From NCBI GenBank assembly GCA_964436785.1, contig CAYTEE010000002.1, positions 1 through 35,476 of the forward strand: DNA of 35,476 nt, written 5' to 3'. Positions 1 to 35,476 of this stretch are shown here, one piece after another (the first letter of the stretch is position 1; each line of letters starts with the position of its first letter). A model generated the notes under the pieces. The model had not been told where the DNA came from. It saw only the letters and a list, made by a program, of their open reading frames with translations, and did not search any database. The DNA is from an uncultured Candidatus Saccharibacteria bacterium. Lineage in GTDB: Bacteria; Patescibacteriota; Minisyncoccia; UBA6257; 2-01-FULL-56-20. A program made the position numbers and the translations under genes.

Positions 1-75
1 CGGGGGGATTTTTTCGGAAAAATGCGTTCGAACTAATTCAAGAATACTGCACACTTAGAAAATCTTCCTAAAATC

Positions 76-837
76 CTATGTCCTTATCTTGTATCCTATC
101 CGGAAGAGATAGAGGGTGAAAAAGAGCAATAATACCGCGAGTCCTATGGTAATGCCGTAGGCAGAGAGCGGGTGAACATCCGAGATGCCGTAGAATCCAT
201 AGCGCATGCCGTTTATGGTATAGAGGATCGGATTAAAATGCGAAATAGTTTGGAACATCGGCGGGAGCATTTCCGTGGAATAGAAGACACCTCCCAAAAA
301 CGTAAGCGGCGTGATAAGAAATGTCGGCACAATGGTGAGCTGTTCAAAATTATTCGCCCACACGCCGATGATGAGGCCAAAAAGCGAGAAGACGAACGCG
401 ACAAGTGCCACGAAGGTAATGAGGTAGATGGAATGCGCCACATGGAACGGCAGAAAGAACAAGGCCGAGAGATAGATCACGAGGGCAATAAGCATACTGC
501 GGAGGGTTGAGGCAATAGTAAATCCGAGAATAATTTCTAAGTTGGATAACGGAGTCACCAAAATATCGGTAAGGGTGTTCAACATTTTGGCGAGCATGAT
601 GCCGGAGCCGATGCCGGTGAAAGAAACCATAAGCACGTTCATCATGATAAGGCCGGGCATGATGAATTCGGTATACGACAATCCTTGAATAGGACCGATG
701 CGGCTGCCGATCGACGCGCCGAAGACCGCGAAGTAGAGCACGGTAGTGACGACCGGCGAGCCGATCGTCTGCAACGGCACGCGGATAAAGCGCAACAGCT
801 CTTTTTTTATCAATGTATAGAGGCCGACGTAGTTCAT
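76..837 (-). CDS. ABC-2 family transporter permease
   Basis: 253-aa ORF with about six hydrophobic segments. It overlaps the upstream ATPase gene by 4 nt, a typical exporter pair. The call is family-level resemblance to ABC-2/YadH-type permeases. Confidence 0.8.
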   Translation of the reverse strand: MNYVGLYTLIKKELLRFIRVPLQTIGSPVVTTVLYFAVFGASIGSRIGPIQGLSYTEFIMPGLIMMNVLMVSFTGIGSGIMLAKMLNTLTDILVTPLSNLEIILGFTIASTLRSMLIALVIYLSALFFLPFHVAHSIYLITFVALVAFVFSLFGLIIGVWANNFEQLTIVPTFLITPLTFLGGVFYSTEMLPPMFQTISHFNPILYTINGMRYGFYGISDVHPLSAYGITIGLAVLLLFFTLYLFRIGYKIRT

Positions 838-1571
838 GTGGGTGAGTTTCCGTTTTGGATGACGTCAAGATAAATATCGTGCATCTTGCTCCCGTAGCGG
901 GCAAGGAGCGATTCGGTGTCTTCCACGAGTAGGATCCTCCCATGATTAATGAAGGCGATCCGGTCCGCCAGCTCCTCCGCTTCTTCGAGGTAGTGCGTGG
1001 TAAGAATGATGGTTTTCCCGCGTTCGCGCAGGTTGCGGATCACGTCCCAAAGGTTCGTCCGCAATTCCACATCCACTCCTGCGGTCGGCTCGTCCAAAAA
1101 TAGTATCTCCGGATCGTGGATCAGGGCTTTCGCGATCATCACCCGCCGCTTCATTCCTCCGGAGAGATGCCGCCCGATGGATTTTCTCTTGTCGTACAAC
1201 TGCACGGTTCGCAAGATGTCGTCTACCTTACTGTCCAGATTTGTTAAGCCGTAATAGCCGCCCTGAATTTTTACGATCTCGCCTATTTTCATGAAGGGAT
1301 CGTTATTAATTTCCTGTTGCACCAGTCCAATTTTGGAGCGGGTGAAACGAAAGTCTTTTACGGGGTCTTTCCCCATGACCAATACTTCGCCCGAAGTTTT
1401 TTTGGACAATCCGGTCACGATATTAATGATCGTGGTTTTGCCGGCGCCGTTCGGGCCGAGCAAACCAAAGATCTCGCCTTTTTTTATATCCAAACTTACG
1501 TCGTGAAGTGCGACAAAGCCGTTGGCGTACGTTTTATTCAGATTGCGGATATGCAACACATTGGATTCCAT
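834..1571 (-). CDS. ABC transporter ATP-binding protein
   Basis: Walker A GPNGAGKTT, ABC signature LSGGMKRR and Walker B ILFLDEPTAGVD are all visible in the 245-aa translation. Confidence 0.93.
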   Translation of the reverse strand: MESNVLHIRNLNKTYANGFVALHDVSLDIKKGEIFGLLGPNGAGKTTIINIVTGLSKKTSGEVLVMGKDPVKDFRFTRSKIGLVQQEINNDPFMKIGEIVKIQGGYYGLTNLDSKVDDILRTVQLYDKRKSIGRHLSGGMKRRVMIAKALIHDPEILFLDEPTAGVDVELRTNLWDVIRNLRERGKTIILTTHYLEEAEELADRIAFINHGRILLVEDTESLLARYGSKMHDIYLDVIQNGNSPT

Positions 1572-1617
1572 GGATGTATATTCTACCTTAAGTGATATGC
1601 GATGGGAATATAATTAT

Positions 1618-1633
1618 GGGGAAAATTTTCCCC
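1618..1633. promoter_or_regulatory. 16-bp perfect palindrome GGGGAAAATTTTCCCC in a divergent intergenic region (candidate operator or hairpin)
   Basis: Read directly from the sequence. It lies between the ABC operon start and the recO-fragment copy, abutting the duplication boundary. Function is unknown. Confidence 0.3.
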
Positions 1634-1634
1634 T

Positions 1635-1753
1635 CCACCCTAAACCCCCTACAATCTCATAATGCAGGAATATTTAAGCGAGGCGATCGTACTCGATAAA
1701 GAGCCGAATAGCGACTTGGACGTCCACTTTTCTATTTTTACGAAAAAATTCGG
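1635..1753 (+). repeat. Direct repeat copy 1 (recO upstream region plus first ~92 nt of recO)
   Basis: Hand alignment to 4157..4280. I counted 12 mismatches over 93 aligned coding nt, plus a 5-nt length difference upstream of the start. Confidence 0.85.
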
Positions 1754-1769
1754 CGACTTTACGGCATAG
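1662..1769 (+). pseudogene. Truncated duplicate of the recO 5' end (35 codons, then TAG)
   Basis: Translates to MQEYLSEAIVLDKEPNSDLDVHFSIFTKKFGDFTA*, versus the recO N-terminus MQEYLSEAIVLDKEPNGDLDVRFSIFTKKFGKLKA. It is too short to appear in the ORF track. Confidence 0.75.
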
Positions 1770-1775
1770 GACATT

Positions 1776-1820
1776 AAAAACACCAGAGATGGTGGTTTTT
1801 TAACCGGCAAGCCGGTTTTC
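1776..1820 (+). terminator. Two small tandem hairpins, each followed by a T-run
   Basis: AAAAACACCA-GAGA-TGGTGGTTTTTT followed by CCGG-CAAG-CCGGTTTT. The stems are short, so this is weak. Confidence 0.4.
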
Positions 1821-1829
1821 TGCCTGCCC

Positions 1830-1858
1830 TTGACATTGAATTTGTACTGTGATAAGAT
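1830..1858 (+). promoter_or_regulatory. Sigma70-like promoter of the surface-protein cassette
   Basis: TTGACA (1830-1835), 17-nt spacer, TAAGAT (1853-1858). The ATG lies 12 nt downstream. Confidence 0.5.
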
Positions 1859-1870
1859 AGGCGCGTTAAT

Positions 1871-2947
1871 ATGAATAATCAAAATAAAGCGCTCCGAATA
1901 GGAATTCCGGCCTTTCTCGTCGCCGGTATGCTTGTTTTTGGCGGTTTTTCCACTGTTTCCGCGAGAGAAGTGTCGGTAATCGAGGATCAGACAGAAACTC
2001 CGATACTGGGGAATGGCGGCGGTGTTTCGGCCGCTGATGCCGTTCTTGAGGTAACAAAAATTTTCGCAGTTCAAGCTCTTGCAACCGCGGATGGAACTTT
2101 TAATAACGGCTGGCGCTGGATATTTGATGTTACCGTCCCGACAAAAGAAACGATCTTGAAGATGAAATTTTCCGATTGGACAAGCGGCTCGAACAATATT
2201 GCCGCAGCCGATAATCTGCGATTTTATTCTGTTCAATCTTCAAGTGCTTATGATACAGATCACGCCATTACGGTAACTGCAGCCGATAATTATGGCGATG
2301 AAATGGGATTAATTTCCGCGAGCGATCTTGATCCGACACAAGCCGGAAGGCAGATACAGATAACCATAGAAGTAAAGATCCCGGTCAATTCGGCCGGCGG
2401 TTCTTATTCGGCAAATTACGGTATTTTTTCCGCTCCCGATACCACCGTGCCCGTTATTACCCTCACCGGCGATAATCCTCAAAAAATAAAACGCGCTTCG
2501 GCATATGCCGAATTAGGGGCCACCGCAACGGACAATGCGGACGGAACCGTGGCAGTAACTCCCGACGCTTCCGCTGTTGATGTAAGTACCGCAGGCACCT
2601 ACACCGTAACTTATTCCGCCGTTGATGCCGCAGGGAATATCGCTACGGCAAGCAGAATCGTTGATGTTGAATTAAGAGACCTGGATATTACGCAGGGGAC
2701 CGGCACAACGGAAGATCCGATAGGAAATTTAACGGAAAACGTAGCGGTGGACTTAACGGCATACAATACGGCTCTGGCCGCGGTTAGCGAGCCGAATTAT
2801 ACAGTGGAAAGCTGGACAACCTACCAGGCAATTGTGGGCGCAAACGTGGTAACAGCCGAAAATAACACCCAAGCGGAAGTTGATGCAGCCACGGCCGCGA
2901 TCACGGCAGCTCAAGGAAGCCTAATGTTAATGGAACAAGGACAATAA
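1871..2947 (+). CDS. Secreted or anchored surface protein with a DUF5011-type Ig-like domain and a C-terminal helical FIVAR-like segment
   Basis: N-terminal hydrophobic signal or anchor (IPAFLVAGMLVFGGFSTVSA). The segment DTTVPVITLTGDNP...GATATDNADG...GTYTVTYSAVDAAGNIATASRIVDV matches the DUF5011 pattern. The tail NYTVESWTTYQAIV...QAEVDAATAAITAAQ is FIVAR-like. Confidence 0.75.
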   Translation: MNNQNKALRIGIPAFLVAGMLVFGGFSTVSAREVSVIEDQTETPILGNGGGVSAADAVLEVTKIFAVQALATADGTFNNGWRWIFDVTVPTKETILKMKFSDWTSGSNNIAAADNLRFYSVQSSSAYDTDHAITVTAADNYGDEMGLISASDLDPTQAGRQIQITIEVKIPVNSAGGSYSANYGIFSAPDTTVPVITLTGDNPQKIKRASAYAELGATATDNADGTVAVTPDASAVDVSTAGTYTVTYSAVDAAGNIATASRIVDVELRDLDITQGTGTTEDPIGNLTENVAVDLTAYNTALAAVSEPNYTVESWTTYQAIVGANVVTAENNTQAEVDAATAAITAAQGSLMLMEQGQ

Positions 2948-2949
2948 TT

Positions 2950-3297
2950 ATGAAAAATAAACTTAAAATAACAATATTTCCGGCGATACTGCTTTTGCTG
3001 CTCATGATCGGTAATTTTGCGGTGGCGTCGGAAGTGACCGGAACCTTATCTACGGAAGTTAAGGGCACTGTTAATATTCCTACCGGCGGAGGCGGCGGGG
3101 GCGGCAGTAGTGGGGGAGGGGGATCGATATATAGAGTTGGAGATGCCAACAAGGATGGCAGAGTTGATATTTTTGACTTCAATCTGCTCATGGTTCATTG
3201 GGGCGAGACAACCTCGAATAATATCGCCGACTTCAACAGGGACAGCAAAGTTGATATACTTGATTTCAACTTATTGATGGTTAATTGGACACTCTAA
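2950..3297 (+). CDS. Small secreted dockerin-domain protein
   Basis: Signal peptide, a Gly-rich linker (GGGGGGSSGGGG), then two EF-hand-like dockerin repeats: GDANKDGRVDIFDFNLLMVHW and DFNRDSKVDILDFNLLMVNW. Confidence 0.8.
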   Translation: MKNKLKITIFPAILLLLLMIGNFAVASEVTGTLSTEVKGTVNIPTGGGGGGGSSGGGGSIYRVGDANKDGRVDIFDFNLLMVHWGETTSNNIADFNRDSKVDILDFNLLMVNWTL

Positions 3298-3302
3298 CTA
3301 TT

Positions 3303-4091
3303 ATGAAAAAATACTTACTTACAATTTTACTGGGGACCTTCGGGGCAATGGTTCTTGCCGTGCCGGCTCTTGCCGCTACGAACGTATCGCTTACGCCGGC
3401 CAATGTGAGCGTGCGCCAGGGGCAGACCTTTACTCTTACTGTCGGAATAGATCCGCAAGGAGCGAAGAATTATCCCGCAAAAACGGAACTCCTTTATCCC
3501 GCCGATCTTTTGGAAGTAAAGTCGTTTACCCTCGCGGACGGTTGGATATTATTCTCTAAGCCGGGATATGACCTCACGGATAATACGAATGGAGTGTTGA
3601 TAAAAACCGCCGGTTATCCCAATGGCGTGTCTTCATCGACTACTTTCGGAAAGGTTTCGTTTCTCGCCAAAAAGAGCGGCAGCGGAGCGATTACCCTCTC
3701 TAACGCCAGCACTTCCTCGTTCGTACTCGACGCGAACAACCAGAATGTTCTTGCCGGAATATCGGTCAAAACCGCGGTGGTAATATCTGCTCCGGTTGCG
3801 CCTAAAACGGCTCCGAAGACCCCAACAGCCCCGATTACTACCGTGACAAAACCGAACGAGGAAGCTGCCGTAGAAGGAGATGTGCTGGTTCCTCCGGAAT
3901 CGGAAACTGAATCGCAATCGACAACGCCGCAATCTTTATTGGCATCTATCGGTGGCATTGTGGCGCTTGGGACCAACAGCACTGTCGTCGGCATATTGGT
4001 CATCATAGCGATCCTTGTGCTTGTGGGATATATAATTTACGCAGTTACCCGGAAAACGCGGCCCAAAAACTCCGGGGATTCGAAGAAGTAG
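3303..4091 (+). CDS. Cohesin-like domain protein with Pro/Thr linker and C-terminal transmembrane anchor
   Basis: Signal peptide MKKYLLTILLGTFGAMVLAVPALA. The beta-sandwich segment VSVRQGQTFTLTVGIDP...LLYPADLLEVKSF...GKVSFLAKKSGSGAITL is typical of cohesins. The C-terminal segment VVGILVIIAILVLVGYIIYAV is followed by basic residues. I prefer the start at 3303 over 3285 because 3285 overlaps the upstream gene. Confidence 0.75.
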   Translation: MKKYLLTILLGTFGAMVLAVPALAATNVSLTPANVSVRQGQTFTLTVGIDPQGAKNYPAKTELLYPADLLEVKSFTLADGWILFSKPGYDLTDNTNGVLIKTAGYPNGVSSSTTFGKVSFLAKKSGSGAITLSNASTSSFVLDANNQNVLAGISVKTAVVISAPVAPKTAPKTPTAPITTVTKPNEEAAVEGDVLVPPESETESQSTTPQSLLASIGGIVALGTNSTVVGILVIIAILVLVGYIIYAVTRKTRPKNSGDSKK

Positions 4092-4119
4092 AATATCCCT
4101 TAATTTGACAATGTAGAGC

Positions 4120-4148
4120 AAAAACCCGATCCAAGCATCGGGTTTTTG
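4120..4148 (+). terminator. Rho-independent terminator of the cassette
   Basis: AAAACCCGAT-CCAAGC-ATCGGGTTTTT: a 6-bp GC stem extended by A/T pairs, then a T-run at 4143-4147. Confidence 0.7.
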
Positions 4149-4153
4149 TGTTG

Positions 4154-4182
4154 TTGCCGCCCTACTTTAAATCTCCTACAAT
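4154..4182 (+). promoter_or_regulatory. Candidate recO promoter (near-leaderless geometry)
   Basis: TTGCCG (4154-4159), 17-nt spacer, TACAAT (4177-4182). The GTG start lies 6 nt downstream, and the same TACAAT is kept in the duplicate copy at 1650-1655. Confidence 0.4.
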
Positions 4183-4280
4183 CTCAGAGTGCAGGAATAT
4201 TTAAGCGAAGCGATAGTGCTCGACAAAGAACCGAACGGCGATCTGGACGTTCGCTTTTCTATTTTTACGAAAAAATTCGG
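4157..4280 (+). repeat. Direct repeat copy 2 (belongs to the intact recO)
   Basis: See copy 1 at 1635..1753. Confidence 0.85.
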
Positions 4281-4695
4281 GAAGCTTAAGGCAAAGGCGA
4301 AAAGCGCCCGAAAGATCACCTCGAAGCTTGCCCCTCATCTTGAGCCGGGGAACGTGGTGCAAGTTCGGCTTATTGAACAAAAAGGCCTTCAGGTGGTGGA
4401 TGCCCTGAAGCGCGGAACCATCGATACTCCTCTCGCAACGCTCCATTTTTTGAATGAATTGCTCCCGGAAGGGGAGCCGGAAAAAATGCTGTGGAATGCG
4501 CTTATCTCGGAGAAATTTCTTTGGGAAGAAACGCTCGCCATTTTGGGATGGGATCCGCGGGGAGCATCCTGCGCAAAATGCGGCGCGAATGCTCCTTCTG
4601 TTTTCGATATCCGCGGGCAGGAATTTTTCTGCCGCCTGTGCGGGGCGGGCCTCCCCCTCGCGCGCGCGATACGCCTTGCGGGTTTTTTGGCATAG
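4189..4695 (+). CDS. recO: DNA repair protein RecO (short form, GTG start)
   Basis: The N-terminal OB-fold-like segment is typical of RecO (EAIVL...DL.V.FSIFTKKFGKLKA.AKS). A C-terminal zinc motif is present: CAKCG...FFCRLCG. Confidence 0.75.
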   Translation: MQEYLSEAIVLDKEPNGDLDVRFSIFTKKFGKLKAKAKSARKITSKLAPHLEPGNVVQVRLIEQKGLQVVDALKRGTIDTPLATLHFLNELLPEGEPEKMLWNALISEKFLWEETLAILGWDPRGASCAKCGANAPSVFDIRGQEFFCRLCGAGLPLARAIRLAGFLA

Positions 4696-4746
4696 CGCCG
4701 ATTCATAAAACAGCCACACGTGCATATTTGAGGTAGAACTCTATCC

Positions 4747-4812
4747 ATCCTCCTTCGCGCAAGGCTACGGGAGGATACCTTCCTCCGCTCGCTTTCGCTC
4801 GCGGAGGAAGGT
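4747..4812 (+). terminator. Two GC-rich hairpins downstream of recO (no U-tract)
   Basis: ATCCTCC/GGAGGAT (4747-4753 with 4770-4776), and a perfect 12-bp stem ACCTTCCTCCGC/GCGGAGGAAGGT (4777-4788 with 4801-4812). Confidence 0.35.
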
Positions 4813-4843
4813 AAAATAAGATATAATATAAAGAAGAAAACAT

Positions 4844-4984
4844 ATGGGTCCCTCACCTTTGAAGGATAATAGTCGGTCCGAAGCCAAAGCGGGACGATTG
4901 ACGTGGTTTATGAATAATAGTCGATTATTAAACAATAAAATAAGGATTTGCGAACGCTTCGCAATCCTTCAAGGGTGAGGGATG
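4844..4984 (+). promoter_or_regulatory. Start-codon-abutting inverted-repeat element, copy A
   Basis: Left arm CCCTCACCTTTGAAGGAT (4850-4867) pairs with right arm ATCCTTCAAGGGTGAGGG (4964-4981) around a 96-nt interior. The ATG of the downstream gene follows immediately at 4982, and ATGGGT flanks both ends. Confidence 0.7.
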
Positions 4985-6763
4985 GGTGAGCGCATAGAAA
5001 GTTTCGGATTCGAAAAACCGGCGGTGCCGGCGGAAGAGCCGAGGAGGCCCTCAAAAATAAAATGGCTTATCGTTCTTTTTTCGGTTTTTCTCGTCGGGGG
5101 TTCCCTCGCGCTTTTTTTTCTCCTTGGGAGAGAATCGAATCCGCATATCGCGGGAGTCGAGTTTAAGAAGCCGGATTCGGTGCTCATCGGAGAGCCGTTC
5201 GTGGTGAGCGTCTCCGTGACAAATCCGTCCAATCAGATATTGCAGGACGCCCGCCTTATTTTGAATCTTCCCGTGGGCGTATCGCTCGTCGGCCAGCAGG
5301 AAACTTTGCGCACCGTCGAGCGGATGATCGGGGACATAACGCCGGGAAGCTTGACGCCGAACACATTTAATTTGATCGCCCTTGGAGACAATCTTTCGCT
5401 CGCGCGGCTTTCGGCAACTTTGGAATACCGAGTCTCCGGTTCCAAGGTGGAATATTCGGAGAAATCCGAAGTTGACGTGGCATTAAGCCAGCCGGCGATC
5501 TCTCTTGATATGGAGGGGCCATCCAGCGTTCTTTCTTCGGAGAGTTTTGACATATTGCTCCGGTATAAAAATAATTCCGCACAACCATTCGACGGGTTGC
5601 GCCTCAAAGTAACATACCCCGCGGCATTTAAGGCCGGGAAAACCGAGCCGGCGCCACAGATGCCGAATATATGGAGCCTCGAAAATCTCGCGCGAGGAGC
5701 AAGCGCGGAAATAAAGATATCCGGCGCCGTCACCGGATCTGAGGGGCAGTATTTCCCGATAAAGGCGGAAATACTCGGCAAGGTTCAGGGGAAAGAATAC
5801 GCGCTTGTCACAAAGACGCTTACGGTCGGCGTTCAGTCGTCTCCGCTCGCGCTCGCCGTATTTGTGAACGGCAAAAGCGACTATATCGCGCGGCGCGGAG
5901 AACAGCTTTCATACGAGATCAAATACAAAAATAATTCCGATACCGCGTTCGAGAACATAACCGTAACCGCGAAATTGATCGGTGAGATGTTTAATTTTTC
6001 TTCGATCATGGAAAATCTGCCGTTCAACTCGCTTACCAATACCCTTACGTGGACCTCGGCGAACATGCCGGAACTTGCCCTGCTCTCTCCGGGCGAGGAA
6101 GGCATGATACGATTTATGTTCCGGACGAAGGATTCATTCCCGATATCCCGGATCGGAGACAAGAATTATCTCCTTAAGGTGAGCGCGCAGATCGAATCCC
6201 CGACGGTTCCGTCCGGAACGCCGGTGTCGCGGACTATCTCGGTCGCAAAGAGCGAAAATAAAGTGTACGGGGAACTCGGCATTGACGCGCGCGCCTTCTT
6301 CTGGGATGCCGCCTCGGGCATCGCGAACACCGGGCCGTTCCCGCCTAAGGTGGGTCAGCCGACGCAATATACGATCCATTGGGTCGTAAAAAGCATGGCA
6401 GCGGACTTTAGCGGGGTTACCGTGACGGGGTTCCTTCAGCCCGGAATCCGTTGGACGGGAAAGGTGAAAAGTTCCGTTGCCGCCGTTCCGTCCTACGACC
6501 CAAATTCCGGAAAAGTAACATGGCTTATCGATCATTTGCAGGCAAACCGAGGCATAGTGGGCGACCCGGTTGAGGCTATTTTCCAAGTTTCGGCGACGCC
6601 CTCCACAAACCAGGTCGGGCGTGATATAACGCTTCTTGAAGAGACAAAACTTGAAGGCAGAGACGATTTTACGGGTTTTGCGTTTAGCGCCACCGACCAA
6701 GGGGTGACCACCAGGCTTCCCGACGATCCGAATGCGCCGGTCGGCACGGGGGTTCAGCCATAG
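4982..6763 (+). CDS. Membrane-anchored surface protein with repeated CARDB/DUF11-like beta-sandwich modules
   Basis: N-terminal TM segment (WLIVLFSVFLVGGSLALFFLL). Recurring module signature: GEPFVVSVSVTNPSN, SFDILLRYKNNSAQPFDGLRLKVTYP, GEQLSYEIKYKNNSDTAFENITVTAKL, QYTIHWVVKS...GVTVTGFL. Confidence 0.7.
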   Translation: MGERIESFGFEKPAVPAEEPRRPSKIKWLIVLFSVFLVGGSLALFFLLGRESNPHIAGVEFKKPDSVLIGEPFVVSVSVTNPSNQILQDARLILNLPVGVSLVGQQETLRTVERMIGDITPGSLTPNTFNLIALGDNLSLARLSATLEYRVSGSKVEYSEKSEVDVALSQPAISLDMEGPSSVLSSESFDILLRYKNNSAQPFDGLRLKVTYPAAFKAGKTEPAPQMPNIWSLENLARGASAEIKISGAVTGSEGQYFPIKAEILGKVQGKEYALVTKTLTVGVQSSPLALAVFVNGKSDYIARRGEQLSYEIKYKNNSDTAFENITVTAKLIGEMFNFSSIMENLPFNSLTNTLTWTSANMPELALLSPGEEGMIRFMFRTKDSFPISRIGDKNYLLKVSAQIESPTVPSGTPVSRTISVAKSENKVYGELGIDARAFFWDAASGIANTGPFPPKVGQPTQYTIHWVVKSMAADFSGVTVTGFLQPGIRWTGKVKSSVAAVPSYDPNSGKVTWLIDHLQANRGIVGDPVEAIFQVSATPSTNQVGRDITLLEETKLEGRDDFTGFAFSATDQGVTTRLPDDPNAPVGTGVQP

Positions 6764-6840
6764 ATAGCAAGTAGGCGGTAGGAAGTAGGAAAAAATAGAA
6801 AGTAGCAAGTAGTGAGTAGGTAGTAGATAAATAGAAAAAA
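6761..6840 (+). repeat. GTAG-type degenerate heptanucleotide tract starting at the stop codon
   Basis: I count 12 TAG triplets in 80 nt, mostly 7 nt apart (6765, 6772, 6779, 6786; 6796, 6803, 6810, 6817, 6824), covering all three frames. It shares GTAGGCGGTAG and AGTAGCAAGTAG with 14831..14902. Confidence 0.8.
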
Positions 6841-6865
6841 TATGGTAAACGAAAATAATAATTTG

Positions 6866-6975
6866 ATGGATCCCTCACCTTTCCCGGGTGCAGTAATGCA
6901 GTTTTTGGTATATGTTATAGTCAGAAGCTATTGATGAATAATATGGAACAAAGTCCGCCGAAAGGTGATGGGATG
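6866..6975 (+). promoter_or_regulatory. Start-codon-abutting inverted-repeat element, copy B (degenerate)
   Basis: Left ATGGAT-CCCTCACCTTTC (6866-6883) and right GAAAGGTGATGGG (6960-6972) followed by ATGGAA. The helix is 14 bp with one bulged T, around a 76-nt interior. Confidence 0.55.
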
Positions 6976-8286
6976 GAAAAAATAGTCAGTCTTTGCAAAA
7001 GGCGGGGCTTTGTATTCCCAGGCTCCGAGATCTACGGCGGGCTTGCGAACAGTTGGGATTATGGGCCGTTGGGTGTTGCGCTTAAAAACAACATAAAGCA
7101 ATTATGGTGGAAAAAGTTCGTCGAGGAACGGGATGATATGGTGGGGCTCGATTCTGCCGTCATTATGAGCCCGAAGGTGTGGGAGGCGTCCGGGCACGTG
7201 AAGGAGTTTTCGGATCCGCTTGTGGAGTGCAGAAAATGCCATATTCGGATGCGGGCGGATGAATTGAACAAAAATGCATGCTCCAATTGCGGCGCCGGAG
7301 AATTCACCGAACCGAGAATGTTCAATATTCTTTTCAAGACCTTTATCGGTCCGGTTGAAGATTCAAAATCAACGACTTACCTGCGAGGGGAGACCGCGCA
7401 GGGGATATTCGTGAATTTCAAAAATATTCTGGATACCACGCGGAAAACATTGCCCTTTGGTGTGGCGCAGATCGGTAAGGCGTTTCGGAACGAGATAACG
7501 CCGGGGAACTTTATATTCCGCACGCGCGAGTTCGAGCAGATGGAGATAGAGTATTTTATTCCCGAGCCGGACCCGGAGAACGAAGAATCGTGGATGAAAT
7601 ATTTCGAGATGTGGCAGTTGGAAATGATGAACTGGATAAAGGAAGTCGGCATTCGTCCGGAGAATGTCGTACAGGTGGAAATTCCCGACGGCGAACGAGC
7701 CTTCTATTCAAAGCGGACGATAGATTTTGAATATCAATATCCATTCGGGCAAAAGGAGCTTTTCGGGCTCGCGTATCGCACCGATTTTGACCTCAAAAAT
7801 CACGAGAAGGCGAGCGGCGTGAATTTGAAGTATAAAAGCGCGGACAAAGAAGAGGCGGCATATTGGCCGCCGGTTATCGAGCCGTCGCTCGGTGTGGACC
7901 GTATGATGCTCGCGGTGCTCCTGGACGCATACGACGAGAGCGACCCGGAACGCATCGTGCTGAAGTTGAAGCCTAAACTTGCGCCGTACAAAGCCGCGGT
8001 CTTTCCGCTTCTCGCAAATAAGCCGGAACTCGTTGCGAAGGCGCGCGAAGTTTATGATGCGCTCCGGAAGGAATTTGCGGTAGCATGGGACGACAGGGGC
8101 AATATCGGAAAGCGGTATTACTCGCAGGATGAGATAGGCACGCCGTATTGCATTACCGTTGACTTTGAAAGTTTGGAGAATCCGCCGGCTGGCGGAGACG
8201 TGACTATCCGCGACAGGGATACGGCAAAGCAGGAACGGGTCAAGATCTCGGAACTCGCGAATGTTATAAAAGAGAGATTAAAATGA
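6973..8286 (+). CDS. glyQS: Glycine--tRNA ligase (single-chain dimeric class II type)
   Basis: IVSLCKRRGFVFPGSEIYGGLANSWDYGPLGVALKNNIK is the canonical GlyRS N-terminus. Class II motifs and the C-terminal anticodon-binding segment VTIRDRDT..QERV are present. The start is 6973 (MEKIV) or 6934 (13 extra residues); see findings. Confidence 0.92.
   Translation: MEKIVSLCKRRGFVFPGSEIYGGLANSWDYGPLGVALKNNIKQLWWKKFVEERDDMVGLDSAVIMSPKVWEASGHVKEFSDPLVECRKCHIRMRADELNKNACSNCGAGEFTEPRMFNILFKTFIGPVEDSKSTTYLRGETAQGIFVNFKNILDTTRKTLPFGVAQIGKAFRNEITPGNFIFRTREFEQMEIEYFIPEPDPENEESWMKYFEMWQLEMMNWIKEVGIRPENVVQVEIPDGERAFYSKRTIDFEYQYPFGQKELFGLAYRTDFDLKNHEKASGVNLKYKSADKEEAAYWPPVIEPSLGVDRMMLAVLLDAYDESDPERIVLKLKPKLAPYKAAVFPLLANKPELVAKAREVYDALRKEFAVAWDDRGNIGKRYYSQDEIGTPYCITVDFESLENPPAGGDVTIRDRDTAKQERVKISELANVIKERLK
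8179..8197 (+). repeat. 19-nt GC hairpin AATCCGCCGGCTGGCGGAG, in frame inside glyQS (encodes NPPAGG)
   Basis: 18/19 identical to 15429..15447 in rseP. The stem is TCCGCC/GGCGGA. Confidence 0.7.
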
Positions 8287-8288
8287 TT

Positions 8289-8330
8289 GATTTACGAAGT
8301 ACGATTTATGATTTATGAATAGCGAAGCCA
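8289..8330 (+). repeat. Six degenerate heptamers (GATTTAC GAAGTAC GATTTAT GATTTAT GAATAGC GAAGCCA) after the glyQS stop
   Basis: Read directly from the sequence. TGA/TAG triplets fall in all three frames within 40 nt of the stop codon. Confidence 0.65.
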
Positions 8331-8405
8331 AAACCATGCCTAACGGCAGGCGAGCCTGCCAGAACCCCGACACTTGCGGTTGGGGCTATATAATAAACAA
8401 CGAAC

Positions 8406-8543
8406 ATGAACTCGGAAACCCATTCGAAAAACTCAGGGCAGGCCCGCCATTGTCAGAATTGTAAGAATAGTTTTGTTATTGACCCAGAACCACAGCCCCA
8501 GTTTTGGGAAACTAGGGCTGGACTTCGCTTTGTTGTAAGCTAA
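8406..8543 (+). pseudogene. 45-codon ORF resembling the N-terminal zinc-ribbon of the downstream Cys-rich protein (decayed paralog fragment or mini-gene)
   Basis: Translates to MNSETHSKNSGQARHCQNCKNSFVIDPEPQPQFWETRAGLRFVVS*. Its HCQNCKNSFVIDPE...FWE parallels ICQNCKASFTIDASDFQFYE of the 8548 gene. It ends 4 nt before that gene's ATG. Confidence 0.5.
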
Positions 8544-8547
8544 TCCC

Positions 8548-10338
8548 ATGCCATCTGCCGAGAATAGAATTTGTCAGAATTGCAAAGCATCCTTCACAAT
8601 AGACGCTTCGGATTTTCAATTCTACGAGAAAATGAAGGTTCCGCCGCCTACGTTTTGCTGGCTTTGCCGCGCGCAGAGGCGCATGGCATGGCGGAATGAG
8701 CGAAGTTTATTCAAGCGGAAGAGCGATTTTTCCGGAAAGGAAATCTTTTCCGCGTTTGCGCCGGACGCTCCGGTAAAGGTCTACGAGAATGAGGTTTGGA
8801 TCACCGACCAATGGGATCCAATGCAATATGGGCGCGATTATGATTTTTCCAGGAACTTTTTTGAGCAATTCCGGGATTTGCTCCATATCGTACCGTCAAA
8901 AAATCGAAATGTGGTAAATGGAGGCCCGGGCACAGATTATTGCAATAACTTCACAGATCCGAAAAATTGCTATCTCATATTTAACGGCAAAGATGCGGAA
9001 GACTGCATGTATGGAAATGGATATAATCTTGTAAAATCATCCATCGATGCATCGCACTTGTCAAAATGCGAGCGGTGCTATGAAGGATTTTGGCTAACAT
9101 CCTGCGCCAATACGTTCTTCTCTTCCCAATGTGAGAGTTCGTTCGATCTCATATTTTGCCGCGACTGTACCGGGTGCAATAATTGTTTTGGCTGCGTAGG
9201 CCTTAGAAAAAAGTCTTATTGTATTTTTAACGAGCAGTATACAAAAGAACAATATGAGCAGCGGATAAAGGAATTTAATCTTGGTTCTTATTCCGCGCTT
9301 GAGCAAATGCGAAAGCGCGTTGCTGAATTTTGGCTTAAATTTCCGCTCCGATTCATGATCGGCTCGCATAATGAGGGTGTTTCCGGAAACTACATTGAGC
9401 ATTCCAAAAATACCCACAAGTCATTCCTGGCCCGTGAGTGCGAGAATGTAAAATTCGCACAATATTTACAGGAACTACCCGGGAGCCGCGAAGTCTACGA
9501 TTATACGGCCTGGGGCGACGCGAATGAGCTTGCGTATGAGTGCACCGGATGCGGGATCGGAACGCACAATATTAAGTTCTGCTACAACGTTCAGCAGGAC
9601 ACGAAGAACGTCGAATATTCCTATATGTGCAACGGTTGTTCTGATGTTTTCGGTTGTATCGGCCTGAAGAAAAAACAGTATTGCGTGCTCAATAAGCAAT
9701 ACACAAAAGAAGAATATGAAGCACTTGTGACGAAAATACGTTCACATATGTACGATGCGCCATATACCGATGTGAAGGGAAGAATATACAAATATGGAGA
9801 ATATTTCCCGGTGGAGCTTTCCCCATTCGCATACAACGAGAGCATAGCGCAAGAATTCTTTCCTCTTGATAAAAATGAGGCAATTGCCGCCGGCTATACA
9901 TGGCGCGACCCAGTAGAGCGGACCTATATTCCGACCAGAAATGCCATCGATCTTCCGGATAGCATTGCAACGGTTTCCGATTCCATTACAAACGAAATTA
10001 TCGGGTGCGCCCACGAAGGGAAGTGCAACGACCAATGCACCATTGCTTTCCGTATCATTCCGGACGAGCTCGCTTTCTACCGCGCGAATAACATTCCTCT
10101 TCCGCGCATTTGCCCCAGCTGCCGGCATTATCGCCGGATATCCCAACGTTCGAAATTGCATGTTTATGATAGGCATTGCGACTGTGCCGGCGCTTCTTCA
10201 AAAAATAATGTATACAAGAACTCCGCGAGTCATACTCACGGTGCATCGCCGTGCCCCAATGAATTCGAAACCTCATACGGCCCGGACAGGTCGGAGATTA
10301 TCTACTGCGAGCAATGTTATCAGGCAGAAGTTGCATAA
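8548..10338 (+). CDS. Cysteine-rich protein of unknown function with duplicated terminal zinc-ribbon modules and two internal GC(V/I)GL(R/K)KK.YC modules
   Basis: 596-aa ORF. The N-terminal CQNC...FYEKMKVPPPTFCWLCRAQRRMAWRNER and C-terminal C..QC...FYRANNIPLPRICPSCRHYRRISQR are the same module. The internal repeats are CFGCVGLRKKSYCIFNEQYTKEQYE and VFGCIGLKKKQYCVLNKQYTKEEYE. Confidence 0.8.
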   Translation: MPSAENRICQNCKASFTIDASDFQFYEKMKVPPPTFCWLCRAQRRMAWRNERSLFKRKSDFSGKEIFSAFAPDAPVKVYENEVWITDQWDPMQYGRDYDFSRNFFEQFRDLLHIVPSKNRNVVNGGPGTDYCNNFTDPKNCYLIFNGKDAEDCMYGNGYNLVKSSIDASHLSKCERCYEGFWLTSCANTFFSSQCESSFDLIFCRDCTGCNNCFGCVGLRKKSYCIFNEQYTKEQYEQRIKEFNLGSYSALEQMRKRVAEFWLKFPLRFMIGSHNEGVSGNYIEHSKNTHKSFLARECENVKFAQYLQELPGSREVYDYTAWGDANELAYECTGCGIGTHNIKFCYNVQQDTKNVEYSYMCNGCSDVFGCIGLKKKQYCVLNKQYTKEEYEALVTKIRSHMYDAPYTDVKGRIYKYGEYFPVELSPFAYNESIAQEFFPLDKNEAIAAGYTWRDPVERTYIPTRNAIDLPDSIATVSDSITNEIIGCAHEGKCNDQCTIAFRIIPDELAFYRANNIPLPRICPSCRHYRRISQRSKLHVYDRHCDCAGASSKNNVYKNSASHTHGASPCPNEFETSYGPDRSEIIYCEQCYQAEVA

Positions 10339-10365
10339 CAAGGAAAAAAATAATAAGATCAAGTC

Positions 10366-10590
10366 ATGAGTACGCAAATCATGGTCAAAAAACTCAATAG
10401 AGAGGTTGCGGATCTGCGGGAAGATATCGCTCAGATAAGGGAAACTCTTTCGCGTTTTTTAAGAGATCCGGAAGGGGAATATCGTCCTGAATTCGTGCGC
10501 AAAATGCTTCAGCGCGCGAAAGGAAAACCGACTTATCGTTTCACTAACCGCATGGCATTTCTCGCGCATCTTCATGGCAGAAAAAGGTAG
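10366..10590 (+). CDS. Putative antitoxin (partner of the RelE/ParE toxin)
   Basis: 74-aa helical, charged ORF that overlaps the toxin gene by 17 nt. Assigned by position only. Confidence 0.5.
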   Translation: MSTQIMVKKLNREVADLREDIAQIRETLSRFLRDPEGEYRPEFVRKMLQRAKGKPTYRFTNRMAFLAHLHGRKR

Positions 10591-10864
10591 GATTTTTTAT
10601 GGAAAAAACTTTTTGCGTGATGCCCAACGGCTTCCGAAAGAAGCCCAACAAAAACTTGCCTCACTTCTAGAAATACTCGCTGATGATCCATTCGACCCGC
10701 GTCTTCACGGTAAAGCGCTTGGGCCTCCGCTCCGCGGTAAGTTTTCTTTCCGCATCACGCGCGATTGGCGAGTGGGGTTTGAATTTCTGGACGCGCATAC
10801 GATACATCTCCTAGCCGCAGAACGCCGTGATCGTATTTATAAACGACTTGAGCGATTACGATGA
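10574..10864 (+). CDS. RelE/ParE-family type II toxin
   Basis: 96 aa with the pattern L..L..DPFDPRLHGKALGPPLRGKFSFRITRDWRVGFEFLDAHTIHLLAAERRDRIY, typical of RelE/ParE plasmid-stabilisation toxins. Confidence 0.7.
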   Translation: MAEKGRIFYGKNFLRDAQRLPKEAQQKLASLLEILADDPFDPRLHGKALGPPLRGKFSFRITRDWRVGFEFLDAHTIHLLAAERRDRIYKRLERLR

Positions 10865-12171
10865 ATAAAGCGGTTAATTTTCAAATAGAGGGCGGGCGGA
10901 AACTTTCCGGGACTATCCGGACCAACACTTCCAAAAACTCGGCGGTGTTCCTTTTGTGCGCATCGCTTTTGAATAAAGGCAAAACGACGTTTCGGAATAT
11001 GCCTCGCATTGAGGAGGTGTCCCGTATCGTTGAAGTTTTAGAAAGTATTGGAGTAAAAGCGAAGTGGAAAAACGGGAACGACCTTCTAATCATCCCGCCA
11101 AAGAAGCTTGCGCTCCATAAGCTCAACAAGGAATCCGCGGTGAAGACGCGGAGTATTTTGATGTTCATGGGGCCGCTCGTGCACCTTTTTCCCCGTTTTG
11201 AATTGCCGCATCCGGGCGGGTGCAAACTCGGCCGCCGCACCGTGCGGCCGCATCTCTTCGCGCTGGAAAAGCTTGGCGTCTCCATCAAAACGGTTCACGG
11301 CATATATAAAATTGTCGCAAAAAATTTGAAGCCAGCCGAGATAGTGCTTTATGAATCGGGCGACACCGTGACGGGGAATGCCCTAATGGCCGCCGCAAAG
11401 ATCAAGGGCGTCACGGTTATCAAATTCGCTTCAGCCAATTATCAGGTGCAGGACCTATGCCGCTATCTTGAAACGCTTGGCGTGCAAATTGAAGGCATCG
11501 GCACGACAACGCTTACGGTGCATGGCATTCCAGATATCGCTTCGCCCGTGGAATATTTCCCGAGCGAGGATCCGATAGAGGCGATGCTTTTTCTTTCTCT
11601 CGCGGCAACGACGAATTCGCCGCTCACTATTTTGCGCGCCCCCATAGATTTTCTCGAGTTGGAGCTCCTGAAGCTCGAGAAAATGGGATTCAAGTACAAG
11701 ATACTCAAGCGCTACAAGGGAAAGAACGGTTTTGTGAACCTTGTGGACATCAAAACATTTCCTTCAAAACTCATCGCGCTCGAAGAGAAGATACACCCCC
11801 AGCCGTATCCGGGGCTCAACATCGACAACCTCCCGTTCTTCGTGCCTATCGCGACGCGGGCGAAAGGGACTACGTTCATTCACGATTGGGTATATGAAGA
11901 GCGCGCGATCTATTACACGGAACTCAAAAAACTCGGCGCGAATGTTATCCTTGCCGATTCGCACCGCGTATACATCGAGGGGCCAACGGAGCTTCGCGCC
12001 GCGGAAGTTATCTGTCCGCCCGCGCTCCGCCCGGCGGTAATTATTCTGATAGCGATGCTTAGGGCAAATGGAACATCGATCTTGCGGAATGTCTATTCCA
12101 TCAACAGGGGATACGAGGACCTGGCAAAACGGCTGAATAGGCTCGGAGCGAGGATTAGGGTGATTCGTTGA
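10861..12171 (+). CDS. murA: UDP-N-acetylglucosamine 1-carboxyvinyltransferase
   Basis: 436 aa with MurA/EPSP-synthase fold signatures. The active-site loop is HPGGCKLGRRTVRPH, with the catalytic Cys. The ATGA overlaps the toxin stop. Confidence 0.9.
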   Translation: MNKAVNFQIEGGRKLSGTIRTNTSKNSAVFLLCASLLNKGKTTFRNMPRIEEVSRIVEVLESIGVKAKWKNGNDLLIIPPKKLALHKLNKESAVKTRSILMFMGPLVHLFPRFELPHPGGCKLGRRTVRPHLFALEKLGVSIKTVHGIYKIVAKNLKPAEIVLYESGDTVTGNALMAAAKIKGVTVIKFASANYQVQDLCRYLETLGVQIEGIGTTTLTVHGIPDIASPVEYFPSEDPIEAMLFLSLAATTNSPLTILRAPIDFLELELLKLEKMGFKYKILKRYKGKNGFVNLVDIKTFPSKLIALEEKIHPQPYPGLNIDNLPFFVPIATRAKGTTFIHDWVYEERAIYYTELKKLGANVILADSHRVYIEGPTELRAAEVICPPALRPAVIILIAMLRANGTSILRNVYSINRGYEDLAKRLNRLGARIRVIR

Positions 12172-12182
12172 CGCGCGGGCGA

Positions 12183-12252
12183 AGTATCAAGTATCATAGA
12201 TACGCGTCATGTGTCCATGTGCGTGTCATGTATCAAGTATCAGGTGTCATGT
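12183..12252 (+). repeat. Degenerate heptamer tract (AGTATCA x2 ... GTCATGT ... ATCAAGT ATCAGGT GTCATGT)
   Basis: Read directly from the sequence. The 13-mer GTATCAAGTATCA occurs twice (12184-12196 and 12230-12242). Confidence 0.55.
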
Positions 12253-12318
12253 TTTAAGAGCCGTGGCTCATGATGCCTGCCGCCTGGCACTTGATGCCTG
12301 ACACCTGACACATTTACA

Positions 12319-13329
12319 ATGTTCACTCGCAAAATAGGCATTGATCTGGGAACGGCGAATACCGTTGTATTCGTTCCCTCAAAAGGATTTATCATCAACG
12401 AACCGACGATCGTTGCTTTAAGCAAGCCGGAAAATTCCGTTCTCGCCGTAGGCTGGGAAGCGAAAGAAATGATAGGGCGGACGCCCGAAGGCATCGTTGC
12501 GTACCGGCCATTGAAAGACGGCGTTATCGCGGACTACTACATCACGAAGGCGATGCTCACGTACTTTATCGGAAAAGCCGTGGGACGTTTTAATATTTTG
12601 AAACCGGACGTGGTTATATCCGTTCCGGCGGGGATAACGCAAACGGAGCGGCGCGCCGTGATAAATGCCGCGCGGGAAGCGGGGGCAAAGGAAGTGTATG
12701 TGGTACGGGAGCCCATTCTCGCGTCGCTCGGCGCCGGCATTCCCATCAACGCGCGCTCGGGGAATATGATCATCAACATGGGCGGCGGAACGTCGGAAGT
12801 TGCGGTGATCGCCCTGGGCAACGTTGTTGCATGGACAAGCTTGCGCGTTGCCGGGAACAAGTTCGACCAAGCAATAAGCAATTACGTAAAAAAGAGGTAT
12901 TCTTTGGCGATCGGCGAGCAAACCTCGGAAACGGTAAAGATAGAGATAGGTTCGGCGCTTCCGCTTAAGGAGAAAATGGAGGCACAGTTGAGAGGGCGAG
13001 ACTTGATATCCGGCCTTCCCAAGGATATCCGCATCACTTCGAATGAGATCGCGGAAGCATTGAACCCGTACCTTGTGGAAATTGCGGCTTCCGCGCAAAG
13101 CGTTTTTAACGCAACGCCGCCGGAACTGGTTGCGGACATTATGGAGAAGGGGATCATCCTCTCCGGTGGAAGCGCTCAATTGCATTACATGGAGGACTTT
13201 TTTGAGAAAAATCTCGGCGTCCAGAGCTATATCGCGCGGGACCCGATTTTCTGTGTAGCCAAAGGAACGGGGCTTATTCTGAACCATCTTGAAACTTACA
13301 GACGCACCCTCTTGAATAAGCGGCAATGA
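12319..13329 (+). CDS. mreB: Rod shape-determining actin homolog MreB
   Basis: IGIDLGTANTVVF, the phosphate-binding motifs, and GGGTSEVAVI are present. Confidence 0.93.
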   Translation: MFTRKIGIDLGTANTVVFVPSKGFIINEPTIVALSKPENSVLAVGWEAKEMIGRTPEGIVAYRPLKDGVIADYYITKAMLTYFIGKAVGRFNILKPDVVISVPAGITQTERRAVINAAREAGAKEVYVVREPILASLGAGIPINARSGNMIINMGGGTSEVAVIALGNVVAWTSLRVAGNKFDQAISNYVKKRYSLAIGEQTSETVKIEIGSALPLKEKMEAQLRGRDLISGLPKDIRITSNEIAEALNPYLVEIAASAQSVFNATPPELVADIMEKGIILSGGSAQLHYMEDFFEKNLGVQSYIARDPIFCVAKGTGLILNHLETYRRTLLNKRQ

Positions 13330-14153
13330 TAGTCGGGCACACAAAACACGTTAGCGATCTCATAAAACTCGTTGCACGCGGACGGTTGAGCCATGGCTAT
13401 ATTTTCTGGGGGCCGGAGCGGGTAGGGAAACGAACCGTTGCGCACGCGTTCGGAAATTTTCTCGAGAACGGAACGTTCGAAAAGATCCGCGAGGGCGGAA
13501 TTTTGAAGGATGCCGTTTTGGTCTCGCCGGACGCGGAACGAAAGATAGGAATTGATGCCATCCGCGAATTGCAATATTTCCTCTGGCAGAAACCGGTAGA
13601 GAGCCCGCGGCGCCTCGCGATCATCGACCATGGAGAACGGCTGACGCCCCAGGCACAGGACGCGCTCCTTAAAATTGCCGAGAATCCTCCGGCGTCTTCT
13701 CTACTTATTCTCGTCGTTACGAACCCGGAGAGGATAACGCAAACCCTCGCATCCAGATTCCAGGCGCTGTATTTTGCGCGCGTTCCCGAGCCAGAGACCT
13801 CGGCATGGCTCGAGTCGCAGGGAGTGCCGCCAAAAAAAGCGAAAGAGGCCTCTTCCGAATCGCTCGGCGCACCGGGGCGCGCATATGCGTATGTGAATGA
13901 CCCGTCTTTTATAAAACAAGAGAAGGAGATACAAAAACTTTTCGCGAGTTCCCGGGCCTCGCGAAGCGCGGCCATCAAAGAATTTATCTCTCGCGACGAT
14001 TTTGACCTCGAAGAACTTTTGGACGGCGCGATTCTGCACCTTGCCAAAAAGCGCGACTTTGCCCGATGGCACGACTTTCTTGAATTGCGCAAGAATACGG
14101 CTATTCTTAATTTGAGCCCGCGGATACAGCTTGAAGCGTTGTTACAAGATTAA
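13326..14153 (+). CDS. holB: DNA polymerase III delta-prime subunit (clamp-loader AAA+)
   Basis: LSHGYIFWGPERVGKRTVAHAFGNFL P-loop region and the LLKIAENPP motif. 4-nt overlap with mreB. Confidence 0.75.
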   Translation: MIVGHTKHVSDLIKLVARGRLSHGYIFWGPERVGKRTVAHAFGNFLENGTFEKIREGGILKDAVLVSPDAERKIGIDAIRELQYFLWQKPVESPRRLAIIDHGERLTPQAQDALLKIAENPPASSLLILVVTNPERITQTLASRFQALYFARVPEPETSAWLESQGVPPKKAKEASSESLGAPGRAYAYVNDPSFIKQEKEIQKLFASSRASRSAAIKEFISRDDFDLEELLDGAILHLAKKRDFARWHDFLELRKNTAILNLSPRIQLEALLQD

Positions 14154-14245
14154 AGATCCCGCCTTCGCCCACCGGCTTCGGACGGGCAGGCAAATATCAA
14201 AATGAAAAATGACAGATTTAAAATTTTAGAATTTTCGATTGTAAC

Positions 14246-14273
14246 TTTGATTTTTGATTTTTAAATTTTGATT
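14246..14273 (+). repeat. TTTGATT-type heptamer tract (TTTGATT TTTGATT TTTAAAT TTTGATT)
   Basis: Read directly from the sequence. The same unit recurs at 30521..30541. Confidence 0.7.
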
Positions 14274-14281
14274 TAAACACA

Positions 14282-14833
14282 ATGGAACAATACATAAAAG
14301 AGCTGGAAACTCATCTTGGCGCAACTCTTCATAAATTCAAGGAGGACTTAAGCGGCGTGCGGAGCGGCCGCCCCACGACACAGCTTCTCGAAAATATCCA
14401 AGTTGAATACGCCGGCTCGTTTCTCCCGATAAAGCAAATAGGGTCCCTGGGAGTGCGCCCTCCCCGCGAGCTCGATATTACGGTCTGGGATCCGGGCGCC
14501 GTTTCCGCCGTGATGAAGGCGATAGAAGGCGCAAAGATAGGGCTGAGCCTTCAAAACGAAGGGAACACCATTCGCGCGTTCTTGCCTCCCTTAAGCCAAG
14601 AGCGGCGCGAAGAGTTGATGAAACTCATTAAAAAAATGGCGGAGGGCGCGCGGATCTCGATACGCGCAAGCCGAGATGACGCAAATAAAAAAATAAAAGC
14701 CGCCGAAGCGGTAAAGGAATTGAACGAGGACCAGGTGTTCCAGGCGAAAGAGAAGATACAGAAAGTCGTTGATGAAATAAATAAGCAGATAGAAACGCTG
14801 GTAGAGGGGAAGGGGAAGGAGCTTCAAGAATAG
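14282..14833 (+). CDS. frr: Ribosome recycling factor
   Basis: 183 aa with the typical RRF pattern: SGVRSGRPTTQLLENIQVEY...LSQERREELMKLIKKMAEGARISIRASRDDANKKIK. Confidence 0.93.
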   Translation: MEQYIKELETHLGATLHKFKEDLSGVRSGRPTTQLLENIQVEYAGSFLPIKQIGSLGVRPPRELDITVWDPGAVSAVMKAIEGAKIGLSLQNEGNTIRAFLPPLSQERREELMKLIKKMAEGARISIRASRDDANKKIKAAEAVKELNEDQVFQAKEKIQKVVDEINKQIETLVEGKGKELQE

Positions 14834-14902
14834 GCGGTAGATAGTAGCGAGTAGAGAGTAGAAAAAAATAGTAAGTAGGCTGTAGCAAGTAGAAAGTAGA
14901 AA
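14831..14902 (+). repeat. GTAG-type degenerate heptanucleotide tract starting at the frr stop codon
   Basis: I count 11 TAG triplets in 72 nt, spaced mostly 7 nt apart (14852, 14859; 14869, 14876, 14883, 14890, 14897). Confidence 0.8.
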
Positions 14903-14934
14903 GAAAAAGCCGCTCGGGGGTTGCCCAAGCGGCT
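14903..14934 (-). terminator. Rho-independent terminator for the minus-strand small membrane protein gene
   Basis: Stem AGCCGC/GCGGCT (14908-14913 with 14929-14934). The A-run on the plus strand at 14903-14907 gives a U-tract on the minus strand. Confidence 0.55.
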
Positions 14935-14975
14935 GGTAGCGTAAGGCCCCGGAGTGTTCCGAGGCCTTCGTGGGT

Positions 14976-15227
14976 TCATCCGTGTAGGGCGATATCCTCA
15001 GTCCCGTGCGGCTCGTCGCGCTTGGCGACCTCGTCCTTGATCTCTGCAATCCGCAGGTTGAGGAAGCTGGCGGCGCAAGTGATTGCGAAGAAAATGCTCC
15101 CCAACACGAGCAACAGGATGCAGGTGGCCATATTCCCGTAGGTGGCCGCAGTTGCCACTACCGCAACACATGCGAAGATAGCCACAAAGAATCCGAAGAT
15201 CGGTGGAAGACTCAGGTCCGGTTTCAT
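14976..15227 (-). CDS. Small membrane protein (two TM helices), hypothetical
   Basis: 83-aa ORF with two clear hydrophobic helices and a charged tail, plus its own terminator. I recognise no homology. Confidence 0.55.
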   Translation of the reverse strand: MKPDLSLPPIFGFFVAIFACVAVVATAATYGNMATCILLLVLGSIFFAITCAASFLNLRIAEIKDEVAKRDEPHGTEDIALHG

Positions 15228-15422
15228 CCTTTTCTCCTTAAAAGTTAGGGGTTGAAAACCTTAACCCTATACTGCTTTTAAATATAGTACGTTTATTGAA
15301 TTTTGTCAAATTTTCAGAAAAAGGAATATCTCAAATGAGAATATGTTGTAGAACTTCGAAGTTTCTGATACTCTTATTCGTATCGTTCGTTGTTCATGCC
15401 GACTTCTAGGTTCTAGCATCTA

Positions 15423-16793
15423 ATGGCTAATCCGCCGACTGGCGGAGGCGGACTAATCACTATGCTCACCGCCATCATCGTCATCATCGGGCTTTCGCTC
15501 CTTATCCTCGGCCACGAGGCGGGGCATTTTTTCGCGGCAAAATTATTTAAGCTCCGAGTGGACGAGTTCGGTTTCGGATTTCCGCCGCGGATGTTCGCAT
15601 GGCGACCAAAGCACCGGATTAAAGAAGGAGAGACCCTTCGACAGGCTCAGGGTGAAACTGAGTACAGTTTCAACTGGCTTCCGTTCGGCGGGTTTGTGAA
15701 GATCGCCGGAGAGAACGACCAATTTGACGAGCAAAGCGAGAAGCCCGTAGAGGACGAACGCAAAAGATTTTTTTACGCGCAGACTGCATGGCGGCGGAGC
15801 GTCATAATCCTCGCGGGAGTTTTTATGAATTTTCTTCTCGGATGGGTTTTGCTTTCGGCGGTCCTTGCGATGGGAATCCCCGGAGCCGTTGTCGTAACCG
15901 GCGTAACTCCCTCTTCGTCCGCCCTTGCCGCGGGATTTAAAGAGAATGACATCATCAAGGGGTATACCCTCGTGGGCGACCTTACGGCGGAGATACAAAA
16001 AGCGAAGACCGGGGCGATTTCGGTCAAAGTTCTCCGCGAAACCGGGAGTGTTGCGCTTGAGCTCGCAGGGCAGGGAGAACTTGGGTTGATCCCGGACGCG
16101 GTATTCGTTTCAAAAGTCCTTCCGGATTCGCCGGCGGAGAGCGCGGGATTGCGGGAGGGGGATATCGTAAAGGGATTTTCTTCGATCGGATCGTTCATCT
16201 TATACGTGAACGCAAATCGCGGGGAGCGCATTGAACTGGAACTTATCCGAAACGGGAAAACGGTATCCGCCGCTCCGATAGTGCGGATGGACACGGAAAA
16301 AGGCGGACTCGGCGTTTTTTTGGCCGGCGGAACTTTCCTCTCGCGCGAAGGGCTGCTTCTTACGGAAGTCGGAACCTCGAAAAAGAATATATTCGCCGCG
16401 ATTATTACGGGCGGCGAGGAAACGCTTTCTCTCTCGTGGCTTACGCTCAAGGGATTCGGTTCTCTTATCGCGGACCTGGTAACCCGGGCATCGCTTCAGG
16501 AAGGCGTCGTGGGGCCGATAGGGATCTTTTCTTTTGCGAACCAGGCGGGCCAATTCGGGTTTTCGAACCTCCTGTATTTGATCGCGGTCATTTCCATCAA
16601 TCTTGCGGTGATAAACCTTGTTCCGTTCCCGGCGCTGGACGGAGGGCGTTTTTTCCTGATCCTCCTTGAGAAGATCAAGGGTTCGCCGATCTCCCAAAAG
16701 ATAGAGGGGGCGATAAACACCGTAGGATTTGCGCTTATTATCCTGCTTATGCTCGCGCTAAGCGTTCGGGATATTGCGAAACTTTTCTTGTAG
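15423..16793 (+). CDS. rseP: RIP metalloprotease RseP (site-2 protease, M50) with PDZ domains
   Basis: HEAGHFFAAK (HExxH) and NLVPFPALDGG motifs, with PDZ-like segments between them. The alternative start at 15462 (MLTAII) would place the GC hairpin just upstream of the gene. Confidence 0.9.
   Translation: MANPPTGGGGLITMLTAIIVIIGLSLLILGHEAGHFFAAKLFKLRVDEFGFGFPPRMFAWRPKHRIKEGETLRQAQGETEYSFNWLPFGGFVKIAGENDQFDEQSEKPVEDERKRFFYAQTAWRRSVIILAGVFMNFLLGWVLLSAVLAMGIPGAVVVTGVTPSSSALAAGFKENDIIKGYTLVGDLTAEIQKAKTGAISVKVLRETGSVALELAGQGELGLIPDAVFVSKVLPDSPAESAGLREGDIVKGFSSIGSFILYVNANRGERIELELIRNGKTVSAAPIVRMDTEKGGLGVFLAGGTFLSREGLLLTEVGTSKKNIFAAIITGGEETLSLSWLTLKGFGSLIADLVTRASLQEGVVGPIGIFSFANQAGQFGFSNLLYLIAVISINLAVINLVPFPALDGGRFFLILLEKIKGSPISQKIEGAINTVGFALIILLMLALSVRDIAKLFL
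15429..15447 (+). repeat. 19-nt GC hairpin AATCCGCCGACTGGCGGAG at the rseP 5' end (encodes NPPTGG if translated)
   Basis: 18/19 identical to 8179..8197. Confidence 0.7.
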
Positions 16794-16841
16794 CGGAGTT
16801 TTCCCTGCTTCTTGGCGGATGATGTTCTATAATAAAGGGAG

Positions 16842-18347
16842 ATGTCTCTCCTCATTAAAAACGTACAAATTTTGGGCGGGGAAACAAAATTTCCCGACCG
16901 CGCGGACCTTTTTGTGGTCGGAGACAGGATATCCGCGATAGGAAATTTTACCGAAAAAAAGGCGAAGCGCGTGATCGATGGGCAGGGAGCATATCTCGCT
17001 CCGGGGTTCATTGACGTGAACACGGACTCAGACCACTATCTGAGCGTCTTTGATAACCCGAGCCAGGACGATTTTTTGCGGCAAGGCGTAACGACGATCA
17101 TCGGCGGGCATTGCGGTTCGTCCCTTGCGCCGCTCCTTTATGGCGGCCTTGAATCGATACAAAAATGGGCGGACACAAGAAAGGCGATCGTGAATTGGCA
17201 TACCATGGGAGAATTTTTGGCGTTTTTGGACCGGAAGCCCCTCGCCGTAAATTTCCTGACGCTCGTCGGGCATTCCACTATCCGCCGCGCGATGATCGGG
17301 GAACAACTTCGGAATCTTACCCAGAACGAACTCATTGTTTTTGGAGAAACATTGCGGCGGGCGCTTGCCGAAGGAGGAGCCGGCCTCTCGACGGGACTCG
17401 CGTATGTGCACAGCCGTGGAACGCCGTATTCGGAAATAAAATTTCTCGCGGGGATAGCGAAAGAACGGAACGGCGTTTATTCCACCCATCTCCGGACAAG
17501 TGGAGCCGACTTGGGCGGAGCGATCGACGAAACCGTCCGCATCGCGAGCGAAACGGGGATCACAACCCTGATCAGCCACTTTATGCCGCTTGTGGGCGCC
17601 GAGAAGGAATACGAGGCCGCGCTCGAGTTGCTTGGCGGACTTCCCAGGGAAGTTAACCTCCGGTTCGATCTCTACCCGTTCGAAACGAGCGTTTTGCCGC
17701 TCTACGCGTTCCTGCCGCTCTGGGTGCAAAACGGCGGTGCGGATGTAATGGTGAGTAACATAGAGGACGGCTGGATGCGTGAGCGCATCATGAAAGATTT
17801 TGTCCCGATCAACCCGAAAAATTTTGTGATCGCGCACGCGGTAGGAAACCCCGCGCTTCATGGTTTGTCCCTCGTAGACCTTATGGAACATTATTCGGTC
17901 GCCGACTATAAAAGCGCGCTCATGCGCCTTATGCTTTCCACAAAACTCCGCGCATCCATTTTTTACAAGAACATCAATACCGATCTGATCCGAAAGGGGA
18001 TCACGCATCCGCGGTCGTTCGTTTCTTCGAATTCCGCGAGCCTTCTCGAGAGCCGGAAGTTCGAGCAGCCGGAACGCGCGTCAAAGACGTTCACGAGATT
18101 TTTGGAACTTGTCGTGAGTGAAAATATCATGCCGCTTGAAGACGCGATCCGTAAAATTACCGCGGAGCCGGCGCAGGCGTTCCGCCTTAAGAACAGGGGG
18201 AGCATCCGCGAAGGGAATATCGCCGACCTTGTTTGCTTCCGCGATATCGAAGTGAAGGCGACCGTCGTGAACGGAGAAGTGGCGTTCGAAAACGGCGTGT
18301 TCCAGAAAAAATTCTCCGGGAAAGCGCTGCGCTACTATGGCAATTAA
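16842..18347 (+). CDS. D-aminoacylase / N-acyl-D-amino-acid deacylase family amidohydrolase with degenerate HxH motif
   Basis: APGFIDVNTDSDH and GVTTIIGGHCGSSLAP match the family, but the canonical H-x-H is N-T-D here (17019-17027). Confidence 0.7.
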   Translation: MSLLIKNVQILGGETKFPDRADLFVVGDRISAIGNFTEKKAKRVIDGQGAYLAPGFIDVNTDSDHYLSVFDNPSQDDFLRQGVTTIIGGHCGSSLAPLLYGGLESIQKWADTRKAIVNWHTMGEFLAFLDRKPLAVNFLTLVGHSTIRRAMIGEQLRNLTQNELIVFGETLRRALAEGGAGLSTGLAYVHSRGTPYSEIKFLAGIAKERNGVYSTHLRTSGADLGGAIDETVRIASETGITTLISHFMPLVGAEKEYEAALELLGGLPREVNLRFDLYPFETSVLPLYAFLPLWVQNGGADVMVSNIEDGWMRERIMKDFVPINPKNFVIAHAVGNPALHGLSLVDLMEHYSVADYKSALMRLMLSTKLRASIFYKNINTDLIRKGITHPRSFVSSNSASLLESRKFEQPERASKTFTRFLELVVSENIMPLEDAIRKITAEPAQAFRLKNRGSIREGNIADLVCFRDIEVKATVVNGEVAFENGVFQKKFSGKALRYYGN

Positions 18348-19449
18348 GTTCCGGAAAGCCGGCCACGCGCCGGATTATATCTTTCTCGCGCTCATTTTTG
18401 TGATCTCCGTTTTTGGGCTGGTGATGCTCACGAGCGCGTCCTCCGAACTCGGGAAGGTAAATTTCGACAACACCTATTATTACGTCGAACACCAGATCAT
18501 CTACGGGTTCGGCATCGGGATTGCCGGGTTCATCGCCGCGTCGTTCCTGTATTACCGCGCATATCAGAAATTAGCGCTCCTGCTTCTTGTTTTGAACATC
18601 ATCCTGCTCGCCCTTGTGTTCACCGATTTTGGGCACACTGCAGGGGGCGCCGGCCGGTGGCTGAATATCGGGCCGATAACGTTCCAGCCGTCGGAAATAT
18701 TAAAGCTTACCTATATTATGTATCTGGCGGCGTGGCTCGGAAATACAAGCAAAGGGCGCGGCAAAAATTTCTTTGAAGGGTTCGTCCCGCTTGCGATCGT
18801 TTCCGCGGTGATAGCGGGCTTGCTTGTAGCGCAGCCCTCGACGAGCACAGTAGCTATTTTATTGGCTGCCGGCGCCGCCGTTTATTTTGTAGGAGGCGCG
18901 CGATGGAAATATATCGCGATCGGAGGGCTTTTGGGGGCAGTAGCGCTTGCAGCGCTTATATTTTTGACGCCATATCGCCTGAGCCGGATCGTGAGCTTCT
19001 TTAATCCCGCAGAAAACAGCGAAAGCACAACCGGGTTTCATATCGGCGAGGCGCTTAACTCAATAGGTTCCGGCGGGGTGTTTGGGTTGGGTTATGGAAA
19101 GTCGCCGATCAAGGCGGCGCGCCTTCCTGCAAGCGTGAATGATTCAATATTTGCTATTATTGCATCCGAATTCGGGTTTGTCGGCGCGGGATTGCTCGCC
19201 GCGCTCTTCTGTTTTCTTACGCTTCGCATTTTTTGGATAGCGAAAAATCTTCGCGACCGATTCGGGCAATATCTTTTGATCGGGTTCGGCTGTATCATGG
19301 GCATTCAGGCGTTCGTGAATATGGCCGCCATCTCGAGCCTTATCCCATTGACCGGCGTGCCGCTTCCCTTCATAAGTTACGGCGGCACCGCGCTTGCGGT
19401 CTTTTTGACGATGGCCGGAATAATCACTAACATTTCAAAATACACGTAA
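18337..19449 (+). CDS. ftsW: SEDS-family peptidoglycan glycosyltransferase FtsW/RodA
   Basis: About 10 TM segments and a FQPSEILKL motif. It lies immediately upstream of murG. Confidence 0.85.
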   Translation: MAIKFRKAGHAPDYIFLALIFVISVFGLVMLTSASSELGKVNFDNTYYYVEHQIIYGFGIGIAGFIAASFLYYRAYQKLALLLLVLNIILLALVFTDFGHTAGGAGRWLNIGPITFQPSEILKLTYIMYLAAWLGNTSKGRGKNFFEGFVPLAIVSAVIAGLLVAQPSTSTVAILLAAGAAVYFVGGARWKYIAIGGLLGAVALAALIFLTPYRLSRIVSFFNPAENSESTTGFHIGEALNSIGSGGVFGLGYGKSPIKAARLPASVNDSIFAIIASEFGFVGAGLLAALFCFLTLRIFWIAKNLRDRFGQYLLIGFGCIMGIQAFVNMAAISSLIPLTGVPLPFISYGGTALAVFLTMAGIITNISKYT

Positions 19450-19451
19450 CA

Positions 19452-20636
19452 ATGGCCCAAAACAAAAAGATCCGCATTCTTCTCACGGGCGGCGGAAGCG
19501 GGGGGCATGTCTATCCGCTTCTTGCGGTCACCGAGGCGCTCCGGGCGGTTACGGCATCGGAGAATATTTCGGCGATGTTTTTTTTCATGGGACCGAAAGA
19601 TCGGTACCGTTCCATGTTCGACGGATTCGGCGTTTCTTCTTCGCCGATCCTTGCGGGGAAATATCGCCGGTATTTTTCGCCACTAAACGTGCTGGACGCG
19701 ATCAAATTCTTCCTGGGAACGATACAGGCGTTTTTTAAGATGTTTTTGATCATGCCGGACGTGATCTTTTCGAAAGGAGGCCCGGGCGCGCTTTCCGTGG
19801 TATTCGCCGGATGGTTTTTCAGGATCCCTATCGTCATTCACGAATCCGATGTCACCCCGGGCGTCACCAATATGCTCTCCAGTATTTTTGCAAGGAGAAT
19901 ATTGGTAAGTTTCGAAGCGACTCTCAAGCTGTTCTCTCGGGAAAAAACTATTTTTACCGGAAATCCCGGGCGGCGGAGTTCCGAGAAACCCGTCACCCCG
20001 GAAGAAGCGAAACAGAGATTGGGATTTGATCCGAAAAAACCGCTCACCATGTTTTTGGGGGGTTCCCAGGGGTCGGCAAAGATCAACGAGTTTGTGGTGA
20101 GTAATCTTACCTCTCTTCTTCAGGTAACGCAGATCGCGCATCAAACCGGCGAGGGGCAATTTGCGGAGATCGAAAAGCTCGCCCGCGCGGCTCGGCCGGA
20201 CGTAAAAATAATGAAAGTGGATGTGGTGCGGATTCCATCCCTTGGAGACGAACGAACATTCCCGTATCAGATCAGCCCGTATCTGGAGAATGAATTTGAA
20301 CTCGTGTTCATTGCGGCGGACGCGGTAGTAAGCCGCGCGGGGAGCGGTGCGATATCGACCATCGCAGCATTCGGCAAGCCCTCTATCCTTATTCCGCACC
20401 CCTTGCCGGCATCGGCGAACGATCACCAGCGGGCGAACGCGTACGAATACGCAAAGAGCGGAGCGGCGAAGGTCATCGAGGAGGTGAATCTCGTACACGA
20501 AATTTTTGTCCGCGAGCTTTCCGATATTATTGAACACGCCGATGTGCGGGAAAAAATGGAAGCGGCCGCGCGCGCGTCTTTCAATCCGCAGATCCCCGAG
20601 ACGATAGCGAAGGAGATTCTTGCGGTTGTCGGCTAG
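19452..20636 (+). CDS. murG: UDP-GlcNAc:lipid I GlcNAc transferase MurG
   Basis: N-terminal G-loop TGGGSGGHVYPLLAV, plus the C-terminal SRAGSGAISTIAAFGKPSILIP and the conserved HQ..NA segment. Confidence 0.9.
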   Translation: MAQNKKIRILLTGGGSGGHVYPLLAVTEALRAVTASENISAMFFFMGPKDRYRSMFDGFGVSSSPILAGKYRRYFSPLNVLDAIKFFLGTIQAFFKMFLIMPDVIFSKGGPGALSVVFAGWFFRIPIVIHESDVTPGVTNMLSSIFARRILVSFEATLKLFSREKTIFTGNPGRRSSEKPVTPEEAKQRLGFDPKKPLTMFLGGSQGSAKINEFVVSNLTSLLQVTQIAHQTGEGQFAEIEKLARAARPDVKIMKVDVVRIPSLGDERTFPYQISPYLENEFELVFIAADAVVSRAGSGAISTIAAFGKPSILIPHPLPASANDHQRANAYEYAKSGAAKVIEEVNLVHEIFVRELSDIIEHADVREKMEAAARASFNPQIPETIAKEILAVVG

Positions 20637-20640
20637 CCCA

Positions 20641-20669
20641 TTAAAATCTCTGCAATTCCGTGGTATTAT
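20641..20669 (+). promoter_or_regulatory. Candidate extended -10 promoter of gltX (near-leaderless)
   Basis: TTAAAA (20641-20646), 17-nt spacer, TGgTATTAT (20661-20669). The ATG lies 6 nt downstream. Confidence 0.4.
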
Positions 20670-20675
20670 TAAGGA

Positions 20676-22130
20676 ATGACGGCCGAAACACGCGAAGTTC
20701 GAGTTAGATTAGCGCCCAGTCCGACCGGCTTTTTCCATATGGGAACGGCGCGAACCGCCATTTTTAATTGGCTTTTCGCCCGCCAGCATGGCGGATCATT
20801 CATACTCCGCATCGAAGATACGGACCGGGAACGTTCCCGCCGCGAATTCGAGGATTCTATCACGCATGGGCTCCGCTGGCTCGGCCTTGAATGGGATGAG
20901 GGCCCCGACGGAAACCACGGGAAGGAAAAAGGAAAATATGGGCCGTATCGCCAAAGCGAACGAGTAGAAATATACGAGAAGAGCCTTGAACGGCTGCTCC
21001 GCGAGGGACGGGCATATTATTGCTACTGCACAAAGGAGGAATTGGAAGCCGAACGGCAGGGTCTTTTGGCGGAAGGCCTCCCGCCGCGATACAGCGGGCA
21101 CTGCCGGGAGCAAAAAACGCCGCCGCACGGAAAGAGCCCGCAAGTGATCCGCTTCCGCATGCCGGAAGGAATTGTCGAGGTCAAAGACCTGATCCGGGGA
21201 ACGGTTTCGTTCGATATGAATCTTATCGGGGACATAGTGATCGCGAAAGATATACATACACCCCTTTATAATTTTGCCGTTGCCGTCGACGATGAAGAAA
21301 TGAAAATATCTCACGTGATACGCGGAGAGGATCACTTATCGAACACGCCGAAGCAGATCGTCATTCAGCGCGCACTGGGATTCTTGGAACCGGTCTACGC
21401 CCATCTTCCACTTATTCTCTCCGGCGCGAGAGCCAAGCTTTCAAAACGCGATATGGAAACATCTCTTTTAGACTACAAGGCGCGCGGATATCTCCCCGAA
21501 GCGATGGTGAATTTTCTCGCGCTTCTAGGGTGGCATCCGACGGACAATAAGGAGGTTTTTACGCAAGACGAGCTTCTCGCGAAATTCAACCTCAAGCGGG
21601 TCCAAAAATCTGGCGCGGTATGGAGCGGAGAAAAACTCGACTGGGTGAACGGAGAACATATAAAATCCCTGAAACCGAAAGAGCTCGTAAAACGGATACG
21701 GGAATTCGCGAAAGAAGAAAAACGGACGGTGGCGGACAGTGCATCTTTTGAAAAGATCGCCACGCTCGAGCAGGGCCGCCTCGCGCGGCTTGCCGACTTT
21801 TTTGATCTGGCGGATTTCTTTTTCTCGCTTCCGGAATACGAAGCGGGCCTCCTCGCGTGGCAGAATGATACGCCGGAGAAAACACAGCACACCCTTGAGG
21901 AATCTCTCTCTATCCTCCGGGCGATTCCGCAGAAAAAATTTTTACGCGATACGATCGAACACGCACTTGGCGAGCTTATCGCGCGCGAGGGAAGGGGATC
22001 GGTGTTATGGCCGCTTCGAGCCGCGCTTTCGGGAAAGAAAGCGTCCCCCGACCCGTTGGATATTATGGAGATCTTAGGGCACGATGAAACGACGCGGCGG
22101 ATATCTTCCGCTATCGAAAAACTAAAATGA
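20676..22130 (+). CDS. gltX: Glutamate--tRNA ligase
   Basis: RLAPSPTGFFHMGTARTA (HIGH-type motif) and KLSKR (KMSKS-type motif). Confidence 0.92.
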   Translation: MTAETREVRVRLAPSPTGFFHMGTARTAIFNWLFARQHGGSFILRIEDTDRERSRREFEDSITHGLRWLGLEWDEGPDGNHGKEKGKYGPYRQSERVEIYEKSLERLLREGRAYYCYCTKEELEAERQGLLAEGLPPRYSGHCREQKTPPHGKSPQVIRFRMPEGIVEVKDLIRGTVSFDMNLIGDIVIAKDIHTPLYNFAVAVDDEEMKISHVIRGEDHLSNTPKQIVIQRALGFLEPVYAHLPLILSGARAKLSKRDMETSLLDYKARGYLPEAMVNFLALLGWHPTDNKEVFTQDELLAKFNLKRVQKSGAVWSGEKLDWVNGEHIKSLKPKELVKRIREFAKEEKRTVADSASFEKIATLEQGRLARLADFFDLADFFFSLPEYEAGLLAWQNDTPEKTQHTLEESLSILRAIPQKKFLRDTIEHALGELIAREGRGSVLWPLRAALSGKKASPDPLDIMEILGHDETTRRISSAIEKLK

Positions 22131-23476
22131 TGCCAACGATAAAACAACGATGCGCCTTTATGGCGGCCTTATTGCTGCTTGCGGGGACATTTACGGGAAT
22201 TGGGGCGAAAGCCGCAACCAGCTCCGACGCGTTCGATCCGAATGCATCGACCACCGAATCCATGCGGAATTCTTTGCAACGGCAGATCGAACTCCGGGCG
22301 AAAGATCTGGAACGCGTTAATCAGGAGCTTGTGCAATCCCAGAAAACCCTCAATGAAACCCAAACCCAGAAAACAGGCCTTCAAAAAGAACTGAATAACA
22401 TCCAATACAACACCAATCAGCTGAAACTCAATATCCAATCGGACGAGATCACCATCCAGAAATTAAGCCTAGAGGTCAAAACCCTCCAGTTTGATATCCA
22501 AGACATCAACGCGTCGACGAAAGACAAACGGGCGGCGATCGCGCAGATCTTCCGCGAATTACAGCGCGCCGGAGACAGAAGTTTTCTCATCACCTTCTTG
22601 AAAAGCGCAAGTCTTGCGGACAGCGTGATGCAGGCGCAATCCCTGAACGACTTGAACTCAAAGCTTTCTGTGGACGTCGAGACCCTGAAAGGGCTGCACG
22701 AAGAACTGACAAAAAAGGTCTCCGAATCGAATAATAAGAAAGCCCAAACGGATCAGCACCAGGCAAATCTTCAGAATCGGAAGGTTATTCTTCAGGAACA
22801 GCAAACCGAAAGGCAAACTCTTCTTACACAGACGAAAAACAAAGAAACGGTGTATGCGAAACAAGTCGCCGATCTTAAAAAACTCCAGGAAGATATCGCC
22901 GCCGAGATCGAAGCGATAGACGCCGAACTGCGGGCGAACATCGACCCTAATCTTCTCCCGGGCGCCAAGCCGGGAGTGCTTCTCTGGCCGGTAAATGGAG
23001 GAAGGCTTACACAGGGGTATGGCGCCACGGATTTTGCCCTTCAGGCATATGCGGGAAAGCGGCATAATGGGATCGATATCGGAGGCCTTGCCCTGGGAGC
23101 CGAAATTTATGCGGCAGAAGACGGGACGGTGATAAACACGGGAGACCAGGATAAATTTTGCTACAAAGGCGCCTATGGAAAATTTGTCGTCGTCAAGCAT
23201 CAGAACGGACTCACAACGCTTTACGCCCATCTCTCGAGGATCGGGACGAGTATCGGCCAGGAAGTGAAAAGGGGAGACGTTATCGGATATCTCGGAAAAA
23301 CCGGCTATGCGACCGGGCCGCATCTTCACTTCACCGTATTCGCCACTCAAACCATTCCCCAAGGGACAAGCCCAGAAGGGACAAAACCGTCGCGTTCGTG
23401 CGGGCCGATGCCGGTCGGCGGAGATATAAGTCCGCTTCGCTACCTTGATTCTTCCCGGGTTTCCGCTGCGCGGTAA
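22127..23476 (+). CDS. M23 (LytM-type) peptidase with long N-terminal coiled coil (EnvC-like)
   Basis: Signal or anchor segment, about 250 aa of heptad-rich Q/E/K/L sequence, then HNGIDIGG ... GYLGKTGYATGPHLHFTVF. Confidence 0.88.
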   Translation: MMPTIKQRCAFMAALLLLAGTFTGIGAKAATSSDAFDPNASTTESMRNSLQRQIELRAKDLERVNQELVQSQKTLNETQTQKTGLQKELNNIQYNTNQLKLNIQSDEITIQKLSLEVKTLQFDIQDINASTKDKRAAIAQIFRELQRAGDRSFLITFLKSASLADSVMQAQSLNDLNSKLSVDVETLKGLHEELTKKVSESNNKKAQTDQHQANLQNRKVILQEQQTERQTLLTQTKNKETVYAKQVADLKKLQEDIAAEIEAIDAELRANIDPNLLPGAKPGVLLWPVNGGRLTQGYGATDFALQAYAGKRHNGIDIGGLALGAEIYAAEDGTVINTGDQDKFCYKGAYGKFVVVKHQNGLTTLYAHLSRIGTSIGQEVKRGDVIGYLGKTGYATGPHLHFTVFATQTIPQGTSPEGTKPSRSCGPMPVGGDISPLRYLDSSRVSAAR

Positions 23477-23478
23477 TA

Positions 23479-23621
23479 ATGGATCCCTCACCCTTGTGCG
23501 ATCACGCATACATAGAATACAAATTATTATGAAAAAAGTTTTATATTCCACTTTTATGGATGAGGCTAATAGGCCGCCAGCTATAGTCGCGGAGCGACAA
23601 ATCGCACAAGGGTGAGGGATG
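23479..23621 (+). promoter_or_regulatory. Start-codon-abutting inverted-repeat element, copy C (best copy)
   Basis: A perfect 20-bp helix, 23483-23502 with 23601-23620, includes the A and T of the murE ATG (23619). The interior is 98 nt. The left end is ATGGAT-CCCTCACC and the right end is GGTGAGGG-ATG. Confidence 0.75.
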
Positions 23622-24938
23622 AAGAAAATCCTCCGCTTATTAGCTCCAAAATTTATTTTAAGCGGTTATCACTTGGCGCTCGCGTATCTCGCCGCGCTTT
23701 GGTTCGGATTCCCGTCAAAAAAAATGACGGTGATCGCCGTTATTGGAACGCGGGGGAAAACAACAACGGCGAATCTTATCTGGTCGTGCCTTACCGCCGC
23801 CGGCCACAAAACGGGGCTTACGGGAACAGCCAATATCAGAATAGGGGACAGGGAGTTCTTGAACCCCTATCACATGACAATGCCGGGGCGTTTTGTTCTC
23901 CAGAAACTTCTCTCCGACATGAAGCGTGCCGGATGCGAATACGCGGTCGTGGAAACCCCATCCGAAGGAGTTGAACAGTGGCGCCATAAAGGAATTTCGT
24001 ACGACGCGGCGGTGCTCACCGTGGTTTACCCCGAATATGCCGCGGCGCATGGCTGGAGCTTTGAGCGCTGTAAGCGTATGCACCTCGAGGTTTTTAAAAA
24101 ACTTGCGGGAGGAAAGCGGAAGATATTGAACGGGAAAAAAGTCCCCAAGACCATCGTTGTGAATGCCGATAGCGATTTCAGCGAAGATTTTATCCAATGC
24201 GAAGCGGATAAGAAGATTACATACGGCATAAAACATGCCACCGATTGCCGCGGAGAAGATATCCGCGTCGGTCAGTCGAACATTACTTTCCGCGTAGGGA
24301 AAGATACATACGAATTGCGCATGCGAGGAGCGTTCAACGTCCCCAATGCCCTTGCCGCCGTCGCGCTATGCTCCGCCCTGGGTATCGAACAGGAAGCGAT
24401 CACCCAAGGCATTTCACAGCTCAAATGCGTCCCTGGCAGAATGGAATCCATCGAAGCCGGACAGCCGTTCTTGGTGCTTGTGGATTATGCGCACGACGCG
24501 GTGAGCATCGAGGCGGCTCTTCGCGCGGTGCACGTAATGAAGAAGTCGCGTTCTTCGAAGGTCATTGTTCTGTTCGGCGCGACGGGAGGCGGGAGAGACA
24601 AAAAAAGGCGGCCGTTGATGGGGCGCCTGGCCGCGGAGCTGGCTGATCTTGTTATCGTGTCGAACGACGACCCGTACGACGATGATCCGCAGGAAATTCT
24701 CGAGGACGTGGCCCGGGGAGCCGAAGAAGCCGGCGCGAAAAGAGGGGAAAAGCTCTTTGTTATCGAGGATCGCCGGGCGGGGATGGCAAAGGCCTTTTCT
24801 TTGGCGAAGGAAGGGGATATAGTTCTTATAGCGGGAAAGGGAGCCGAACAGTCCATGGTGATGAGCGGAGGGAGGGAAATCGCGTGGGACGACCGGGTTA
24901 TCGCCAGGGAAGAACTCGGCAAGCGCGCAAATATATGA
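23619..24938 (+). CDS. murE: Mur ligase, MurE-like (UDP-MurNAc-L-Ala-D-Glu:diamino acid ligase) lacking the usual N-terminal domain
   Basis: VIGTRGKTTTANLI P-loop, DYAHDAVSIEAAL, GATGGGRDKKRRPLMG, VSNDDPYDDDP, IAGKGAEQ. Only about 35 residues, which are hydrophobic, precede the P-loop. Confidence 0.8.
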   Translation: MKKILRLLAPKFILSGYHLALAYLAALWFGFPSKKMTVIAVIGTRGKTTTANLIWSCLTAAGHKTGLTGTANIRIGDREFLNPYHMTMPGRFVLQKLLSDMKRAGCEYAVVETPSEGVEQWRHKGISYDAAVLTVVYPEYAAAHGWSFERCKRMHLEVFKKLAGGKRKILNGKKVPKTIVVNADSDFSEDFIQCEADKKITYGIKHATDCRGEDIRVGQSNITFRVGKDTYELRMRGAFNVPNALAAVALCSALGIEQEAITQGISQLKCVPGRMESIEAGQPFLVLVDYAHDAVSIEAALRAVHVMKKSRSSKVIVLFGATGGGRDKKRRPLMGRLAAELADLVIVSNDDPYDDDPQEILEDVARGAEEAGAKRGEKLFVIEDRRAGMAKAFSLAKEGDIVLIAGKGAEQSMVMSGGREIAWDDRVIAREELGKRANI

Positions 24939-25369
24939 AAAAAAAATTTCTTGGAATTTTTGCGGCATTCGTTTTTATCTTCTCTGCGGCGCTTTTTAAC
25001 GCGCAGATCGCGCACGGAGAAGGGCAAATGCCGCCGGCGCCATCGTTCGATATCGGGGGGCTTTTCCAAAGCATACTAAACCCCATAGGCTCATTTTTTG
25101 AAAGTTTAACCCATGTCGGAGCAGGCGGGAGCGGGTCCGGCGAACCAACGCAAACGCAATTCAGCAATTTCGATCTCGGAAACAACCCCTCTAATACGAG
25201 CTTCCATAGCAATTTCGATCTCGGCGAATTCCTGTCCCGTTTCGACGCGCGATTCCAGGAAATAACCGGAATAAGCATCAGCCAATTTCTTAAAGCGATC
25301 ATCGGCATTTTTATCTGGATATTTAATGCCTTCATAAAACTGCTGCAATGGCTTCTGGCAAAAGTGTAA
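24935..25369 (+). CDS. Small secreted or membrane protein, hypothetical
   Basis: The start MKKKFLGIFAAFVFIFSAALF is a signal peptide, and its ATGA overlaps the murE stop. There is an NFDLG duplication and a hydrophobic C-terminus. The 24884 start in the ORF track is unlikely. Confidence 0.55.
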   Translation: MKKKFLGIFAAFVFIFSAALFNAQIAHGEGQMPPAPSFDIGGLFQSILNPIGSFFESLTHVGAGGSGSGEPTQTQFSNFDLGNNPSNTSFHSNFDLGEFLSRFDARFQEITGISISQFLKAIIGIFIWIFNAFIKLLQWLLAKV

Positions 25370-25375
25370 TATCAA

Positions 25376-26023
25376 ATGCTACGTGTCTATTTTTTTGTCA
25401 TATTGCTTCTTGTGGTGATCATATCGGGACAGCTCGCGCTTCGGTCTTTTTTTTTATCACCCAACTCGCGGCTTTTCTCCATAGTTCCGCCTATTCCCTT
25501 CTGGCAAAAAGAAACAAGAGGGGAGCCTATTGATTTTGATTTTTTCGCCTCGATATTCCGAAGGGTCCGCCTTTCCCAGGGGTACGGTGCAACGCGGTTC
25601 GCGCAGCTCCGATACCCGAGCCGGTGGCACAACGGCGTAGATATCGCCGCTCGCACAGGGTCCACGGTGCACTCGCCGATGCCCGGAACCGTGGTCATGA
25701 CCGGAGACCAGGATAAATATTGCCCGCGCCGCGGATACGGAAAATTTGCCGCCGTAAAGAACACGGAAGACAGCGCAGTCATTCTTTATGCGCATCTGAG
25801 CGCCATTCAGGTAAAAACGGGGCAAAAGATAAAAGAAGAGCAGGCGATCGGACTTTCGGGATCCACGGGACTCTCGACGGCTCCGCATCTTCACGTTACG
25901 GTTTTCCGGTCCGGCACGTTCCGCGTTGAGGACAACAAGTCCTGCGGACCGTCTCCGGAAGGAAAAGATACGGACCCAATCATATACTTTGACTCGCTCT
26001 CGTCCATAGCCGAGAATAAATAG
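25376..26023 (+). CDS. M23 (LytM-type) peptidase, short form
   Basis: N-terminal TM segment, then HNGVDIAA ... GLSGSTGLSTAPHLHVTVF. Confidence 0.88.
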   Translation: MLRVYFFVILLLVVIISGQLALRSFFLSPNSRLFSIVPPIPFWQKETRGEPIDFDFFASIFRRVRLSQGYGATRFAQLRYPSRWHNGVDIAARTGSTVHSPMPGTVVMTGDQDKYCPRRGYGKFAAVKNTEDSAVILYAHLSAIQVKTGQKIKEEQAIGLSGSTGLSTAPHLHVTVFRSGTFRVEDNKSCGPSPEGKDTDPIIYFDSLSSIAENK

Positions 26024-26034
26024 TTTTTGTCGCA

Positions 26035-26063
26035 TTGATTTATTGTGCGACTTCTACTATACT
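26035..26063 (+). promoter_or_regulatory. Candidate own promoter of the homing endonuclease gene
   Basis: TTGATT (26035-26040), 17-nt spacer, TATACT (26058-26063). The ATG lies 8 nt downstream. Confidence 0.45.
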
Positions 26064-26071
26064 GAGAGCAA

Positions 26072-26623
26072 ATGAAATTGCCTGGAGATTATATTGCTGG
26101 TTTCGTCGATGGTGAGGGGTGTTTTGCCCTAAAATTCAGACGCGACATTAAGCTTAATAGGAAAAATACTCCTGTATATTTTTATTGGGATATTGAATTT
26201 GCAATTATGCTTCGCGAAGACGACAAAGAAATTCTTGAGAGTATTAAAGAGACTATTGGATGTGGGAGAATTAGTACTAGTAAAAGAGGCTCTGTAAGGT
26301 ATTCGGTGAATCATGTTGGTGATCTTATTGATAAAATAGTGCCATTTTTCGAACTATATCCACTTCATGCAAAAAAGCTGTTCGATTTTGAATTATGGAG
26401 AGAAGCGGTAGAAATTATTAAGAGGAATCAACGAATAAAAATAAATGCAGAAATTGGGAAAGATGGTTTTCAAAGAACAGTTTATAAACCAAGAGATATA
26501 GGGAGATTAAAGGAAATTCACGAGCAGATGAAGCAATTTAAGGGTCGTACTCATGAATGGAAGTGGCTAATGGATAAGCACAGAGAATCATGTGACGTAA
26601 AAGAAACAATGGGCGACATATAG
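26072..26623 (+). CDS. LAGLIDADG-family homing endonuclease (single-motif type), free-standing
   Basis: YIAGFVDGEGCF motif near the N-terminus, 183 aa, markedly AT-rich compared with its flanks. Confidence 0.85.
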   Translation: MKLPGDYIAGFVDGEGCFALKFRRDIKLNRKNTPVYFYWDIEFAIMLREDDKEILESIKETIGCGRISTSKRGSVRYSVNHVGDLIDKIVPFFELYPLHAKKLFDFELWREAVEIIKRNQRIKINAEIGKDGFQRTVYKPRDIGRLKEIHEQMKQFKGRTHEWKWLMDKHRESCDVKETMGDI

Positions 26624-26653
26624 AATAGAGAAAAACACCGTCCCCTTGTTATT

Positions 26654-28078
26654 ATGAGAAGCACGCAATCAGCCCGCAAAAAACTCCACGCCCACTTTAT
26701 TGGTATCGGCGGGATCGGCATAAGCGCCCTTGCGCGCTGGTTTTTAGCTAAAAATTGGGCTGTTTCGGGCTCCGATATAGCGGGGAGCTCAGTTACTCAA
26801 GAACTCGAGAAAGAGGGCGTAAAGGTCAAAATTGGGCATAAAAAGGGTGGTCCTGCCTGCCGGCAGGCAGGTCTCCCCTCCCGGGTGGATATGGTGGTAT
26901 TTAGCGAGGCGATAGAGCCCCAAAACCCCGAACTTATAGAGGCAAAACGGCGGGGAATCGTACCGCTTTCATATCCCCAGGCCCTTGGGTGCCTTACTAA
27001 GGCATATAAGACGCTTGCGGTTACCGGAAGCCACGGGAAGAGCACCACGACCGCAATGCTCGCCCTCATTCTTATCCGCGCCGGTTTCGATCCGAATGTC
27101 GTCATAGGAACGAAGCTCAAGGAGTTCGGCGGGAAAAATTTCCGTTCGGGCAAAAGCAAATTGTTGGTGCTCGAAGCGGACGATTACAAAGCTGTTTTTT
27201 TGAACTACTCCCCTGCCGCGATAATCGCGACCACGCTCGACCGCGAACACCTTGATGTATACAAGAACCTTGGGAACATAAAAAAAGCGTTTTTGAAATT
27301 TTTTGCGAAAATAAAAAATGGCGGAGCGCTCGTGGTAAACCGCGACGATAAAAACCTCCGCTCCCTCCACTCCCCTATCGCGCGCCTCGCAAAACGCAAT
27401 TCGCTCCGCGTCCTCTGGTATTCGCTAAAAAGCCCGGAAGCGAAACAGATACGGAACGTTCTTAAAATTCCGGGGGAGCATAATGTTTCAAATGCGATTG
27501 CCGCGTACACTCTCGCGACGAAGATATTAAACATAAAAAAACAGGATGCCCTAAAAGCGCTCGCCGGTTATCGCGGAGCGTGGCGCCGGATGGAATTCCG
27601 CGGCTACTACTCCCTACCGCCTACTCCCTACCGCCTACCCGTCTACGACGACTATGCCCATCATCCCACGGAAATAAAAGCAACACTTGAGGCGTTCAAG
27701 GAAAAATTCCCGAAAAGGAAGATAATCTGTGTGTATCAGCCGCACCAGGGCGAGCGCCTGAAGGCGCTTTACCCCGAATTCATCCATTCATTCCACGATG
27801 CCGATACTCTCATTCTCCTTCCGGTTTACGAAGTTGCCGGGCGCGATACGAGATATAAAACTTGGACTTCGGAGCGCCTTGCCGCATCCATTAAAAAACG
27901 ATACCCCAAAAAAGAGGTTTATTATATTTCAAACCCAGAACGAATTAAAGAATTTTTGCGCTCCCACCTCCCACCTCCCACCTACTACCTACTACCTATC
28001 CTCATAATGATGGGCGCGGGCGACATAGCAAACTATACACCGCTTCTTTTAGACAAAAAGAGGAAGCGCGCAGTATAA
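26654..28078 (+). CDS. murC: UDP-N-acetylmuramate--L-alanine ligase
   Basis: HFIGIGGIGISALA, GSHGKSTTTAML, DDYAHHPTEIKATL, and the C-terminal MMGAGDI. Confidence 0.92.
   Translation: MRSTQSARKKLHAHFIGIGGIGISALARWFLAKNWAVSGSDIAGSSVTQELEKEGVKVKIGHKKGGPACRQAGLPSRVDMVVFSEAIEPQNPELIEAKRRGIVPLSYPQALGCLTKAYKTLAVTGSHGKSTTTAMLALILIRAGFDPNVVIGTKLKEFGGKNFRSGKSKLLVLEADDYKAVFLNYSPAAIIATTLDREHLDVYKNLGNIKKAFLKFFAKIKNGGALVVNRDDKNLRSLHSPIARLAKRNSLRVLWYSLKSPEAKQIRNVLKIPGEHNVSNAIAAYTLATKILNIKKQDALKALAGYRGAWRRMEFRGYYSLPPTPYRLPVYDDYAHHPTEIKATLEAFKEKFPKRKIICVYQPHQGERLKALYPEFIHSFHDADTLILLPVYEVAGRDTRYKTWTSERLAASIKKRYPKKEVYYISNPERIKEFLRSHLPPPTYYLLPILIMMGAGDIANYTPLLLDKKRKRAV
26852..26871. repeat. Perfect 20-bp palindrome CCTGCCTGCCGGCAGGCAGG in frame inside murC (encodes PACRQAG)
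   Basis: Read directly from the sequence. It lies in a loop that is about 8 residues longer than the E. coli MurC segment as I recall it (HRPENVRDASVVVV). Confidence 0.75.
27611..27638 (-). repeat. Antisense GTAG-type repeat inside murC (TCCCTACCGCCTAC x2)
   Basis: The reverse complement GTAGGCGGTAGGGA is 13/14 identical to GTAGGCGGTAGGAA at 6771-6784. It encodes YSLPPTPYRLP. Confidence 0.7.
27964..27998 (-). repeat. Antisense heptamer tract inside murC (CACCTCC CACCTCC CACCTAC TACCTAC TACCTAT)
   Basis: Five 7-nt units. The reverse complement contains GTAGGTAGTAGGTAGTAGG (compare GTAGGTAGTAG at 6816-6826). It encodes HLPPPTYYLLPI. Confidence 0.7.
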
Positions 28079-28086
28079 TTCTTCGG

Positions 28087-28857
28087 ATGTTCGATTCATA
28101 TAAAGACGCGGAGGGGTTTAAGGAGGCAAGTGGGTACACGATAGACGGCGTGTGGTATCCGCGTGTCACGAAGATAGTCTCTATTAAAGCCAAGCCGGCG
28201 CTTCTTTGGTTCTACGGGGAAGCGGAAAACTACAAGGCGGCGCAAAATATAACCACAAAATCCGCGGAGGAAGGAACGCTGGTGCATGAAGTCGTGGAAG
28301 CGATACTTTTGGGAAAAGAGCCGGAGATCGATCCTTCTATCCTGCCGGCAGTCACCGCATTTCGGAATTTCTTGGAACGGAATAATGTCCAAACCGCTCC
28401 CGAGTGGGTCGAGCGGCGGATCCTCCATACCGATCACCGCTACGCGGGAACGATAGATGCGCTCGCGCTCTTGGACGGCAAATTTGGCGTTCTCGACATC
28501 AAAACCTCGCAGGGTATCTATCGCGACTATAATCTTCAAACGGCGGCGTACGTAGAAGCGCTAAAAAACGATTTCCAGCATCTTCAAACGCGCTGGATAC
28601 TCCGCATAGACCAGATCCAGAAGTGTCTTCGCTGTACGGCAACGCTTCGTACAAAAGGCGGAAGAGAAAAAGTAAAAAATAACAACAGGGGCGGCAAGGC
28701 GTGTTCCGGGGGTGAACACGACTGGGGTGAAATGCAAGGCGTCGTAGAGCTTCAGGAATTCCCCTATTGGCAGGACGATTTTGAAGCGTTTTTGGGCGCG
28801 AAAAAACTATGGGAATGGGAAAACGATTTTTGGCTGAAGAAAATAGGTTATTTATAG
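28087..28857 (+). CDS. PD-(D/E)XK-superfamily nuclease with a Cys-containing insertion
   Basis: GTLVHEVVE ... YAGTIDALALLDGKFGVLDIKTSQGIYRDYNLQTAAY fits the D...(D/E)xK...QxxxY core. An insertion follows: QKCLRCTATLRTKGG...KACSGGEHDW. Confidence 0.65.
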   Translation: MFDSYKDAEGFKEASGYTIDGVWYPRVTKIVSIKAKPALLWFYGEAENYKAAQNITTKSAEEGTLVHEVVEAILLGKEPEIDPSILPAVTAFRNFLERNNVQTAPEWVERRILHTDHRYAGTIDALALLDGKFGVLDIKTSQGIYRDYNLQTAAYVEALKNDFQHLQTRWILRIDQIQKCLRCTATLRTKGGREKVKNNNRGGKACSGGEHDWGEMQGVVELQEFPYWQDDFEAFLGAKKLWEWENDFWLKKIGYL

Positions 28858-28871
28858 AGTGGGAATGGTCC

Positions 28872-28919
28872 CGACCCCGACTTTCGTCGTGGGTCGAGGA
28901 TCCCCGATAGCGAATCGGG
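28872..28919 (+). terminator. Two GC-rich hairpins downstream of the nuclease gene
   Basis: CGACCC-CGAC-TTTC-GTCG-T-GGGTCG (28872-28896) and CCCGAT-AGCGA-ATCGGG (28903-28919). There is no long U-tract, and a TATAAT follows at 28920-28925. Confidence 0.35.
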
Positions 28920-28962
28920 TATAATTAGAGGGAACGGGGCAAGTAAATTTCATAAAGCCCTT

Positions 28963-29388
28963 ATGAATTTTTTCTTTAAAATTTCTCCCGAGTGGACGCT
29001 CCGCATCGGATTTGCGGCGATGTATTTCTATTCCGGCGTGAGTATTTTTAGCGCTCCACAGAATTGGGCGTGGGCAGTCCCCTCTTGGTTTTCCGGCGCC
29101 GTAACGTCGCTTGGATTTGATACTGAAACTTATCTCAAGTTGCAGGCGATCGGAGAAGTCGTCTTCGCGCTTGCGTTTCTCGCGTGGTTTTTACGGCCGG
29201 CAGTCCTTGAGATCATCACGGTCTTCGCGGCAGTCGAAATGGCGGGAATCCTTCTTCTGGGAGGAACCGGAATTAATTCCATAACTTTCCGCGACCTGGG
29301 AATCCTGGGCGGGCTTATCGCGCTCGTTATTATATTCGGCCAGACGAGGAAGACCGAAGATCTGGTAGGAAAGGACTTAATAAAATAA
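28963..29388 (+). CDS. DoxX-like integral membrane protein
   Basis: 141 aa with four hydrophobic helices. The family assignment is tentative. Confidence 0.5.
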   Translation: MNFFFKISPEWTLRIGFAAMYFYSGVSIFSAPQNWAWAVPSWFSGAVTSLGFDTETYLKLQAIGEVVFALAFLAWFLRPAVLEIITVFAAVEMAGILLLGGTGINSITFRDLGILGGLIALVIIFGQTRKTEDLVGKDLIK

Positions 29389-29393
29389 AAAAC

Positions 29394-30362
29394 TCAGCGA
29401 GTATTCCGCCGAAGGGCCCCCTGGATGATCTTGTCCAATAATTCCGGAAGGCCGATCCCAGCCGCTTTTGCCGCCTGCGGGCAAAGGCTTGTTTCCGTCA
29501 TTCCGGGGATCGTGTTCGTCTCAAGCATATAAATTTTCTTGTTTTTCACTATCATATCGGTTCGCGATAATCCCGAACAACCGAGAACACGGTGCGCCAA
29601 AAGAGCGGCGTTTTGAATTTTCCGGATAATTTCTCTTGGAAGTTCCGGCGGCGTTACTTCCCTGCTCGCGCCCGGAACATATTTTGCATGATAATCAAAG
29701 AATCCCCTCTTTTGCGGGATGATCTGTGTTGGCGGAAACGCCAAGGGTTTTCTTCCGACATCAAGAACTCCGCACGTTACCTCGTTTCCGCGAATGTATT
29801 CCTGGAGCATCACGATTTCCGAAGCGGCAAATGCTTTTTTTATCGCGCGCGGGAGTTCGCTTTTTCTTTTCACGATAGAAACCCCGACGCTCGATCCTCC
29901 GTCCGCCGGTTTCACCACGACGGGGAATCTTCCGGCCCAGAATATTTTTCTTCTATCTTCTTTCGAAAATGCGGAGAACTTGGGAACCAAAAGCCTATGG
30001 AACGCGAAGAGCTCGGACGAGCGGACCTTATCCATCGCAAGCGCGCTCGCGAGTACTCCGGAGCCGGTATAGGGAATGCCGAAAAACTCAAGCAAACCCT
30101 GTATTGTTCCGTCTTCCCCATACTTCCCATGGAGGGCGACAAAAACCGCCTCTACACCCCGTTTTTTGGCCAATTTAAGGGCATCAGGGGGCGCCAGTTC
30201 CTTCCCTTGTATCTTCCACCTCCTGTTCTTCCCGATAACAACCGGCTCCGGAATGTACTTTTTCCGGTCCAGATTTTTGAGGATATTTTTTCCCGTATCA
30301 AGCGAAACGGCGCGCTCCGATGAAGTGCCGCCGAAAAGAACCGCGATCCTCGCCTTCCGCAT
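29394..30362 (-). CDS. ddl: D-alanine--D-alanine ligase
   Basis: IAVLFGGTSSERAVSL, FVALHGKYGEDGTIQGLLE, and the ATP-grasp C-terminal segment LETNTIPGMTETSL. Confidence 0.92.
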   Translation of the reverse strand: MRKARIAVLFGGTSSERAVSLDTGKNILKNLDRKKYIPEPVVIGKNRRWKIQGKELAPPDALKLAKKRGVEAVFVALHGKYGEDGTIQGLLEFFGIPYTGSGVLASALAMDKVRSSELFAFHRLLVPKFSAFSKEDRRKIFWAGRFPVVVKPADGGSSVGVSIVKRKSELPRAIKKAFAASEIVMLQEYIRGNEVTCGVLDVGRKPLAFPPTQIIPQKRGFFDYHAKYVPGASREVTPPELPREIIRKIQNAALLAHRVLGCSGLSRTDMIVKNKKIYMLETNTIPGMTETSLCPQAAKAAGIGLPELLDKIIQGALRRNTR

Positions 30363-30363
30363 G

Positions 30364-30519
30364 TTATTCCGCCGAATTTTTCTCTATCACGATCGGCGCG
30401 TGATTGAATTCGCGATTCGCGAGATAACCCAGGCCGAAGCTTAGCGTCGCAACAAGAAAAATAATCAGCGTGAAAATAATTTCCCTCTTATGCGCCACTG
30501 CATAATCTCTAATTTTCAT
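30364..30519 (-). CDS. Small single-pass membrane protein (51 aa), hypothetical
   Basis: Not in the ORF track because it is under 60 aa. Translates to MKIRDYAVAHKREIIFTLIIFLVATLSFGLGYLANREFNHAPIVIEKNSAE*. Its stop lies 1 nt before the ddl start codon. Confidence 0.45.
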   Translation of the reverse strand: MKIRDYAVAHKREIIFTLIIFLVATLSFGLGYLANREFNHAPIVIEKNSAE

Positions 30520-30520
30520 T

Positions 30521-30541
30521 TTTGATATTTGATTTTTGATC
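30521..30541 (+). repeat. TTTGATT-type heptamer tract (TTTGATA TTTGATT TTTGATC)
   Basis: Read directly from the sequence. Same unit as 14246..14273. Confidence 0.65.
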
Positions 30542-30547
30542 TATTCT

Positions 30548-31270
30548 CTAAAACTGCAGGTATTTCTCCCACTTTTCGTATAGCGCGCTCGTCGCCCGCA
30601 GGTCCCCGACATTATATTTTGCTATCTCAAGATACTTTTTCTTCTTGAAAAGTGGCGCAACATCATCGCCCGTCACGCCGCCCGCCTTTGGGCTCTCGAT
30701 GCCGAACGCCCGCGACCACAAGTGCAAACTTCCTTTCTTCCGGCTCGCACCATAGAACGTAAGCTGTTCCAGGAGGTCGATGTGGAGCGCCTCCGGATTA
30801 TGCTGATATAAATAGCGCCCGCGCATCAAGTCCTTCGTGGGACGGATGCCCTTTATCGCCGAGCGGATCATCAAAAACGGCACGTCAAAACTCCTTCCAT
30901 TGAACGTAATGAACACCTGATAATGCCGCGCCGCTTCCCAGAATTTTCGGAGCATTTCCTCTTCGTCCATTGGTTTGAACGAAACCCCCTCTTCTTTGGT
31001 TTCGGTGAGCTTCGATCCGGGCGCCTGGAAATATACCGCCCCTTCGTTTTTGTGGTAATCGAGCATTCCTATCGCGACGATCTCGCCCGTCAAGGGAGAA
31101 AATCCAAGGCCGCTCTTCAGGTCTTCGAGCGCCATTTTGTAGTCCTCCTCATCTATAGAATCGCGCTTGATCCAGCGGGTAAGATTTTCCTGCGTTGCCC
31201 TATCGAGAGAATCAAAGTTCTCTCCTATTGTTTCAATATCGAAAACAAGTTTTTGGGTGGCGATTGACAT
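30548..31270 (-). CDS. Predicted 3'-5' exonuclease, RNase H-like fold (PolB-exonuclease-related)
   Basis: LVFDIETIG (Exo I DxE), ITFNGRSFDVPFL (Exo II) and YNVGDLRAT (Exo III YxxxD). Confidence 0.7.
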   Translation of the reverse strand: MSIATQKLVFDIETIGENFDSLDRATQENLTRWIKRDSIDEEDYKMALEDLKSGLGFSPLTGEIVAIGMLDYHKNEGAVYFQAPGSKLTETKEEGVSFKPMDEEEMLRKFWEAARHYQVFITFNGRSFDVPFLMIRSAIKGIRPTKDLMRGRYLYQHNPEALHIDLLEQLTFYGASRKKGSLHLWSRAFGIESPKAGGVTGDDVAPLFKKKKYLEIAKYNVGDLRATSALYEKWEKYLQF

Positions 31271-31299
31271 ATTGGTCCATTATAGAATAGAATTGACCC

Positions 31300-31395
31300 G
31301 CTGGACAGCAGATCGGAACTGGCTTTGAGATGGGTCCTCCAAGACCAACCTCTACCTCCTTCATCTGCAATCTGCTGTCCAGCACCACTTTTTTT
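31300..31395 (+). terminator. Orphan long hairpin followed by T7 run (possible 3' end of a small plus-strand transcript)
   Basis: GCTGGACAGCAG (31300-31311) pairs perfectly with CTGCTGTCCAGC (31372-31383). The T-run is at 31389-31395. There is no plus-strand gene upstream. Confidence 0.4.
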
Positions 31396-31410
31396 ATTTA
31401 TAACAAAGGA

Positions 31411-31558
31411 ATGGCATCCCGTCCCCAATTTTGCCGATACTTTCACGGCGACGCACGCCGTAGGCGGTCCTATTCGGACACTGCGTCGCTCCGAAGATGT
31501 ATGCCGTTTGGTGATTCTGGGTTTTTACTTCAAGAGAAGGCAAAATTGGAGAGGGATG
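31411..31558 (+). promoter_or_regulatory. Start-codon-abutting inverted-repeat element, copy E (degenerate, followed by a decoy L27 start)
   Basis: Left ATGGCAT-CCCGTCCCC-AATTTTGCC (31411-31435) and right GGCAAAATT-GGAGAGGG-ATGGCAT (31539-31562), around a 103-nt interior. The ATG at 31556 opens only MAFSS*. Confidence 0.6.
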
Positions 31559-31601
31559 GCATTTTCTAGTTAAATTTTTTCGCTATCGCTCTAAAATTTA
31601 A

Positions 31602-31739
31602 ATCCCTCACCCAAAAAGGATAAACAATTTTATCGAAGCCAAAGCATTACCCAAACAACTATGATTCAGGCAAAAATCAAGGTCAAAAAATATAACAAGG
31701 ACTTGCGGGGGCTTCGCAATCCTTTTTAGGTGAGGGATG
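31602..31739 (+). promoter_or_regulatory. Start-codon-abutting inverted-repeat element, copy D (rpmA leader)
   Basis: Left arm CCCTCACCCAAAAAGGAT (31604-31621) and right arm ATCCTTTTTAGGTGAGGG (31719-31736), 19/20 paired when the AT of the ATG is included. The interior is 97 nt, and the true L27 ATG is at 31737. Confidence 0.75.
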
Positions 31740-32009
31740 GCACATACCAAAGCAGGGGGTTCAACTAAATTAGGAAGAGAATCGCGGTCCCAACGGCTCG
31801 GGGTTAAGTTACAAGACGGCCACAAAGTGATGCCGGGGCAAATTATCATCCGCCAGCGCGGGACAAAATACTTGCCCGGCGCAAACGTTCTCCGCGGAGG
31901 CGACGACACGCTCTACGCCAAGAAAAGCGGCATAGTAAAATTTTCCACAAAAAATAAAATAAAATTCGACGGCTCGCGGCGCACGGCTACGGTTGTCGCT
32001 GTAGTGTAA
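31737..32009 (+). CDS. rpmA: 50S ribosomal protein L27
   Basis: [24 protein letters not shown]... is the canonical L27 N-terminus. Confidence 0.95.
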
Positions 32010-32436
32010 CCCGTATTACGGCTTTCCCTCCTTTTTTTAGGCTGACTTCTATTTTGTGCTCGCCGAGTTTCTTCAGCGGATGGTCCATGTGAATTTCGAG
32101 TCGCTCTTTTGTCAGTAACTTTGCGTCTCGGAGCGCGGAAAGTATCATCTCTTTTGTAACCGATCCGAATACGACTCCATCGTCCGTGGCCTTCACGGGA
32201 AAAATAAGCGAGCGCTCCTTAAGCCGTTCGGTAATGGCGGTAAAATGTTTCAGCGCTTCGGATTCTTCCTTCTCATGCTCCCGCCGTTTCGCGTGAAGCG
32301 CCCGAAGCGCGGAGGGCGTTGCCGCTTCCGCAAGTTTTCCGGGAAAAAGAAAATTCCGCGCAAATCCGTCGGAAACATCTTTCACGTCGAACCTTTTTCC
32401 TACATCTTTGACGTCCCGAAGAAGAATGACTCGCAT
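31987..32436 (-). CDS. rplI: 50S ribosomal protein L9
   Basis: [36 protein letters not shown] is the canonical L9 N-domain. Confidence 0.93.
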
Positions 32437-32460
32437 TTAATTCCTAAAAAACCCAGCAGA

Positions 32461-33696
32461 TTATAACTTGGAAATTTCTCCGCGGAGCACTTCGATCGCC
32501 TTATCAAGTTGGGGATCCAGCTCTTTTTTGATGTCCGCATCCGTCAATTCGACCGCGACATCCGGCTTAAGCCCGTCTCCTTCGAGGATCTTTCCGCTCG
32601 GGAGCACCCAGTGGGCAATGGTAAGTTTCAACGAGGACCCGTCATGGAGCTCGATAATTTCCTGGACAGTTCCCTTTCCGTACGTTTTCTTCCCCACTAT
32701 CTTTATTTTCCGCTGGTCTCGAAGAGCGCCGGCCAGAATTTCCGACGCGGAAGCGGACCCTTCGTTCACTAAAAGAACGACGGGGAAATTAGTGAGCGCG
32801 GCATCCCCTTTCGCGCGGTATTCGACGCGCTTTCCGTCAGTTCCCTCTTCACTTAACACGAGCGTGTTTTGCGGCAGAAACCGCCCCGCCATATCTACCG
32901 CTACTCCAAGATAACCGCCCGGGTCATTGCGAAGATCGAGAACCATTCCCTTCGCCGCTTTGAACTCCTCGCTCTGGGTCATGTTGTAAAATAGACTCGT
33001 AAGATTCGAGTTAAAGCTGTGGAATTCCACGTGCGCGATATCCCCCTTCATCTCGAAATCCAGCGTGGGAACGCTGATTACTTCGCGAGTGATCTTAAAA
33101 TCTTTTGGTTCTTCCCAGCCGTCCCGCAGAATAGAAAGAACTACCGCGGTGCCTTCTTTCCCGCGGATCATTTGAACCGCTTGGTTGACCTGCAGGCCGG
33201 TTGTAGAAGTTGAATTGATCTCTATGATGTAGTCCCCCGGGCGGAGCCCGGATTTGCTCGCCGGCGTATCCTTGAGCGGCGCGACGATCAGGAGGCGCTC
33301 ATTTTTGATGCCGATCTCCGCGCCGATCCCGCCAAAGTTCCCCTCGATATCTTCCTGGAATTTTTTATTGTCCGGCGGCGAAAAGAATTCGGAGTGCGGA
33401 TCGCCCAACGATCCGACCAATCCGCGGATAGCTCCATATACCCTCGCCTCGCCGCCTATGTCCTTGCTCTTTAAATATTTCGAATTGATCGTATCCCATG
33501 CTTCCCAAAACGTGCTGAAGTTGGTGGGTGCGGAGGATTTCGGCGAATCGATCCCCGAGACATCCTTTATGATCAGGGTTTTCGGAAATTCGGCCCCGGA
33601 ACGGAATCCGGAATAGAACGAAACCATCCCCACTCCAACAAGGAGCGCCAAAAAAATAGCACCGAGAGCGATCCGCCGTTTCAAAATCTCACTCAT
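32461..33696 (-). CDS. S41 carboxy-terminal processing peptidase with PDZ domain
   Basis: N-terminal anchor, a PDZ segment (GLRPGDYIIEIN), the catalytic region LVNEGSASASEILAGAL and GKKTYGKGTVQ. Confidence 0.9.
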   Translation of the reverse strand: MSEILKRRIALGAIFLALLVGVGMVSFYSGFRSGAEFPKTLIIKDVSGIDSPKSSAPTNFSTFWEAWDTINSKYLKSKDIGGEARVYGAIRGLVGSLGDPHSEFFSPPDNKKFQEDIEGNFGGIGAEIGIKNERLLIVAPLKDTPASKSGLRPGDYIIEINSTSTTGLQVNQAVQMIRGKEGTAVVLSILRDGWEEPKDFKITREVISVPTLDFEMKGDIAHVEFHSFNSNLTSLFYNMTQSEEFKAAKGMVLDLRNDPGGYLGVAVDMAGRFLPQNTLVLSEEGTDGKRVEYRAKGDAALTNFPVVLLVNEGSASASEILAGALRDQRKIKIVGKKTYGKGTVQEIIELHDGSSLKLTIAHWVLPSGKILEGDGLKPDVAVELTDADIKKELDPQLDKAIEVLRGEISKL

Positions 33697-33778
33697 GGTA
33701 GACAGTACCGTTCAGTATACCCGTTCCCGCTTCGCGTGTCTATCTTTTTGGGGAAAAACGTAATACCATAGGAACTAT

Positions 33779-34030
33779 ATGGCGAATGGGTATCTCGAGA
33801 CCCTCAAAAAGCGCGGCAAGGAATCCAAGGTCTATCGGGAATATCAGCTTATCGGGCTTGAGATCGCCGACATTTTGAACGATCGGGGGCATAAAGCGCT
33901 CTATATAAAAATAGCGAAAGAGAAAAAAACAACGCACGTAGAACTTCTCCGCATCGCCAAATTGGTGCGCGAAAAACAGAACATAAAGAACCGCGGCGCA
34001 TATTTTATGCGCATTATCACAAAAAAATGA
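33779..34030 (+). CDS. Small basic helical protein, hypothetical
   Basis: 83-aa ORF packed 1 nt upstream of def. The overlapping minus-strand ORF looks spurious. I recognise no family with confidence. Confidence 0.5.
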   Translation: MANGYLETLKKRGKESKVYREYQLIGLEIADILNDRGHKALYIKIAKEKKTTHVELLRIAKLVREKQNIKNRGAYFMRIITKK

Positions 34031-34031
34031 C

Positions 34032-34562
34032 ATGGAACCCAAAATACTCAAAATAGCCGACCGGAAAGAGGAGCGGTTTTTGCGCAAAGCGACCAAAGAG
34101 TTCCGGTTCCCGGCAGATCCCGCGGAAGTCAAAAAGCTTATCGAGATCATGAAAAAGGCCATGCGCAAGGCGAACGGGGTTGGCCTTTCCGCAAATCAGA
34201 TAGGCATCCCGCACAAGGTTTTCGTCGCCGAAGTTCCGGACCAAAACGGAGGAAATAAGTTTTACGCGGTTTTCAACCCGAAGATCGAAAAAAAATCGAG
34301 CGGCACGGTGGATTTTGAAGAAGGGTGCCTAAGCGTCCCCGGAATGTTCGGCTCCGTGCCGAGGCCGGAAAAGATCACGATAAGCGGGCTCGACAAGGGC
34401 GGGAAGCCGCTCAAGATAAAAGCGTGGGGGCTTCTCGCGCGGGTGTTCCAGCATGAGATAGATCACTTGGGCGGCGCGCTCTTTATCGACAAGGCAAAAA
34501 TGATTTATAAAATCCCGGAGTCGGAGCGCCTGCGCAAGAAAAGCCAACTGGCTAATGACTAA
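34032..34562 (+). CDS. def: Peptide deformylase
   Basis: GVGLSANQIG, EGCLSVPG and QHEIDHL motifs are all present. Confidence 0.93.
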   Translation: MEPKILKIADRKEERFLRKATKEFRFPADPAEVKKLIEIMKKAMRKANGVGLSANQIGIPHKVFVAEVPDQNGGNKFYAVFNPKIEKKSSGTVDFEEGCLSVPGMFGSVPRPEKITISGLDKGGKPLKIKAWGLLARVFQHEIDHLGGALFIDKAKMIYKIPESERLRKKSQLAND

Positions 34563-34685
34563 TTGACCTAATTGCTCTAATTTCTAATCAAATCCCGATG
34601 CCAAAATATCTAATGTCAAAATTGGTCATTCAGTCATTTGCGATTAATTAGACCAATTAGGAATTAGGTTAATTAGAAATTCATC

Positions 34686-35476
34686 ATGAAATATGTTTTT
34701 TTCGGAACGCCGGATTTTGCGGCGATCATCCTCCAGAAACTGTGCACGGGCGGCCTCATACCTCTCGCGGTCGTCACTAACCCCGATCGCCCGTTCGGAC
34801 GGAAAAAAGTCATCACTCCCCCGCCGGCGAAGCGCGTAGCGCGCGAATACGGCATTCCCGTACTCCAGCCGGAGACGATAACCTCTGATTTTCTTAAAGA
34901 ACTGCGCGGGATCGCGGCGGATCTTTTTATCGTAGCCGCGTATGCGAAGATACTTCCCGCGGATATTATCAGCCTGCCTCCGCGGGGCGTGCTCGGCGTG
35001 CATCCCTCTCTCCTTCCGAAGCTTCGCGGCACAACCCCCATCCAGACCGCGATCCTAAACGGAGACGAAAACGCCGGAACCACCATATTTCTTTTGGACG
35101 AGAAGGTTGACCATGGCCGTATCCTCGCGCAAGCATCCGTTCCGATAGAGAGGAAAAATTACGAAGCGCTCGCGCGCGCCCTTGCGGAATTGTCCGCAGA
35201 TCTGCTTATTGGGGCGCTTCCAAAGTGGGAACGCGGAGAATTCACGCCGGTTCCCCAGGACGAAACGCAGGCCACGTTCACCAAAAAATTCTCCGCCGAA
35301 GACGGGCATATTCCCATGGAAGAACTTGAGCGCGCGCGCCGGAACGACCGTTCCCTCGCGGAACGGATCGAGCGAACGATCAGGGCCTTAAACCCGGAAC
35401 CGGGCGTATACACCCTAAAAGACGGAAAGCGGATAAAACTTCTCGAAGCCGAGATCGGCGGAAATTCGTTGCATGT
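34686..35476 (+). CDS. fmt: Methionyl-tRNA formyltransferase (3' end runs off the window)
   Basis: My own translation from ATG 34686 is MKYVFFGTPDFAAIILQKL...NPDRPFGRKK...HPSLLPKLRGTTPIQTAILNGDENAGTTIF, open to the window end. It is absent from the ORF track because it has no stop inside the window. Confidence 0.88.
   Translation, partial: MKYVFFGTPDFAAIILQKLCTGGLIPLAVVTNPDRPFGRKKVITPPPAKRVAREYGIPVLQPETITSDFLKELRGIAADLFIVAAYAKILPADIISLPPRGVLGVHPSLLPKLRGTTPIQTAILNGDENAGTTIFLLDEKVDHGRILAQASVPIERKNYEALARALAELSADLLIGALPKWERGEFTPVPQDETQATFTKKFSAEDGHIPMEELERARRNDRSLAERIERTIRALNPEPGVYTLKDGKRIKLLEAEIGGNSLH

What the first reader, a model, noticed from the sequence alone, without database searches (positions are those of the whole stretch)
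4844..4984. Copy A: element-spanning 44-codon ORF in frame with the host gene, ATGGGT duplicated at both ends, and a competing local hairpin shared with copy D
The hexamer ATGGGT occurs immediately left of the left arm (4844-4849) and immediately right of the right arm (4982-4987, the first two codons M-G of the surface protein). This looks like a target-site duplication or a decoy start. From the left ATG the reading frame stays open through the whole element: MGPSPLKDNSRSEAKAGRLTWFMNNSRLLNNKIRICERFAILQG. It stops only at the TGA inside GGTGAGGG (4976-4978), one codon before and in frame with the real ATG. Copies A and D also share interior motifs that the other copies lack. One is CGAAGCCAAAGC near the 5' side (4880-4891 and 31634-31645). 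The other is GCTTCGCAATCCTT at the 3' side, whose GCTTCG can pair with the CGAAGC. Both copies also have a local hairpin that competes with the long-range helix for the inner half of the right arm: A has AAGGATTTGCGAA/TTCGCAATCCTT and D has AAGGACTTGCG/CGCAATCCTT. Two mutually exclusive folds, one of which frees GGTGAGGGAUG, are what a riboregulator expression platform looks like.
Basis: seen in the sequence. Interest (0 to 1): 0.65.

Follow-up and report, generated by a model that had tools for sequence, protein, structure and literature searches.

The report
Start-codon hairpin mobile element, CPR bacteria
Copy A is one of four copies in this window of a roughly 135-base palindromic, probably mobile element that is widespread in Patescibacteria (CPR) and sits exactly against gene start codons, hiding the start in a 20-bp hairpin; it is not a leader-peptide gene or a ligand-sensing riboswitch.

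Summary
ATGGGT flanks the element, a 44-codon ORF spans it and ends at the TGA in GGTGAGGG, and A and D share interior motifs and a local hairpin.

- **Family.** The element has more than 130 distinct copies in Patescibacteria. A 20-bp helix (ATCCCTCACC plus 10 covarying bp) encloses about 95 nt. The right arm always abuts the ATG of a real gene. [quoted passage not shown] Interior orientation is fixed relative to the gene.
- **Insertion.** Orthologous junctions in relatives are empty. For copy B, the empty site shows that the left ATG is the ancestral start, duplicated on insertion (ATGGA). Copy A fits the same pattern (ATGGG); the sixth base, T, belongs to the element.
- **ORF.** The spanning ORF is chance. 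Only 2 of 21 such uORFs reach the TGA.
- **Local hairpin.** It is kept in all 11 members of A's subfamily, but it is weak (-12 versus -53 kcal/mol).
- **Shine-Dalgarno (SD) role.** This is doubtful. Genes in the window lack SD sequences, a sister family has arms that are not SD-like, and some related 16S genes lack the anti-SD.

The best reading is a MITE/MIRU-like start-codon element whose hairpin is opened by ribosomes arriving from upstream. I found no Rfam family or paper describing it.

The parts
4822..4827 (+). TATAAT, a -10-like box 16 nt upstream of the left ATG; probably the native promoter of the surface-protein gene
   Evidence: Other genes in the window have TATAAT 7-16 nt before their ATG and no SD. 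The consensus scan found no full sigma-70 match.
4844..4848 (+). Left copy of the direct repeat ATGGG; inferred ancestral start codon, now a decoy or uORF start
   Evidence: By analogy with copy B, whose left ATGGA matches the start of empty orthologous sites.
4848..4867 (+). Left arm of copy A (GTCCCTCACC + TTTGAAGGAT), the 5' strand of the 20-bp helix
4868..4963 (+). A-rich interior of copy A. It includes CGAAGCCAAAGC (4879-4890) and the 5' strand of the local hairpin (4942-4954).
4942..4969 (+). Local hairpin AAGGATTTGCGAA / TTCGCAATCCTT, which competes with the left arm for ATCCTT (4964-4969)
   Evidence: -12.2 kcal/mol. Conserved in 11 of 11 subfamily members.
4964..4983 (+). Right arm of copy A (ATCCTTCAAG + GGTGAGGGAT). 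Its last two bases are the AT of the start codon.
4844..4978 (+). 44-codon uORF spanning the element; judged non-coding, an open frame by chance
   Evidence: 2 of 21 family uORFs reach the TGA.
4982..6763 (+). Downstream gene, a 593-aa DUF11/CLIPPER-type surface protein. ATGGG at 4982-4986 is the right copy of the direct repeat.
6870..6974 (+). Copy B, shorter (ATCCCTCACCTTTC ... GAAAGGTGATGGGAT). Left repeat ATGGA at 6866-6870. The GlyRS start is ATG 6973-6975.
23483..23620 (+). Copy C, a perfect 20-bp arm pair, upstream of a Mur ligase (ATG 23619). The left flank is TAATAATGG.
   Evidence: (I13).
31602..31738 (+). Copy D upstream of L27 (ATG 31737). It has no left ATG and belongs to the same subfamily as A.
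   Evidence: (I19, D6).

Best explanation
Copy A belongs to a large family of non-coding palindromic insertion elements of about 135 nt in Patescibacteria. The family resembles MITEs and, in where it lands, mycobacterial MIRUs, and it resides at gene start codons.

**Anatomy (shown).** A 20-bp helix is made of an outer 10 bp, ATCCCTCACC/GGTGAGGGAT, and an inner 10 bp that covaries between copies. It closes an A-rich interior of about 95 nt whose orientation is fixed relative to the gene. The last AT of the right arm plus the next G form the gene's ATG.

**Origin of copy A (inferred).** The element was inserted just after the first bases of the surface-protein gene and duplicated ATGGG. The left ATG, which lies behind its native TATAAT and short leader, is therefore the old start. 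The right ATG is the working start.

**Mechanism (inferred).** In the mRNA, the helix buries the working AUG. The AUG is exposed only when a ribosome occupies or unwinds the left arm. In most family members that ribosome is terminating at the upstream gene's stop codon, which abuts the arm. In copies A, B and C it is translating the junk uORF that starts at the duplicated AUG. This is translational coupling by RNA unfolding. While the left arm is held, the local hairpin can take up the inner right arm and so help keep the AUG single-stranded.

The element therefore does little harm where upstream translation reaches it, which would explain where copies survive.
For: - **Family and anatomy.** Scans of genome and metagenome collections gave 129-131 unique copies, mostly in Patescibacteria. 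The helix is exactly 20 bp. Positions 11-20 are 86-98% Watson-Crick with several pair types each, and positions 21-24 are 11-25% paired.
- **Position.** In 84 of 131 copies the in-frame stop of a long upstream ORF overlaps the arm (TAA|T 74, TAG 6, TGA 4), and an ATG of a long ORF follows the right arm. This also holds in the scan that did not require ATG.
- **Orientation.** A>T in 110 of 129 interiors, the 3' interior is the more structured half in 114 of 129, AAGGTC occurs 36 times in sense and 0 in antisense, and similar interiors pair forward 37:0.
- **Gain and loss.** RecO-surface protein-GlyRS synteny is conserved in four relatives with gaps of 2-106 nt and 6-28 nt and no element. Many other orthologous junctions are empty.
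- **Duplication.** The empty sites L240 and L239 read TTG|ATGGAAAAAATTGT. Window copy B reads TTTGATGGA-T[element]-ATGGAAAAAATAGT.
- **Sister family.** It carries ATGA on both sides in 11 of 11 copies.
- **Copy similarity.** Copies within one genome are near-identical, whereas copies in different genomes differ in the interior.
- **Folding.** A folds at -53.3, B -37.1, C -56.5 and D -44.7 kcal/mol, with the AUG paired.
- **Established mechanism.** The RNA-unfolding model of coupling is established, and MIRUs that 'insert themselves at start codons' are documented (PMC12548453).
Against: - Copy D has no ORF ending at or entering its left arm, yet it precedes the essential L27 gene.
- Mismatches in the 20-bp helix show no sense-strand G.U excess (23 G.U versus 31 A.C). 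The helix may therefore be kept by a DNA-level process or by youth rather than by RNA selection.
- The stop codon abuts the arm exactly, rather than within a range. That is sharper than a ribosome-footprint filter alone predicts, and it points to insertion specificity that I could not define.
- The majority class has no target duplication, and direct-repeat lengths vary (1 to 6 nt depending on where the element boundary is drawn).
- No autonomous element with the same ends turned up in the held loci.
- With the left arm blocked, A's predicted fold still pairs the AUG.
- The invariance of the outer 10 bp is partly an artefact of my exact-match search patterns.
- No expression data are available.
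Confidence: 0.5

Rival explanations
1. RNA punctuation. The 20-bp helix is a substrate for RNase III or another endonuclease. Cleavage separates cistrons and leaves the downstream mRNA with a very short leader or none, which would suit a lineage that seems to start translation without an SD.
For: - The helix is exactly 20 bp in all copies, the minimal length for RNase III by general knowledge.
- The stop and the start sit exactly at its two bases.
- Genes in the window lack SD sequences and have TATAAT 7-16 nt from the ATG.
- Some related 16S genes lack CCTCC.
- Copy D lies behind a 5' region of about 435 nt with no delivering ORF.
- Correia elements in Neisseria are hairpin MITEs cleaved by RNase III (PMC2649163).
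Against: - RNase III cuts within stems, not at their base. The freed 10-nt outer strands could stay paired.
- There are no cleavage data.
- This reading does not explain the duplicated ATG or the fixed interior polarity any better than the main explanation does.
Confidence: 0.15
2. A purely selfish or neutral MITE with no RNA-level role. Its placement reflects transposase target choice near ATG plus removal of harmful insertions. The local hairpin and interior motifs are transposase-binding or structural remnants.
For: - Symmetric decay of the arms, G.U about equal to A.C.
- Near-identical copies within a genome.
- Empty orthologous sites.
- Several families share the terminal ATCCC/GGGAT and the same site preference but have different cores.
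- Weak covariation in the local hairpin.
Against: - The fixed orientation relative to the gene, despite symmetric ends, needs strand-specific selection or strand-specific insertion.
- A 20-bp hairpin over an essential gene's AUG must be dealt with somehow by the cell.
- No transposase partner was found.
Confidence: 0.2
3. One reading: a cis riboregulator whose two folds switch in response to a signal (ligand, temperature or a trans factor) to free GGUGAGGGAUG.
For: Alternative pairings exist and are kept in the A/D subfamily. One-sided changes in the local hairpin are often G.U.
Against: - No conserved aptamer-like core and no Rfam hit.
- The downstream genes are unrelated in function.
- Other subfamilies, such as copy C, have a 3' hairpin that does not touch the arm.
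- The energy gap is about 40 kcal/mol in favour of the closed form.
- The SD role is doubtful.
Confidence: 0.04
4. A DNA-level element: a cruciform or protein-binding palindrome, for example an invertible segment or a replication or recombination site.
For: Perfect 20-bp inverted repeats and no strand bias in mismatches.
Against: - Interior orientation is never inverted relative to the gene (37:0; AAGGTC 36:0), so inversion is not occurring.
- The exact abutment to stop and start codons points to translation, not to DNA transactions.
- No recombinase genes are nearby in the window.
Confidence: 0.04

Closest known systems
Mycobacterial interspersed repetitive units (MIRUs)
   Same: Both are apparently mobile repeats that sit at start codons inside operons in the same orientation as the genes. 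In both, translation entering from upstream is thought to keep the downstream gene expressed (PMC12548453).
   Different: MIRUs are tandem direct repeats of 40-100 bp that carry a small ORF overlapping the gene start by 4 nt. These elements are single palindromic units with a 20-bp closing helix, and their uORFs, when present, end at arbitrary places.
Bacterial MITEs with hairpin transcripts: Correia/CREE (Neisseria), ERIC/IRU (enterobacteria), RUP (pneumococcus)
   Same: Both are 100-160 bp, have terminal inverted repeats, are non-coding and multi-copy, vary in presence between relatives, are co-transcribed with neighbouring genes and form a long mRNA hairpin (PMC2649163).
   Different: Correia elements insert at TA with a TA duplication, lie at varied distances from genes and in both orientations, and carry promoters and IHF sites. 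Here the right end is fused to the ATG, the left end to a stop codon or to a duplicated ATG, and orientation is fixed. No sigma-70 consensus lies inside A, C or D.
Translational coupling by RNA unfolding (phage f1 VII-IX, MS2 coat-lysis, E. coli rpmI-rplT)
   Same: The start of the downstream cistron is buried in a hairpin whose 5' strand is reached by ribosomes finishing the upstream cistron (PMC12548453).
   Different: Those are single, locus-specific structures. Here one portable cassette imposes the same architecture on dozens of unrelated gene junctions.
Intercistronic RNase III sites of phage T7 early mRNA
   Same: Hairpins of about 20 bp lie between cistrons of a polycistronic RNA.
   Different: Cleavage is not shown here. 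The T7 sites are not repeats of a mobile element and do not abut stop and start codons exactly. This comparison rests on my own knowledge and was not tested.

Membership tests
Bacterial MITE | Terminal inverted repeats enclosing a short non-coding interior | tested here: met
   20-bp arms, an interior of about 95 nt and no conserved ORF.
Bacterial MITE | Many dispersed copies per genome; copies within a genome more alike than copies between genomes | tested here: met
   Four copies in 35 kb of this window. Several copies per contig in Jorgensenbacteria, Harrisonbacteria and Saccharibacteria MAGs. L088, L076 and L020 copies are near-identical.
Bacterial MITE | Presence/absence differences at orthologous sites | tested here: met
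   The RecO-surface protein and surface protein-GlyRS junctions are empty in L237-L240, and the L27 junction is empty in L041.
Bacterial MITE | Target-site duplication of fixed length | tested here: inconclusive
   Direct repeats of 4-6 nt (ATGNN) occur in about 11-14 copies and in 11 of 11 sister-family copies. The 64% majority, which abuts a stop codon, shows at most a shared A/AT.
Bacterial MITE | A cognate autonomous element (transposase gene between the same ends) | tested here: not met
   No arm pair 250-5000 bp apart enclosing a gene in about 240 held loci; only two variants of about 295 nt. The sample is limited, and whole genomes were not searched.
MIRU-like start-codon repeat | Insertion at the start codon of a gene, co-oriented with it | tested here: met
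MIRU-like start-codon repeat | Internal ORF whose stop overlaps the gene's start (-4 spacing) | tested here: not met
   uORFs end after 1-47 codons. Only 2 of 21 end at the TGA 3 nt before the ATG.
Riboswitch / ligand-sensing riboregulator | Conserved sensor (aptamer) core and a functionally coherent set of regulated genes | tested here: not met
   The interior varies between genomes, Rfam gives no match, and the downstream genes are unrelated.
Riboswitch / ligand-sensing riboregulator | Mutually exclusive folds of an expression platform | tested here: inconclusive
   The local hairpin is present in 11 of 11 subfamily members, but covariation is no better than in shuffles (129/500), and it is absent in copy-C-type subfamilies. 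In a swap test, 56% of copies paired the inner arm with their own interior, against 36% with a swapped interior.
Leader-peptide (attenuation-type) control | Conserved leader ORF | tested here: not met
Translational coupling by RNA unfolding | Start codon sequestered in a helix whose 5' strand is reached by upstream translation | tested here: met
   Predicted folds. Stop codons abut the arm in 84 of 131 copies. The uORF enters the arm in A, B and C. Copy D is an exception.
Translational coupling by RNA unfolding | Downstream translation depends on upstream translation | not testable with these tools
   Needs reporters, Ribo-seq or toeprinting.
RNase III processing site | About 20 bp or more of dsRNA, and cleavage in vivo or in vitro | not testable with these tools
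   Stem length is met. Cleavage is unknown.

The most novel reading that the evidence does not exclude
In Patescibacteria that have largely given up SD-anti-SD initiation, these hairpin cassettes may act as genuine operon punctuation. The helix would hold the upstream stop codon and the downstream AUG side by side, so that a terminating ribosome is handed across a 130-nt insert (a bacterial counterpart of ribosome shunting). Alternatively, the helix may be excised to create leaderless cistrons, as tRNAs punctuate mitochondrial transcripts. The element would then be a domesticated, portable translation-reinitiation device rather than a tolerated parasite.
Probability: 0.12. Interest if true: 0.85.

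Novelty: new variant of a known kind. Interest (0 to 1): 0.62.

Why it matters
Patescibacteria have tiny, gene-dense genomes, and little is known about how their genes are expressed. This repeat family wedges a stable hairpin exactly between the stop of one gene and the start of the next, in front of ribosomal-protein, tRNA-synthetase, cell-wall and ATP-synthase genes across several CPR lineages.

If tolerance depends on upstream translation, these sites are ready-made natural tests of how translational coupling and SD-independent initiation work in the group. The element also matters in practice:
- It marks true start codons. In this window, the simple ORF listing begins GlyRS at an upstream TTG (6931) instead of the ATG at 6973.
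- It creates decoy ATGs and spurious small ORFs.
- As a dispersed repeat of about 135 nt, it could plausibly break short-read assemblies.

I found no Rfam model and no paper describing it, but my literature search was limited.

Tried and rejected
- **Rfam.** Nothing at gathering thresholds for the whole window. At E up to 10 around A and D, only noise.
- **Literature.** Searches on CPR repeats, MITEs in Patescibacteria and the arm sequences found no description.
- **Leader peptide.** Rejected.
- **Promoter inside the element.** No sigma-70 consensus in A, C or D on the sense strand. The recurring AAAGGTC motif is unexplained.
- **SD/anti-SD mimicry by the arms.** First attractive, because GGUGA can pair with 16S UCACC. 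It was weakened by SD-less genes in the window, the sister family with CTAACGGG arms at the same position, and 16S 3' ends without CCTCC in L016 and L188.
- **Sense-strand G.U bias as proof of an RNA helix.** Not found.
- **A single insertion rule.** I tried AT, TA and TAA duplications, a 2-bp GR duplication and 4- or 5-bp ATGN(N) duplications. None fits both the stop-abutting majority and the ATG-duplicated minority.
- **Autonomous partner.** None in the held loci.
- **Phage carriage.** One chance match in IMG/VR, not a family member.
- **D's upstream GAGGGATGGCA as a remnant of the old start.** Rejected, because the same upstream block is present in the empty L041 locus.
- **Integron attC, REP/RAYT, IS200/IS605 ends, retron, ribozyme.** Considered from memory and not pursued. 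The defining motifs or partner genes are absent nearby.

Full report
**1. The observation.**
- ATGGGT lies at 4844 and 4982.
- A 44-codon ORF runs from 4844 to the TGA at 4976-4978, one codon before and in frame with the ATG at 4982.
- Both have a local hairpin that uses the inner half of the right arm.
- The whole element folds into a long-range helix at -53 to -55 kcal/mol (z = -6.2).

The window holds four copies:

| Copy | Coordinates | Downstream gene |
|---|---|---|
| A | 4848-4983 | surface protein |
| B | 6870-6974 | GlyRS |
| C | 23483-23620 | Mur ligase |
| D | 31602-31738 | L27 |

In each copy the last AT of the right arm plus the next G is the start codon of a real gene.

**2. The family.** Most true hits were Patescibacteria: Jorgensen-, Harrison-, Lipton-, Doudna- and Niyogibacteria, Saccharibacteria and Paceibacterota, often with several copies per contig. 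A second scan of metagenomes did not require an ATG and gave the same picture. After removing duplicates there are 129-131 copies.
- **Helix.** It is exactly 20 bp. The outer 10 bp were fixed by my search patterns, so their invariance is not evidence. Positions 11-20 are 86-98% Watson-Crick with several pair types each, and positions 21-24 are unpaired.
- **Interior.** It is about 95 nt, A-rich on the sense strand (110 of 129), with the more structured half next to the right arm (114 of 129). AAGGTC occurs 36 times in sense and never in antisense. Similar interiors always align in the same orientation relative to the gene (37:0).
- **Rfam.** No matching family.

**3. Position.** In 84 of 131 copies the in-frame stop codon of a long upstream ORF overlaps the first base of the arm (TAA|T 74, TAG 6, TGA 4), and a long ORF starts right after the right arm. 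Fifteen more have a stop triplet at that place without a long ORF. The downstream genes include many ribosomal proteins, EF-G, ATP synthase subunits, SSB, GlyRS, topoisomerase and ligase. Their N-termini align from residue 1 with orthologues that lack the element, so the right-hand ATG is the ancestral start position.

**4. Gain, loss and the flanking repeat.**
- The gene order RecO-surface protein-GlyRS-EPSP-type enzyme (EPSP_synthase fold; the following MreB gene is clear only in some relatives) is kept in four relatives whose closest surface protein is 48% identical. Their two junctions are 2-106 nt and 6-28 nt long and hold no element.
- For copy B the comparison is direct. L240 and L239 read ...TTG ATGGAAAAAATTGT. 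The window reads ...TTTG ATGGA T[element] ATGGAAAAAATAGT. The left ATG is therefore the old start with its old upstream context, and ATGGA was duplicated.
- Copy A has the same layout (ATGGG on both sides). The sixth matching base, T, is the first base of the element.
- Copy C has ATGGA against ATGAA.
- Copy D has no repeat. Its upstream block is homologous to the sequence directly before the L27 ATG in L041, which has no element.
- Family-wide, 14 of the 44 copies without an abutting long-ORF stop carry an ATG 4-6 nt before the arm. Eleven have a repeat of at least 4 nt, against 3.9 expected.
- A sister family (ATCCCGTTAG...CTAACGGGAT|G) sits at start codons in the same way and has ATGA on both sides in 11 of 11 copies. 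That TGA is usually not a real upstream stop. Further families with other cores exist.
- I could not find one insertion rule that also explains the majority class, which has no duplication beyond a shared A or AT.

**5. The spanning ORF.** Of 21 copies with a left ATG, 16 uORFs stop inside the element after 1-23 codons, 3 run into the gene out of frame, and only window A and L039 reach the TGA. ATG-to-ATG distances are spread evenly over the three frames. The 44-codon ORF in A is therefore an accident of a 138-nt spacing and an open frame.

**6. The competing hairpin.**
- In the A/D subfamily (11 sequences from several CPR lineages), the consensus fold is the 20-bp helix plus a small 3' hairpin.
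- The extended local hairpin that takes the inner right arm is paired in 87% of cells, against 34-56% when the partner is slid. It shows little covariation.
- Across the family, the inner right arm pairs with its own interior in 56% of copies, against 36% with swapped interiors.
- Copy C and many others instead have a GTCGC-GAA-GCGAC hairpin that leaves the arm alone.
- The local fold is worth about -12 kcal/mol against -45 to -56 for the closed form.
- In A, with the left arm blocked, the predicted fold pairs the right arm with itself and still covers the AUG.
- The subfamily also has crossing complementarities (GCAATTC/GAATTGC and CGAAGC/GCTTCG) that I did not resolve.

**7. Is GGTGAGGG an SD?** GGUGA could pair with 16S UCACC at a good distance from the AUG; this is my own reasoning. 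Three results argue against it:
- Almost no gene in the window has an SD, and many have TATAAT 7-16 nt before the ATG.
- The sister family has no purine-rich arm.
- Two element-bearing contigs, L016 (Saccharibacteria) and L188 (unnamed metagenome contig), have 16S 3' ends reading GGATCAATTA, without CCTCC.

I therefore treat the arm as a start-masking strand, not as a ribosome-binding site.

**8. The mechanism I commit to.**
- **Shown:** the anatomy, the position, the polarity, the empty sites and the duplication at copy B.
- **Inferred:** in the mRNA the helix hides the AUG. A ribosome that ends at the abutting stop codon, or in A, B and C translates from the duplicated old AUG into the left arm, holds or unwinds that arm and exposes the AUG to another ribosome. 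This is the RNA-unfolding model of coupling (PMC12548453). That review's account of MIRUs inserting at start codons so that an internal ORF stays coupled to the gene is the closest precedent. For copy A, TATAAT at 4822-4827 puts the old AUG close to the 5' end of the transcript, so the uORF should be translated as the gene once was.
- **Weak points:** copy D has no delivering ORF. The helix mismatches show no G.U preference. The exact abutment of stop and arm looks more like insertion specificity than like a footprint filter.

**9. Rivals.**
- Endonuclease punctuation is supported by the 20-bp stem, the SD-poor lineage and copy D.
- A purely selfish MITE is supported by the symmetric decay and within-genome homogeneity.

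None of the first three excludes the others.

**10. Known relatives and novelty.**
- It works like a MITE that forms an mRNA hairpin (Correia/ERIC type; PMC2649163), and like a MIRU in where it lands.
- It fails the MIRU definition (no tandem repeats and no -4 overlapping ORF).
- It lacks two MITE hallmarks (a fixed duplication and a known transposase).
- I file it as a new variant of a known kind. I found no prior description, but the search was limited.

**11. Verdict.** The finding is more interesting as a window onto a widespread CPR start-codon element than as a riboregulator at one gene.

Noticed in passing
window 6765-6840, 14838-14906, 27607-27637 (reverse complement); 14246-14277 and 30514-30545: Intergenic spacers are built of short tandem units of about 7 nt, each holding a stop codon (GTAG/TAG type and TTTTGA type). 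Similar stop-rich 6-8-nt tandem repeats lie just upstream of start codons in other CPR loci: L087 GTTATTA x5, L086 CATTTAA x4, and also L146, L148 and L170.
   Followed up: partly
L003, L010, L018, L032, L038, L045, L070, L089, L179 (coordinates): A sister palindromic family, ATCCCGTTAG...CTAACGGGAT|G (103-124 nt), also ends on the gene's ATG. All 11 unique copies are flanked by ATGA direct repeats, and the right arm is not SD-like. Further start-proximal hairpin families have other cores (ATGCCCAGTAG.., CCAGGTAGTG.., ATCCCCCACTC..).
   Followed up: partly
L016:11-85 (+ strand); L188: starts at position 2481 of the reverse-complemented locus (- strand hit): The 16S rRNA 3' ends read ...GTGGATCAATTA..., with no CCTCC anti-SD, in contigs that carry the element. 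L190 has the usual GGATCACCTCCTT.
   Followed up: no
window, upstream of most genes (for example 16842, 26072, 28087, and 31270 on the - strand): Almost no SD motifs. TATAAT-like boxes lie 7-16 nt before the ATG, which suggests very short leaders or leaderless mRNAs.
   Followed up: partly
window 31271-31600: A 330-nt stretch with no convincing ORF lies between a divergent gene and element D. It has an 11/12 sigma-70-like promoter at 31264-31293. Its last roughly 50 nt are conserved directly upstream of the L27 ATG in L041, which lacks the element. There is no Rfam match.
   Followed up: partly
window 26072-26623: A free-standing LAGLIDADG homing-endonuclease ORF (Pfam E = 3e-22) lies between an M23 peptidase gene and a Mur ligase gene.
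   Followed up: no
window 4745-4812: Two GC-rich hairpins (TATCCTCC.../...GGGAGGATA and CCTTCCTCCGC.../...GCGGAGGAAGG) lie between the RecO terminator (4665-4690) and the TATAAT box upstream of copy A.
   Followed up: no
window 6931 versus 6973: The longest-ORF start for GlyRS (TTG 6931) lies inside element B. Orthologue alignment and the element boundary put the real start at ATG 6973.
   Followed up: yes
window 31703-31728: In copy D the local hairpin is followed by UCCUUUUUA and scores as a sense-strand terminator-like site. In copy A the same hairpin scores as a terminator only on the antisense strand. This could help explain why reversed insertions are not seen.
   Followed up: no

Follow-up and report, generated by a model that had tools for sequence, protein, structure and literature searches.

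The palindromic repeats found at five places in the 35,476-nucleotide stretch of Saccharibacteria DNA analysed here (hereafter the window) probably represent a non-autonomous, MITE-like element, about 125-145 bp long, that is widespread in Patescibacteria (CPR) and carries a built-in stop-restart cassette; we put the probability of this reading at roughly 0.6. The element ends in TCCCTCACC...GGTGAGGG(A), and its last bases, together with the flank, rebuild an ATG at a translation start. Among the three hypotheses raised in the first-pass annotation, a Correia-like MITE is the best supported, by empty sites in relatives and by a 5-bp duplication. The copies are well within the usual size limit of a MITE (about 115-145 bp, the limit being about 300 bp) and have no transposase gene, their sole ORF being an upstream ORF (uORF) of 24-35 codons. 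They are bounded by perfect or near-perfect terminal inverted repeats of 19-20 bp, and they occur in many copies per genome with insertion polymorphism (at murE, at rpmA and at operon junctions).

All five loci named by the first-pass annotation are present in the window, and four of them are recognised by a covariance model trained on copies from other genomes together with three of the window's own (Table 1). The model gave strong matches at 4845-4984, 23480-23621 and 31599-31739 and a weaker one at 6867-6975 (E=0.008); over the window it missed 31411-31558 and found no further copy beyond the four scoring loci. A long-range helix appears in the minimum-energy RNA fold of all five copies, with z-scores of -3.7 to -8.4. 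The arms located by repeat search pair at 20 of 20 positions in the murE copy (23483-23502 with 23601-23620, the A and U of the murE ATG lying inside the helix), at 18 of 19 in the copy before the 593-aa protein gene (4849-4867 with 4964-4982; the gene itself is the ORF 4982-6763), at 15 of 17 in the upstream rpmA copy (31419-31435 with 31539-31555) and at 19 of 20 in the copy flush with rpmA (31602-31621 with 31719-31738). The glyQS copy (6866-6975) folds into a weaker, bulged helix, and an extra T shifts its TGA out of frame, so that the internal frame is fused to glyQS. It had been proposed that these helices end on start codons, and indeed the A and U of an ATG close each of them, four of the five ATGs opening long ORFs with recognisable products. 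The exception, at 31556 at the right end of the upstream rpmA copy, opens a 5-codon ORF only and is a decoy, as had been supposed. The short ORF said to end in the right arm before murE, 28 codons long, is also there; a 17-codon ORF (23479-23532) that begins at the left flank of the same copy has its own TGA overlapping the following ATG as ATGA. Gene callers are misled by the decoy ATGs and spurious small ORFs that copies of the element produce.

Table 1. Copies of the element and associated features in the window.
Feature	Position	Strand	Left / right repeat	Remarks
44-codon ORF	4844..4978	+		Starts at the duplicated left ATG, crosses the element completely and stops at the right-arm TGA, 3 nt before the ATG at 4982
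Element copy before the 593-aa protein gene (copy 4844)	4849..4981	+	ATGGG / ATGGG	ATGGG(T) as direct repeat, 4844-4849 and 4982-4987
Shorter, degenerate copy before glyQS (copy 6866)	6871..6972	+	ATGGA / ATGGA	Right arm GGTGATGGG; ATGGA at 6866-6870 and 6973-6977
Left flank of the murE copy, ATGGA	23479..23483	+		Agrees at 4/5 positions with the gene start ATGAA (23619-23623)
Element copy before murE (copy 23479)	23484..23618	+	ATGGA / ATGAA, 4/5 positions, imperfect	Ends TCCCTCACC...GGTGAGGG; from repeat search, fold and covariance model
Internal 28-codon uORF of the murE copy	23529..23615	+		In the murE frame; TGA within GGTGAGGG, 3 nt 5' of the murE ATG
murE (Mur ligase)	23619..24938	+		ATG is the element's right junction; Mur_ligase domains recognised
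Divergent upstream copy in the rpmA leader (copy 31411)	31417..31555	+	ATGGCA / ATGGCA, 6-7 bp counting (T)	Arms CCCGTCCCCAATTTTGCC / GGCAAAATTGGAGAGGG; ATGGCA(T) at 31411-31417 and 31556-31562
Copy flush with the rpmA ATG (copy 31602)	31602..31738	+		No left ATG; junction TTTAA/AT...AT/GGCAC
rpmA (L27, MAHTKAGGS...)	31737..32009	+		ATG forms the flush copy's right junction; L27 recognised

What had been taken for a five-member local family numbers well over a hundred members, spread over the Patescibacteria. Scanning one genome per species with the pattern ATCCCTCACC-N95-125-GGTGAGGGAT returned at least 117 loci, nearly all in Patescibacteria, the hosts among the matches listed including Saccharibacteria, Jorgensenbacteria, Harrisonbacteria, Liptonbacteria, Paceibacterota and others. 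At least 17 of the 20 arm positions are complementary in 100 of the 124 matches listed, and the remainder are chance matches in unrelated phyla. The junction ATG, made of the terminal AT and the flanking G, opens an ORF of at least 40 codons in 79 of these 100 listed members; about 80% of the listed copies therefore abut the start codon of a real ORF, and about 20% do not lie beside a start codon. As a negative control, the outer-arm pattern matched viral contigs 14 times, in no case with inner-arm pairing or an adjoining ORF, and searches of viral contigs and of plasmid and phage collections gave chance matches only, or nothing. The same covariance model (R1), applied to the retrieved loci, added a few variants, some with compensatory changes in the outer arm (ATCCCCCACTCAG/CTGAGTGGGGGAT and GTCCCGTTAGAGACA/TGTCTCTAACGGGAT), and one Saccharibacteria contig (L080) holds four near-identical paralogous copies in 2.7 kb with three more nearby. 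The first-pass annotation recognised no described family here, and Rfam 15 likewise matched none: the window gave no match at the gathering threshold and, in E-value mode, far-subthreshold noise resembling hairpins of miRNA precursors only. No earlier description of the element was found in the open-access literature searched or in Rfam, and this family of palindromic repeats of about 135 bp in CPR bacteria is apparently undescribed so far.

Empty sites at murE and rpmA, together with the variable occupation of ribosomal-protein operon junctions, indicate MITE-like gain and loss of the element. A relative whose MurE is 91% identical (L124) has the same upstream gene and a 36-nt spacer without the element, TATGGAAAT standing at that place, and another, with MurE 86% identical (L125), carries an element at the same ATG with different inner arms and an ATGAA duplication. 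At rpmA, the relative with an 80% identical L27 has a 108-nt spacer and no element, that with a 96% identical L27 has the upstream copy alone, and that with an 82% identical L27 has a short hairpin variant. The upstream copy is orthologous in L179 and present as a short variant in L181; the flush copy at 31602 is missing from all three relatives and is thus recent. For the 4844 copy an ortholog with identical flanks exists in L147, and all eight substitutions between the two fall in the left arm and the 5' part of the interior.

Copies join their surroundings in two ways, and both junction classes are present within this one window. In the first class, the opening bases of the gene recur at the left end of the element. 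A metagenome scan for copies bounded by ATGNN-T-CCCTCACC at the left end and by GGTGAGGG-ATG at the other yielded 43 distinct copies, each with an ORF after it, and in 37 of these 43 independent copies the two free bases of the left ATGNN are those of the right ATGNN. None of 100,000 permutations reached 37, the maximum being 28. The first five bases of the gene are accordingly duplicated at the left, so that the left ATGG(A/G)T, initially counted as part of the element, is flanking duplicated target DNA. The target itself, initially given as ATGG, is also better described otherwise, the duplicated bases being ATG plus the gene's own next two. An alternate count gives a duplication of four bases, TGNN, if the element is taken as a perfect palindrome TCCC...GGGA. 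Of the window copies, 4844, 6866 and 31411 are of this ATGNN class, as is, imperfectly, 23479. Element length shows no frame preference in the ATGNN class (17/15/14).

The second class occupies exactly the space between a stop and a start codon. In 58 of the 78 oriented species-genome copies listed, the base before TCCC is the last base of a stop codon (6 are of the ATGNN type and 14 of other kinds), and in 45 of the 78 listed the flush stop closes an ORF of at least 80 codons, other distances being scattered from -260 to +41. This flush class has at most AT duplicated, or no duplication, and AT is present at both junctions; where the stop is TAG, the left base is G, not A. The copy at 31602 has a left junction like that of the flush class, yet no upstream gene ends there. 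Across five genomes, each junction of the S13-S11-S4-rpoA-L17-L13 operon is occupied in some and empty in others, the stops and starts being conserved throughout. Empty junctions have spacers of 4-21 nt or an ATGA overlap; at occupied junctions the conserved stop runs directly into TCCC and GGGA runs into the TG of the conserved start, the spacer being gone. This class may have arisen by erosion of a useless spacer down to the essential boundaries, by microhomology-guided replacement or by selection for the flush geometry. Insertion into pre-existing 1-nt overlaps (TAATG) was rejected, such junctions being rare (6 of about 390) and the empty orthologous spacers being 4-21 nt long. A single cut-and-paste event with a fixed stagger cannot explain two junction classes, above all the exact replacement of 4-21-nt spacers.

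The helix is sharply delimited. Among 121 distinct copies it comprises exactly 19 bp counted from TCCC plus one A:U or G:U pair, and pairing beyond this drops sharply to 23-38%. The same 121 copies carry 75 distinct inner arms, which pair with their own partners at 9.6 of 10 positions, compared with 7.1 of 10 when arms from other copies are swapped in. This own-partner pairing, together with the viral matches that have neither inner pairing nor an ORF, excludes chance. RNAalifold finds double changes at 9 of the 19 pairs, and the initial picture of a conserved outer and a covarying inner arm is borne out, with the qualification that the outer nine arm bases are fixed by the search patterns themselves and that the bases that follow are nearly constant. 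The long-range helix is part of the minimum-energy fold in 109 of 118 copies. Immediately 5' of the right arm, the alignment contains a small GC-rich second hairpin that also covaries (GCTTC/GAAGC, ACTTC/GAAGT, ACTCCG/CGGAGT, GTTTC/GAAAC), and in another subfamily this second hairpin reaches into the inner right arm. AAAGGTC was rejected as a universal interior motif, since no more than 27 of 77 and 6 of 43 copies contain it, and is a subfamily feature. Orientation relative to the gene is constant: with a model trained on the genome-scan copies and three window copies, the gene-sense strand scores higher in all 43 independent metagenomic copies, which lay outside the training set.

From the covariation the first-pass annotation had argued for selection on an RNA helix rather than for a mobile sequence, and this step does not hold. 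The empty sites in close relatives, the variable operon junctions, the 5-bp duplication and the lack of a G:U bias speak against it, though the helix may still have a role as RNA. Mismatches in the inner arms are divided between 32 of the G:U type and 33 of the A:C type, which gives no RNA-strand bias; selection on a helix of the sense-strand RNA would be expected to favour G:U, and of this there is no sign. In DNA palindromes, compensatory changes can arise without selection at the RNA level, through template-switch correction of quasi-palindromes.

The right arm, read as GG-UGA-GGG-AUG, places a stop in the gene's frame 3 nt 5' of the AUG, the UGA lying in GGUGAGGG. Upstream of the arm this frame 0 is open over a median of 28.5 codons, compared with 9-13 in the other five frames, and over at least 20 codons in 81 of 118 copies. 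An ATG lies within the open stretch in 81 of 118 copies, about two thirds, with uORF lengths concentrated at 24-35 codons. When related copies are compared, their substitutions are even over the three codon positions (48/42/47). The open frame and this evenness together suggest that the act of translation is constrained and not the peptide; a functional small protein is unlikely on the same grounds, the peptides being very variable. The native ATG kept at the left of ATGNN-class copies starts an ORF that runs into the element. Of 46 such copies, 17 are in phase, and in 7 of these the frame stays open as far as the UGA, the 44-codon ORF at 4844-4978 being an example; two ORFs are joined through an ATGA overlap in 5 copies (23529 is a case) and across a 1-4-nt gap in 4. 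The complete relay (a through-ORF, an ATGA overlap or a 1-4-nt gap) is found in only about one third of this class, and the in-frame UGA is missing in some variants (the 6866 and 31411 copies, L085 and L007:6017). The suggestion that translation of a leader ORF is followed by termination and reinitiation has nonetheless gained statistical support from the openness of frame 0, and the in-element uORFs seem, judging from their frame and position, to hand ribosomes on to the gene.

GGUGA followed by a 3-nt spacer gives good Shine-Dalgarno spacing to the UCACC of the canonical 16S 3' end, from which the host's own may differ. Shine-Dalgarno sequences are, as had been remarked, nearly absent before the other genes of the window, and the likeness once seen between the left arm and a 16S 3' tail is loose only. 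There is no conserved sigma-70 promoter inside the element, the best scores being equal on both strands and scattered in position. In 18 of 43 copies the left ATG is preceded, at a distance of 5-9 nt, by the end of a -10-like TANNNT, compared with 4-8 of 43 for control offsets, and TATAAT stands 6-8 nt 5' of the ATG of several ordinary genes in the window. These -10 boxes 5' of the left ATG make many targets look like genes of the leaderless type, struck five bases into the transcript; if they are, both arms would be transcribed.

We therefore propose that the element is co-transcribed with its gene, either on leaderless-type transcripts, as the -10 boxes 5-9 nt before the left ATG suggest, or by virtue of its location inside an operon. 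Ribosomes could enter at the retained native AUG, from the upstream cistron or at a uORF AUG in the AU-rich loop. Their passage through the 3' arm would melt the helix, and they would then terminate at the UGA and restart at the neighbouring AUG, perhaps assisted by GGUGA as a Shine-Dalgarno-like contact. Insertion might hence be tolerated, or even be useful, although the gene has been severed from its own start context. The helix would most simply be a terminal inverted repeat, or a hairpin needed for mobility, and its compensatory changes could stem from selection on pairing or from template-switch correction of quasi-palindromes. As to an autonomous partner with the same termini, no matching arm pair 0.4-5 kb apart occurs in about 1 Mb of retrieved loci; the only long-range arm pairs there belong to an unrelated alphaproteobacterial repeat. 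No transposase is implicated in the mobility of the element. Mobility of the IS200/IS605 or REP/RAYT type is disfavoured, by reasoning from the duplication and the long terminal repeats.

The same termini are found across a phylum-level group. MITEs do not usually show such breadth, and it would fit equally with a universal host machine, for instance the ribosome or an RNase, recognising the ends. It is possible, though doubtful, that the family is a translation-aware mobile module, its insertion being directed to stop and start codons (by a cut after the A of ATG, or by replacement of the spacer) and its RNA serving as operon punctuation, in ribosome handover or in excision to leaderless mRNAs, in bacteria where Shine-Dalgarno initiation is largely missing. 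Such a module would resemble mitochondrial tRNA punctuation in function and would have been maintained across the Patescibacteria radiation.

An unlikely reading is that of a host cis-regulatory RNA, a translational-coupling gate whose helix masks GGUGA and the AUG. A ribosome at the flush stop or at the left AUG would unwind about the outer 9-12 bp and so unmask the downstream start, and the outer arm would be conserved since the right arm is a cassette of Shine-Dalgarno sequence, stop and start with which the left arm must pair. The exact flush peak at upstream stops, the placement from conserved stop to conserved start in ribosomal-protein operons and the strong, well-defined helix all suit such a gate. 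So does an outer arm that is invariant over deeply divergent CPR lineages while the inner arm covaries, and a window genome that is otherwise without Shine-Dalgarno sequences, using overlaps and leaderless-type starts. Against the gate stand the variable presence between close relatives, the near-identical paralogs in one genome and the flanking 5-bp duplication typical of insertion. The balance of G:U and A:C mismatches also speaks against it, as do the roughly one fifth of listed copies away from start codons and variants such as L007:6017, with a quite different outer arm (CTCTAACGGG) and no Shine-Dalgarno-like right arm.

Similarly unlikely is RNA punctuation, in which RNase III, or another RNase specific for dsRNA or for sequence, would cut near the base of the helix, part the cistrons and free a downstream mRNA that starts at the AUG or just short of it and is thus leaderless or nearly so. 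RNase III needs a substrate of at least about two helical turns, and the sharp limit of the helix at 19-20 bp, about two turns, agrees with this, as does its position flush with a stop on one side and a start on the other. The -10 boxes found 6-8 nt before several window ATGs, and also before the left ATG of many copies, point to a genome that seemingly already uses leaderless starts and would be suited to such products, and the Correia/nemis repeats, which are RNase III substrates, offer a precedent. However, the A and U of the AUG lie within the helix, so that a 5'-AUG would need a cut 2 bp in from its base, where there is no sequence mark; and punctuation leaves the open in-frame uORF and the in-frame UGA unexplained. 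Both the coupling gate and RNase punctuation are compatible with a mobile origin.

A site for site-specific recombination, like an integron attC or a serine recombinase site with an AT core and a circular junction GGTGAGGG-AT-CCCTCACC, is very improbable: the attC-like build (conserved outer inverted cores, covarying inner arms, a variable centre, 60-140 bp), the AT at both junctions of the flush class and the perfect palindrome centred on AT that the joined ends would form are outweighed by the missing attC cores (GTTRRRY), the location between conserved essential genes in fixed order without cassette arrays, an ATGNN duplication that does not fit a 2-bp crossover, the left G in copies with a TAG stop, and the absence of any recombinase gene seen nearby. 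Archaeal-type bulge-helix-bulge splicing was dismissed, there being no bulges at the helix base, and so was recoding of TGA, many copies having in-frame TAA codons in the arm.

Among the closest parallels to the MITE-like element proposed here is the Correia repeat of Neisseria (CREE/NEMIS); it too is a palindromic MITE (about 100-150 bp), has long terminal inverted repeats and lies next to genes in many copies. Correia hairpins are co-transcribed, form a long hairpin in the mRNA, serve as RNase III substrates and affect expression; the Correia terminal repeat is 26 bp long and its duplication is TA. The present family differs in its termini (TCCCTCACC.../...GGTGAGGGA) and in its flanks, which are ATGNN or stop/ATG instead of a TA duplication. 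Correia elements are, moreover, not known to be tied to start codons or to have an in-frame uORF or stop-restart cassette, and they are confined to one genus, whereas the present family spans Patescibacteria. Rickettsia palindromic elements (RPE) are likewise short mobile palindromes tolerated at translation-coupled positions through reading-frame compatibility. They lie inside coding regions and are translated within the host protein, however, while the present element stays outside the mature protein, at the start codon, its own frame being stopped 3 nt before the AUG.

Integron attC sites are imperfect palindromes of similar size between ORFs and share the conserved outer cores, covarying inner arms and variable centre, but the outer cores here are CCCTCACC and GGTGAGGG rather than RYYYAAC and GTTRRRY, and the copies sit in conserved ribosomal-protein and mur operons without arrays or an integrase context. 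Systems of termination-reinitiation and start unmasking (UGAUG and AUGA junctions, the coat-replicase junction of phage MS2, the L35-L20 operon) also have a stop few nucleotides from the next AUG, Shine-Dalgarno-like purines overlapping the end of the upstream frame and a start held in a helix that is opened by the translating ribosome. In the present family such a device, whose function is deduced from its layout, is packaged in a mobile-like repeat with its own upstream frame and is not the fixture of one operon. REP/BIME and ERIC sequences are repeated extragenic palindromes transcribed in operons as well; REPs, however, are 20-40 nt long, with a GTAG motif and dependence on a RAYT transposase, ERIC has no known start-codon register, and neither of them is known to rebuild a start codon.

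Much of bacterial diversity belongs to the Patescibacteria, in which translation start and operon organisation are almost unknown. The repeat family described here occupies the exact space between stop and start in their most essential operons, those for ribosomal proteins and for cell-wall synthesis, and CPR contigs can be marked by means of its covariance model. One possibility is that the family illustrates how selfish DNA can land on a start codon and leave the gene active, through a stop-restart cassette that it brings along; another is that CPR bacteria employ a portable hairpin module in translational coupling or mRNA processing. On either reading, the family gives a tangible and testable way into gene expression in a radiation that is uncultivated.

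Another copy of the element lies flush with the rpmA start (junction GGG/ATGGCACATA) in L087, a locus from an unrelated CPR genome. The L27 start is a site that the element has occupied independently at least twice.

Variant forms of the family were also encountered. The loci L015, L039 and L022 hold mini-versions made of barely more than both arms (CCCCTCACCCTTTAAA-ATT-AAAGGGTGAGGGG), one of them nested in a full copy, and short variants of 70-100 nt that have no adjoining ATG. A subfamily in L026, L064, L101 and L122, all from one Patescibacteria MAG (H41-bin049), has TGAC or AATT rather than G after the right end; its junction, GGGATTGACA, yields a -35-like TTGACA in place of the start codon. 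Typical, well-paired copies were also seen on contigs binned outside the CPR: a Nanoarchaeota MAG (L062), Gammaproteobacteria MAGs (L040, L044 and L085), Omnitrophica (L024) and Bdellovibrionales (L045). These could be mis-binned CPR contigs, or the element could have been transferred beyond the group. The outer-arm matches in L028, L057, L099 and L035 (Alphaproteobacteria, Herpetosiphon and Cyclobacteriaceae) are chance matches. They come from another repeat, rich in G/C (CCCTCACCCC...CCCCTCTCCC), which is unrelated to the CPR family and occurs several times within L028. The window carries two other inverted repeats (see table).

In L124, a relative without the element at murE, an 11-codon mini-ORF (ATGGAAATC...TCATAA) separates the M23 peptidase gene from murE, starting 2 nt past the peptidase stop codon and ending in a TAATG overlap with murE. 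The mini-ORF has the look of a naturally occurring relay frame, a bridge between two cistrons. In the window itself, a free-standing LAGLIDADG homing-endonuclease ORF of 183 aa (motif GFVDGEGCF, Pfam PF00961) has an M23 peptidase gene on one side and a Mur ligase gene on the other, and its location is conserved in L001-L006 and in L125, all of them relatives.

Features with coordinates in the window and in loci fetched from other genomes
Feature	Source	Position	Strand	Remarks
Element copy at rpmA	L087	~4907-5043	-	
Mini-ORF	L124	2465-2503		
Mini-version or short variant	L015	~2000-2040		
Mini-version or short variant	L039	188-289		
Mini-version or short variant	L022	4673-4743		
Inverted repeat	window	12237-12311		26-nt arms (77%) around CAGGTGTCA/TGACACCTG; directly 5' of gene at 12319
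AT-rich overlapping palindrome	window	14191-14256		5' of gene at 14282
LAGLIDADG ORF	window	26072-26623	+	
Starts with -10-like hexamer	window	16842, 28087, 20676, 25376	+	hexamer ends 6-8 nt before ATG
Starts with -10-like hexamer	window	31270, 1571	-	hexamer ends 6-8 nt before ATG
ATGA overlaps	window	10861, 13326, 22127		

Shine-Dalgarno sequences are nearly absent throughout the window, several genes overlap through ATGA, and -10-like hexamers (TATAAT, TAGAAT, TATTAT) closely precede the ATG at a number of gene starts. Many of the mRNAs that this organism uses are probably leaderless or nearly so.

Follow-up and report, generated by a model that had tools for sequence, protein, structure and literature searches.

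Correia elements (CREE/NEMIS) of Neisseria and bacterial MITEs are ~100-150 bp long, carry long terminal inverted repeats and occur in many copies; Correia elements lie beside gene starts, give long hairpins when co-transcribed and vary in presence and absence between strains. Other small palindromes spread by different routes: Rickettsia palindromic elements (RPE) insert in-frame within coding regions, and REPINs use Y1 (RAYT) transposases and GTAG-tagged REPs. Enzymes of the T4 seg and I-TevI type exceed 200 aa, possess DNA-binding domains, recognise one cognate site and have no terminal inverted repeats. At the level of translation, bicistronic design (BCD) places a short upstream ORF that ends at or before the main start, and the ribosome melts the structure there and reinitiates. 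Excerpts of PMC3184786 describe MITE features, those of PMC2817692 and PMC3733652 the REP/RAYT systems, and those of PMC4833913 natural leader genes and the concept of leader-gene reinitiation.

The palindromic element family found here, to which copy D in front of rpmA belongs, is like Correia elements and MITEs in size, inverted repeats, copy number, gene-start sites, hairpins and presence/absence variation. It differs from Correia elements, which duplicate TA, in being fused base-for-base to stop and start codons, and in having a maintained mini-ORF and a nuclease-encoding parent, neither of which is known for Correia elements; moreover, the enzyme of that parent is not a DDE transposase but a GIY-YIG nuclease, and covariation takes the place of conservation in the inner halves of the arms. 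Free-standing GIY-YIG homing genes (T4 seg, I-TevI relatives) are likewise selfish nuclease cistrons between host genes, but the present element has only a catalytic domain of 85-87 aa, is bounded by 20-23-bp inverted repeats and occupies dozens of unrelated junctions. Stand-alone GIY-YIG proteins of the UPF0213 / YhbQ-like type (1ZG2, 1YWL) have the same single-domain size; to our knowledge they have not been described as mobile, palindrome-flanked or stop/start-fused. RPEs and REPIN/RAYT systems share the property that small palindromes are tolerated in compact genomes through their insertion mode, but neither has a GIY-YIG ORF as its origin or links a stop codon with a start. Compared with leader ORFs and BCD, the relay predicted here would sit on a mobile palindromic element and oppose that element's own 20-bp helix. 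GIY-YIG-encoding non-intron insertion sequences in CPR rRNA genes may be relatives of the element; they lie within rRNA genes, and the excerpted accounts of them describe no inverted repeats, stop/start fusion or miniatures.

The window, meaning the whole 35,476-nt stretch of Candidatus Saccharibacteria DNA analysed here, contains copy D at 31602-31738 on the + strand, a 137-nt miniature palindromic element whose P1 arms (31602-31621 and 31719-31738) form a 20-nt inverted repeat that is 95% complementary. It ends ...GGGATG, and this ATG is the true start of rpmA (ribosomal protein L27, 31737-32009, + strand; Pfam PF01016, E 1.3e-30; up to 98% identical to L27 homologs): the start codon consists of the last two bases of D plus G31739 and lies in the right arm. 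D folds with -45.1 kcal/mol (z -5.7 against shuffles), and the predicted helix occludes the L27 AUG. A second hairpin, P2 (TTGCGGG-GGC-TTCGCAA, 31703-31719, + strand), abuts the 3' strand of P1. A mini-ORF on the + strand (31661-31729; MIQAKIKVKKYNKDLRGLRNPF*) starts in the loop and runs through an AAGGTC motif (31679-31684) and P2 into the right arm, where its stop, TAG at 31727-31729, lies 7 nt upstream of the L27 ATG. The predicted 20-bp RNA duplex makes RNase III processing of D possible.

We define the family by termini ATCCCTCACC...GGTGAGGGAT that pair in a helix of 19-24 bp, a stem length found in 65 of 70 copies. D has these termini and helix, has its right tip fused to an ATG, carries a relay ORF (a loop-to-right-arm ORF ending 3-13 nt upstream of the host gene's ATG) and is the best match, on the + strand, of covariance model R1 (81.6 bits, E 1.5e-15), which was built from 63 copies, all from outside the window. 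Altogether four D-family copies occur in the 35 kb, all on the + strand and each ending in the ATG of an ORF, and the genes behind them (a DUF11 gene, glyS, murE and rpmA) are mutually unrelated. Copy A (4848-4984, +; 68.4 bits) is fused to the ATG (4982) of the DUF11 protein gene; the stop of its mini-ORF (4910-4978; MNNSRLLNNKIRICERFAILQG*) is the conserved TGA, and TGGG is repeated on its two flanks. Copy B (6870-6975, +; 32 bits), fused to the ATG (6973) of glycyl-tRNA synthetase, is short (105 nt), has an inserted T that destroys the TGA (GGTGATGGG) and is flanked by TGGA/TGGA. Copy C (23483-23621, +; 69.7 bits) lies between an M23 peptidase stop (23474-23476) and a murE-like ATG (23619), with arms complementary at 20 of 20 positions and a mini-ORF at 23529-23615 (MKKVLYSTFMDEANRPPAIVAERQIAQG*). 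The sequence GTGAGGGATG, allowing at most one mismatch, occurs 11 times against 1.4 expected.

Beyond the window, more than 116 loci with exact 10+10-nt arms were found in GTDB genomes, overwhelmingly in Patescibacteria, with near-identical copies inside one contig in L061 and in L071. The genes downstream of family copies represent 86 Pfam families, and copies are enriched ahead of genes for ribosomal proteins, translation factors and other housekeeping functions. Among 73 copies, 39 have a left tip (TA|ATCCCTCACC) whose TAA terminates, in frame, an upstream ORF 80 codons or longer, and 51 have an upstream stop 0-10 nt from that tip; the right tip (GGGTGAGGGATG) gives the next gene's start, and with it an ORF of 60 codons or more begins in at least 74 unique copies. 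The element sits exactly at gene boundaries, the left tip usually completing TAA and the right tip supplying the AT of ATG, and a stop or start codon is the only flank that the copies have in common. Rfam yielded no match at the gathering threshold across the whole window and nothing above noise for 31200-31800 when E values up to 10 were admitted, and the window contains no tRNA or tmRNA gene. Sequence and keyword searches of the literature found no description of the element, which is apparently a previously undescribed element of CPR bacteria, a status that is provisional because the check was a literature search of limited coverage plus Rfam.

Longer forms with the same arms reveal what the miniatures resemble. 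A search for long-distance arm pairs, applied to the window and 836 kb of flanks, led to ~290-nt forms (285-294 nt) that encode an 85-87 aa GIY-YIG nuclease (PF01541, E 1e-14 to 1e-16), at L026:7066-7357, in L050, in L074 (with such an ORF at L074:3748-4011) and at ~20 metagenome loci. In the full element, 20-23-bp terminal inverted repeats (ATCCCTCACCCTT... / ...AAGGGTGAGGGAT) surround the nuclease ORF, whose stop is the conserved right-arm TGA (...SLMLQG*G-M); the miniature motifs AAGGTC and AAGGATTTGCG correspond to the two ends of this ORF, 5' and 3' respectively. Judging from sequence, the ~130-nt copies are internally deleted derivatives of the GIY-YIG element. Because no GIY-YIG copy lies in the 35-kb window, we infer the source of D's mobility from other genomes; a transposase of any other kind was not seen in the window or its 836 kb of flanks. 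As in MITEs, small size, terminal inverted repeats and multiple copies go together here with a longer, enzyme-encoding partner that has the same termini, the partner being found in other genomes and none in the window. As for a homing endonuclease gene, the long forms alone encode a nuclease of the appropriate family (PF01541), and in place of a single cognate target the element occupies junctions of many unrelated gene pairs. The nuclease ORF also matches TIGR01453, 'group I intron endonuclease', weakly, and its nearest solved relatives by sequence, both of weak similarity, are PDB 1ZG2 BH0048 (E 8e-4) and 1YWL EF2693 (E 6e-3). We know of no chemistry by which an 85-aa GIY-YIG domain by itself would transpose or home, and no insertion sequence as small as ~290 bp is known to us.

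Comparison of orthologous sites shows the elements to be polymorphic at both rpmA and murE. The preliminary description had called for the rpmA upstream region of sibling genomes to be compared for zero, one or two copies: D is absent from siblings L001-L004, whose L27 is 96-98% identical, and E, the element preceding D, is variable among them. At murE, L121 (91% identical) has an empty site and L122 (86% identical) another version of copy C. Because D is missing in close siblings and E varies among them, these elements evidently come and go; in L074 one element is nested within another. A 36-nt spacer in L121 was considered as a relic of copy C, but a match of 6 nt only was unconvincing, and phage as a vector was set aside after a single match in IMG/VR.

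Two kinds of junction are seen: TAA|TCCC without duplication, and ATGNN|TCCC...GGGA|TGNN with a 4-5-nt repeat. Such a repeat (TGNN), resembling a target-site duplication (TSD) of the gene's first bases, accompanies many copies, including A, B, E and other subfamilies with TGAA/TGAA or TGAG/TGAG; it is absent from the majority TAA|TCCC class and from D, and we found no single insertion chemistry that covers both junction kinds. D has no clean TSD and is not a clean insertion, ~6-7 nt of the sibling empty site being missing. Its arrival at rpmA would be recent: downstream of the older E, it would have entered the start codon at A|TG with loss of a short stretch of flanking sequence. We also considered, and rejected, a conserved leader peptide (M-D/G-P-S-P) beginning at the upstream ATGG: most copies elsewhere have TA in that position, so a flanking repeat is the better reading of ATGG.

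The preliminary description of the rpmA spacer had reported two palindromic elements in tandem with helices of about 20 bp, the second occluding the L27 AUG, and arms and folds bear this out; ATGGCAT does stand at 31411-31417 and 31556-31562, ATGGCAC at 31737, and both MAFSS* (31556-31573) and the open frame 31411-31569 are present. Its proposal that the repeated ATG context arose by insertion at start codons agrees with the family-wide fusion of the right end to a start codon. The idea that E and D are copies of one element fares less well. Copy E (31416-31557, + strand) is palindromic, with arms ATCCCGTCCCCAATTTTGCC (31416-31435) and GGCAAAATTGGAGAGGGAT (31539-31557) that pair over 17-19 bp with one bulge, a fold of -60.6 kcal/mol (z -3.8 against shuffles), a TGGCA direct repeat around it (31412-31416 and 31557-31561) and an end that also reads ...GGGATG. 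The ATCCC/GGGAT tips and overall architecture are, however, all that it has in common with the D family, and model R1 does not detect it at E up to 10. Its arms resemble another arm subfamily, ATCCCGCCCCAGTTTTAC at L072:5023-5128. By sequence, then, E is strictly not a copy of D, and it is best read as an older copy belonging to a sister arm subfamily; it is not tied to any GIY-YIG parent. L001 has a diverged orthologue of E with perfect, compensated arms, and L003 and L004 have a 45-nt remnant. On the + strand, a frame (MASRPQF...AKLERDGIF*, 31411-31569, inside an ORF at 31330-31569) is open across the whole of E, and its C-terminal part shares its frame with the L001 mini-ORF MAKLERDAHF... 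The middle ATGGCAT, which opens MAFSS* on the + strand and had been called a decoy L27-like start, is genome-specific: siblings have ATGCTCAT there.

In the miniatures, the relic ORF of 20-34 codons starts in the loop and ends within the right arm, at TGA-GGG-ATG or at a TAA or TAG a few nt earlier. By the looser criterion, 61 of 72 copies have a loop-to-right-arm mini-ORF, whereas shuffles have 19.4 +/- 3.7 and the reverse strand gives 13; an ATG-initiated ORF of at least 10 codons that ends at the conserved stop occurs in frame 0 in 40 of 72 copies, and the two remaining frames have 6 and 0. Conservation of the peptides across the family is poor, and a conserved small protein was ruled out because they are too divergent. 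A terminal hairpin of at least 6 bp, of varied sequence, occurs in 39 of 72 copies compared with ~8 of 72 shuffles, and the inner 10 bp of the arms covary, which is unusual for ordinary MITE inverted repeats. Selection on a sense-strand RNA should leave far more G.U than A.C pairs, but mismatches in P1 over 118 copies comprise 41 G.T and 45 A.C; given this equality, the helix lacks the bias that wobble in a sense RNA would give. Upstream of ordinary genes in this genome the sequence is A/T-rich and without Shine-Dalgarno motifs, a context that the mini-ORF starts match and from which the G-rich, caged host start differs. A Shine-Dalgarno / anti-Shine-Dalgarno reading of GGTGAGGG as the main explanation was dropped because ordinary genes lack Shine-Dalgarno sequences and the conserved TGA is the stop of the element's ORF. 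Conservation of the ORF suggests that the short reading frame probably keeps the downstream gene translated, acting as a translational relay that probably offsets the helix hiding the start codon.

Taken together, these observations make it likely that D and A-C are MITE-like derivatives of a GIY-YIG element, placed at stop/start junctions and equipped with a relay, and that E belongs to a sister subfamily. Under the mechanism that we propose, the inverted repeats would serve mobility at the DNA level and, once transcribed, would unavoidably fold into a 20-bp RNA helix with the host start codon hidden in it. Ribosomes on the internal ORF would unzip the right arm, stop 3-9 nt upstream of the host AUG and hand over to it by termination-reinitiation, as in a natural 'bicistronic design' relay, and through this handover insertion would therefore be nearly harmless, even before rpmA. 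More tentatively, as a wider claim that we regard as plausible without yet leaning towards it, the long and short forms may together be a new class of minimal autonomous Patescibacteria element of ~290 bp, targeting stop/start sites, with a relay-neutralised hairpin and with miniatures in operons for ribosomal proteins and other core functions in several CPR classes. Such a class would have as its target the places where one gene stops and the next starts, TAA|TG or A|TGNN, and some miniatures may have been co-opted as translational coupling devices.

The preferred reading, of mobile GIY-YIG derivatives, would explain a recurrent CPR feature, namely 130-300-nt spacers that hold perfect 20-bp palindromes within operons that are otherwise very compact, those for ribosomal proteins included, which would be better annotated as mobile-element relics than as gene-specific regulators. 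If the mechanism is true, one catalytic domain and two arms make up a mobile element with an unusual stop/start target and a built-in avoidance of polar effects resembling the bicistronic designs of synthetic biology. The nuclease and arms are small enough for direct testing, and the elements are ready markers of strain-level variation in uncultivated Patescibacteria.

Among the alternatives, the best survivor, which we nonetheless consider unlikely, is a host-domesticated, immobile cis-RNA device whose helix would cage the start so as to couple translation or control dosage, perhaps with operon mRNAs also processed by RNase III, and which would permit downstream translation only after a ribosome has read the mini-ORF or has ended translation at the stop adjoining the helix upstream. 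A stop codon placed right at the base of the helix (39 of 73 copies), the maintained mini-ORF, P1 and P2 conserved in structure while varied in sequence, and enrichment before ribosomal-protein, translation-factor and housekeeping genes all suit such a device; presence/absence and version replacement among close siblings, nuclease-encoding parents with the same arms, a P1 without G.U over A.C bias and the lack of gene-family specificity do not. Decidedly less probable is a mobile promoter/RBS cassette, in which a promoter in the A/T-rich loop would start the mRNA past the left arm, leaving no RNA helix and making P2 a 5' stabiliser. The loop is indeed A/T-rich, with TAATTA/TATAAC-like stretches upstream of P2, and P2 lies just 5' of the start region, but a consensus scan found no + strand promoter-like site within D or E, most copies lie in operons directly after a stop, where a promoter is unneeded, and the frame-specific loop-to-right-arm ORF would be left unexplained. 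Sigma-54-like and -35/-10 readings of AAGGTC and TTGCG, checked by eye, misfit the required spacing.

Very improbable, and largely refuted by the element's distribution, is the L27-specific leader raised in the preliminary description, in which both helices would be bound by L27 or cut by RNase III and the rpmA mRNA autoregulated or processed. Autoregulatory leaders are common on ribosomal protein genes, a perfect 20-bp duplex has the size of an RNase III substrate, and the predicted D helix does bury the AUG. The same element, however, precedes 86 Pfam families and four unrelated genes of the window, neither confinement to one gene family nor a curated RNA model (no Rfam match, ribosomal-protein leaders included) marks it as an autoregulatory leader or riboswitch, and the 'decoy' start is not conserved; since D is missing from siblings with 96-98% identical L27, it is no conserved rpmA regulator. 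An invertible DNA switch (inverton), in which a recombinase flips the segment between the inverted repeats, is scarcely credible: 20-bp inverted repeats do enclose ~100 bp beside gene starts, but interior orientation is fixed in all copies examined (the order of AAGGTC, P2 and mini-ORF is constant), + strand model scores exceed - strand scores, the reverse-strand ORF control is at background and no linked recombinase gene was found.

The remainder of the rpmA spacer, upstream of E, has features of its own. A sigma-70-like promoter, TTGACA-18-TAGAAT at 31264-31293 on the + strand, agrees with the consensus at 11 of 12 positions and is the only good + strand match in the spacer by consensus scan. 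Beyond it, on the same strand, a 14-16-bp hairpin (31300-31383) is followed by a T-run, the whole (31300-31399) resembling a small RNA or terminator and being kept in L003 and L004.

Four palindromic elements in the window share the termini ATCCCTCACC...GGTGAGGGAT, all on the + strand and all with last bases that form part of the next gene's ATG: copy A (4848-4984) lies ahead of a DUF11 protein gene, copy B (6870-6975) ahead of the glycyl-tRNA synthetase gene (glyS), copy C (23483-23621) ahead of a MurE-type ligase gene, and copy D (arms at 31602-31621 and 31719-31738) ahead of the gene for ribosomal protein L27 (rpmA). With at most one mismatch allowed, the window has 11 occurrences of the motif GTGAGGGATG where 1.4 are expected, and Rfam gave no match to any of the four copies. 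With one genome per GTDB species, at least 116 loci carry both terminal 10-mers at the right spacing, about 34 of which may be chance matches by a back-of-envelope estimate. They fall overwhelmingly in Patescibacteria (Jorgensen-, Harrison-, Lipton- and Brennerbacteria, Paceibacterota, 'Saccharibacteria' bins), often as multiple copies per genome or contig; the L27 protein places the window close to Candidatus Liptonbacteria. The four copies belong to one family: with a covariance model trained on 63 copies from other loci than the window, the bit scores are 81.6 for D, 69.7 for C, 68.4 for A and 32 for B, and the + strand always outscores the other. E, a probably older palindromic element upstream of D, goes undetected by this model. 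Genes downstream of 66 copies represent 86 Pfam families, including ribosomal proteins L13, S11, L21, S4, L29 and L4 as well as EF-G/Tu, SSB, pilus ATPases, ATP synthase and GyrA, a breadth that leaves the L27 autoregulation proposed in the preliminary description unsupported. Separately, the spacer at 8287-8547 may hold a decayed copy, with gcgaagccaaaacc at 8320-8335 similar to an interior motif, cgaagccaaagc, common to copies A and D; the family model finds no match in this spacer.

The most striking feature of the family is that the element spans exactly from a stop codon to the next start codon, with the upstream stop at its left tip and the start at its right. An upstream ORF of at least 80 codons has its in-frame TAA stop made up of the directly preceding TA and the element's first A in 39 of 73 copies, and this stop lies 0-10 nt from the element in 51 of 73; an enlarged set gave 40 of 79. 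Within P1, the helix of the two terminal arms, the search pattern itself dictated the outer 10 bp, which are thus uninformative on conservation; the inner 10 bp are variable and covary (at one pair, CG 24, AU 15, GC 15, UA 10). A second hairpin abutting the 3' strand of P1, varied in sequence, reaches at least 6 bp in 39/72 copies versus about 8/72 in shuffles, and the loop is A/T-rich with an AAGGTC motif. An RNA helix selected on the sense strand is expected to tolerate G.U far more than A.C. Because G.T is no commoner than A.C among P1 mismatches (41 and 45 in 118 copies), the palindrome looks like a requirement at the DNA level, for example as inverted repeats, a hairpin or a cruciform, and the RNA helix would then be its unavoidable by-product.

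Pairing the arms at longer distances recovered versions of ~290 nt with the same arms, whose interior is a single 85-87-codon ORF encoding a GIY-YIG catalytic domain (PF01541, E 1e-14 to 1e-16); among solved structures, the stand-alone UPF0213 proteins 1ZG2 and 1YWL come closest to it, at weak similarity. At one such locus, L074, the ORF ends ...SLMLQG-TGA-GGG-ATG, so that the conserved right-arm TGA is the nuclease stop, one codon before the host start. A metagenome scan with the L074 protein gave 80 loci. Homologs of at least 63% identity lie almost all within ATCCCTCACCCTT.../...AAGGGTGAGGGAT, spanning 285-300 nt, with TA at the left flank and G at the right; remoter homologs have other arm types, such as CCCCAACACTAATC... 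and ACCCCCACACC.... These longer forms establish, at the level of sequence, a parent element encoding a predicted nuclease. In the miniatures, AAGGTC matches the part of the nuclease ORF that encodes VYVLRSK (GIY), and AAGGATTTGCG matches the ...FAKGFA... part close to the ORF's end; given this correspondence and the shared arms, the 130-nt copies read as internal-deletion derivatives of the ~290-nt element. The 35-kb window itself contains no GIY-YIG copy. Other arm subfamilies, with tips (A)TCCC/GGGA(T) or CCCC/GGGG (TCCCGTTAGA, TCCCCCACA, CCCCAACACTAATC, CCCCACACCATAAC), occur at L005:6021-6141, L019:2439-2544, L024:1140-1244 and 4025-4143, L142:194-527, L151/L152, L149 and L070:2815-3120; some enclose a GIY-YIG ORF, many have an ATGAA/ATGAG flanking repeat, and the whole set looks like one superfamily in which nuclease and arms co-vary.

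Element presence varies among close relatives. Copy D is missing from the rpmA siblings L003 and L004 (L27 98% identical) and L001 and L002 (96%); the site reads ...AAAATTTAGACAAAAATGGCAC and ...CATAGGACAAAATGGCAC in siblings and ...AAAATTTAA[D]GGCAC in the window, which places D at A|TG of the start codon with ~6-7 nt of the old leader gone and supports the earlier suggestion of insertion at the start codon. The E position is also variable: L003 and L004 keep a 45-nt remnant, and L001 has a complete element whose arms are different and pair perfectly (ATCCCGCTCTAATTTTGC / GCAAAATTAGAGCGGGAT). The murE junction is empty in the siblings L121 (91% identical) and L123 (63%) and carries a different element version in L122 (86%). 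A 139-nt miniature is nested in the full GIY-YIG element at L074:3592-4017, between left arm and nuclease ATG, and L061 and L071 each have several near-identical copies. Many copies are flanked by a direct repeat of the gene's first bases (TGGG for A, TGGA for B, TGGCA for E; TGAA or TGAG in other subfamilies), the majority junction class TAA|TCCC has no such repeat, and we found no single mechanism for both junction types. This neighbourhood also has a putative second selfish nuclease, a LAGLIDADG homing-endonuclease ORF (L122:2778-3287) among the cell-wall genes of the L122 contig.

The 466-bp spacer between a divergent PolB-exo-like gene (30548-31270, minus strand) and rpmA (31737-32009; Pfam Ribosomal_L27, E 1e-30) holds both D, whose 20-nt arms are 95% complementary, and E, whose arms (31416-31435 and 31539-31557) pair over 17-19 bp with one bulge. 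Their predicted RNA folds reach -45.1 kcal/mol (z -5.7 versus shuffles) and -60.6 kcal/mol (z -3.8), respectively. The two long hairpins, the ATGGCAT on either side of E, the ATGGCAC of the L27 start and the small frames listed in the preliminary description are all present; the triple ATGGCA holds for the window and is partly a lineage accident, its middle copy being ATGCTCA in both sibling lineages. The stretch 31264-31399 combines a strong sigma-70-like promoter (TTGACA-18-TAGAAT) and, directly after it, a hairpin (stem 14-16 bp, loop 56 nt) with a T7 run. L003/L004 keep this hairpin with a variable loop, and its arm sequence has no match among the other loci examined; upstream of E, D and rpmA, it could serve as an attenuator or be a ~95-nt small RNA.

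The right arm reads ...GGG TGA GGG ATG in the host-ATG frame. ATG-initiated ORFs of at least 10 codons end at this conserved TGA in 40/72 copies (6 and 0 in the other frames), and under a looser criterion, at least 12 codons from loop into right arm, 61/72 copies qualify versus 19.4 +/- 3.7 for shuffled loops and 13 for the reverse strand. Mini-ORFs of 20-34 codons, beginning 26-62 nt into the element and ending at TGA (-6), TAA (-12) or TAG (-10), are present in ~52/72 copies. The peptides are weakly conserved; a predicted ORF is maintained inside the element. The mini-ORF of D (31661-31729, MIQAKIKVKKYNKDLRGLRNPF*) stops 7 nt upstream of the L27 ATG. In L001, which lacks D, a mini-ORF (MAKLERDAHFVSYSLRS*) begins in the E right arm and ends, in frame, 6 nt short of the L27 ATG; the frame from the left ATGGCA, open across E in the window, is the same. 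Ordinary window genes have A/T-rich upstreams without Shine-Dalgarno, which mini-ORF starts resemble; host starts behind elements are G-rich and base-paired. In copy B (6931-6975) an extra T (GGTGATGGG) abolishes the conserved TGA, so the element frame continues in-frame into glyS, with a possible N-terminal extension of 13-14 aa from ATG 6934 or TTG 6931.

We propose that the inverted repeats serve mobility and that, once transcribed, the helix would hide the host AUG. Ribosomes on the internal ORF, whether nuclease or relic, would unzip the right arm, stop 3-9 nt before the host AUG and reinitiate there; for copies inside operons, a ribosome that terminates on the adjoining TAA may help to open the outer helix. 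A relay of this kind would render insertion tolerable before essential genes (rpmA, glyS, murE). Synthetic bicistronic designs use reinitiation of the same sort. The step is also like leader-ORF reinitiation (PMC4833913). Where the window has copy C, the sibling L121 has a 36-nt spacer (within L121:2964-3003) with an 11-codon mini-ORF. It opens 1 nt past the stop of the M23 peptidase gene (TAAT ATG), and its own stop overlaps the start of murE as TAATG, a putative translation relay without any element.

Within the literature searched, no description of the element was found by sequence or keyword; the nearest mention, in PMC11270868, concerns GIY-YIG proteins of CPR rRNA insertions, which are located in non-intron insertions and do not resemble homing. 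The element is akin to a MITE or to a free-standing homing-endonuclease-like element, and its minimal size, stop/start targeting and putative relay ORF appear unusual against the known kinds in that literature. Elsewhere in the window, nested CTAATTG / CAATTAG inverted repeats at 34559-34681, with several overlapping 13-16-bp arms just before an ATG near 34685, resemble either an operator array or a further family of repeats. Periodic GTAG/TAG runs (e.g. TAGCAAGTAGGCGGTAGGAAGTAGG...) right after stop codons at 6765-6840, 14838-14906 and 27607-27638 (reverse complement) supply stops in several frames.
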